Shown: piece by piece, positions 1-55,472 of the stretch
How positions within the stretch are numbered: the first letter of the stretch is position 1
How the letters are laid out: every line of letters starts with the position of its first letter
Origin: Folioceros fuciformis
Lineage: Eukaryota
Length of the DNA: 55,472 nt
Assembly: GCA_049999805.1 (NCBI GenBank)
Contig: JBNGIO010006162.1
Coordinates: 192,110 to 247,581 of the forward strand
Reading direction: 5' to 3'
Notes under the pieces: generated by a model
The model's input: only the letters and a program-made list of their open reading frames with translations
The model's database searches: none
Told to the model about the DNA's origin: nothing
Program-made: the position numbers and the translations under genes

Positions 1-1333
1 GGAAGTCTAGAGAGAGAGAGTCGGGGCAGAGAGCGAAGGAGAGAGAGAGAGAGAACGGGGGTGGCGGGGGAAGAGAGAGAAGGCGAATGGAGGGAAGGAA
101 GGGAAGGGGAAGGGACGTGAAGTGAAGTGAAGGCGATGGGAAGGGTAGAAGGAAGTGTGTCTTGAAGACAGGGTGGGTGGGCTGCGACAGAGCTCTCTGT
201 GTCTGTGTCTGGAACGCGACGTCGGGAGCCCGCACTTGGCTGTCCCGACTCCCGTCGCCAATGCGCTTTGAAGAAGCAGGTGTTCGTGCAGCCCTGATCG
301 CAACGCTCGCCTGCGCGCGCCTCTAATTGCTGCTGCTCGGAGCGTGAGAGAGAGACGAATTGTTGCAGGCCAGGACGTGCCTGCAGCTGCCATTGAAGAA
401 GCGCCTGGCGGGCAGTAGGGGTCGAGAAAGGGAGCCGGTGGGCAGTGACAGCGGGGAGGAGGAGTCCGGCGGGCAGTAGTAGCAGCCAAGGAAGCAGACA
501 TGGGAGGGAGAGAGCAAGTCTGAGAGGGGGAGAGAACTGTCCGCTTTGAATGCCATTGCCAGCGAGTGAGAGCCTGCAGGCGCGGGAGGAGCAGGAGGTG
601 CAGGAGGTCGCAGGAGCGGTAAATGCAGCGGGGTGGAGCGTGAAGAGCTGTCAGGAGGGAAGGAGGGTGGGTGGTGCTGGATGACGCGGGGGAGGGCTTG
701 AAGTCCATGTCGGAGAAGGCAGACGCAGACGCAGCTGAGGGGAGAGCCATCGCTGCTGCTGGAGCGGAGCGTGAAGGAGGGGAGGCCTGAGGCGGAGGAT
801 TGTACACTGTGCAAGGGGGTCAGGCACGGCAAAGGAAGGCAACATGCTGGTAGTTGCGAGCAGAGGGTGTCAGGGGGAGTCGCAATCGCAATCACAATCG
901 GGGCTGAGCGGGCTGCACGCGCTACTGCTGTGGGAGTGCAGCAGAGGGAGGGGCGCGCCCACGGCCCGGGCTATTCCTCCCGCACTCCGCCATGAATGTT
1001 AGGATGCCAGGACGGCCCGAGGTAGGAGCTTAAAAGGCGGCCATGGAGGGGCCTCCTTCCACCATCGCCTTCTCCTCGCAGTTCTCTCGATCTCTCGCTC
1101 TCGATCGCTCTCTCGCTCGCTGTGCCTGCTCGCCTTCTGCCTGCCAGCAGCAGCTTCTGCTGCTGCAATTGTGAGCTCATTCGGTGGGCGACTGCCATCG
1201 CTGGCCGCTTCCGGTTGTTGGCTTCTGTCTCTCATCTGCTGCTCTCGCTCTGCTACCGCCCTCCTCCATCCTGCTGCTGGTGCTGGTCGACATTTGTTGG
1301 TGCTTTTGTGGGAATCGAATTCGGCTCGACACC

Positions 1334-3773
1334 ATGAATTCCATCCTGATGGCTCTGTTCCAATTTGTGGGCATCCTGTTCGCCCTCTACTATGTGCCTT
1401 CCATCCTCATCCGCCTCAAATGGACCTGGACTCTGTTTGTGCGGCGCTCCCGCCAAATTCCTGGCACCAACTGGTACCTCTGGCTTCCTCTGGTCGGCGA
1501 TGGCCTTCGGTTTTTTCGTGACCCAGAGAAGTTCTGGGACACGCAGCGTGCTCGGTAACCTGTTCTGCCATGCCATGCTCAGCTTGCCGCATCCTGCTGC
1601 TTCTCTTCCGCCTCCGCCCTTCTTCTGTCCATTTGGAATTCTATTCCGTGCCTGAGCTTGATAATGGCATTGGGTTGTGGGCCTGCGAGCTCCTCACCTG
1701 CTCGGCGTGGTGGGCGTGGCATTGCCTCATCAGATTTTTGCTCACGCTACTCTGCTTCAACTGCCTCTTCCTGTTGATGTGCAGGCACGGGAGAACTTTC
1801 CTCACCAACCTGTTTGGGGGGCCTGTCATCATGACCTCTTCGCCGGATGTGGTGAAATTCGTGCTTCAGACACACTACCATCTCTTCTCTCCCAGCTATC
1901 CCACATCTATGGACAGGATTCTCAACGGGACGGCCCCCTGGGAGGGACAATTCCATCTGCAAATGAGGAGGGTCCTGCAGGCGCCGCTGCTCAACGAGTC
2001 GCTCAAGTCCAAGATGGACAGCTTCGACTCCTTGGCTCGCTGGACCATCAACGCCTGGAAGGAAACATCAAGCGCAATCAACGTGCACGAGGAGGCGAGG
2101 AAGGTGATTGCCTATTCTCATCCCATCTCCGTCTCACCCAGGAAGACTCTCACAGATGAACATCTCTCACACGCTCTGCTCCAAATTCCTTGGACCTGAT
2201 TGCAGTATAGCCTCCATGTCGCTCTAGCCGCCACCTGCAGCGTGCAACCCGACGAGACCACCATGACCCTCCTGGACAAGTACACCATCATCGGCGAGGG
2301 CCTCACAAGCCTGCCCTTGAACATCCCGGGCTTCGCGTTCCACAAGGCTATGCAGGTGAGTAGCGCCAACCACCACCCACTTCCATCCCACACCCGTTGT
2401 GCTTCGCTCACCGCCCGCCCCGTCGCGCCCCGTCCCGATGTGCAGGCCAAGACGGAGATCGTGGCCGAAATGCAGAAAATCGTGGACATGCGCAGGCTGT
2501 TGAGGAGAGTTTCTGACATCAGATTCGACGACATCTTGGACTCCTTTCTCACGGAGAACAATCGAGAGCGCGGAAAACGCTTCTCCGACACCGAGATGCG
2601 AATCAGCTTGTTCATTGTCCTGATTGCCGGCCACGAATCAACTGCCACCCTTCTCGCCTGGGTCGTGAAATTCCTGACCGAGAACCCGGACATCCTGAAG
2701 CAAGTCAAGGTGCTTTCCTTTCTCTGAACTAACCAACAAAACGTGCCTCCTCTGCAACGGCATTCGAAAAAGTGCAGTGGAGTCTGCTTCGTTTTTCTTT
2801 TACCACTACAGTGATTCTCCTTTCTTAATTCTTCTTCTGTTACAAGTGCTTGACACTGTGATATTTCTGTCCCTTTCCTTTGGAGTCCAGGAGGAGCAGG
2901 ATGCTATCAGGTTCAGCAAGCGCTCGGCGGAGACACCTCTCACATGGGCAGACACCAAGCGGATGCCACTGTCATATCGGGTAATCACATTCTCACATCA
3001 CACCATCAATCTACCTACCTACCTCAGGGGGAAAAATCCTGTTCTCCTCCTTTCAGCATCTTATATTCCTTCCTCGCTAACTCAACCCTTCCATCCATCC
3101 TTCCTAACTCCCTCCCTCCCTCCTTCCTGCAACGCACACAGGTGATCCAGGAAAGCCTCCGTCTCGGCAACCCAGTGCCTCTAACCCCAAGAGTCGCCCT
3201 CCACGACATCGAGTTCAACGGTAAGCAAATCTACACCTGCATGCATGAACAACCGAGATTGCCCACGCAATGCAGCCTCCCTGATCTGTGGCCGTCGTGC
3301 AGGAACCGTGTTCCCCAAAAACTGGCAGATCTTCTGCAACTACAGGAACGTGCACATGGATCCCGAGGTGTACCCTAACCCCACCAAGTTCGACCCGGAC
3401 CGCTTCCTGCAGCCTCCCAGGCCCTTCACATTCATGCCGTTCGGGGGAGGCTCTCGCTACTGTCTCGGCAGCGAGCTGGTGAAAGTTGAAGCTCTGATCT
3501 TCCTGCACTACATGGTCACCACGTACAGGTAAAGCCCGCCGCCACTCCCACAGCCTCGCTCGGGTCTGCAAGCCATGTCGATCCGTGTCAGCAGTCTCTG
3601 ATTTCCGTCTCCTTTGGTGCAGCTGGGAGCGATATGGTCCCGCCCGTGGAGTGCAATTTTGGCCATCTCCTCGTCCCGAAGGAGGATACCCTATTCTTGT
3701 GCGCCGTTATGCCGGGATGTCCTGCGAGCCGCCGACTCACTCTCCGACGGGCCAGGCCCTGAACTATCCTTGA
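1334..3773 (+). CDS. Cytochrome P450, CYP85 clan (related to CYP707/88/90/716 types; family not resolvable), 8 exons
   Basis: Exons 1334-1554, 1785-2103, 2206-2355, 2446-2709, 2891-2980, 3142-3220, 3303-3528 and 3623-3773 are joined by GT-AG introns. The protein has an N-terminal hydrophobic anchor, I-helix AGHESTA, K-helix ESLR, PDRF and the heme motif FGGGSRYCLG. Confidence 0.95.
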
Positions 3774-4779
3774 TCGACCTGCTGCCTCGGATCCGGCGCC
3801 TTCTAACCACTACTGACTGCAGATGAACCGTAGGAGCGGGTGAAGGAACCGGGGCTACTCACGTTCCCACTGTTTTGGACCTATTATCACCCTAGAGACA
3901 TTATTTTTGATCTTCACCAAGGCTCAACGCCAACCCAAGCCACTTTGAGTGTAAAGGTCTCTCGGCCGAAAATTATGCAGCTGGTTGGTCATCTACTTAG
4001 CTTGCAGCTCCAGCGTATTGGTATAATGAAAGCCTATATGGCTGATCCTTTCAAAGTTGGTTACCTCATCAAATACTACAACAAGAAGAAGCTCCTTGCA
4101 TGGAGATGTCTTCAAGAGAAGCTCCTTCTATGGAGATCTCTTCAAAGCATGCTTGGGTGGTTACTTAGAATACATACACTATTGTTGTCATCAAAAACAT
4201 GATCATCAAGATTTAAATTCCTTGATGAACATGTTATACTTATAGCTTAGTGTACCCCACTGCAAGGAATATGAATAAAGAAGGCTTGTTTTTACTTCCT
4301 TTGTCATGAAGTTGTTACTTGAAAGCTTCTTAGAGTTCTCTTGGATGAAAAGCTTGTCTTGAAGTGTTTGCAAGGATACCTTGTAATGAAAGTAGTGTAG
4401 ACAAAGCCTTGCATGTCTATCATTTTATTTTCCAATGGGCAACTTAAAATGTTATCTTTGATGCAATTAGTCTACAGGAGCTCCATATTTTCATTCCTTC
4501 CATTACGAGGCTCAAAGGAGCTCTTTGAATCAATGCCTAGCTAGTCTCAACAAGCATGATAAATCACACAAAGAATACCATTTGATGCCTAAGGTTTTCA
4601 AGCTTGAAAACATCAAGGATATAATACAACGGTTGCTGTTATTGATGGTGACACGAAAGGATCCAAAGGGCATAACTGAAGATTGAGGTATGTTCGTAGA
4701 GGCAGACACATTGGGCATAGTTGAAGATTGAGGTATGCTTGCAGAGGTAGGAGATGACGCACCTTGTCGTGGAGGTAGG

Positions 4780-5300
4780 TAAAAATTGTTTACAAACTGG
4801 GTGTTGAGAGGTGATCAATGTTAAGATGCAAAGGTAAGCAAAGACAAGATAATTTGTTTGCAAGTTGCATGTCGAGAGGTCATTAATATTAACACGCATA
4901 GGTAAGCGAAGACATAATAATTTGATTGAAAGTTGCACATTGACAGATGACTAATGTTAATGCACAAAAGTAAGCGAAGATATCATAATTGTTCACAAGC
5001 TGCGTGTTGAGATCTAGAGGTGACTAATATTAACATGCAAAGTTAAGGAAAGATGTAATAACTTTTTGCAAGGTGTTGAGATCTAGAGGTGACTAATACT
5101 AACATGCAAAGTTAAGGAAAGATTTAATAACTTTTTGCAAGGTGTTGAGATCTAGAGGTGACTAATATTAACATGCAAAGGTAAACAAAGATGTAATAAC
5201 TTTTTGTAAGGTGTTGAGATCTAGAGGTGACTAATATTAACATGCAAAGGTAAGCAAAGATGTAATAACTTTTTGCAAGGTGTTGAGAGGTGACTAATGT
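4780..5300. repeat. Tandem minisatellite, 69-bp unit, with more degenerate upstream copies
   Basis: GATCTAGAGGTGACTAAT recurs at 5011, 5080, 5149 and 5218 (period 69). Related, more diverged units occur from ~4780 and at ~5281. Confidence 0.9.
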
Positions 5301-6278
5301 TAAGAGCCATGCATGGGTAGTTTGGGCCCTACTACAAGCTAAGTATTGCATGCAAGAGCTACGTATGTGCCAATAAGCAAGCGATCTTGACCAACAAACA
5401 TCCAACATCACAACAAATGCTAAGTAAGATTCACCCTAGCATTATACAATAACACACAACAAGTTTAAAAGTCATTTGTGTGCTTTTTTGGGTCATGTAA
5501 GGGACCTACCTAAAGCTAGTGTTATAGAACATTTGTCTCCCTAGGCTTTCCCTATCCATTTCCACTAAAAAAGAGTTGAGAACAACAATGCGAGCGCCTA
5601 GCATTCTCTTGTTAGTTTAATTTTTTGTTTTGCTTGTCAATCTTGAATTATAAATTGCAAAATCTTGATCGCCTCAATGCACTTGTATGAAAAACTTGAG
5701 CTACATGTACAATATGTTCTTAAAGGCAAGTTGTAACCAGTACATGGTGCTCTTTTCACCTCGTTCTCAAAAAGCATGAGCCATTCCTTTAGATTCACCA
5801 TAATCAAATCTAGATTTACTATGCCATGTCTAAGTTATATAGGTATAGTTATTTTGTTCTAATCCAATACGAGGAAAGATATGATCGGCTGCCTTCTTTT
5901 GAGACACCTTCTTTACTTTTAGGTTTGCAAATGAAGGACAAAGGGCCCAACAATATCACATTTAGTACTTCGAGCAAATGCAGCTCAAAATATCACATTT
6001 CACATCTATATGCATGATAGAGAGCTCTCTACATAATGTTGAAGTTATACATTTAAAGGAGTTCTAGGAAGTTATGGGACCAAGACCAAGGTTAAGAACA
6101 ACCCATGATGTGGCCGTCACCCTTCTACAAAGTCTTCATGTTATAGAATGATCAACTTAAGCAATACCCATGCACAAAGAAGCTTAATAAGGTTGATATC
6201 ACAAGGGGTTGAATATACACCAAGAGGGTGTTAGGGTCAACATATGCCTACAACAGTTTGCATGAACTCTAAATTCAC

Positions 6279-6385
6279 AGTTTTGTTATTTGCTTGGGAT
6301 TAAGTGCAAGCTTATGCAGCTCTTAGTGCAAGTTTTGTTATTTGCTTGGGATTAAGTGCAAGCTCATGCAGCTCTTAGTGCAAGC
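6279..6385. repeat. Tandem duplication, ~53 bp x2
   Basis: AGTTTTGTTATTTGCTTGGGATTAAGTGCAAGCT(T/C)ATGCAGCTCTTAGTGCA occurs twice in tandem. Confidence 0.85.
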
Positions 6386-7154
6386 TCACGCTACCTATTT
6401 TCCATGAACACTTGTTGAATGAGAGTTTTGTATTACAAGTAGTTGTAGGACAAGCCTTGCACTTCTTGTAGGATCTTTGCAATTACATGTGTTAATGATC
6501 TAAATGCATTATAGAGGAAGGATAAAAACATTGTACATGGGTTCAGATCTATACCCAACTACAATGCATTCACCTTTCCTCTCTAATGTGGCCCTTCCAA
6601 AGAGTGGCATCTTGTAAAGGTAGTCTAAAAAGGAAGATGGTCTTAAGGATTTTTCAATATATTTTCTTTACCCTTTTTTTTTTGTATGTTGTAAATTAGA
6701 CAACCCCTCTTCCATTAAGAACGCAGGTTGTTGAGTTGAGGACGACTTACAGTAACTCACATACAGAAACTACTACATCGCACATAGCATTTCTATACAA
6801 CCCGTGGCAGGATCACTTAATTTCCCATTAATGAAGCTCTCCTAACTTGTAGGATAGTGGGACGAAGAAAGGTGCACACAGCTGGAAAAATTCAGATACA
6901 CTGATAGCGAACTGTGTTATTGCATGTCTCAGTCTTCTATAAAAGTACCAACGTGAAAGGAAGAAAAATGAGAAGGTTTACAAAAAGAAAAAATCACAAA
7001 AATTGAATGACATGGGCTTGCTCCCAAGTGGACTAACTACTCCTGCTGTGCCAAAACCCATGGCTCGGTCTATGCAATGGTACAAAGACAGGCTAGAACA
7101 GGCAACTAGCCATATGGTACATAAAACAAGGAACCTACCTACTCCACTGCTTCC

Positions 7155-10100
7155 TCATTTACCGGACACAGGGAGAAAAGAAGCGAACAGGCCGCGAATG
7201 TGAGGATCTGCCATGAACGACGTCTCCCACAGACCCAGCCCCGAATTCCTTGCAAGTTCAATGACAGTGACCTGCAAGCCCCAAGGATGAGGTCTCCGGG
7301 CTACGTACCGCTCAATCAGCACACGAGCAATCTGTTCTCTCCATGTCTCGTCCTTGAACTTGGCAAACAAATACAGCAGCACACATGAAAAGTAGTGCGT
7401 GTGGCTGTTTGGGTAACGCAACTGATCCGCCAGAGCACTGCAAAACAAATGCCGGCCTTCCCTGTCCAGTTCCACCATCAACGAGTGGAAGATGGCCATG
7501 GGGGCATTCCTGCCAATCTGTTTCGCTTGTGAATCCTGAGTTGGTGACTGCAGAATCTTAATCGCCTCAATGCCCACATGCAGAACCAGGGCGCGTAACA
7601 AGGGTACGTTGTACTGAGTACCTGCCTTCCTCACCTCATCCTCGGAGAGCATTAGCCGTTGCTTCAAATTCAGGGTGGAAGAAACAGACTCAGGATGCCA
7701 TGTCCTGAGGTACTGGTCCACTTCCGATTTCAGGTCATCATCTCCTAGCCCAACATCAGACAAGATGCGAGGGGCCACCTTCATATCTGGCAGCATATCC
7801 ACTTTGAGATTCGCAGACAACGGGTCGGGCAATGTGATACTCCGAGGAAATGCACTCAATATCAAGTTCCGCATCTGTATGCAAGTTGGAGGGATCTCCC
7901 CACAAAGACTGAAGTAATACGCACAGAGAAACTCAGGGAAGTCATGGACCAGGACCAGAAGCACCCTCAGTGTGCCCTTGTATAAGGCCCGCATAGACTC
8001 AGGCAAGACAGCAACCCTCAAGGAAGGTTCCATGAAACGGAGATGGACCACGAGCAACCTGTGAAATAATGCCCACCCTGACTCGGCACTGCTTAATAGC
8101 AACCTCGGCATAAACTTGCGATGGCTCACCAACTCCCACCATGCAAAGGTCCAGGAAGGTAGCCTCGACGGCTGGAGAGCCAAAAATGCATTTGCAAACG
8201 TGGAAAGAATCAGCCCCTTCGCGGTGTCCCACTCTGTCCCACTGAAATCTATAAGCCACGTCACAAACAACCGGAAATATAGCCGAGGGTGAAAATTGTG
8301 CGTCTTCTCATCCGCATTTTTCTGAATGACATGAACAGTTACCCTCAGGATCTTCTTCACGAGATTCACCCCAGCCATTTTTGGCTCTCCTGCATCCCGC
8401 TTAACCAACAGCACCACCAACTTGGCAAAGGTGTCAATAGCTGCAAATGACAGACCCTCCTCAGTCTGGAATAAGCTCACAGGTGGAGCATCTGAATTCA
8501 GGCTATGAGTCACAGCAAGCTCCAACAAATTTTGGAAAAACAGATCGAAGGTGTCATCTATATCCAGAAATCCAGAACGTTGCAGTTGAGACATGTACTC
8601 CATGCAAATCTTATCGCTGGGTACCGCAGCAGTCTCACAAATGACCATCCACTTCTGAAAAAACCGGGCAGCCTGGTCTCGAAGGCTTGCCTGCTCACGG
8701 AGGCTAGCACCATCAAGAACCACGTTGTCACCACTTGCAAGCAGGGCTCCACCTTCTTTCTGCTGCTCTGTACCAGGGTACAACATAAGCTTCTGTGCCA
8801 AGTTTCCTTCCCTCCCAGCGACCCCTCCTACCACAGCTCCGGATGGAACATTTTTGCCCTCCTTCAAAATGTCCCGCAGCACCTTAGGGGAGCCAGGGCG
8901 TTGTGCATAACGTTGTAGAGCATCATTCACATGCATGAAGTCCGTAGAATTAACACCACCCTTTTCAGTGTCTAGGTGCCGGAACATAAGGACTGCAAAC
9001 TTGACAAAAGCCGTATTCCGCCCACTCTCTATTAGCTTTGCCAAATACTGATCATAAGCAGGCACATACATGAGCTTGGCTCGGATGAGATCCGCGACAA
9101 TTTTGGAGTTCAACTTCTTGTCCTGATCTGATGGGTAAATCATCCACTTTGTTATCTCCTTCACCAGGCCACTAGACACATCCCGTAGAGACTCCAGTAC
9201 AGACACATATACTGAGTAGTGCAGGTGACTTGATGGCTCCTCAAAAATTCGCCTCAACACCTCCTTTAGCACAGCTATAGCTGCTTCATCTCTCCTGACA
9301 CAGCGACTGACAACCTCTGCAATTCTTGCTGGAAACATCCACACATCATGGTCAGGGGGAAATGTAAGCACGCCAAACGCATTTGCTTTTGGCACGGCTG
9401 TTTCCAGGTCACGCAGATGAGCCTCGCACTGCTCCAGTGCCTCTGCTGTTGAGAAGTTTGAGACGTTCATTGCCAGACTATCATCCAATCCCGAAGATGG
9501 CAGGGATGTCACAGGACTGACTGGATTCCCATTCGATTCAGATGTTAGATCCAGCAAAGTGGCCCCATCCTCATTGTGACTTGGTTTTTTATCCTGCAAT
9601 TGAATCGCCTCATCAAATAGAGCATTTGACACAAAACCCATTGGCAGACGTGCAGAGGGATCCAGCTCTTCATCAGGCATCTCTGGGAGATGCACACCAG
9701 AAATAGGCTCTGCAGGAAAAGAGTAGCCTCCTGGTTCTGGGAACGGCCCAGGGGCAGTAGCAACCTTTGCAGCCATCACATTCTTCTGAGGAAGAAGAAG
9801 GGCATATCCCTCATAAGCTTGTTGCCAAGAGTTTGAAGACCTCACAGTAGTTGGCTGCTGCACATCATGACTCTGCCGAGAGAATCTTGATCCTTCAAAA
9901 CCGGAGCCCTCGAAAGGGGACCCTGCCTGCCTCCTTGCAGCCTCTGTTTCTGCTAGCTTCTTCATCCTTGCCAAAGCAAACCTTATAGTGGCGTCTTCTA
10001 CAGCCCCAAATCCAAGACTCAGATTATCGGTAGTGACAAGCTCGACAGCTTGTCCTAATATTTCGCCTTGTATATTCAAACCTTTGGACAGCATCAATGC

Positions 10101-13100
10101 AATGTTATTGTACATGGCATTCCGAAATAAGTCCTTGCAAAGCCCTGCTAGACGGCTTGACAGACCTGCAACCATGATGTATGCAGCTTCCTGTGCAGAA
10201 CTAGGATCTTCTCCTGCATAATCTTTCGCCACAAGAACCGTTGTCGTCTTGCAAGCAAGGACCAGATAGTGCTCCAAAATATACTGCAATGTTTCCTGAA
10301 TGGCTTTCTCCATGCCTTTCTGGACTAGAACTCGAAACTTCTCTCCACAAGATAACAGCCTCTGATTCATTATCACACTGGGCGGCACCGACATAGTACT
10401 AGGAACAATGGAGCTAGGTGGCTGATAAGAGACACCAAGATCAACACCTAGTTGTCCTGACCTTCGCATTCCATGGGCTGAGCCTGAATCTTCATAAGAA
10501 GGCGCCACAGGCGTCACATGAGGTACAGAAATCCACGACTTGCCGATTGTCACACCTGAGGATGACACATCAGGGGGCGGCTCAACCTGTACACTAGCTG
10601 ATTTCTCTTCCTTCACAACTACCTGCTGGGAGACTACAGTGCTTCTCCATCTAAAATCAACATTGCCTTCTACTAAATGCGTCCGACCCACAAGCAGTTC
10701 TGATGGCCTTACAGTCTGCAATTCCACATTGATGTTTTTAAAGAGGATCTCAATCTCAAACTGCAGGTTCTTTTGCAAGTTTTCCTGGACATAAATCTCA
10801 GCAAGTAGACCAAGGATGGCTGTTGTCCAAGGATTAGGAGGCCGGTAGACATGGGAGTTCTGACATGCCTCCAAGATCTTGCACGTGAAAGGAAGCACAG
10901 CAAACATAAGTCCCTTTTCGTATGCCTCTATGAGCAAGCCCTTCGGATCCAGGTCTCGAGCTCTCAACACTTGATTTCTCCCTATGGTGAGCTTGCCCAG
11001 CCAGGCACCAAGATGCTTCAAAAGAGATCTTTCTCCCGCACTACTCCTGAGAAGCGGAGAATTTAAAAGAACTTTGCAATTCTCGTAAGTAGCTTGGATA
11101 ACTTCATTTAGCAGACTCTTCGTACTGATAGCATCCAGGAATTTGAGATACAGATCATGGAAATTGGGCTCAATACTAGCCCTCTCAACAACCAAGTACT
11201 GAGCAAACCAGACGAGATACTGATCCTGCAAGACAGCTTTAATCTCCTTTGCTTTAAGCTCAAGATTTCCAGTCGAAATGTTGTTAACTATAAACGTAAG
11301 CTTACTCCGAACCTCAGAATCAGGTGTTGGGATTGATGACTTGCTCCTGGCTGCTAGGAGAGTGTTGATAGGAAGGGCATGGCCCATGGAGTCAGAGGTC
11401 TGATCCGCTTCCACAACTGATTGGGCTGAGGCCCCATTACTCGCCATTCCCCATCCAAGCTGCCGCCCTTGTGGACTTCCACGAGTATCCTGCTGAGATA
11501 TATCATCCAACCTCTCCGATGGCAGCTGACCTCCAGATTGGGATAATGGCGGCAGCTGCTGCTGTGATAGAGATATCTGCTTCACCTGCTTCGGCACCAC
11601 TAGAGTATCACTTGCCAGCGTTGCAGAAGGCACATTCTTTACAAGTTCAAGACCTGGAAGACTTGTCATATTTGGGTTCAAGGGAGGGACTGTGATTCCG
11701 GCTATGGATGCTCCTTCTTCTAACAGCGGTGCCAACTCTCCGTAAGCCTCCCTTGGGTACCCTAGCTGCAGAATTGCCTTGCAGAACCCAGGAAAAGACA
11801 TCAGCCGTTCTTTGCATTGTTCCAGCGCAACCAAGCCAAAGCTGAACAGTTTGGAGTGCATAGGATTTCCCAGTGCGGCTTGAATATATCTGACCCCAAG
11901 CTCTGTAGCTTTAGGAGAAACCTGAATGAGTGACCCAAAGGCACGTGCTATGGCATGCCGCTCCTTCTCCTGTAACTCTGGAAATCGCATAAACTGGTTA
12001 CAGAGGGTCCTGAGCATCACATCAGGCTGCTCATTCAGGCTACGAAGTGCACCCTTGAAGGCTTCTGTCCCGGAGCCTGTCAAAGCCAGCCACCACTCCG
12101 ATAAGTTTGTAACAGGCAGACAACGACCAAGAGTTTGCGAGGACAAACTGCAAATCAGGGAATCAGGTCAACTCAAGTCACAGAGATGTGGAGGAGCAAT
12201 ATACCTTCCAAAACAACTTTGAAAAACACCGCCTGCACGGGCAGAGGCAGAGGACCTGACACCGGTGACGACCTCCCTGGCTCACTCTCTGCTGCTTTGC
12301 TTTGCAAGAACATCACACAAGCCCGCAACATAACATCCTTTTGAAAACCAAGGTGCTTCTCAAGCCACCTCTCCAGATCGGCTAAGCTTTCCTTCCAATG
12401 CATGACAGCAACATCAATGGAGAAAGAAAATGGAGCTGCATCTAAAACGTGCTGAAGTTCCTCCAATTTCAAACATTGCTCTACAGATTTAAGAGCGGTG
12501 TTTGGATCCCTGGCATGCACGCTAATCAGAGTACGAGTCACAATGTCAGAATTGGCACGCCACAGCTGGCGCACATTGGACCTGTTGCTGTCCACATTCT
12601 CTCCAAGAATAAGCTGGGGCACGAGCATCGTTGACAAATCCGTGCGCACAACATTCCACTCGGTTTTTATGGCCGCCACCTTCATCATCAACAGCCCGGG
12701 ATTCCAGTTCACGAGGTTCTTCAGTACTGGACGCAAAGAGCCAGCATGGCCCATCTCTGCCAACTGGCAAAGCACCGCTGACATGTCCAGCGAGTTCCAC
12801 TGTTGAGCATCATAGGGAGACTTGCAGTCACGCCAACCCTTCTCATCTGACTGTTTATCTGGCGTGAGCGGATACGGAATCCCATCGGAAGAACCTGCCA
12901 ACGCATACTTGAGAAACGAGAGCTGGGCGTCGTGGTTCTTCCACACCCGTCCCACCACCCGGTGAATGGGAAAATTATCCTGTGACACCTCCTTGAAGAA
13001 GGAGAGGAGTGCATCAAACGCCTTCTGATCAGGCACAACGAACCCCTCGTGGTCCAACTGCTCCATCACCGCAACCCAGTCCAAATTGAGATGACACCCT

Positions 13101-14077
13101 TGGAGAGTATCTCGAAGCACATCCACATCCCACGCAGTCAAGGAGTGACTCTCGGCAGCCGGCAGCGCCGATGTGCTGCAAAACGCCTGGGCAAAAGGGC
13201 CGTACGTTCCAGCAGCAGGATCCAGGCCTGCGTGCGTGCGTGCAACCATGCCCACCACCTTGGCAGCCTCAGCCTCGGTGATGGCAGGAAAAAGCGAGAA
13301 GAGCTCGGTGCACCGTTGCCGGTCCGAAGCACACTCGTACCCCAGCTCCTCCGCCACATGGGCAACATCTGAGGCCCCGGCCAGCTCCTCCATTAGGTCA
13401 TTGCGGCCGAAGTACGAGTCCCCCGCCACCTGCTCGAAAGTCCGCAAACAATTCACCTCACTCCCCTCCCCAACCCCGAGCGGCGCCAGCAGCAGCGACT
13501 GCTCCGCCTTCCGCTGAACCTCCGGCACAGACCCCAGAGACGCCAAAGAAACCCGCCCGGCCCGGCCAATTCGGTGCAGATGGCACGACAGCTGGTGCAG
13601 CAACTCCTCCGACAGCTCTGCACCGGAAGCATGCAACAAATCCGCCAACACCTGTGCGCAGAACCGCTGGCTCTCCCGACGCCGGCTCTTGTCCTCAGCA
13701 CAGCCCAGCGCAAGCCCTAGCAGCAGTCGCTCCGGCAGCCCCAACTCCAGGGCCTGGCACAGGTCCCGCAAGAACTGGTCGCTGAGGCCCCGGATCTGCC
13801 GCACCGCCTCGCACAGCAGGGTGGGAAAATTCGGCTGCGGCAGAAGCTGCCGTATCACGCTCTCCAGCAGCTTTCGCTTGAAGCTCACCTCCCCGTCCCC
13901 CTCGGCCCCCGCCTCCTCCACACACCCTGCCTCCAGACATTCCCGCAACACCGTCAAGCTCCCATTCAAACCGCCCCCCACCTTGTTCAGCTCCCTGGCC
14001 TCCACATCCCCGTTCCCGCTCCGGCCGGGATCCATCGACTCCACATGTCGCCCCAGCCATGTCCCCAGGCAAGCCAT
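7155..14077 (-). CDS. NOT1: CCR4-NOT transcription complex subunit 1-like (NOT1), divergent, two exons, ~2264 aa
   Basis: ORFs 12173-14206 and 7155-12146 join through a phase-1 GT-AG intron at 12204-12077 (GAAG|GTATAT...TTTGACAG|GC). The spliced length is 6795 nt, in frame. NOT1 motifs include the CAF1-binding region (FIVNNISTGNLELKAKE, WFAQYLVVERASIEPNFHDLY, YRPPNPWT) and the C-terminal Not1 domain ([41 protein letters not shown]). The ATG at 14077 was chosen by N-terminal resemblance. Confidence 0.92.
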
Positions 14078-15169
14078 GGCCCCTGCACTTCCCCGCAGCC
14101 TGCTGCTGCTCTCACCCTCTCCCTCTCCCTCCTCCTCCTCCCTGGCTCCGAATCCTGTCCCCCGAGCCGAGGCTCCTCTGGTCAGGCTCCTCTCCTCCTC
14201 TCGCACCCGCTCTCAGCTGCCAAGCCGTCCAACCCACACCGTGATTCTTGCGCTCCCTCTGCTCCCGCCTAGACCAGCCTCGCCTACGGCATCTTGCATG
14301 CACAGCCGTGAGCTCTGCAGCTCGCCATGGTTTTCGACTCGTGTGGCAATCTGCTGCCCGCCCTGCTCCTGGCTCACCGTCTCACACAGGTCAGAAGCTT
14401 CTGGAGACCCCGCTGGTGCTGCCGCTGCTGGCGCCCAATTCGGTGAATGCCGCCGACATGCCGGAATGCAGCAGTACTATAAAAACTGGTTACTCAACGT
14501 CTCTCTTAATACAAACCTACAGTGCTCCGTTTGAGTATTAAGAGAAGGAGGAGGCCCTACAAAGCCCTTGGCCGTCTTAACGCCCCACCAAAGAAAACCC
14601 ACAACGCCTGGAAATAGCTAAGCATACATACATACATATATAGAGATCCCCCGCATGCGCCTGCACTCGTTGTCTCTCCACCTCTCGCTTTTACTCTTAA
14701 TTGGAATATAAATTACTTCGTATTCATTATTTATTTTAAAAAAAGAGAGCATGTAGTGTGATAGTCACATCATGTGAGTCGGATTATAAGTAAGAAATGT
14801 TCAGAGTTACCTATAGAATATGCCAATGAGTCTAAGGAGCATAAGCCAGTGATTGGATATGCATCCTTGTTTTAGCCTCTAGAAAGATTATGTGCTGAAA
14901 GACTTGGTGCACACTTTTGTGTTTGTGACATGAAGGTGCTCTCCATATATGTCCTTCTGCACAAGGACACTATTTGAATATGGAGTCCTTATGTTCGGAG
15001 TTGAACTATAATACTAGTATGAAGTCCTCACATTGGGAGTTGAACTGTATGGAACTTCGATGTTGCATTGTCCTTATCTTGGGCATTAGAGTGTCCTTGT
15101 GTTGGGCAGTAGACTACATAGAGTCTGTTTGTATCTTTTGAGTTGGACGTGTCAATATAAATCCTTCTC

Positions 15170-15810
15170 TGCAAGACTACTTCTGTAGTAGTACTAGCAT
15201 GGAGTTCTTCCTTATGTTGGATGTGGACTACTTTTGTAGTAGTACTAGCATGAAGTTCTTCCTTATGTTGGATGTGGACAGTCCGTATGTTGGGTGCTAG
15301 ATTGTCTGGAGGTGTCAACCTTCATCTTGTGTGTGGGACAATCACTACTTCTGCAGTGTACTACTATGGAGTCCTTAGATTGGGTGATAGACTAACTACC
15401 TAGAGTCTGCTTATATCTTTTGTGTTGGGACATGTCCAACACCTTTGAGGTAAGTCCTTCCTTTGCAAGACTACTTGTGCAATAGTACTTATATGGAGTA
15501 CTTTTGTTGGGTGTCAAACTACCTGAAGGAGACTTCTTCGACAACCTTCTTGTGTGCTTCACAAAAGAGAAACTATAGAGTCCGCACAAGCTTACACATA
15601 CTAGTACTTCACAATTGTATGGAGTCCTCGCACAAGCTTACACATACTAGTACTTCACAATCGTATGGAGTCCTCGTGCAGAGTGTTGGATTACTTGAAA
15701 GCTCACTCAGACTAGTACTTCAGAATCGTATGGAGTCCTTGTGTGGAGTGTTGGATTACTTGAAAGCTCACTCATAGTAGTACTTCAGAATTGTATGGAG
15801 CGTTGAATTA
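15170..15810. repeat. Degenerate tandem repeats (~57-bp duplication plus CTAGTACTTCA-GAATCGTATGGAGTCC-type units)
   Basis: GTAGTAGTACTAGCATG..GTTCTTCCTTATGTTGGATGTGGAC is duplicated at 15184-15280. TAGTACTTCA(C/G)AAT(T/C)GTATGGAG occurs 4 times in 15600-15800. Confidence 0.75.
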
Positions 15811-16657
15811 CTTGAAAAGACTTCTTCTGCACAAGATCTTCTCCCGGGTTCTTATGCAAAAAGTCTTTCTCCCTTCTGACATGGTGCGAAGATCTTCCTC
15901 CGGGTTCTTGTGTGTCTCTTGAGACATGGTGTAGAAGATCTTCCTTCGAGTTTGTGTGTAAAAGTTCTTCCCACAATGTCAGGAACATACCATTACTTTT
16001 CACCATATTCAATCCTAACATTGAGAACACATGGACCTTTTCCGAGTCCTTATATCTCCCAAGACAAGAAAATCCTCTGCACAAGGTCACTTGAAGTGCT
16101 TGTGTTAAGTGTAGATCCTTTGAAAGGAATTCTACTGCATGAAAAGAAGAGTCCCTACGATTCTCTAAAGAAGGGAGGGTCTTCTTCATCTTGCGTGTTG
16201 GGTATCCCAAAGTCCCTGCACCAAGGTTGGACCACTAGCCCTAGTCTTTCCGTCTTGTAAGGATTGTGAAGAATGGTCCAAGGAGTCTCCATCAACGCAT
16301 CCCCGCAAATGCAGTCTACTCTCCATTAATGTTAGTAGCCAGGCTGGCCAGCTGTGCCTACAAAAGACAACCATTCACGAAACATGATGCTTTGTAAGTT
16401 CTGGTGTGACAATTGGAAAATCGCACACTCACATATGACGTGGGGATACGCACGCGCGGTCCGGAGACGTACCCCACGTCACATCTGGGTAGGGCGGTTT
16501 TGGAAGTCTATGCATGGAAATGATGAAGCAATGGATGCGGCAGGTTGAAATTTGCGTAGTCTATACATTCTGTCCTTGACGACCTCAAGACAATCCACCA
16601 GTCGAGCACACAAGCTGAATGACTCCCCAAGGTAACCATCGACGAAGCCGTCACATA

Positions 16658-16763
16658 GTTTTCAGCTGATCAGCCAGTCACAACTGAGCTGCTGCATTGC
16701 AATGCAGTGTGTTTTCAGCTGATCAGCCAGTCACAACTGAGCTGCTGCATTGCAATGCAGTGT
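16658..16763. repeat. 53-bp perfect tandem duplication containing palindromes
   Basis: GTTTTCAGCTGATCAGCCAGTCACAACTGAGCTGCTGCATTGCAATGCAGTGT occurs at 16658 and 16711. Confidence 0.9.
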
Positions 16764-17482
16764 TGCAAGAGCAAGGATCATCAAGGAGTGCAACGGAGTA
16801 ACTTGGTTGAGTTCATGGAGGAGCTGGACTCCTTTGATTGAATTCAAGGAGGGGCCAGACTTCATCGATGCAGTTCATCAGTAGGAGACAACGGTGCATA
16901 ACAGGCGGGTAATGAGGGTTTTCGAGAAGTTTCGTGAGCTCGACCAGCAATGCAGGAGACAAGTGTATCAGGCAGGCACTGGAGAACTTTCAGGGGCTTC
17001 CACAAGCACAACCAGGAAACCACTGCATCAAGCAGGACTGACGGTTTGTTGATAGGAGCCTTCACAAGCACACCCAGGAAACAGTATCGGGGACAAGGCA
17101 GTATGTGATCACGCCGTCCATGACTAGGAAATTACTTAAACGCATCCAACAAAGAAGGAGCTGTTTCACAGGACTGACTTGCAGTATCCTGATGTCAGTG
17201 TCCAGCTGACTAAGGCCGTGGGCTACGGAGCCCTGACGTACTACTCTACAAGGACTCACCGTTGGTGAGCACCCTCCTCGCTGGAAAACAAAATTTTATC
17301 TTGAGCCTATGCCAATATCATAGGGAGTGTACTGCTTGCTGTCTGTCACAAAACGATGAAGCACAAGCCACAGCAGCACTGCTAAGTGAGGCTGCTGCAA
17401 TTGGTAGGAAAGGAAAGGCAGGCAGGCAGAAGGAAGTGCATCCGTGACACACACAGGAAGAACCTATGCACACACACCGATC

Positions 17483-17941
17483 TCAACGCAAGTATCCAGG
17501 GATCTTGATCTTGATGAAGAGGATGCTCATGGTGTAGGAGATGGCGACCAAAGCAGCTCCTGCCACCAGAAATGTGATGCGAATGTTGCGAGCCCTGCCC
17601 TTGTCAGCACCCATGTTCACCATGATGAGCCCCACGCCTCCCAGCAAGAACATGAACCCGGATGACAGCCCCTCGATGATGTACTGCCCATTCACCCTGC
17701 CCGGCAGAAACACGAGCGGCCGGATGGCTCCGGTGACGGGATCCTGCCTGCTCCCGATCCCGGGAGGCTCCACGATCACATCGTAAACGAAGCCTGACAC
17801 CACGAGGAAGTAGGCGAAGAGAACGCCTACGAAAACCGTGGTGGCAGACGGCAGCGCCACCGAGGGAGCTCTCAGCCGCATCCGAGGCACTCGCAGCGCC
17901 CGGTACGGCACCCGCAGCACCACGTTCAGGGGATCTGCCAT
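17483..17941 (-). CDS. OSTC: Oligosaccharyltransferase complex subunit OSTC/DC2, intronless, 152 aa
   Basis: Characteristic sequence YFLVVSGFVYDVIVEPPGIGS...PLVFLPGRVNGQYIIEGLSSGFMF...IKIPGYLR, with three hydrophobic segments. ATG at 17941. Confidence 0.95.
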   Translation of the reverse strand: MADPLNVVLRVPYRALRVPRMRLRAPSVALPSATTVFVGVLFAYFLVVSGFVYDVIVEPPGIGSRQDPVTGAIRPLVFLPGRVNGQYIIEGLSSGFMFLLGGVGLIMVNMGADKGRARNIRITFLVAGAALVAISYTMSILFIKIKIPGYLR

Positions 17942-18112
17942 CGCCACCAGCTCCGAGACCAGTGCAGGGAAGGGAACGGAAGGTGAAAATCGGAGAACGG
18001 AGCTCTGTAGGTTTTCCCGTCACCTTCGTGCTGCTGGTTTTCTTCACCAAATGCCTGACAAGCTCACAGGTCCTTCGAGGAAGAGAGTGGGCGTGGTTGC
18101 TGGATTTCGCAA

Positions 18113-19225
18113 ATGGGTTGTAGCAGGGATGCAGGCCCGAGGTGTCGGATGGGGAGCTTCGATGAAGTGTCTACCACGCGGAAGGGATGGCAGGCTGCGG
18201 GTGCCGGCAGGTGTGGAAGATTGGACCAGGAGGTGGGGAAGATGATGAGGAGTCGGGAGGAGCGGTTTGCGGCGTTTGCGTCCATGGCCAGGCGGGACAT
18301 CGAGCAGAGCACGCTGATGCCTGCCGCGGCGGGCGGGGATGGTGGGGTGGAGTGGGTTGCAACTCCCGGGGCCTGGGCCCAGATGCGGATGCAAGGGGGC
18401 AAGGGGACGGGCCCTTGGCCTGATTGGAGGACGGGGAGATGGCAGGAGAGCTTTGAGGATGTGCGGGAGCAGTTGAGGGAGCAGAGTCTTTTCATGCAGC
18501 AGTTGCGGGATAGCCAGCAGGAGCAGGTAAGCTTTGGAGTCTTGGGGTGGTGACAGGTTTGCTGCAAGGGCTGCATGTGTATGCGGTGTTTGTGTTGGGA
18601 TGTTGGGAGGTGGTCCTTGCATCCGTGTGGCATGCATCTCAAGTGGCCGCATGTGTGGATGTGGTTGTATCAGAAAAGCTTGCAGCAACAATTACTGAAG
18701 CTTATCACGTATGGGATGATAGGTGGAGTTCGTGATGGGGTAGCTACCCCTGCCCATCGAGGTGTGAACACCCAGACGCAGACCGAGTCTTCAGCAAAGC
18801 TTATGTTGAAGTTGAAGGACGATCCTGCTGCGGTGCAGGAGGTGGTCACCAATCCATCTGGGGACAACTCGTGCAATGCCGTCATCACGTGGCTGGGAAG
18901 TGGTGAAAGTGGGAGGCACACGGCACATTCCAAACAGTTGCAGACAGCCGAGGAATGCCAACTTGTAAAATCTGTTGGTCTTGGAGAGGTCTCGGGCAGG
19001 GAAGGAAGTGCGGGTTGTGCAACTGGGGACACCGATGCTCCCACGGTTTTATCTGTTCCTGCTGCTCCACAGCCCGCACCACCTCCCTTTGATCCCTCTG
19101 CCTATGTTATCCTCCCAGTGCGAAGACGTCGTCCTCTCTCTCCGTCAATAAGAGAACAGAGTAAGTACGACTCAAAGTCCCTGCTTTTGATGTCACCACG
19201 ATGGAGGGATAGTTTGTTTGAGTAG
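18113..19225 (+). other. Possible uncharacterised spliced gene divergent from OSTC
   Basis: GC-rich ORF 18113-18553 has a coiled-coil-like end (FEDVREQLREQSLFMQQLRDSQQEQ) followed by a strong donor CAG|GTAAG at ~18526. A second ORF spans 18575-19225. No recognisable domain, and the exon join is unresolved. Confidence 0.3.
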
Positions 19226-21067
19226 ATTATAAAGAGACTGATAAAGGTCCATTCTAATTCGGGCTGATGGTTTGCAGGACGTTCACAATCAAAAGGATTC
19301 AACAGCTTAACAAGGTCATCAAAGGAGTTCAAAGAACCTGAATTTCTGTTGCTACCTTTGTCGTTTTCGATAAATTGGGCGGACTACAGAACTTTCTTCA
19401 AATTGCTGGGTTGGTTGGCTTTCTCGCAGAGATTCTGGTCTGTCGGAGGAGAAAGCTATTCCTGGCAAAGAGGTGATACCAACTTTCCTTTTCAATCAAC
19501 TTGGCCTCTCTTGTTGATCTGAACTCACAATTCCAGATTATCGTGTCTTTCCACACAGGATCGATTCAAGTACGATGAGCAAACGCACTGCAAAAGCGTG
19601 AAGAACTCCAATGGGCTCCCGTATTTGGTAGAGCAACTTCAGGAGTACGTGAATGAAGTTCAGGACCTTGTAAGTTCACTGAAACCGTGGGCCAAGCATC
19701 TAGTGAGTGGTGTAACTGGGTTCTGAAGTAGTTGTGCTCTTTCATTTTTAGGAGAATGAGATAAGGAGCCGTTGGCTTAACCCAGAGATGGACAAATTGT
19801 TGAGCGTCGACAAGCAAACTGTTGAGTTTTCTTTTAGCAATCTTGACACAGCATGTTTTGATGCACCTTCAGATACTTTGCCCACAGCTTCCCATGGTGA
19901 GCACTCATTCTCATCGAAGAATCTCTAATCTCCAATCCTACGTTTATAATCATGTTATATATTGGCAGTGCAAACATGTAATATATCGAAAACTGCGACA
20001 ACTGATGTCACTGAACATTGGAGGGCCACAACCTGGTGCATTCTGGATTCCGATCTTTTCGAAGCGATCTTACGTATTATTAAACTTGCTAGGATCTCCA
20101 CCCCACTTTCATTTTCCTAATTGAAGAGCTCTGATCCTACAGGTTGACCGAGATCATCCTAGACAGTGTTTTGGAGGAAGTTGGAAAGGAGCTTTATTCA
20201 CATTGCGATGAATTTGTGGAACACATCTGTCGTTGCGAGTTCATAGTAGATGTTGATTGAATGAGTGTCATATTGAAACTACTCCCAGGATGGGTACTAC
20301 GAAATCCTCATTACTGGATACTGTTCCCTTGGCCCTTAGTGGCATCCCTTCATATTCCCATCTATTTCCTAGAACGAAGAGATCTACCAATCTCTTTGTA
20401 CCATTTAACAGGCGTGGCAGTTTTGGATGAAGATTTTCAGGATGGCTCACCAAATCATGGACCAATCAAGAGTAGGTTTCTTTTTTGTTGCAAGAAAGAC
20501 AGAGGCGGTAAAATAATCATTCTCATAGTAAAAACTCTGCGAGTTAATAAAATACATGAATCTAATAAAATAAAATAAAATATAGAAGAAGAAATGGAAA
20601 CCCACCTGTACGGACACTGGAGTTAAACCTCCCCTTTCCCCTTTCCATGATTTGTCCATTTTGTAAAGAGAAAATCTTTCGCGCGGCTCCCAATGCAAGG
20701 GGCGACATACAGTAGATTAGACAAAGCCGGCCCACCCAGCCCAGCACCCAGTCCCTCTTCAGAAGAAAGGTGGCACCAAGGCGCAGTCCGGGAAAGATTT
20801 CCCAGTTCCCACCCGAGGCTGGGCTGGCCTGGCGTGGGGGTTTGCTTTGAGTTTGCTTATCCACGAAGAAAGGAAAGGGCTCGACTCGGCTCCCTTTGCG
20901 GCGTCCATTCTTTACAACTGGCCTAGCTCTTTTGAACCTCCACTTGCATGAGGAGATCACATGAAACGCTCGGTTCTTTCTCCCTTTATGCTCCATGTTC
21001 CGTCGCGAGATCCAGATCCGTTCAGTCGCAGGACGCCAATGCTGCATAACAATTCGCTCAATCTCCA

Positions 21068-21721
21068 TCACGACATGACACTCAAGAAACTTTGTCTAAA
21101 TGCCTTACTTAATGCCATGAAGTTCCCGAGTCTCCAAGTTACAGACTGCTGAGCCAAGCATATGTCGGCAGTCGGCATCACGTCCGCAGGGTTGCCAACC
21201 TTGATCCCATACTTCCCCAACAACAAAAGCATGAACGCAGGTTCTTTGATAGCAACCTCCATTCCTTCAGGGTATTTACAGCACACTTCTGTTTCGCTGG
21301 CCGTTGTGCACCCGGCATTGTCGATCACCACCAGGACAGCATGCCCGTTCTTATTTTCCAAGACCGTCCGAACTCCCCCCGTCAGAAATGGCTTCACACA
21401 CAACGTGCCACGAAGGAACCGACCATGGTGTACATTTACTGGGGGATCCTGCGTAACGAGCAAGTCCTTGACATGCATGTCCTCCAATTCTTCGAAGGTA
21501 GACGATGGCCTTAGAGGATCCAGCACAATGTGGGTGAACGGCTTCATGGCACATTCAGGATCATCCGTCATTCTTTTGAATTCCGCCGCAGATTCAGCGT
21601 GGCCGGCCACCAAGCTTTCTCTATCGAAGTCCAGCAACACCGTAAGGAAGGACTGGCATGTAAATGTGGGTGTGGCCCAGAGTCCGGCCGTGAGAGCGAT
21701 GTCTATGTCCAATGGATCCAT
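21068..21721 (-). CDS. 217-aa ORF resembling the N-terminal domain of TPR-SET-type proteins common in fungi; apparently truncated at the first TPR
   Basis: Motif string LEDMHVKDL...HHGRFLRGTLCVKPF...VRTVLENKNG...YPEGMEVAIKEP...YGIKVGNPADV, then WRLGN (TPR-start-like). Recognised from memory of the family, not by search. Confidence 0.55.
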   Translation of the reverse strand: MDPLDIDIALTAGLWATPTFTCQSFLTVLLDFDRESLVAGHAESAAEFKRMTDDPECAMKPFTHIVLDPLRPSSTFEELEDMHVKDLLVTQDPPVNVHHGRFLRGTLCVKPFLTGGVRTVLENKNGHAVLVVIDNAGCTTASETEVCCKYPEGMEVAIKEPAFMLLLLGKYGIKVGNPADVMPTADICLAQQSVTWRLGNFMALSKAFRQSFLSVMS

Positions 21722-21799
21722 GTTGGTGTCGAATCGGATCGATCGTCTCCAAATCTTACAGCAGTTTCAAGGACGACATGGCACAGGTTGCTGCGAGAT

Positions 21800-21915
21800 C
21801 GCGACAGTGCAAACAACTGCATACATTCAGACGAGACAGTGTAAACAACTGCATACATTCAGACGAGATGCCACAGACTACTGTGAGATCCCTACAGAAC
21901 AAACAACTGCATACA
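21800..21915. repeat. Short tandem repeats (~33-bp unit) upstream of the 217-aa ORF
   Basis: AAACAACTGCATACA occurs at 21811, 21843 and 21901. Confidence 0.8.
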
Positions 21916-22234
21916 GTCGGAGGTTGGGCTTAGAAAACCGAGCGGACCGAACATCCTGGCAAGCGCGAAGCTTCACGAAGCATCCAAAATGTGGTTTGGC
22001 TGCTCGCATGTTTGAAGTCCAACAGCCTCGATGTCCAATATAGTGAAAATAAATTATATAACTAGGATTTGTCAAGTGCTAAACACAAGCTCCCCACAGC
22101 GCATGCTGCAAATACGAACACCACGTTTTCAAGAGTAAGCACAGAAGAGCCCCTTCGAACATTCAGCGTTTTGCAAAGCCAACAAGATTTTCGAGACCAC
22201 GAGGGAAGATGACGAGTCTTGTTATTCAGAAACA

Positions 22235-22366
22235 GGACGAGGAGGGGCGGAAGGGTTCTCAACTTGAGAAGCCGCTTGAGAAGCCGCGGGAGGACGAGGA
22301 GGAGCGGAAGGATTCTCAACTTGAGAAGCCGCGGGACCAGGAGGAGCGGAAGGCTTCTCAACTTGC
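22235..22366. repeat. Imperfect GA-rich tandem repeat (3 units of GAGGAGCGGAAGG.TTCTCAACTTG)
   Basis: Three related units give the repetitive translation EEGRKGSQLEKP / EEERKDSQLEKP / EERKASQL. Confidence 0.75.
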
Positions 22367-22499
22367 GAACACTCACGGGAGCTGGCTCTCCTCTCTCACA
22401 ATGGCAACCATGATCTCTGTTTCTATTTTGATTGGCTTCACATCGTTACGCGCAGGGTTTCAGAACTCTCTTGGGGACCCTTTTATAACGGCTCTGTAG

Positions 22500-23050
22500 T
22501 CAACCGGTTCCAAGCTCCACGTTGGTCCGCGTACCTGCATCTGCATAGGCATTCGTCAGTAGCACATATGCAGCTGTCCTCTGAGGCTCGAAACTTTTAA
22601 AATGCCAACGGATTCTGTAAATCTCTGTGAATGTCCTACGTATTAATGAGAGACAACAAGCTGCTCCTGCACGTCCAAGACGATCAATCAGGCAGTTGTA
22701 CTTTGACGCTGAACAAGTTTGAATGAATGTTCCTAATGCCAAACATGGGAGGCCTGACGAGGCCACGCCATTGCAGCGGGGTTGCAAGGGAAGTATGGGT
22801 AGAATGGATGGTAAGGTAAGGGAAGGGAAGGAAAGGGGTTGCCCGTCCTCGTTGGGGGTGCATGGCCTAACTCCATTCCTATCCAAACTACTGAGACGTG
22901 GACATGGATGCCTAACACTCGCTCTTGCACCTCCCATCGATACGTACCATGAAATTTTTTCCCTCCTAACAACAGAGAAAATGGCACAGGGGCAACGTAC
23001 AACTTGGCAGGCATTGCCGTGCATGGTGCTCGCCGTTAGCGCCCCCTTGC
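22500..23050 (-). pseudogene. Degenerate PLS-class PPR gene relic (last PPR motifs plus E domain)
   Basis: Minus-strand translation contains HGNACQVVR, GVRP, YNCLIDRLGRAG (cf. Y-CMVDLLGRAG) and FEPQRTAAYVLLTNAYADAG (cf. E-motif EP..A.YVLLSNIYA.AG). These are interspersed with non-PPR sequence. Confidence 0.65.
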
Positions 23051-23515
23051 TTCTTTTACATCTCCTTCGTCTTGTTTCTTTGCGGGTTTTTTCTAGGCAG
23101 AGGCGTGGCAGAGATGCAACCCTCAAAGAAACCCGACAATGGAGCAAAGCTTGTCACGGTGTGCCCATGCTGCACGCAGTCTTACGCTACCTGGCATAGA
23201 GTATGTTATGTTTCAGACTCGGTCTTGCGACTGATCACTGAACGGTAGTATGGCAACCAGAGCCATTGCGTGTCAGAGTGCATGGATTTGACTGGAAGCG
23301 TGTGGAACAAAAACATGAATTAATGTATGTGGGCAGCAATGTCTAAGATAAACATATAGAAGTAGTTATAACCGAATCTAAAAAAATTACCTATTAAGAT
23401 CATAATTACTGAAGGAATAATTAAAGTATATTCTCCAAACGTGCCCTAACTAGGGCTCTAAGAACTAAACCTCTACATTGTGGACCTAGCAATTCGCGTG
23501 GAATGTGTTGTGTAT

Positions 23516-24295
23516 TGTTAGAGTTATTATTAATTATGGTTAGTTAACCTAGCATGGTTATTATTAGAGTTATATATTTAATGAGTGTATAAGATATATA
23601 ATTGTATTCATTTTCATTATTATTATTCTTTATGCAACCATATGAGTTTGTGTGTCTTGCATTTCGTATCATGGTATCAGAGCCATGTCTTTGATCTGTC
23701 TTTGATCTTTCCGCTGCACTACGATGAGCTAGGCGCGTAGCTGAACGCATGCTGAGCATGGCAAGCGAAACAGAGTTATCATCGAACACATACGTTTATC
23801 ATAGATAAATAGAATGTGAGATAGATGCATAGGTCCGATGATAACAGTGTGATGCACAGGTAGGTCTGGTGATAACAGTGTGTTGCTTGCCTGCACACAT
23901 GTGTTGTAATCAATAAAAATTGCTAGATGAATTCCTCTACTCTATCCTAGAAAGATGCCTAGGAGAAATGGGTGATGTTAGGAAAGTTCACTCATGGACG
24001 ACTCTTCTAGGATCCTTGCTAGGGAGGAATACATTCAAAGGCGTCACAATGAATTGATTACAAATGGATGGGGTGCTAACAAAAATGCATTGCGTTCTAG
24101 AAGAAATCGCAGCATCCGGATAGTAGCAATTTCATTCTCTCCAAATAGCTATGAAGGCAGGGTGGCAACACATCATCAGCGCTTGATAGGTCGTTTGGAG
24201 CAGCGATATGCTGAAGATGAGGAGCTACCTCCACCTACGAAAGGAGGGCAAAGAATTGTTGAAGAACAATCTTACCTCACATCCGATCCGTTGGC
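23516..24295 (+). mobile_element. 5' end of an LTR retrotransposon: putative LTR, tRNA-iMet primer-binding site and leader, running into the assembly gap
   Basis: TGGTATCAGAGC (canonical iMet PBS) at 23672-23683 follows ...TATCA, an LTR-end CA. A candidate LTR start TGTTAG lies at 23516, but this left boundary is uncertain. Confidence 0.65.
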
Positions 24296-24395
24296 NNNNN
24301 NNNNNNNNNNNNNNNNNNNNNNNNNNNNNNNNNNNNNNNNNNNNNNNNNNNNNNNNNNNNNNNNNNNNNNNNNNNNNNNNNNNNNNNNNNNNNNN
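24296..24395. other. Assembly gap (100 N)
   Basis: Run of N. Confidence 1.
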
Positions 24396-25299
24396 AAAGG
24401 ATTCTACTCTATTTGGATGTAGTTGAATCCATGCTCATTCGATTTACTACAAATTTTCCTCCATTCTTGGTGGAAATTTCTTCAAACATTGGTACAGTTC
24501 GCCAAGAGCTGCTTACAATGGCAAATGATTTGTCAAATCTCTCAGCTCACCTCAAACCCTTACCAATTTCAAATGTGTAGCCTGCAACTACGATGTATTT
24601 GGGTTAATTGGTACCCATCTAGGAGTGCAAGCCTAGTGCTGGTCCCTAGCCTAGTGCTCAATCACAATGAGGCTCAAGGGTTTAGATCTAAAGCGACATT
24701 TTACCATATCCAGGAGCTTTGCAAACTTGGTCTCTTGTTCTCAACCGGCACCCCTGATCAAGGTGCTTGTTGAGATAGACTTCCAGCCTGTACAAATTTT
24801 GGCCCAGCTTTTGCCAATGGTTGCTAATTTGCATTGCTTTTGGTCTCTTCTACCTCCACATTAGGTTTAAAACACAAGCTAGTTAGTTGTCACGGGATTT
24901 TTCTGGTTTTTAGGGTTTGGCACATCGGTTCAACTTTGCCTTACCACTTCACCAGCAACTTAAGTGCACCTATTTACGTAGGTTGTTTTTAGAAACCATT
25001 CTAGGCAGGAGGAGCTATAAACCAAAACAACAGTACGCTTGAACTAGGATAGCTCCTATCCCTTCTCATACTTGCTACTGTTCTATTTACAACTCCTACA
25101 CTCCCACATTAGGCACGTTACTGTACGTATAAAACACACCACTTATGATAGCATTATCTTAGAATGTGTCTCTGTTTGATTCTAATAGTTATTCAGATTT
25201 GGAATCCCTTACTTGGCTGTATTCCAATCCACCTCTTCCCATCATCTCTCCAGTGATTCCTCTCACAATAGGAACAAACGTAGCAACTGTGACTACCTC

Positions 25300-27040
25300 T
25301 GCTAGTTCATCATACTCAGGGGAGTTTAAGGAAAAGGATAGGTTTGATGGGACTCACGCTAGGTTTGAAGGATGGAGAGCTCGCATGAAGGCTAATCTCA
25401 ACACTTGCGATGGGAATATGCCGATGGTTCTCTCCCCGATCCTTCTAAGGTACCTGTTGCTTTAGGTGGGACAGGCCCTACACAAGCTGAGATTGACCAA
25501 TGGAAGAATGGCAACAAGATTGCTTACGCAATATTGCTTTTTGAACTTGATTCCACCATCATAGAGGTGGAGTTTCATGATACAGCAGCAGTACTGTGGA
25601 AACATCTGACGAACAAATATCAAGTACAAAATATTCTTACCTTGGTTGCTGCTTGTAATGTTTTTCATTCTCTGCGTTTGAAGGATGGCGATTCGGTTGG
25701 AGATATAATTCAACTTTTCATCTTGTGTAGCCTTTGTGTCCAGTTAGAATTCATCTCTTAGAGACTCATATGCTCTTGTAGCTACTGGAAAACCTGCTAC
25801 CATCAACTTTAATGAAGTGGTGGGAGCTCTCCTTCAAGAAGAGCAGAGTTGTAAGACTGGTGATCCGTCACGTCTCAGGGGTGACAAGGTCCTTTTTGTT
25901 GCAAGAGGAAAAGGCACTTGGAAGGGGAAAGATAATAAGAACAAGAAATTCAACAGCAATAATAACAATAATGGTCAGAATAAAAGCGGTAATTCTAATA
26001 CCTCATCTGGATCCACAAAACGCCAGGGCACCTGCAATTGGTGTGGCATTCCGGGTCACTGGGAAAGAGACTGCCGAAAGAAGAAATAGGGTGAACCAAA
26101 GCAGGAACCTAGACCTGAAGTACACGTGACATCCAAGGCTGGTCAAAATACAAAAATAGCACACAAGAGCAGCAGCTCAGTTCTAACGGTTTACCTTACC
26201 TTCTATCGAGAAAATTCTAATTACTGGTTTCTCGATTCTAGAGCTACTTCGCATGTGTGTAACAACCGTCTACTCTTTTCAACGTATTACAAACAAACAA
26301 TGACACTATCTATTGTTGGCGACTTGTGTGGCGTTGAGGTTAAAGGTGTGGGTGTCGTTAACATCTCTTTCCTAGATGGCACCTTCCTGCATCCAGAAGA
26401 CGTGTTGCATGTTCTAGCTATGAGTAAAAATCTGTTGTCCATAAGAGCCCTTTCTCAGAGTAAACCGTGTGGGTTCCGCTTCGAGGACAAAAAAATGTTA
26501 TATGTACCACCTGTCACACCCTAAGAAACATATAGCAAAAGCAATCCTGGTTAATGACTTGTACCAACTAGTTACAGTTGCTAAGTCTAAGGCTAGAGCG
26601 TTGCTTGCTTCACTTAGTGTTCAGGCTAACCTTTGGCATGCTAGGCTTGGGCATGTTAAGAGGTCTAAGTTAGACCTCATGTCAAAATTCAAGTCTCTAT
26701 CAAGAAAAACTGCCTAGCTGCTTCAAGCACTTGTCAACATGTTTTTCTTGTATCCTTTCAAAACAAAAGGAGCATCCCTTCAGAAACAAGGACCCTACTA
26801 GGCTAAAGAAATCCTGGAGCTTATACATGCTGACATTGCAGGCAAATTACCTGTTAAGAGCTTGGGTGGCGCTGAATATTATTTGTTACTTATTGATGAC
26901 TACTCCAAATAAACTTGCACCTTCTTGCTTAAGCTTAAAAGATATGCCTTTGAACACATCTCCAGTTGGATACACATGGTTCAGAGATAGACTGGAAAAT
27001 TAGTGAAGTGTTTCAAAACTAAATAATGGAGGGAAATTAC
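25300..27040 (+). mobile_element. Degenerate Ty1/copia gag-protease-integrase remnant with frameshifts and stops; RT/RNaseH absent
   Basis: UBN2-type gag (RFDGTHARFEGWRARMKA, TAAVLWKHLTNKY), zinc knuckle CNWCGIPGHWERDC, protease WFLDSRATSHVC, VLHVLAMSKNLLSI, GAG-pre-integrase LWHARLGH, CFSCILSKQ and integrase LELIHADIAG...YYLLLIDDYS. The order is PR then INT, as in copia elements. Confidence 0.92.
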
Positions 27041-28181
27041 CGGTCACAAATTTGATTACCTCGCTGGCTCGAGTTGAGTCACCATCCCCCGCTCTACTCC
27101 AAATCCCCGTCCCCTCAGACGGTGGCTTTGCCCTCGACTGCTGCACGCTCCCTAAGTTGTTGTTGCGCCTCCCGTTTTCCTCTCCAAATCAATGCTCCTC
27201 GACCCTAATGACCGCGCCGCCTGACTGTCGCTCCGTCCACCTGCATGCTTCAATCCTTTCTACCCTTCCCTAACTCCTTATCTTCGCGTAGACTACACCT
27301 CGCCTTGGTGTCTTGCCACTGCTTTCTCCCAATTGCGCTCTGCGACTTGAAGTCCTTCTTAACCCTCCGCTTGCCTTAGGCCCGCCACTAGGGTTGTTAA
27401 CTCCACCTTGGCCACATCGACACCCACCTAACTTAGCCACCGTGGGGGTGCCAGCCACTAGCCCCCCCTTGAGTGAGTGACCGTGGTGAAATACTTTCCC
27501 CTCCTCCTTATTTAGACTCTTGGTTAGTCCAATCCATCAAGATCCAAGGAACTTCCAACTTGTCCTTGTAGGCCATGAGTCGAGGTCGAGTGATTGCAAA
27601 AACAATCTTGCCACTGTCAAAGGAACTTCGAGTCTGGCCCTTTGCGATTGTCAAGACCCGAGGACTTGGTATTGGTAACCAAAACCTCGCCGGAGAGTGA
27701 ACTGCCATGGGCCAAGGAGCCTCTTGGGTATAAAAGGAACCACTTGGGCCGTATTCAGTCACTTTTTTGGTCAAAAAAAAAAAAACTACTAAGTCCTTGT
27801 TGTTCAATTAATTATTTCGAGGGGAGTTTCGACACCTACGATTATCTACACTCCCCATGAGGCATACCTTGGAATACTCTCCATGTAGTAACATACATCG
27901 GTTTAATAATCAGGTTAGGATCTAATTGTTGGCTATACATCTGCATTTCATCTTGTTTTTCCCGTTTGCTCACCTTCTTCCTGCTACCTTGTTCCGGAAG
28001 CTCCCCCCTTTCCCACAAGCTAAAGACCTCATCTAACTTGTGCTAGACATTTTGTTCATGGACAGAAACTTGGAGGACGATACATATCTATGCCCATGGG
28101 ACCTCGTTTGCAAGTTGTGACAGCAAGGTTCGTACAAGAAACTGGCTTATGTAATTGTGTTGGTGCACTTAATGGCTCATT

Positions 28182-28290
28182 TATTCCCTTGCACAAGAAG
28201 CCTTCTGCAAGATAGGATCATTCCCTTGCACAAGAAGCCTTTTGCAAGAGAGGATCATTCCCTTGCACAAGAAGCCTTCTGCAAGATAGG
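28182..28290. repeat. 38-bp tandem repeat x3
   Basis: ATTCCCTTGCACAAGAAGCCTT(C/T)TGCAAGA(T/G)AGGATC occurs three times. Confidence 0.9.
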
Positions 28291-28523
28291 ATCCTGCGGC
28301 ATATTGGTGTTGTAAGGAGATGCATGCTATTACACTACAGGCCATATGTGATTTCAATAAATTGTTCATTGATGTTTCTTGTATAGCACCTGCAAGGGTT
28401 CATGATCCTACGTTCCGAGAAAGTAGTAGTATCTGGCAACGGTTGAACATGCACAGGGTATGCACGAAGCCTGAGTTATCCATTCATAGACAACAAGTTT
28501 GCCCATACATTATTGGATCATGA
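28288..28523 (+). mobile_element. PIF/Harbinger (DDE_Tnp_4-type) transposase fragment
   Basis: YWCCKEMHAITLQAICDFNKLFIDVSCIAPARVHDPTFRESSSIW...PYIIG matches the Harbinger pattern Y.NRK.HS..LQAVCD....F.DV..GWPGSVHD..V...S. Confidence 0.8.
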
Positions 28524-28624
28524 AGGACCACATCCTAAGATAATCTTGTATTCAACGAAGCCTCTTATGTCCTCTTGGCCGCACTAGAACCTCCCTCCCC
28601 CCACTCACCAAGACCCCCTTCCAT

Positions 28625-28753
28625 GGCCCAGTTGTGGTCTGGCCTTGAAACAGCCCTATGGTTTTCCTAATACAAGCTATCATCTTTGGTGGCCCAGTTG
28701 TGGTCTGGTCTTGGAACAGCCCTACGGTTTTCCTAACACAAGCTATCATCTTC
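28625..28753. repeat. 66-bp tandem duplication
   Basis: GGCCCAGTTGTGGTCTGG.CTTG.AACAGCCCTA.GGTTTTCCTAA.ACAAGCTATCATCTT occurs twice. Confidence 0.9.
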
Positions 28754-29244
28754 GGCCAGGCTTTTACTCAATTCCTTTGCATAGATTTTACGCATTCAAT
28801 GCAAGAGCACTAGCAAATAGCTACATTAAGACAAACAAGGGCAAGCAACGACCACGCAAAGAAGGATTTTTTCCAAGACAAAGACAAGGAGGTAGGTCCT
28901 TTTGGTGAAGATGATGGGCCAATCCCTGGCATTCTTGAACATTCTGATTTAGGGGATAAAGATTCGGATGCTCAAAGAAATGTGCCTGCAAGGGAGATAC
29001 TATTTGACTATTTACCACCTAGTGAATCAATGGAGGTGCCTACAATCTGGTACTCATAAAAAACCTTCTCACAGGCGTTGACAAGCCATCAGCCGAACTA
29101 TGCATAGACCAAACCAAAACCTCCCACACTGCCACAAAAGCACATTTGTGTATAATAGGTGGAGGCGAGAGGTGCCAGTCGGCTAACCCATTTGGTACAT
29201 TTTGGAAACAATGATATCCCACTCACTAATCCATTTTAAATCAT

Positions 29245-29344
29245 GTTTCCTAGAAACTAAGCTTGCTTGATAAATCTATTTTTAAACTTGTCCTGTTTCC
29301 TAGAAACTAAGCTTGCTTGATAAATCTATTTTTAAACTTGTCCT
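29245..29344. repeat. 50-bp perfect tandem duplication
   Basis: GTTTCCTAGAAACTAAGCTTGCTTGATAAATCTATTTTTAAACTTGTCCT occurs twice. Confidence 0.9.
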
Positions 29345-29800
29345 TTATTTTTGTAATTAAATAAGAAGAACTTCATTGTGGTTGTTACCATCTACCTATT
29401 ATGTATTCACTGTTGCCATTCCATTCCTTATGACAACATTCAGGCAAGCACGTTTGACGCCCCTTAAGCGGAAGTGCAACAAGCATTTTTCCAAGGGCAG
29501 GGTACAAATAGGAAATGTATTTGCTCTTCTTAACTAGGGTTAAGGAGCACTCAAACTAGGGGACCTGGCGACCAAGTATGGCGAAATTATAATTTAGTAA
29601 AACTATGATCAAAATATTATTATTCGCCACAAAATGGTTTTGAATGCCCTTTTCATAACTCGGTACACCCTGCGGAGTGTAAAGATACAAATACAAAACC
29701 GAGTCAGGGACTGTTTAAAGTTGCCAGCTGACGTGGACGCAGTCCTGGCCGGAAAAGAAGCTGGTGTTCGATGTGAGGGCGGAGGAGGAGCCTCTCAGGC

Positions 29801-30632
29801 ATGGAGTGTGCAGTGGATGGCCTCATCGAGCAAGAACATGTAGCTGCGCTGGAGGTTTTGCTGCAAGCACTCTCTGGCCGCACGAAGGAAGTAATCAAGT
29901 CGCACGAGATTCGTCTGAAGAGCGGGCCGAATTTAGGAGCCGTGCCGTCGGAATTGCACCTTATCTGCGACCTCACACAGGGCGAGGGGGTGTGGAAAGG
30001 TAGATGGATTAGTGCTACTTGCTTGAATTGAGTTCCCGTGCTTGTCAAGACGGTGAGATGCGGACTGCGCTCAAGGTGATGTGCTTGTGTGAAGTCCGGC
30101 ATGTAGGAGGTGCTCTCAGAGGAGCAGGAGCGGAGCAGCTGCCCGCTCTCGTGCGCCATGTGCTGGAGTCCAAAATAAGCCCTAATGCTCTGCGCTTTCT
30201 CTACGTCCTGGGATTCAAGCTCGACTCTGAAACGCTCAAGACCGGCTCCTTGTTCCGTTTTTTCAGAGGAGTTCCGATCATTGCATCTGTTACAGCGGTG
30301 CACAAGATACCTAAGTTGCATTCCATAAGTGATGCGACTCAGTTCAATCCAGGTGTGATAGATGCCGAATTGTTTTTCAGAGACAACAGGAAGCCGTGAT
30401 CTGACGGGTTGATTGTTCGATTACAGGAATGCACTTGGTGGAGGTGAGAGCTACATCCACCGTGGAGAATTACAATGAAGCGGTGGGAGCTATGTCTGCG
30501 TTTGCCGAGCTCGTGGCTCCCCTCATAACCTTATCCAAGCCAGGGGTAGTAAGTGCAATTGTTCCAACTGCCGCTACTGCTGCTGCTACTCTCATGTCCA
30601 GAGAGGCTATCAAAGTAGAAGGTGACAAGTGA
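29801..30632 (+). CDS. MED18: Mediator of RNA polymerase II transcription subunit 18, 3 exons
   Basis: Exons 29801-29999, 30095-30352 and 30427-30632. Plant MED18 sequence: MECAVDGLIEQEHVAALEVLLQ, KSGPNLGAVPSEL, VRHVGGALRGAGAEQLPALVR, LSKPGVVSAIVPTAATAAATLMS. Confidence 0.93.
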
Positions 30633-30745
30633 GCTCGTGAAATATGATCTTGTAATGCTGCCCATGCAACAACGGTTTACGCTTCCCCCAATGTATATAA
30701 AAGGCATACACGAGTGCACCAGGCTCTGACATCCAGCCACATGCT

Positions 30746-33700
30746 TCACCTGTCACGCTCGGCTTCCTGAAGGAGGATCTCATAAATGTCCGTGCGGATT
30801 CTTAGATCCTTGTCGCGCATGATCTCCAAAAAATCAGACTGCTCTTTCGGACTCAGGACAGACTTCAGCTTCTTAAACCCGTCCATCCATAGGGACTTCG
30901 ACCTGCAACCAACAGGAGGATATAGATTCATGAGGCCCATCACATAAGATAACTAATACTGCATTGAGAAACACCATTAAGAGCGCCTGGAAACGCTTCA
31001 AAAGCATCCCCAAGATGGGCTTACCAGGGGCATGCATGAATTGCTCGAAAGAAAACCCTGCGTGCAGCATCTGGGTTGCGGGATACTTGAAGCTCGTATG
31101 CCAAGTACGTTCTCCACAGAACAACAGATTGTTCGGTTGGACTGCGCTCGAGTGCTCTTTCAAGGAAACCGAGTATCCTATGTGCTGAAGTAGGTCTTCC
31201 AAGCTCACAAGATATCGCAAAAAGCCCCAGTATTGTCGATGGAGTCCTGCCAAGAATCAACATACTGTTCAGCGGCCACTGGAAAGTACGACAGTAGAAG
31301 GCACTTTCCAGCGAAGACACAGGCAGAGAGCAACCCACCTGTTCATTTCGTCGTCAAAGAACCGACGGAGGTTGCTTATGAGACCACTGTGGCGAACGTA
31401 TACACCCAGAAGCCTTGGATTGAGAGGATACTGTACAAGGCCCCGTATGGCAATTCGCCGAACATGGGCTGGCTTCACAAGCTGTTTGCTACCTTCTAGC
31501 ATCTCAGCATAGCGTACAAAAAGCCTTTCACATTCCACGCTAGCTTGTCTTTTAACTGCAACAGACCACAATCAGCATGTGGTTGTGACTGCGGATTCAT
31601 GCTCGTTATCTAGTAAACAACTCAACTGGTTCAAAAAGACGAGTAAATTACCCGGTAGGTTCATTGCAAGGCTATCCTCAAAGACGGATGAAGCAGCTTC
31701 CCAGCCTGACCTGACGTGCTCAAACATGGCAGCACACGTTATGAGAGCTGATCCTCTCTCTGTCAACTCAGCTCCATGACATGACTGTCTGATCATGTGG
31801 AGGTGCTCGCCGTATCCCCTTTGAGCCCTCAATATGAATGCACCTGGTACTCCACCAGATTCAGAGAAAGGGGAGAACGTTCCTCCAACCCCTGCAGAGC
31901 AAAGTAGATGCAAAACACGCTGATTGGCAGTGGTTAACCCTTGCCATAGGTCCTGACCAGCCAGCTGAGACATCTCGATTTCCACATAGGAGAGATATAA
32001 AATGGGAGCATCCAGCTGGGCCTCCTGTACAGACCAGAAAACGTCACAAGTGCAAAACATAGCGACAAAGGACGCCATGGACTCACATGACGTAGAGCGA
32101 ACAAGTTACGGGAAAAAGGATTACCATTGAAATGGCAGGAAGGGATGTAAGAGTTGTGTCAAACACGCGTCGTGCCACTTCGATGTTTCCAAATGAGGCT
32201 TCAGTGCGGCCATACACACCCAAGAGAAGATGATCCTGCCATTACAGAACATGAAAACATAATCAATTGTTTCTGTCTGGCAAAGTTGTCCATGTTGCTT
32301 CATGCTACCTACTGAATGAGTATCTCTTGCCTGGCGATGGGTTTTGAGCAGCTTCTTGGCTAAGGCCCGCGTAGCAATTTCAGAGTTCTTGCTGTGACCC
32401 TCGGCTGCTGCGGTTGCTATGCCTTCAAATTTGAAAAGCAAGTCTTGTATGCCCTGATGATGAGAGCAGAAAGGCCTGAGGAGCTTCAGGCAGTTGCGTA
32501 CAAAGTTAGCCCGCCCTTCACCCTGCTGAAACCAGTCAGCATTTCCAACAAGATGTTCCAGCAACACATCCTCTGACTGAGAGTTTCCTTCACCAGCATT
32601 GAACCCTTGGAATTCCTTCAGTAGATCGGATGACAGACCTTCAGTTGCTTCCCATCTTCCCTTGAAAGACACAGAGTTCGTACAGCACCTGCAAGCAAGA
32701 CCGGAAACTCAGGATCGCTCTGTGCCATAAATTATCGTGTGCAAACTATCACCAAGAACTATCTATGTGTTCACTCACCAGTGAGATAGAGGCCCTCCAC
32801 AGAAATCAATGAATTGTCCAACAAGACTGAAACGAGCCTGCTCAGTTTCCAGTGAAAAGAGGTTTTCTCTAATATCCTCAAACAGCACCATGCTCTCTAG
32901 TTGCTCATCCTCAGCATCCGGTTCATCAACTGCTGCGCCATTTTCTGCTCTTCAATAGCAAAAAAATTCAATCACAGTTAAATTATAACACATGCACAAA
33001 GGGTTTTGCCACACAATGCAAACAGAGAACGACCACAAAGGCAATTGCAGACAAACACAGACACCGGCTGACTTAAGCGTTGCTGGCTTCTAATGGTTCT
33101 TCTCAGCAATGCTGAAGTGACCCTTACCAAGCTTTTTCCTGACCGGTAACCATTGTAAACTGCCTCGTCGTGCCTCTTCCTCCGACCACCTCTCCCAAAC
33201 ATATGGATCGTCCACTGGAACCTCCTTTGTTAAATCAATGCTCAAACCTAATTTCTCAAGTAGAGCCGCTTCATCCTCTATGGCATCCTCTTCCATATCT
33301 TCCAGATCATCCCCAGTCGTGTCTAGTTCTTCATCAGGTGGCCTTCTTGACAGACCATCCCCTTCAGCTATGCTGGAGGCTTCAGACCAGCCTGTCCAAC
33401 CACCAACGTCTTGGGCCTCCTCTTCTGCTTCTCTCTTTTTGGCTGCTTGGAGCTGCTCTTCTTCCCTCTCCAACCACAACGCCCACCCTAACGCACCATC
33501 CTCGCCAATGCGTGAGGCACCACTGTCCCAAAATGCCTCAAACAGCCTTTGCTTATTGTGCTCACTTAGTTGAATAGGAGGTGCAAAAATTGCAAACTCC
33601 AGCTCTGCCTGGAACATGCCAATCGCCAGCTCATGGTGGCCTGTTTGCCATTCAAACCGACATAAGTCCAGAAATATGGACACCATTGCTTGTTCAGAAT

Positions 33701-35604
33701 CCACATATTCTTGACTGCTAGCAGTATTTCCTGTTTTCTGCAAACGCGGACATGTTTTCCTTCAATGTCTGTAGTATACCTGCCTACCCACTACGTCAAC
33801 AAACACATTAAAAGGCTTACCTTAGAACGCAGCTGGTTGTAGACACCAGATAGGGCATGCAAAGCTTCAAGGTACCGCCTTCGCATTGCAGAGGCAGAAA
33901 ACTGGGAAAACTGTCCTTTGTGAAAACAAAGATATTCCCTCCACATTCGATAACTTCCTGGATGTCGTCTTACAGCCTGCTCCCACTTGGACAGCAGCAT
34001 AGAGGTATCTAACCGTTTTCTACAAGTTTCCAAGTAGAGAAGCAAGAGATCTTCACTGTCTGGATGTTGCTCAAGAGCTCTCTCCAAGATACATATCTTC
34101 TTGTCGACGGCTTGCTGGATGGCGGCTTTCTTGTGAGTAGACTGTACAAGTTCGTCCTGCCAAAAGGATCCAAGCCGCATGATACTTCAAGTGTCTACTA
34201 CAACTTGTATTATCATGATCACCACTGCAAGAATACCGCAAGAAAGTCAAATGATACCTGAAACAGTGCAAAGGCAGTCCATATAGATTCGTCATATGGC
34301 CTTTCACGAGTCAGCTGATTGAATTCCTTGGTCTTCCGATTCATGGATTCTTCCCAGCTTTCCTTCACCTCAGACCTGAACTTCTGCTCTTCTTCCACTT
34401 CCAAAGAAACGTAGGCATTCTCTACAAAAGTCCCCTCAGTCTTTCCTGCTCCTTGTGTTGAAGGCGAGTAGATACGGACACGTTTAAGATTGCTCTGTTT
34501 CTCCAAGGCCACAATTTTTGGATAGAAATAGCGAGCCACAGGTTTCAAACTGCCTTCCAGATCAAAAGAATTATCATCGTCCTCTGTAAAATCGAACTTC
34601 CGTTTTCCAGTTGAAAGATGCGCTCCATTTACAGCTCCATCAGTCCAACGGCGTCGGTAGTTGGCCACATCCATCCTGGATGTAGTGAAGAGACACATAA
34701 GCATTTTTGACTGCAGGAGATTACACAGGGCAGCATCACTAGATGGGTAGCATTGGCGAACTTGAAATCCTACCTGTAAAGACACCCAAAGGCAAGATTG
34801 TCCCTGTCCCCCCGAATATCAAAATAGTACACTTTCTGAGCATCAAGTTTCGAATCAGCCCAAGCAGAAACGGTAGATTTCCTCTCCACAGAGGTCCCTT
34901 GCAAAGATCCAATGGCTTTTTCATCCACGTAGCTGACGCCATTCTTGTGTCGAGCAGACCTCTTCTCCTCTTCTCTTCTCCGTCTTCGCCTTTTTCTCCT
35001 TTTATGCTGCCGAGGATCTTCTGCTTCATCGCTATCGTCCTCCGAAAGCTGCTCCTGTAAGTCATCAGCTGCAGCAGAAATTTCACCCGCTTGACCTACA
35101 CCCTCAACCTGTCCTACACCCTTCGCAGACACAGAAGGGGCAGGGACAAGGGTCTCTTGGAAGCTGAAATTCCGAAGCCACTCCGGAACATCTTCCTGGG
35201 ATAAACCAGCTTCCTGATGCATGCAACCAATCCTTCAATTGCCACCCCATCCATCAAGAACCTAACCTAACGCCATCCACCCCTCTGCTGACAGAAATTG
35301 ACGAGTCTCAAACAGCATTGCAATCGAATGCTCTAAACAAACAGGACAATTGACTTACACTCGCAGAAGACGGAAGCAAAGATGCAGCAGCAGCTGCTGC
35401 TGCTGGAGCTGAAAAGGACGAGAAACTTGTGAATCTGACTGCACCCGGATCCTGGGATGAATTCGCAAATGTGTTGCCTGCTTGTTGCGCCTTCGACAAG
35501 ATAGGGAACAAGGTCGAAACTGCCACCGCCTCCGATTCCGCGCCGGGAGTGCTCTCACCTTCTCCAGACGCCATAGCGTCGGATTCACCCACGGGAGGAA
35601 ACAT
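30746..35604 (-). CDS. NRDE2: Nuclear exosome regulator NRDE2 (HAT/TPR-repeat), multi-exon
   Basis: Motifs in order: YYFDIRGDRDNLAFGCLYR, KTKEFNQLTRERPYDESIW, KKICILERALE, LCRFEWQTGHHELAIGMFQAELEF, FEAFWDSGASRIGEDGALGW, RRVFFRAIHACPW, SKSLWMDG and IMRDKDLRIRTDIYEILL. They are separated by short introns. Confidence 0.93.
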
Positions 35605-35793
35605 AATTACCGGTAAAGCAATGTTTCAGTGTGTCTAACGTGGACGCTCACGGATGGCCGGATTCAGTGAGTGGCGTCCGGGCGTCAGGCCGGCCGTTTG
35701 TACCACGCTCTAGGAGTCTTCATTTCTTCCTATATAGGAAACACACATAACATTGCTTCATGGCCGCATACAGAGGGAGCCTGGGACCTGGAC

Positions 35794-37357
35794 ATGGCCG
35801 CTAAACTGGGCTCCGTGACCCAATGTGGGTCCTGTCGGCAGCCAATTGTACAGCTTGCTGCCTCTCAAGGCTTGCGCACATACGCACGAACAACCAGAAT
35901 GGCGGGCTCGCCTCAGGGCAACCGGAGCTTGGTGAGCACCCATGTCCCCAGAGCTGTTGCGTCGGAGTTGGGTACTGCCTCGGAGCTTAATGCGGGGATT
36001 GCCAAGTTTTACGACGCTTCCACCCCGGTCTGGGAGGATATCTGGGGAGAGCACATGCATCATGGGTACTACGACTCCCAGTCTTGGTCTCTCACCAGTT
36101 TCTCTGCAGCCGAGAGCCGGCAGGCCCAAGTTCGAATGATCGAGGAGACTCTCGCTTGGGCCGGCATATCAGGTGGGATGTGTTAGTGAGTCTTGTACAA
36201 TGACCGGAGGAGGCGGCGAAGTTGCTTTCCTGTGCTTACCATTGTCGAAGTGTGACGCACAGATCAGGAGGGAGAGAAGCCCAAGACGGTGGTGGATGTG
36301 GGTTGTGGAATTGGTGGCAGTGCCCGTCATCTGGCTAGCAAGTATGGTGCTACCGTGACGGGTATCACGTTGAGTCCAGTCCAAGCACAAAGAGCCACTG
36401 ATATCACTGCCTCCCGAGGACTGGCAAGTCAGGTGTGAGCTGGGGTCCGTGTTGCTCAATGAAGGGTGGGTAGGTGGGTTGATGCTGGCCTGACTGAAAT
36501 GTTTGTGGTTTCTTGTTGCAGGTTTCCTTTCAGGTGGCTGATGCATTGAATCAGCCTTTTCCAGATGGGCAGTATGATCTAGTGTGGTCCATGGAGAGCG
36601 GAGAGCATATGCCTGACAAGCAAAAGGTTGGAGCCCTTCCTCCAGAGGTGCTGCTTAAGCCTTCTATCCTGATTCTGACACCTGGCTCTACAGTTCGTTC
36701 AAGAGTTAGCACGAGTGACTGCACCTGGTGGGAAGATCATTATTGTGACTTGGTGCCACAGAGACTTGCTGCCTGGTGAAGCATCTATTACAGCGAGTGA
36801 AAAGGTAGTTCTGAAGCCTTAGTCCAGCATGTGACTCCTGGTTCCTGCACTCCAGAACTGTTTACCGTGGTGGTCTCTTGGTTGTTGCAAGTAGGCGTTG
36901 CTGGACAAAATCTGTGATGCGTACTACCTGCCAGCCTGGTGCTCAACGTCAGACTACGTGAAACTTGCCGAAAGCGCAGGTTTGTTGGTGAGTGGCCGAC
37001 CTTGAGTTCGTATCACCATTTTCCTGAGGAGGCAAGCTAATGCAGTTCCATCATCCTAACAGGAGGTGAGATCTGCTGATTGGTCTGACAAAATCACACC
37101 TTTCTGGCCAGCCGTCGTAGCCTCTGCTCTCACTTTCAGAGGCTTCGTGGGTCTCATCAAGTCAGGTAAGGCCTCACCTGCTGCCTCTGGGTCAACCCGT
37201 CACAGATTCAAGCTTCTGGAAACACTCCTAAGTCTAGTACATTGCTGCTGCAGGCTGGACCACGATTCGTGGTGCCATTGCCATGGCCTACATGATTCAA
37301 GGCTTCCAAAGAGGGCTCATCAAGTTTGCTCTCATCACAGGCCAGAAAGCACAGTAA
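35794..37357 (+). CDS. VTE4: Gamma-tocopherol methyltransferase, plastid, multi-exon
   Basis: Transit-peptide-like N-terminus, then GIAKFYDASTPVWEDIWGEHMHHGYY, SAM motif VDVGCGIGGS, FPDGQYDLVWSMESGEHMPDK, IVTWCHRDL, AYYLPAWCS and DWSDKITPFWPAV. The C-terminus is GLIKFALITGQK, with TAA at 37355-37357. Confidence 0.96.
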
Positions 37358-37836
37358 TAAAAGGCACAAGATTGAGACGTCTCCCCTCTCTTCTTCAAGA
37401 TTCTGCAACTGGTACGAGTCCCTATCTTGCTCCCAGGCAGGGCATCAAAGGAGGAACTTCATATATTCGTACCAAGGATAGGGAGCTAATGCTGTCACTC
37501 CCATGTGCAGACCATGTACGCAACATGTGGAAATAGATAGCTTTATAGAGCTCTACTCAAAACCGACTTCGACCGGGCTGAGTCACATCAGACTCTGATG
37601 TGAGTATTTACTGCTGACTCAGCCATTGCTGCTACACTAAACGAGCCAACATCATGTACCGGCACCTTTTGAAACTACATCCCCAAAAAAAGAAACAGTT
37701 ATCTGTCTGTTGAAGTATATAGGAACAAAGATATAGGGTTTCATGAAAATAAGCATACGTTGCATATTATTATACCCTAATCCTGAATCCTACTTACTAT
37801 ATAGGACTTCCCAAGCCGCGGTAAGCATTTTCCTGC

Positions 37837-37925
37837 GGGAAGTACACTGCTTCGCCAATTTTCGGGAAGTACACTCACTGCTTCGCCAATTTTTGGGAAG
37901 TACACTGCTTCGCCAATTTTCGGGA
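37837..37925. repeat. ~28-32-bp tandem repeat x3
   Basis: GGGAAGTACAC(TCAC)TGCTTCGCCAATTTT occurs three times. Confidence 0.85.
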
Positions 37926-39716
37926 ATAGGAAATGAAAGTTATTGCAGTAATGCTCATGGCTTACATTTTATCTGTACGCAATACATTTTTCGAGATTTC
38001 CTCAGTCTAAGTTATGTTTCTGGACGGAAAAAATTAATCTCAGACTTTCCTTCACGTGCGCTCCGAACAATCCCGTTCAGGGGAATGGGCTGTACAAAAG
38101 ACATTGCACCAGAATACCTCCACTACAGACAGTCCATATTCTTTCGCCACCATCCACGGTAAAAATCAGTTACCACACGAAAAACACACTTGGTGGAACA
38201 ATTAGGAGTGTTTCCCAATCCATTCCACCTACTCACCTGCCGATAAAAAAGAAACCGAAGAAGCGGGTACAGATCACGATCAGCTAATCGGCCTCACACG
38301 GGTGCCGCAGATGACGAAGAAGTGCCGAAGGACAGTTCTACGGATGCGACTGTCACACAGATTCATCACACAGCACCCATTCGCAAAAGTAACAGAGCCT
38401 CGCTGCGACTTCACAGAACCGTTGATCCTCGCAGGCAAACAAGGACACACTGTCTGGCTGCAGTTGTGACTTGAGCTGGATAAGGGGCCCAGAATACCTG
38501 GCGACCCTCCCACGGCATGGCTTGCATCAGCAGGCTCCAGTGGCAACATACGAGCACTATGTGTGGGGCAAGCGCACTCTGTTCAGTCTCAACTTTCACC
38601 ATGCTCACGAAGTACGTTCGTCTACCATAATCCACATACTGCAAAAGTTGTAACCAACAACCTAACAAAATCTACGTAACAGAACAAGTACCGTGAGCAC
38701 ACCTGCCGGGTTAGAAGATAGCAGGCTGATCAGTCAGCTTAGCAACGTTCAAATTGACATCAAAGCAGTGTCTAATCTACAAGGGAAGCTTTGCAAGCAG
38801 ACAAGAGCAAAATGCAGCAAAACGAGGTCACGAGGCAAGGTGTTAGCACTTTAAGTGGTGTCCAGATCAGCCGTGAGAACGAGCTCTGAGAGTTATGAAC
38901 AGCAGGATCCAGGGCCGGATGTCACTTACCTCACACTAAAGGAGCCCCAAGGCAGATCCATCATCCTCATCCAAGTGCCCAAAGCAGTAAGATAGTTCAC
39001 AAATTACTGCACAGACAAACTTCCCCTTCTTGGCATAGCCCTCCGGATTTACCAACACGATAGTAGAACTATGAAGGCAACACAGGTAGCAGCCTGCTTC
39101 CATCTCAAACGCCAGATGCCAAAAAAAACAGCCGAATGCAGACAGACAGGGAAATTCTGGTCCGGAGATAGAGTTCACTGAGTCCCCAAGGCCTTTGAAG
39201 AACACAAAACCCTCTTGGTATCGGTCAGTCTAGGTTCGAGATCTTCCACTATACAGCCTTGAGAAACATTCCCACCAGTCACAGAAGCCTTTGAAACAAA
39301 ACGGTACCCAAGGGAAGATTTGTGTGAATAGCTCCTCAGAACCATCAGTCTTCTATCTTGCTCAAGAGAACACCAAGCATAAAGAATTCATATATATCCA
39401 TCCCAGAATGCAAAAAATGAAATGCTCCCTCCAAGTACTCTTTCAGATCCCAGCCATTAGTTGTCCCTTCGAGCTATTTCACGAATTGTAATCTCATACA
39501 CGTAGCCATTAGAGTTATCTGTCGTCCAGAACAATAGAGTGCCATATCAGAGAGACCTGATGACTGAGCCTCCACGTCCAAAATTGTGACAGTTTCACAA
39601 GGTCATTAGCAAACCAGCAGCTGCTGAAACTGGGAGTATAAACATTCACATAGAAAACTCTAAAAATGTGCGCGCAGCGAAAACTGATCACCACATCAGA
39701 CAAGCATGGTGCCTCT

Positions 39717-40750
39717 TCAGTATCGGTCATCATAAGAAGAACGGCTTCCTCCACCAGTCGTAGCACTTGGACGGTCATAGGGACCAGAGCGGTCCCGGTG
39801 GCTTCCTCCCTCGTACCGGGAGGGGCCTCCACCACTGTAACGATCACTGCTTCCTCCACCACGGCCTCCTCCATCTCGGGCTGAGCTTGAGCGGCCGCCA
39901 CCACCACTGCCATAGCGGTCACCACCGTTGTGCCGATCTGAAGACCGCTCACTGCGCTCACTTCCATAGCGGCTGCCACCATAGCTTCCACTGCCGCTAC
40001 CATAGCGGTCACTGCCACCATAGCGATCACTGCGGCTGCTCCCGTAGCGGTCACCAGAGTATCTGCCCCCACTGCCACCGCCTCCGCTGGATGGACACTC
40101 CCGAGCCCAATGGCCTGGCTGTCCACATTTGAAGCAGTCACCACTCCCCCCACTTCCGCCTCCTCCACCACCATAGCTCTTACCACCACCATTGTAACCA
40201 CCTCCTCCACCATAACCCCGATCGCCTCCACCACCACCTCCAGTTTTGGGTTGAGCCTTGTTCACAGTAATGGGACGGCCATCCAAATCCTTGCCATGCA
40301 TACGCTCAATAGCCTCATCCATAGCACGCTCATCCCCAAAGGTCACAAAGCCAAATCCCCGCGAGCGCCCAGTGTCTCTGTCTACCACAACCTGTCGAAG
40401 GCAGCAAGAATTCAGTAATCACAGCACATATTACTCAAGGGTCAGATGGATGACCAAAAATAACCGCGACCATAGAGCGGGACAACAACACCGGACCAGA
40501 GACCGACCTCCCCTTCTGTGGAGAGAAACAAGTCGGAGCCGACGAGAAATACTTACGGACAGTATTCCCGCCGGCTACGATGCTTTACAATGAACGAACA
40601 AAGTAATGAAAAAAATCACGAGCCAAAGACGGACACCACCTTGGCTTCAGAGACAGTTCCGTAAGGCCGAAAAGCATCTTCCAGCGCTCTGTCATTGGTA
40701 TCCCATGACAATCCGCCAACAAAGCAGCGGAACTCCTCCGTGGCCGCCAT
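39717..40750 (-). CDS. RZ1: Glycine-rich RNA-binding protein RZ-1 type (RRM + CCHC zinc knuckle + Gly/Arg/Asp tail), 261 aa
   Basis: Exons 40750-40640 and 40391-39717. RNP2 CFVGGL, RNP1 RGFGFVTF, knuckle [14 protein letters not shown] and C-terminal RSGPYDR. A likely 5'-UTR intron lies at ~41298-40761 (CAG|GTGAGC...TTTTGCAG). Confidence 0.95.
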
Positions 40751-41669
40751 CGAATCCAGCCTGCAAAAAGATATCCGCAACTAGGGCATTGTGTAGTAAC
40801 AAACGAAGCAACCACCTCAATGAGTAACAACACTACTTCCAAAACCCCACAGCAAGCAACCTAAACAGAAAAACAAAAGAGCAACGTCACCCCTTAAGAA
40901 AGGGAGCAAACTGACAGCAAACACAAACGCCGAGTGCGGCAACGTACCAAATCAAGCCCTGAAACACAGCCAGACACGAAAAAGACTCTCCAACCGCTAC
41001 ACCAAACCAGGCACAACAAGGCGCACCAGCAGCACAAACACAACCTAGCCTTAACCTCAGCACTCAAACCCGTGACATCACACCCTGAGCGGCCACAAGA
41101 ACCTTGTCAACCACACCACCATAAGAATACACACATAACCTACGGCAAACCACAGATCAACACCGGACCTAACCCTGCCCCCATGCACCACCTAAGATGC
41201 CAGAAACCCTCACCACCGCGGCGGCCGGCAAAGAAAGAACGGCGCAAACGGATCAAACCCCAGACCCCAGACGGGAAAGGGCGGCTGGGAGTGCTCACCT
41301 GAACAGACTGGATCAAGCTGGCCCGTCGCAGAGCAACACGTGCGTATAGGGCGGGCGAGCAGAGGGTGAAGAAAGCCGCGCGACCGCAAAGACGCAGCCG
41401 ACGGGCTGGGCTAGAGGGCAAGAGCGGTGGCGAGGGCACAGAGAATCGGCGGAGGAAGAAACACTGAACTTTTGTCCTGCAGTCTGAAGCCCTGCCCTGG
41501 GCGCGAGCAGCTCCGGCCCGAACCTCCCTCCGAGCCTCGGGGACGGGCCACGAAGATTTTTTATTTGCGTATCTTATCCTGCGTCTGCTATGGGAACAAA
41601 ATATCCCCCTCCCAGGCTCCGATTCTCGATCGTGAAACGTCCTAATTTCCTCCTCCTCGAACTCCAGCC

Positions 41670-43507
41670 ATGGCTGCAGCGGTGAGCTTCCTCGACTTCT
41701 CGCCTGTGGTCGTGAGCGAATCGATCGTCTCACGTATTTGTGTCGTCTCAAAGTATGTGTGTGTTGCTTTCTTGCAGGGAGCGTGTTGCGCGCGTGTCGG
41801 CTCGGCTTCGTCTTCCCGAGCCAGCGAGACTCCAGCTTCTACGAGCTCGTCGCAGCGATTCTCCGCATTTGCGGGCTTCAATGGCCTCCGAAAGGAAAGC
41901 GGCGCGATTCGAGTCGCGACTACGCGACTCGAATCGACGGCGGCAGGGGCACGGGGAAGGCATCGTGCATTGCATGTGGTGGCCATGGCGGAGGTGGCGG
42001 CCATTCCCGCATTGAATACCCTGCCGTTCGTGAACTACATAAATGGGCAGGGACGGGTGCAGCCGCCGGTGGAGGGGAACACGGCGGCGACTGTTTTTGC
42101 GGTGTATGATCAAAACAAGAAGATTCAATACATCGGGTTTTCCAAGGATGTGAGGAATTCGTTGAGGACGCTGCTGTGCCGGCGCCCGGAGCTCTGCTAT
42201 TTCTACAAGCTGTTCAATCTGCCGGCTCTGGACCAGCAGCACATGCTTAATATCAGGCAGCAGGTGGGTGTTTCGGGTGTTGAGTGGCACAGGTTTGTCG
42301 GGGAATGTTGGTGTTGATCCGAGGGGGTGGTGGCGGTGTGGCAGTGGTTTTCGGAGCTGGGGTTGCCGCCGACTGGGAACAAGGATCCTGTCCAGAGGAG
42401 TATGTGGGAGAAGCCGGCTGATGCTGGATCTATTTCGGAGAGGGGGAAGGCGGCTGCGGGGAAGTCCAAGGCCAAGACTGTGCTGCAGATCCTGGCGGAC
42501 AGGGGGCTGAAGGAGACGGTGAGGCATTGCATTCTGCAGGCTGAGGGAGCTGGCGGTGTGTTGGAAAATGGTGGTCACTTACAGTGTGGATGTGCCGTGT
42601 CTGGTGCAGATGGAGTTCGATCCTGTGCTTTTGGAGCAGGGTCTGGTTGATGTGCTCCCGGTAATGTTGCCCTGTCTGGTGGCTTCCTGTGCTGGAGTCC
42701 AGGTAGCTTGAGGAGGTGGAGGTGATCTGACTTGCTGGAATTGAATACATGGTTGCACCAGGCCAAAGGCCCCACAGCAGAAGAGCTTGCAAGTGCTGCC
42801 GAGGCAGAAGCTGAGCAGGCAGCCAAGAGGCGGCAAGTTTCTTTGACAGCCCCTGATGGCGAGGTCGTCGAGTTCGAGATCGTGTTTGAGGCCAAGTACA
42901 AGACCAATGGGGGTTGGATGTATGACATCCTGGTGAACAAGGACGACAAGGAAACTAGGTGAGTATTGCTTGCCTGGGTCAGTGAGACTGACGTTGCTGG
43001 TGCCCGAGAACGTGAGTAGCATCCATCACTTTGTCTGGATCGTCAATCAAGATGCGTTTTCTGTTTGCATATGGCAGGCATAGAGTGATCTGTGGTCGTA
43101 TTTATCCCGAGTCTGTCAACATTCCCGAGGACTCATTTGTGGAGAAGGTGATGGGCTTTTTGCTGGTAAGGAACATACCTTACTTGTACGTGATATGGAG
43201 ATGGATGTCGCCTTGCGAAGCAGGAAACACTTATCGGCTAATTGCGCCTCTGATGCAGTACAAGAAGATTCAAAGGAGAACTGAAGGTCTTATGACTGGA
43301 GAACAATTTCCCATCAATTATTTTGCTGTGTCAGAAGTTGCCCAAAGACATGACGACTTTAAAGAATGGTTTTCTGGGCAACTTCCGGACAGCTACTGGC
43401 GATTCAATAGGATTCACGCCTACGGTGCAGAGATTGATCCAGCCCCTAATACAGGTCCTACAGATCTCATAACCTATGACCTTGTACCTCAGGCGCAGTC
43501 GTCCTGA
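41670..43507 (+). CDS. Putative plastid protein: GIY-YIG-like domain (GRXS16 N-terminal/cyanobacterial type) plus uncharacterised C-terminal domain, 7 exons
   Basis: Exons 41670-41681, 41778-42263, 42345-42518, 42610-42660, 42762-42958, 43078-43165 and 43259-43507, all with GT-AG introns in consistent phase. Ser/Ala/Arg-rich transit-peptide-like start, then ATVFAVYDQNKKIQYIGFSKDVRNSL...RRPELCYFYK...WFSELGLPPTGN. No CGFS glutaredoxin motif. Confidence 0.85.
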
Positions 43508-43698
43508 TGTTTCTAATTGCTCGAGCCTATTTTGCTCTTTGCGGCCACCCGTCTCGATTAAACCCGATTAGGCAAAGCTTGTAGTTTGGAGTATTGGTGG
43601 ATCAGGACTTTTAAAATTGGGATGGATCCAGTGGCAGTTGTGATCCAGACTGGAGAGTGTCTGAATCCTATTATACATCCCATCCGGTGGGGTTGGAA

Positions 43699-44771
43699 CT
43701 ACTTATGTAAATTTTGGTCTTCCTTGGGCCATACAGTTTTTTCACATGTAGTCTTGCACTGCCTGGCGATAAGCGACAGGCATCGCTTGTACTTGTCAAC
43801 TTGAGTGGTTGGATAGGCCTGATACATGCATGCATACATAAAGAGAACGCTGATCAGCTTGTGCATAGAAGAATAAGGATGGCTAGTAATCTGAAAGAAC
43901 ACTAAATCTAAATATACCCTGTCGCAGGCCTCAGCAGCTGCTACTTGGCATGCCTCCTGGCACATATGAAACTTATCCTCGTTTGATGCGTCTTCTCTGT
44001 TGACAGGAAGAGTAGTTACAAACAAAATCTAGATTTTCAAACAGTGTAAGCCTATCACTCCGAAAGAGTACCTTAATCTTCGGCTTTGGCAGCACTCCAC
44101 ATCCTCCACTTCCAGACAGACATTCACTACCTTCTTAGACGATTGCGCCTACAGGATAGAGGCAACCAAAAGTGGTCAACTTCATGGATCCTGCACAACA
44201 AAGTTGAATGAGTTATTCGCCACATGATGGTCTTGCGGAGCACCTTAGCTTCTGCTTCTGTAGCTCGAAGTTGCTCGACGGTAGGGAGCCTGAACTTCTT
44301 GGCGTAAAATGCTCTCGATACATAGCCGTATTTCCCCCTTGCTGAGAGCAGATTGTTGGACGTCTGTGCACTTACGAGGTAAGCAAGTCAACACTACCAT
44401 TTCGTTTGTCACTCCAGGTTCAAGTAACTGAGATCACGCGCATTCCCATTCCAAAGACGGAAACGAATGCAGTACCTGCCACCTGCTCACAGCGTCTTCA
44501 GTTACGGGTCCGAAAAATCCTGAAGGCTCCTCCGTCAGGTAGCCCTGGCGTTCAACAGCTAACCAACTCAGTCCTTCGTACCCCAAGAGAGAAAAGGCCA
44601 AAAAGAAAGAGGAACTATGAGAGGAAAAGAGACAACCTCATGCCTCAGGTGTTGTTGGAGACAGGCCACATCCCCCCCATAGCTGCCTTGACTAAGGTCT
44701 CGGTAGAAATAGCAGAATTTCCCCTCGCTTCGATCGTCTGTCATTTCTTCCATAAACAGCCACAGTGTGCG
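43699..44771 (-). CDS. Peptidoglycan-binding (PG_binding_1-like) domain protein with Cys-rich C-terminus; N-terminus unresolved
   Basis: Six spliced exons give ...FYRDLSQGSYGGDVACLQQHLRHE|GYLTEEPSGFFGPVTEDAVSRWQ|TSNNLLSARGKYG..., matching the L..GS.G.DV..LQ..L...GY.....G.FG..T..AV..WQ pattern. The tail is VCLEVEDVECCQ...CQEACQVAAAEACDR|AYP...YKRCLSLIARQCKTTC. Stop at 43699-43701. The first visible ATG is at 44753; upstream exons up to ~45445 are possible. Confidence 0.82.
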
Positions 44772-46277
44772 CTACAAGAAATCAGGTCAACACAGCAGAA
44801 TCAGCACCACACCAGCCGGGGCCTTGCGTAGACTGGAGAACAGCGAAGTTTCCGGAGCACTGCTCAAGGGTGAACTACGGGGGGAACGAGTGGAAATTCA
44901 ACGAGCAAACAGGCTAAGTAGCATGAAGCTCACCCGGACAAATACCTTGTTACAAAAGTGTAAAAGAAGCCAACAGGCTTTTGGCTAGATTGACAATCCA
45001 GAGCGGTAACAATTCACGTCCGCCAGCCAAAGACTTGACGTTGCAACGCCAAGACTCCAGCTCACTACGCGCTACACTCTCAGCGAGGAACAAGAAACAA
45101 AAGACCTAATCTGGAATCTCCGCCCAGTGCTCAATTCAAATCTCGCGGACATTCTCCGGCCAGACGCCAGCTGACATTAGGAGAGGAGAAAAATCCTCCT
45201 CCTAAGCCTTCAAACCGCGAGAAATGGCTACACCACTGCACAGCACCGAGCTCGCCTGAATGCGGATGCTTGTCCAAACAGCGACGGATGCCGTTCTTGC
45301 TCCATTCTTCAGCAGGCAGAAAAATACTTTGAGCTCCAGAAAACTCCAAAGAGAAGCGAGTGAAAGCCGTCAACGACACACAACACACGATCTCTTTGAA
45401 CACGGCAAGGAAGCAGCACAGAGCACAGCGAGAGCACGGTAGCATCTGTCACGCACAGTAGAAAAGAGGAGAGCAAACTTTTCTCAAGGAAGCGCTGGGA
45501 GTTTGAAGCGTCTATCTTTTGCCAGTTTTGCCAGCTTTTCCTCCAACGGCTACAAAGTCGCTGGGATTCAATTTTAAATCAAAGGACGTCCTTCCTCCGG
45601 GTCGTCAGCCGGTCACTGGTTACCAGCGTTTGAGGTGTTTTTAGGTGAGCTCATACTAACCGTAAGAGGCCGGCATTACGGCAGAAGGACATACATGTAC
45701 GTATGCATTAATGTCCGTGGAATCTCAGGCATGCGATCGAGTACAGATATGCGTATAAAAAATTAAAGTTTTAATGTGTCTTCTAGACCTTCCGTTTGTC
45801 CGTATGTAGCACAGATAGGTCTCTAGAAGCAAGTCATGCGGGTGTTGGAGCAAGGAAACTGACAGTCTCTTGCACAACACAACACATTCCATCTTCCTCA
45901 ATCTTCGACGATCAACGGCGAGGCATTAGAAAGTGTGCTGTGCGCTGGAAGTCGATCTGTGTTCTTTCAATGGTCGATGAGATTATGTCCGGATGGATAG
46001 AAACCCTACACAACGTCTATCTTCGATGACATCAGTTAAACAACGATGAATCCTGAAGGGCTGGAATCATGGAAACAAGAGAACAAGGGAAAGAGAACGA
46101 TGACATCTCGTGTGCTTTTGTTTGGTGCCCACTGCCCATGGTGTAGTCAAGAATCGATGCAAAGCAGATGTAATTCCTTTCAAAGAGCGTGGAATATACA
46201 AAAACATGGACATGCCTGCAGATTATGGTAGTGGTGAGCTACCATGAGGACAAAAATTGGAAGACGAGAAGCTGCAC

Positions 46278-47087
46278 CTAAGCTCCAGGAGTGAAGTTGG
46301 TGGCATAAGCCCAGGCATTGTTCACACCGGGATCAGCCAAGTGATCAGAGAGGTTCTCAATGGGGCCCTTTCCGGTGACGATGGCCTGGACGAAGAAACC
46401 GAACATGGAGAACATGGCCAGGCGTCCGTTTTTGAGCTCCTTCACCTTCAGCTCAGCGAAGGTGTCGGGGTCGTCGGCCAGACCCAACGGGTCGAAGGAG
46501 CCTCCGGGGTACAGGGGGTCGCTCACCTCGCCCAAGGGTCCTCCAGCAACCCGGTAAGCCTCCACAGCGCCCATGAGGATCACCTGGGAAGCCCAGATTG
46601 CCAGAATGCTCTGAGCGTGAACCAGGCTCGGGTTCCCCAGATAATCCAGCCCGCCCTGAGCGAAGATCTGAGACCCAGCCTTGAACCACACGGACTCGCC
46701 GAAGGTGACTCCGCTCCTGGCCAGAATCTCGGGGGTGATGCAACCCAGAGCTCCCAGCATCGCCCACCGGGCATGAATCACCTCCAGCTCCCGGTTCCTG
46801 GCGAATGTCTCGGGATCGGCAGATAGTCCGGCGGTGTCCCAGCCGTAGTCGCCTGGAAACTCTCCCTTCAGGTACGATGGAGTCTCGACGGAGAAGGGTC
46901 CCAGCCACAGAGGCCGGTCGGCACCGTACCAGACGCTGGAGCTGGACTTGGCAGCCGCTCGCGACTTTCTCATCTGGAGCTTGGACTCGCTGCTGCCCGC
47001 GGCATCCAGGATCTCGCTGCGCTGCTTGAAGACGGTTTGCCCTGCCAGGGCAGCGCTGGAGACGCATGCAGTGGCGGTGGCGGCCAT
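46278..47087 (-). CDS. Lhcb: Major LHCII chlorophyll a/b-binding protein (Lhcb1/2-type), intronless, 269 aa
   Basis: Transit peptide, then MRKS...[63 protein letters not shown] and [13 protein letters not shown]. Confidence 0.98.
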
Positions 47088-47179
47088 AGCTCTGGAGGGT
47101 GACGTTCCGGTCTGTGGCTTTAAGAAGGAACAGGGAGCAGGGACTGGAAGACGCCGGAGCCGGGAGTTGGCTTGTGCTG

Positions 47180-47330
47180 GATGCTTTGTAGGATGGCTCG
47201 CCGATGTGAGCCACGCGGCAGTAACGGAGGCTTGCTGCTGTGTCGAGCGTCTCATTGGCTGATCAATTTGCAGCTGATGAGGATTGGCGCCCGTTAAGCA
47301 GCATTCTCCGCACACCAAACGCTTATCTCG
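47180..47330 (-). promoter_or_regulatory. Lhcb promoter elements: G-box-like CCGCGTGGC, CCAAT box, GATAAG I-box
   Basis: GAGCCACGCGGCA (47208), CTCATTGGCT (47251) and CTTATC (47322). The same motifs occur in the same order upstream of the second Lhcb gene. Confidence 0.6.
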
Positions 47331-48356
47331 GGCTGGAACTTCTCTGTCCTTTGATCCGTGGAGCAGTAAGAGGAGACAGTGGTAAATCAGCGTTTTGTCG
47401 CTCTTGGTCGTCTCCAGGTCGGCATGATGTGTTCAGTGGACTGACACATGATTCGTAGCGTGCATTGGGATTGCAATGGATTGCGGAAGCTACGTTCTCG
47501 GGCGACGTGCGGGGTCCATCCTTACCAGCCTACGAGCGGCCAGGCTTTCAAGAGGTTGAGGTTTCCTTGTTGGGTCAGCAGACCTGCAGCTTTCTGGTGG
47601 TCCTTGCGAGTTCCACACTCTGGTTGCTGGAACTGGGACCGCGAGACGCGAGCATGCCGAGTGCAGATCCTCATTCCTCACTTTTAGTACATGTGCTGCC
47701 TAAAGTGTAGGCTTCGAGGACGACTTGCAGTGGTCTCTTCGAGCTGTGTGTGTGCAACTGGGCCGTCAATGATGGACGGGTCAAGGGGTTGTGAGAGAGC
47801 CTGTGCGTGGTTACAGAATTCATCTCTCACTCCCACATTTTAGCAACATCAGGAGATTCATGGATGATCGACAAAGAATTCAAGGATGTGCTGTCACAGT
47901 AGTCTTGATGGCACTGCGTTTCGAGCAACGAGCATTCAACAAGTCTTGAGCCAAGATTTCAGCACTGCAGTCATTCAACAAGTGTCGTGACAGAATTCAG
48001 CATTGCATTGTCTGAAGGAAGCTGAGGAAAATGCCACGGGGCTGGGGTCTTAAAGAGTGGTATCAGAGTTCGTGCAGCTCGCACGAGTTCTCTGTTGCCA
48101 GAGAAGTTTGATCAGGAAGCAGTATCACCAGCGAAGGTCCTCGACACAATTCTTTGGGGAGGACATTCACATCATTCTGTCCACGAACGTGCTTCTCTTG
48201 TTTGAACAAAGGGTACTACAGAGGACATTGCACAGAACACAGCCCAGCAAGTTTCCATTAAATGATCACGTAATGTACAACTGGCATCTCTAGATCATGG
48301 TGGTCTGCTGCCAGGAGAACGAGCTGAATCTGGAGAACAACAGAGAAGGACTAGAC

Positions 48357-49160
48357 TTAAGCACCGGGGGTGAAGTTGGTGGCATATGCCCACGCGTTGT
48401 TGACTGTGGGATCCGCCAGGTGGTCGGAAAGGTTCTCGATGGGGCCCTTTCCGGTGACAATGGCCTGGACATAAAACCCAAACATGGAGAACATGGCCAG
48501 CCGCCCATTCTTGAGCTCCTTCACCTTGAGCTCAGCGAAGGTGTCGGGATCGTCAGCCAAGCCCAAGGGGTCGAACGAGCCTCCAGGGTAGAGGGGATCG
48601 CTCACCTCTCCCAAGGGTCCTCCTGCCACACGGTAAGCCTCCACGGCTCCCATGAGGATCACCTGGCTAGCCCAAATGGCCAGAATGCTCTGAGCGTGAA
48701 CCAGGCTCGGGTTGCCCAAGTAATCCAGCCCGCCCTCGGCGAAAATCTGAGATCCAGCCTTGAACCACACGGACTCCCCGAACGAAACTCCGTTCCTGGC
48801 CAGCAGCTCGGGGGTGACGCAACCCAATGTTCCCAGCATCGCCCATCGAGCGTGGATCACCTCCAGCTCCCGGTTCCTGGCGAAGGTCTCAGGATCGGCG
48901 GACAATCCGGCAGTGTCCCAGCCGTAGTCGCCTGGGAACTCTCCCTTCAGGTAAGAGGGGGTCTCGCCGGAGAAGGGTCCCAGCCACAGCGGCCTGTCGG
49001 CCCCGTACCAGATGGAGCTGGAGCTGGAGCCGGCCGACTTCCTCATCTGGAGCTTAGACTCAGCGTTGCCAGCGGCATTCAGGATCTCGCTTCGCTGCCT
49101 AAAGACAGTCTGCCCTGCGAGGGCAGAGCTGGAAGCACATGCTGTAGCTGTGGCAGCCAT
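48357..49160 (-). CDS. Lhcb: Major LHCII chlorophyll a/b-binding protein, intronless, 267 aa
   Basis: Complete ORF with the same LHCII motifs as the copy at 46278-47087. Confidence 0.98.
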
Positions 49161-49249
49161 GGCTCTGCAGCTTGACTTCGCAAATTCGAAAAGACAAGCA
49201 GCAATGGCAAAGGAAAGCGGGGAAAGCAGGCGTAGAGAAAACAGGCTAT

Positions 49250-49380
49250 GCTGGATGCTTTGTAGGCTGGGTCGCCGAGGTGAGCCACGCGGCAGGGAAC
49301 CAAGGTTGCTCCTCTCTCCACCACCTCATTGGCTGCTCAATCTGGAGTTGATGAGATGGGCGCCCTCTCTTATCAGCGTT
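49250..49380 (-). promoter_or_regulatory. Lhcb promoter elements conserved with the neighbouring copy
   Basis: GCTGGATGCTTTGTAGG, GAGCCACGCGGCA (~49282), CTCATTGGCT (~49325) and CTTATC (~49369). Confidence 0.6.
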
Positions 49381-50159
49381 CAGCGCTGCAGCGAATATCT
49401 CGCATTGTGTTATCCATTGATCTGACGTACATCAACGGTAGACGGAGGTAAGTCCTGTAGTCTCGTTGCTCTTGTTGGCCTCATCCGGCTCGGTTATGGA
49501 AAAATGTGGGCCAGCAGACCTGCAGCTTCCTACTGACCCGGCAAGTTCGGTGCCATTTGTTTCCCATGTCTGGATCTGACTCAGGACAGATTCTCTCCTC
49601 AAGCATGTGCTGTCCAAATGGTAGGCCCCAAGACAACTTGTGGTGCACACAGCAGCTAGGGAGTTCGAACAAAGAGGACAGTAGAGTGCCTGAATGATTC
49701 ATAGCTGGCATAGAGTTCTCCAACGTCAGAACGTTGTAACAGTACAAGAGCCATCTCTTCACTTGAGGGTTGCAAGGTTAAGGCTAGATCTTTGATCTTT
49801 AAACTTCAATCTACTGCCTCCACGGTCAACTTGAGTGAAGAAGTGCTTTCACCGTGAACAGTTGAACTCATGACGAGTATCAGAACCAGTAGCTACTGAC
49901 ATGATCCCTCAGGGTCAACTTTCAGCAACTCACAATGCAGCGAAACAGTGACATCAGGAAGGATGGCTCGAGACAGAAAAGAATCAAGGAACCTGACCTT
50001 CCTTTCCGATGTGTGTTTTCTTGTTGCACACAATGGTGAGGAACAAGATGGCAAAGAACACGATCGAGCAGATTTCTTTTCCATGAACACGTAATGTACA
50101 TTTGGCAGCACTGCTAAGTGTGGTAGGCAGCGAGAAGATACAACAGAAATGCCCGACAC

Positions 50160-51051
50160 TTAAGCGCCGGGAGTGAAGTTGGTGGCGTAAGCCCACGCGT
50201 TGTTGACGGTGGGATCCGCCAAGTGATCGGAGAGGTTCTCGATGGGGCCCTTTCCAGTGACGATGGCCTGGACGTAGAACCCAAACATGGAGAACATGGC
50301 CAGGCGCCCGTTCTTCAGCTCCTTCACCTTGAGCTCAGCGAAGGTATCGGGATCGTCGGCCAGACCCAACGGGTCGAAGGAGCCTCCGGGGTACAGAGGG
50401 TCGCTCACCTCTCCCAACGGTCCACCAGCGACGCGGTAAGCCTCCACAGCTCCCATGAGGATCACCTGGGTAGCCCAGATTGCCAGAATGCTCTGGGCGT
50501 GTACCAGGCTCGGGTTTCCCAGATAATCCAGTCCGCCCTGGGCGAAAATCTGAGACCCAGCCTTGAACCACACGGACTCTCCGAACGAGACCCCGTTCCT
50601 GGCCAGCAGCTCGGGGGTGACGCAACCCAACGTTCCCAGCATCGCCCACCGGGCATGAATCACCTCCAGCTCCCGGTTCCTGGCGAATGTTTCGGGATCG
50701 GCAGACAATCCGGCAGTGTCCCAGCCGTAGTCGCCGGGGAATTCTCCCTTGAGATACGACGGCGTCTCCCCGGCGAAGGGTCCCAGCCACAGAGGCCGGT
50801 CCGCACCGTACCTGCAAGACGGGAGCAATGCCGGTCAGCATTCAGAATAACACCATCGCCCAGATCGATATCCCCAACAAATCCAGACCGACGAAGAAAA
50901 CCCACCAAATACTTGAGCTGGATCCGGCCGACTTCCTCATCTGCAGCTTCGCCTCCCCGGCGCCGGCCGCTTTCAGGATCTCGCTGCGCTGCCTAAAGAC
51001 GCTCTGCCCTCCCAGACCGGCGCTTGAAGCGCATGCTGTGGCCGCGGCCAT
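50160..51051 (-). CDS. Lhcb: Major LHCII chlorophyll a/b-binding protein with one intron, 265 aa
   Basis: Exons 51051-50906 and 50811-50160. A 94-nt GT-AG intron splits the Trp codon of [10 protein letters not shown]. Confidence 0.97.
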
Positions 51052-51659
51052 GGCTGCGTTGCTCCAACAGGGCGGACACGGAGACGGAAGCAGAAGATCT
51101 AGAGCGGGATCGAACACGGGCAACGCACAAGGCAACAACAAGTGTTCTGGATCCAGGGAGGGGAGAGGCAGTCTCATTTGTATGCACCAGATGTGATAAA
51201 CCGGACTCCGAGATTTCCGAGTCCTATCCAACCAGGATGCAAGAGCAGCAGCAGCAGCATCAGCATCAGCAGGAGGCTCCTCATCGTCACTGAATGTCTT
51301 TCTTCTCCCGTAGCCTACCAACATTATCAAACAAGGGTGATAGCCCAGCTGTGTCTCAACAAGTGTTTAATTACCGGACCTTGTCTTAACTTGAGTCTGA
51401 CTAATTGTGGTTAGTTAACCTAATCCAGCTTTAGTTAGCTGCACTCGTGCTTGCAGTTATCTGTCATGTCACAATCGTCCTCTATAAAATAATATATATG
51501 CCTTATTCATATTTTTATTTTTATTTATTAAAGAAATATATTTTAAAACATATAAAATACTATATGTGTTATTACTACCTTGCCTTTCATAGATCTAACA
51601 TATGTCTTCTTAAATATATAAATCATTATGTATCTCTCATTTCAAGTCATGAACCAATT

Positions 51660-51800
51660 CAAGGTTTAGGGCTAAGCAAATTTCTTGGCTTTAGAGATCA
51701 CTAACTTTTATAGAAGGTTTAAGGTTAGGAGTTTTCTTGGCTTTGGAGATCACCAAGGTTTAGGGTTAGGAGTTTTCTTGGGCTTAGGGTTTAGGGGCTT
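51660..51800. repeat. Degenerate telomere-like (TTTAGGG) repeats within a ~55-bp repeated unit
   Basis: GGTTTAGGG and GGTTAGG motifs, with repeated TTTCTTGGCTT(T/A)G.AGA(T/C)CAC units. Confidence 0.6.
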
Positions 51801-52023
51801 TGGAGACCACCAAGTTTTATAGAGCAAAACAAGCATCATTTCATACTTGAGAATAAGTAAGTGAGTCCTGCGCCCTTCGAGGTTGTAATGAGGTTCATTG
51901 CGTGAACAAAGTCCTTGGTCTTTAAAGTTGCAAATCATTTTTAACTTATAGAGCTATAGAATCATCTTACTTGTCGGAACTTGAACTCATGTTGTCATAG
52001 GAGATTAAATTTTGTGATCAAAC

Positions 52024-52623
52024 ATGGTGGATACAATGCATTCTTATGCATCAAAAGTTGAGACGGAGGGCGAGGAAGAACTAGATCATGAAGAAGCTCG
52101 AAGACTTCTAAGGCTTGCTCGACAGAAACAAGCAACAAACAACCTTCAAGAAGCAGTTGCCTTACTACATCAAGTCCTACAACTCCAAGCCAACTCCCAA
52201 TATGTCCAGCAACTATGTGCAATTTTCGAGGTAGAGATTGCAGCAAGAGTAGTAGCAGCCACCAACATGGAACGCTACGGGTATATTCTCAACATCAACC
52301 CATATGCAGATGACCAAGTAGTCATTGCACAATATAGAAAGTTAGCTTTGAAGTTACATCCAGACAAGAATAAACATGAAGGAGCAGAAAACGCATTCAA
52401 ATTGATTTTGGAGGCAAAGGACGGTATTCTTGCAAAAAAAAATGCGAAGGATTTTCTGTTGAGGGTTGACCGTGAAGTTAAGGTTAAAGAGCGTGAAGTT
52501 AAGGTTGGTAGGAGTAATCCTATTAAAAACAAAAATAAGATGAAAAGAAAAAAACAAAAGGTCTTGGATTGCAGCTATCCATTGCATGGTCGAGGAGGAC
52601 ATTGTCGCAAATGTGGCATGTAA
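52024..52623 (+). CDS. Intronless J-domain (DnaJ) ORF, 199 aa; AT-rich, possibly a captured fragment or pseudogene
   Basis: YGYILNINPYADDQVVIAQYRKLALKLHPDKNKHEGAENAFKLILEA is a J-domain with an HPD motif. It is preceded by EEARRLLRLA, resembling the N-terminus of plant DnaJ-DUF3444/DNAJB14-like proteins. Confidence 0.7.
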   Translation: MVDTMHSYASKVETEGEEELDHEEARRLLRLARQKQATNNLQEAVALLHQVLQLQANSQYVQQLCAIFEVEIAARVVAATNMERYGYILNINPYADDQVVIAQYRKLALKLHPDKNKHEGAENAFKLILEAKDGILAKKNAKDFLLRVDREVKVKEREVKVGRSNPIKNKNKMKRKKQKVLDCSYPLHGRGGHCRKCGM

Positions 52624-52784
52624 ATGAATTGTTGCTTAATCTCATCTTTGGTCGGTAGGATTTTCTATCTTTTTTAATTATATATATTACTCAATAATAT
52701 ATTAAATTCTATATTTATTCTATTTTATTTCTTAAAAACTATTTACTATTCTCGAAACAAAAGGCCTACCTACAACCGTTTAAA

Positions 52785-52868
52785 GGGTTTAGGGTTTAGG
52801 GTTTAGGGTTTTACCCTAAACCCTTAACCCTTAAACCCTTAAACCCTTAAACCCTTAAACCCTTAAAC
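52785..52868. repeat. Interstitial telomere-like repeats in head-to-head orientation
   Basis: (TTTAGGG)3, then TTTTA, CCCTAAA, CCCTTAA and (CCCTTAAA)5. Confidence 0.9.
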
Positions 52869-53705
52869 TGGTATGTATGTCTTATTACCATCTTGGTTTT
52901 CATATTCCATGGGAAGACGGCTAGGATGTCGACAGCCTTTCATTAACTTCCAAATAGTAGATGTTTACCATTGGTTGGTTCACTAGTAGAAAACCAATCA
53001 ACCCAAGTTGATGGCTCCGAGGTTGAGGATATTCCTTCAGTGTTAGAAAGTTGCTATTAAACTTTTATGGTCAGCCGTAGGCATTCCTCCTAAGGTCAGG
53101 ATTATTGTTTGGTGCGTCTTCTACGCATGCTTGCCAAATGCAAACCATTAGGATGGTTTGTGGGCAGGTGCAAAGCAGGAATCTTGCAAGCTAAGCAATG
53201 TTGGCGCCTCCCACAAAAGCAATCATATGTTCTTTCATTATGAGTATGCTGAACAGGTGCAGGGAGAGGTTACAAGAATGGTTAAAGACACTCTTCTCTA
53301 TGGCTAATCTCACTATCACCAATCAAACCACCTTCTACAACCCTAATCAATTGTCTGGAAAAGCATTGCTTCGGAGTGTGTGGTGGGCGTTGCTGTGAAG
53401 CTCTTACCTCTTCTATCTTTACCTCGATTGGTGAACACTTGGGGCACACCAACCAACTCCAAATGTGCATTTGGATGTGAAAAATTAGAAAATTTTTAAA
53501 ACAAAATAAAGCAAAATTTAAAAGTATTCCATCTTTTGAGCAATAGTGCACTCAAGTGTGCATCATTTTCTTGAAAAACAAATTCAGTTGTGTTTCTCTA
53601 TTTTGTTTATTTTTACATTCTTTTTGTTTTTAAAGAATAAATATATATTTTTTTAACCTTTTTTGCAAACCGAATATTAAGTCTTCTTGACTAGTCCTTA
53701 CTATT

Positions 53706-53752
53706 TTTAGGGTTTAGGGTTGTAAACCCTAAACCTTCACCCTTCACCCTAA
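53706..53752. repeat. Second short head-to-head telomere-like repeat
   Basis: TTTAGGGTTTAGGG TTGT AAACCCTAAACC TTCACCCTTCACCCTAA. Confidence 0.75.
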
Positions 53753-54287
53753 TTTTTGAAGAAGTAGCAAGGACCTTTGTCATGTTTTGCATCTTAAGAT
53801 GTTTAGCTTATACTCAACAGCGAATGTAGATAATATCCATGTTTTTGTAGCATGGCATGTGGATCAAGAGCATGAGGTGATTGAATATAGCAAGTGGGAG
53901 AGCCAAGTTTAATAAGAATCCAAGCGCAAGAGTGATTTTAGAGCTATTGATTGTGATTTTAGGGCTATTAAACCCTGCATTACAATTTAAGCATGGTCTA
54001 TGAAATGTTTTTAATATCTGTATTCTACATAGACCTTGGACTGATCTTGTTGCCTGAAGTTTAGACCTAAACTCGAGAAAGTTTAAAATAAAATATGTTC
54101 ATATCTATATAAAAATTCTAAACTCTTTAAAGTGGTAATTTTTTATTTGGATTTTTCGAAATGGAAAAACGTACTCAAGTACAAAAAGGGGTTTTAGAAA
54201 AAAGTCTTTTTACTTCAGACGTTGTTTTAGGTTTTCTCCTTTCGACATCTTGAGGTTTTTTCCAAGCTTGTAGCTTAAGTTTTTCCT

Positions 54288-54387
54288 NNNNNNNNNNNNN
54301 NNNNNNNNNNNNNNNNNNNNNNNNNNNNNNNNNNNNNNNNNNNNNNNNNNNNNNNNNNNNNNNNNNNNNNNNNNNNNNNNNNNNNNN
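54288..54387. other. Assembly gap (~100 N)
   Basis: Run of N. Confidence 1.
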
Positions 54388-55472
54388 ACAACATATTAGG
54401 TTCAATCCCAATCAGTGGCTTAGATTTGGGGGATGGGGTCTCACACCCTTGATTTTACATCTACCCTAACACAAACTAGAAGACAAAGGCTTTCTTGTCA
54501 TTCGACAAGATTAGAACTTTTCTCGACTCTCTTGTAAGGTAAATTCAGCTCAATACCTCTTGCGACTTCTAAGTTTCTTATGTTAAGCGTTGATATGTTT
54601 TGTTCGTCCCTAACATTGTACCATTGGTGCATTATGAGTAGCACGCAAAGGAAGCTTCAATTCCAAGCAACTCAGTAGTATGCACAACCTTCCCTTGTTG
54701 AACAATCATCCTCATTAGATATTGTAGCAATCTCCTGATTTTGTTGGCTTGCTTGTTGAGAGCCTGTCTTGCAGCCTTTGCAAGAGCAATGTTGCTTAAC
54801 CCTAAACCCTCAGATTTACGGTTTATGAAACTTGTGCCTCACTTCTTTCCACAAATTTCATTATAACTTGAATGTCATGTCGTTGTAGTGTTTCTCACTA
54901 AACGAATCGGCAATCAAATTTGTTTTTCTTGGACCATAAGAAGTCCTAATGCGAAAATCAGCAATTACCTAAGCCCTATTTTCCTTGCCACAAGTTCAAG
55001 AGTAGCTTGCAAGCATCTCCTTGTCACAAAGGATAAGTATAGGACCCTTCGAGTTTACATGAAACTTTGTCTTTTAATAGCAAATGTCTCCTGAACTTGA
55101 GAAAACGAGATGAGGAACCCATCTACCTTGAAAGAGGTGAGTCTATCCACTAAAGGTGACCGGACAAATACAAGCTAGCCTCGGAAACCACAATAGCGGA
55201 TTAATTAATATTTTATGCGCATTGGAAGGAGAACAACTATATTCTAGGGTAAATATAAACCATAAACCCTAGAACATTATTTCAATATATAAATAATCAT
55301 ACTATCAATACAGATTTTAACTAATTTTTTAATTTTTAATACAAACATACCAGAAAAAGAATATATATATATATTACCATCTTTATTTTTTATTCTTATT
55401 TTATTTGATTTATTTTTATTAATCTATCACTGAGCACAAGATACATAATATGGTGTCATTTGGAGTGCGTAT

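Follow-up and report, generated by a model that had tools for sequence, protein, structure and literature searches.

Six coding exons on the minus strand (44771..43699) of the 55,472-nucleotide stretch of Folioceros fuciformis DNA analysed here (the window) splice into one open frame, which encodes a domain of the peptidoglycan (PG)-binding type fused to a cysteine-rich tail. The gene belongs to an old, conserved green-plant family that is present in green algae, ferns and Folioceros and is apparently undescribed; the PG-binding fold is known, and it is the domain combination in an ancient family that is new. We propose that the protein is a non-catalytic binder of the plastid peptidoglycan layer, locked by predicted disulfides and reaching the envelope without a leader. 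This reading is the best single guess yet stays under even odds (a probability of about 0.45), because the family is leaderless and was not found in mosses.

Gene structure and genomic context

The open frame ends with a TAG at 43699, and translation from the ATG at 44753 gives a protein of 193 aa. All five coding introns (92, 112, 95, 75 and 99 nt) are of the GT-AG type. In X1, the single run available and presumed to be RNA, one contig extends to 45396 and bridges four of them together with an upstream GT-AG intron of 162 nt in the 5'-UTR (44772..44933, minus strand). No contig bridges the fifth and last, an in-frame intron of 99 nt (43917-43819), two contigs stopping at its edges; the 33 residues that it encodes in frame are missing from homologues. 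The six-exon spliced gene proposed in the preliminary description is thus borne out by the single open frame, the splice sites and the bridging by a probable-RNA contig. The end of its range, 44771, is indeed an exon edge but not the start of translation, which is the ATG at 44753. The bridged isoform has no further coding exons at the 5' end, since its transcript has an in-frame stop just over 23 codons upstream of this ATG. The part of the 5' leader exon that the contig covers (44934..45396, minus strand) is long and holds this stop and three short upstream ORFs, with ATGs at 45305, 45177 and 45152; two of them are in the frame of the main ORF but closed by stops, and they may possibly exert translational control. 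The genome has one copy of the gene.

All coding exons lie on the minus strand. Exon 1 (44637..44771; contig, splicing and alignment) carries 18 nt of leader and residues 1-39, with the acidic N-terminus, Cys14, Cys31 and helix 1 of the PG-binding domain. Exon 2 (44476..44544; residues 40-62), both joints of which are bridged and whose frame matches PF01471, carries the first G-[YF]-[FY]-G-x-x-T motif and the second helix, and exon 3 (44244..44363; residues 63-102; contig, splicing, homologues and model) the second repeat, the third helix and a linker helix. Exon 4 (44072..44148; contig, alignment and model) encodes a predicted beta-hairpin with Cys113, Cys121 and Cys122; the outer cysteine pair of the family (positions 108/126) is replaced in the window protein. 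Exon 5 (43918..43996; contig and alignment) encodes the first helix of a helical hairpin with C-x3-C-x7-C (140, 144, 152), and exon 6 (43699..43818; splicing and alignment) the second helix with C-x7-C-x3-C (167, 175, 179) and the stop codon. The PG_binding_1-type domain thus spans about residues 14-88 (44286..44714), as placed by searches and models on the orthologue P0013, and the cysteine tail about residues 108-179 (43744..44133), as placed by the alignment and the tail model; each has two introns inside.

Among the surrounding genes, the convergent neighbour on the plus strand (41670-43510) has five introns bridged by a contig and a transit-peptide-like start. It has a weak UvrC match (E=0.07), in a stretch that we take to resemble the GIY-YIG domain of plastid glutaredoxin S16. 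One contig extends from its last exon to 43819, and the 3' ends of both genes may overlap. On the minus strand, 46278-47432, 48357-49325 and 50160-50834 are three tandem chlorophyll a/b-binding (Lhcb-type) genes of one open frame each, and 7155-14212 encodes NOT1, the CCR4-NOT scaffold, whose two open frames are very long (1670 and 679 aa) and which has unusually few introns for the intron-rich region around it. NRDE-2 (33090-33761), an RRM/zinc-knuckle splicing factor (39717-40418) and a DnaJ-domain exon (52018-52623) are also present. Elsewhere in the genome, exons like those of LCIB, a pyrenoid carbon-concentrating component, were seen (L007/L008, G000:C1919); among land plants LCIB is, to our knowledge, confined to hornworts.

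The peptidoglycan-gene context invoked in the preliminary description is found in the same genome, which holds a MurB (109 bits) and a three-exon PBP transglycosylase gene, with which the family gene co-occurs. The other two PF01471 genes of the genome are a metalloproteinase (L002), with signal peptide, PRCG cysteine switch and zinc peptidase domain, and a separate pTAC5-like locus with a CxxCxGxG motif (L003).

A PG-binding domain, a cysteine-rich tail and no leader

When Pfam was applied to the exon frames of the window, the exon 2 frame matched PF01471 with E=2.2e-4 and 21.8 bits, just below the cut-off of 23 bits for this domain. Orthologues score 33-39 bits, above the cut-off, and 20 of the 22 rows of alignment A5 match, both non-matching rows being tail fragments. 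With a family profile made without the window sequence, the spliced window protein scores 267 bits. The first G-[YF]-[FY]-G-x-x-T motif is retained in 20/20 members; the second repeat has drifted in ferns. The AlphaFold2 model of the Psilotum orthologue P0013 (pLDDT 83, pTM 0.80) has a three-helix domain at residues 11-84, followed by a linker helix, a beta-hairpin and two long helices. It superimposes on the N-domain of SleB (6tci) with Z 12.9 and an rmsd of 1.6 over 73 residues, and every one of the 11 chains found at Z>=8 holds a PG-binding domain. A search of the ESM Atlas with P0001 returned PF01471 clusters under 0.9 only. Combined, these results uphold the PG_binding_1-like motif that had been read from the sequence.

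All nine cysteines of the largely helical tail described previously were located in the 193-aa protein (residues 113, 121, 122, 140, 144, 152, 167, 175 and 179). Modelled alone, the tail of the algal locus L016 is predicted as a beta-hairpin and a helical hairpin (pLDDT 95). No Pfam family covers the tail when the alignment rows are run against Pfam. A Foldseek search of the tail-only model against the PDB gave no match at E<=0.001; the best VIA match (Z 5.3) stands among generic helical pairs, and no CHCH or small Tim entry is among the best 50 structure matches. The ESM Atlas gave no usable match for the tail, and none of the eight candidates passed in a word-indexed search with the tail frame and its in-frame intron. 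As modelled, the tail appears to have no clear known fold; it does not follow from the structure searches that the fold is new, nor that it is a different one.

Twelve cysteine columns are conserved in the family: seven in 18/18 sequences, one in 17 and the four of the hairpin in 13-16. The pattern C3C7C..C7C3C is found in 19 of 20 members; in the window protein it reads C-x3-C-x7-C...C-x7-C-x3-C, and CxxCxGxG is absent. The helix cysteines are mirror-spaced (140+179 = 144+175 = 152+167 = 319), and those of the hairpin are opposed across the strands by register (4+21 = 8+17 in L016 numbering). From this register, which concerns sequence and strands rather than model coordinates, disulfides are predicted between 113-122, 140-179, 144-175 and 152-167, with 14-31 as a further predicted pair; such a pairing would need an oxidising space. 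The hairpin cysteines are lost pairwise in five members (the window protein, P0002, P0017, P0019 and P0042) and singly in three (P0018, P0020 and P0044).

The transit or signal peptide expected in the preliminary description is absent. Judged by N-terminal length and composition, none of the 20 full-length members has one, and all start 5-18 residues before the domain. In the 18 aligned members its first cysteine is preceded by 5-16 residues, for the most part acidic; P0044/P0045, from Klebsormidium and Chlorokybus, have 18 residues ahead of the domain, and the window protein 13, five of them acidic. No hydrophobic N-terminal or transmembrane stretch occurs in 18/18 members, the best N-terminal 11-residue hydropathy being 0.08-1.02 against about 3 in the bacterial proteins. 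In all 11 eukaryotic metagenome loci examined, a Met lies near the domain; an in-frame stop stands 5-25 codons ahead of the aligned start in six, and the open frame is longer in the other five.

It is very improbable that the true protein is longer and that an alternatively spliced or overlooked 5' part supplies a transit peptide for ordinary plastid import. A Ser/Arg-rich upstream ORF (ATG 45152) could join the main frame if a hypothetical intron at 45077-44985 were removed, this being one of 13 in-frame fusions that can be constructed; in the Klebsormidium-like fragment P0086 a Met stands in frame 69 codons upstream, and locus L029 has two upstream Mets. The contig is nevertheless unspliced across 44934-45396, and the eight isoform entries of the transcript-derived Psilotum members start at the equivalent Met after long leaders, none exceeding 192 aa. 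The stops ahead of the start in six of the 11 algal loci, and the Klebsormidium-like fragments P0081 and P0087, which lack an upstream extension, likewise argue against such a hidden peptide.

The family and its bacterial relatives

A HMMER search with the tail frame retrieved two proteins at E<=0.001, from Pteridium and Spirogloea, and searches with family profiles 27 and then 104 proteins. Nineteen of the 104 lie below 1e-40; after these come a few gene fragments and bacterial domain-only matches. The named members are from Pteridium, Adiantum, Ceratopteris, Psilotum, Spirogloea, Mesotaenium (JGI label), Netrium, Closterium, Klebsormidium and Chlorokybus. Identity of the window protein to 17 members is 47-54%. 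The family tree agrees with the plant tree and places the window protein as sister to ferns (94/89, just under the starred support level). An entry from Leptophrys, P0019, branches with Closterium (98/91) and is probably a prey sequence, given what we take to be the diet of this organism.

Among the named proteins recovered in these word-limited searches, the largest of which had 104 rows, none comes from a moss, a liverwort, Selaginella, Chara, a seed plant or Chlamydomonas. This suggests absence from these groups; the first-exon fragments P0065 and P0074, of unplaced lineage, are among the matches. A Physcomitrium knockout, as the preliminary description envisaged, may therefore have no target, no named orthologue having come from the profile searches.

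A metagenome scan gave 20 loci out of 48 pattern matches: 16 GC-rich ones, nearest to the most divergent algal members, three fern-like ones with long introns and one bacterial locus. The GC-rich loci adjoin UFD2, HIRA, RpS26e and prefoldin genes and are therefore eukaryotic nuclear DNA, which we infer to come from green algae of prasinophyte grade. Introns after helix 1 and between both tail helices recur in several metagenome loci. The algal loci L017 and L025 have a common gene order, HIRA, family gene, RpS26e. None of the eight pattern matches in viral contigs was confirmed, and plasmids gave two weak Clostridium matches only. The databases give members the automatic label 'peptidoglycan binding-like domain' and nothing else. 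A description of the family was not found in the open literature, supplementary orthogroup tables lying outside this scope; the six member identifiers searched gave no mention, and the available portions of PMC9954125, PMC7902849, PMC5741210, PMC11135702 and PMC4707469 do not describe it.

The best bacterial matches to the family profile are secreted domains of Patescibacteria type with the same cysteine pair. These forms score 60-70 bits, and PDB chains about 25; several bacterial domains without the pair score as high as those with it. With the pattern used, both cysteines equivalent to 14/31 occur in 3 of 87 bacterial sequences and one alone in none. Bacterial proteins with the pair have hydrophobic, signal-like N-termini, and the pair is also found in L019, L030 and L031. 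The genome of a Ca. Kaiserbacteria holds a relative 77% identical to one cysteine-pair bacterial protein. In a sample confined to Patescibacteria, 13 of 81 genomes match, in the PG-binding domain and linker only. In a domain tree from a quick, unfinished search (43 bacterial rows, none cyanobacterial; 77 columns) the green family is grouped with an SH-aLRT of 90. As the tree is quick, short and devoid of cyanobacterial rows, no donor is claimed.

Possible function and comparison with known systems

The protein carries no enzyme domain; kinase, LRR and hydrolase domains are absent. A conserved surface like those that bind walls, the lack of an enzyme domain and the probable disulfides are best accommodated by an accessory binder. 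The N-terminal domain would grip glycan and the rigid tail would contact an envelope or remodelling partner. The protein would cross the outer envelope only, with no cleavable transit peptide, and folding together with wall binding would hold it between the chloroplast envelope membranes. Its role would be accessory, and the gene would have been lost both where peptidoglycan is retained and where it is not. Of the plastid-wall component suggested in the preliminary description, the wall connection is kept, in line with the PG-binding-type fold and the peptidoglycan genes of the genome, but an assembly enzyme is not, as there is no catalytic domain.

The named hosts lie within groups that have the peptidoglycan toolkit, and no named Chlamydomonas or angiosperm match is among the 104 rows; the toolkit or the layer is reported for Closterium, Klebsormidium and ferns in the accessible parts of PMC13519894 and PMC9434261. 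As far as the available text of PMC8227023 goes, plastid peptidoglycan occupies the space enclosed by the two envelope membranes and its enzymes are for the most part non-cyanobacterial, and a Patescibacteria-like domain is therefore no obstacle to a plastid role. Several observations count against a binder of the plastid wall. The leaderless route to the envelope is its weak step, and a disulfide relay is not known to us from the intermembrane space of the chloroplast. Plastid peptidoglycan is best documented in mosses, and the failure of the word-limited searches to recover a named moss, liverwort or Selaginella member weighs against this reading. So do the lack of any peptidoglycan gene adjoining the family gene at the 10 algal loci scanned, the drift of the second repeat in ferns and the imperfect paired cysteine loss (five concordant and three discordant members). 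The literature searched, including the accessible part of PMC13650779, yielded nothing on such a relay.

Plants also use PF01471 without a known peptidoglycan role, in pTAC5 (PMC4080259, portion available) and in matrix metalloproteinases such as L002. The main rival reading, which we regard as rather unlikely, is that the fold has been turned to protein contacts in this family too, as it has in pTAC5 and in the pro-domains of metalloproteinases; the protein could then be a client of the Mia40/Erv1 disulfide relay in the mitochondrial intermembrane space, or a cytosolic protein with metal-binding or redox-switch cysteines. Mia40 clients are typically leaderless twin-CX3C/CX9C hairpins, and the family protein is likewise small and lacks a leader, its modelled helices form an antiparallel hairpin and its cysteines are mirror-spaced; its distribution follows peptidoglycan inexactly, with no named moss or liverwort match. 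Mia40 is reported to recognise hydrophobic patterns in substrate helices and to drive import (PMC5679390, as far as available). The pattern C3C7C..C7C3C is, however, neither twin CX3C alone nor twin CX9C, and the pairwise disappearance of cysteines is easier to reconcile with disulfides than with metal sites of four ligands. Furthermore, algae and land plants alike retain the glycine/aromatic motif of the PG-binding domain, and a gene serving mitochondria would be likely to survive in a wider range of lineages than the toolkit groups to which the named hosts are confined.

The preliminary description also raised a sensor of bacterial peptidoglycan, here a sensor or binder either released without a signal peptide or intracellular, in which the tail, rich in disulfides, would be a stable effector module. 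The closest bacterial domains sit in secreted proteins, and a compact disulfide-rich tail recalls the extracellular defence proteins, of which such domains are typical. Such a role is hard to square with a gene that is single copy, evolves slowly (47-54% identity between deeply split lineages), follows the plant tree, shows no immune-receptor-like expansion or fast change and encodes neither a signalling domain nor a signal peptide or transmembrane stretch, and we consider it improbable. Little credence is likewise given to the boldest form of the plastid-wall reading, in which a Patescibacteria-type domain and a new cysteine fold would enter the chloroplast intermembrane space leaderless, be trapped there by disulfides in a Mia40-like manner and clamp plastid peptidoglycan throughout Viridiplantae. 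If true, it would provide a dedicated plastid-wall binder and show that the plastid envelope has an oxidative import route not recognised so far.

A ten-enzyme plastid peptidoglycan toolkit has been catalogued, with the holder or reader of the wall and its purpose left open (PMC10784329, in the part available). The family offers a concrete, single-copy candidate wall binder, present in the tractable Closterium, Ceratopteris and Klebsormidium. The conserved absence of a leader with probable disulfides points to an unusual route to an oxidising space or to another use of the cysteines, and the tail is a confidently predicted domain without a Pfam family.

The three-helix fold is common to the family and to wall enzymes of bacteria and phages (SleB N-domain 6tci, CtpB, the Zn DD-peptidase 1lbu and phiKZ gp144; Z 10-13, rmsd 1.6-3.0), as is the motif G-x-F-G-x-x-T. 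Unlike these PF01471 enzymes, the family lacks a catalytic domain and an export signal, and has an invariant cysteine pair and a fused, eukaryote-only cysteine tail. Patescibacteria-type proteins (relative in Ca. Kaiserbacteria, L009; L030; L019) share the pattern C-x-F-x-R-x-L...DV-x-C-LQ but carry signal peptides and unrelated long extensions, none with the tail of the family. Among plant proteins, pTAC5 (At4g13670) likewise combines a PG-binding-type domain with a Cys-rich C-terminus, but it is a nucleoid protein ending in a DnaJ C4 zinc finger (PMC4080259, portion available). Identity with pTAC5, already set aside in the preliminary description, is rejected, as the CxxCxGxG finger and a transit peptide are absent and a separate pTAC5-like gene exists at L003. 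A plant matrix metalloproteinase is rejected too, its signal peptide, PRCG switch and zinc peptidase domain all being absent from the spliced protein. PPASP resembles the family as a non-enzymatic putative peptidoglycan binder, proposed from pathway co-occurrence; it has LysM instead of PF01471 and a membrane anchor, and is reported only in streptophytes (PMC4815162, in the text available). It was rejected because 18 members have no hydrophobic stretch and no LysM match was found. Physcomitrella proteins with a PG-binding domain (PMC3493653, Fig. S50 legend) also show this domain in a non-seed plant, but, compared by description only, their homologues are mainly fungal and bacterial, unlike those of the green-lineage family. 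Finally, Mia40-dependent twin-Cys hairpins (small Tim, CHCH) are like the family small and leaderless, with antiparallel helices and mirror-spaced cysteines; the family differs from them in its three pairs at 3+7 spacing, its extra beta-hairpin and its fused PG-binding domain.
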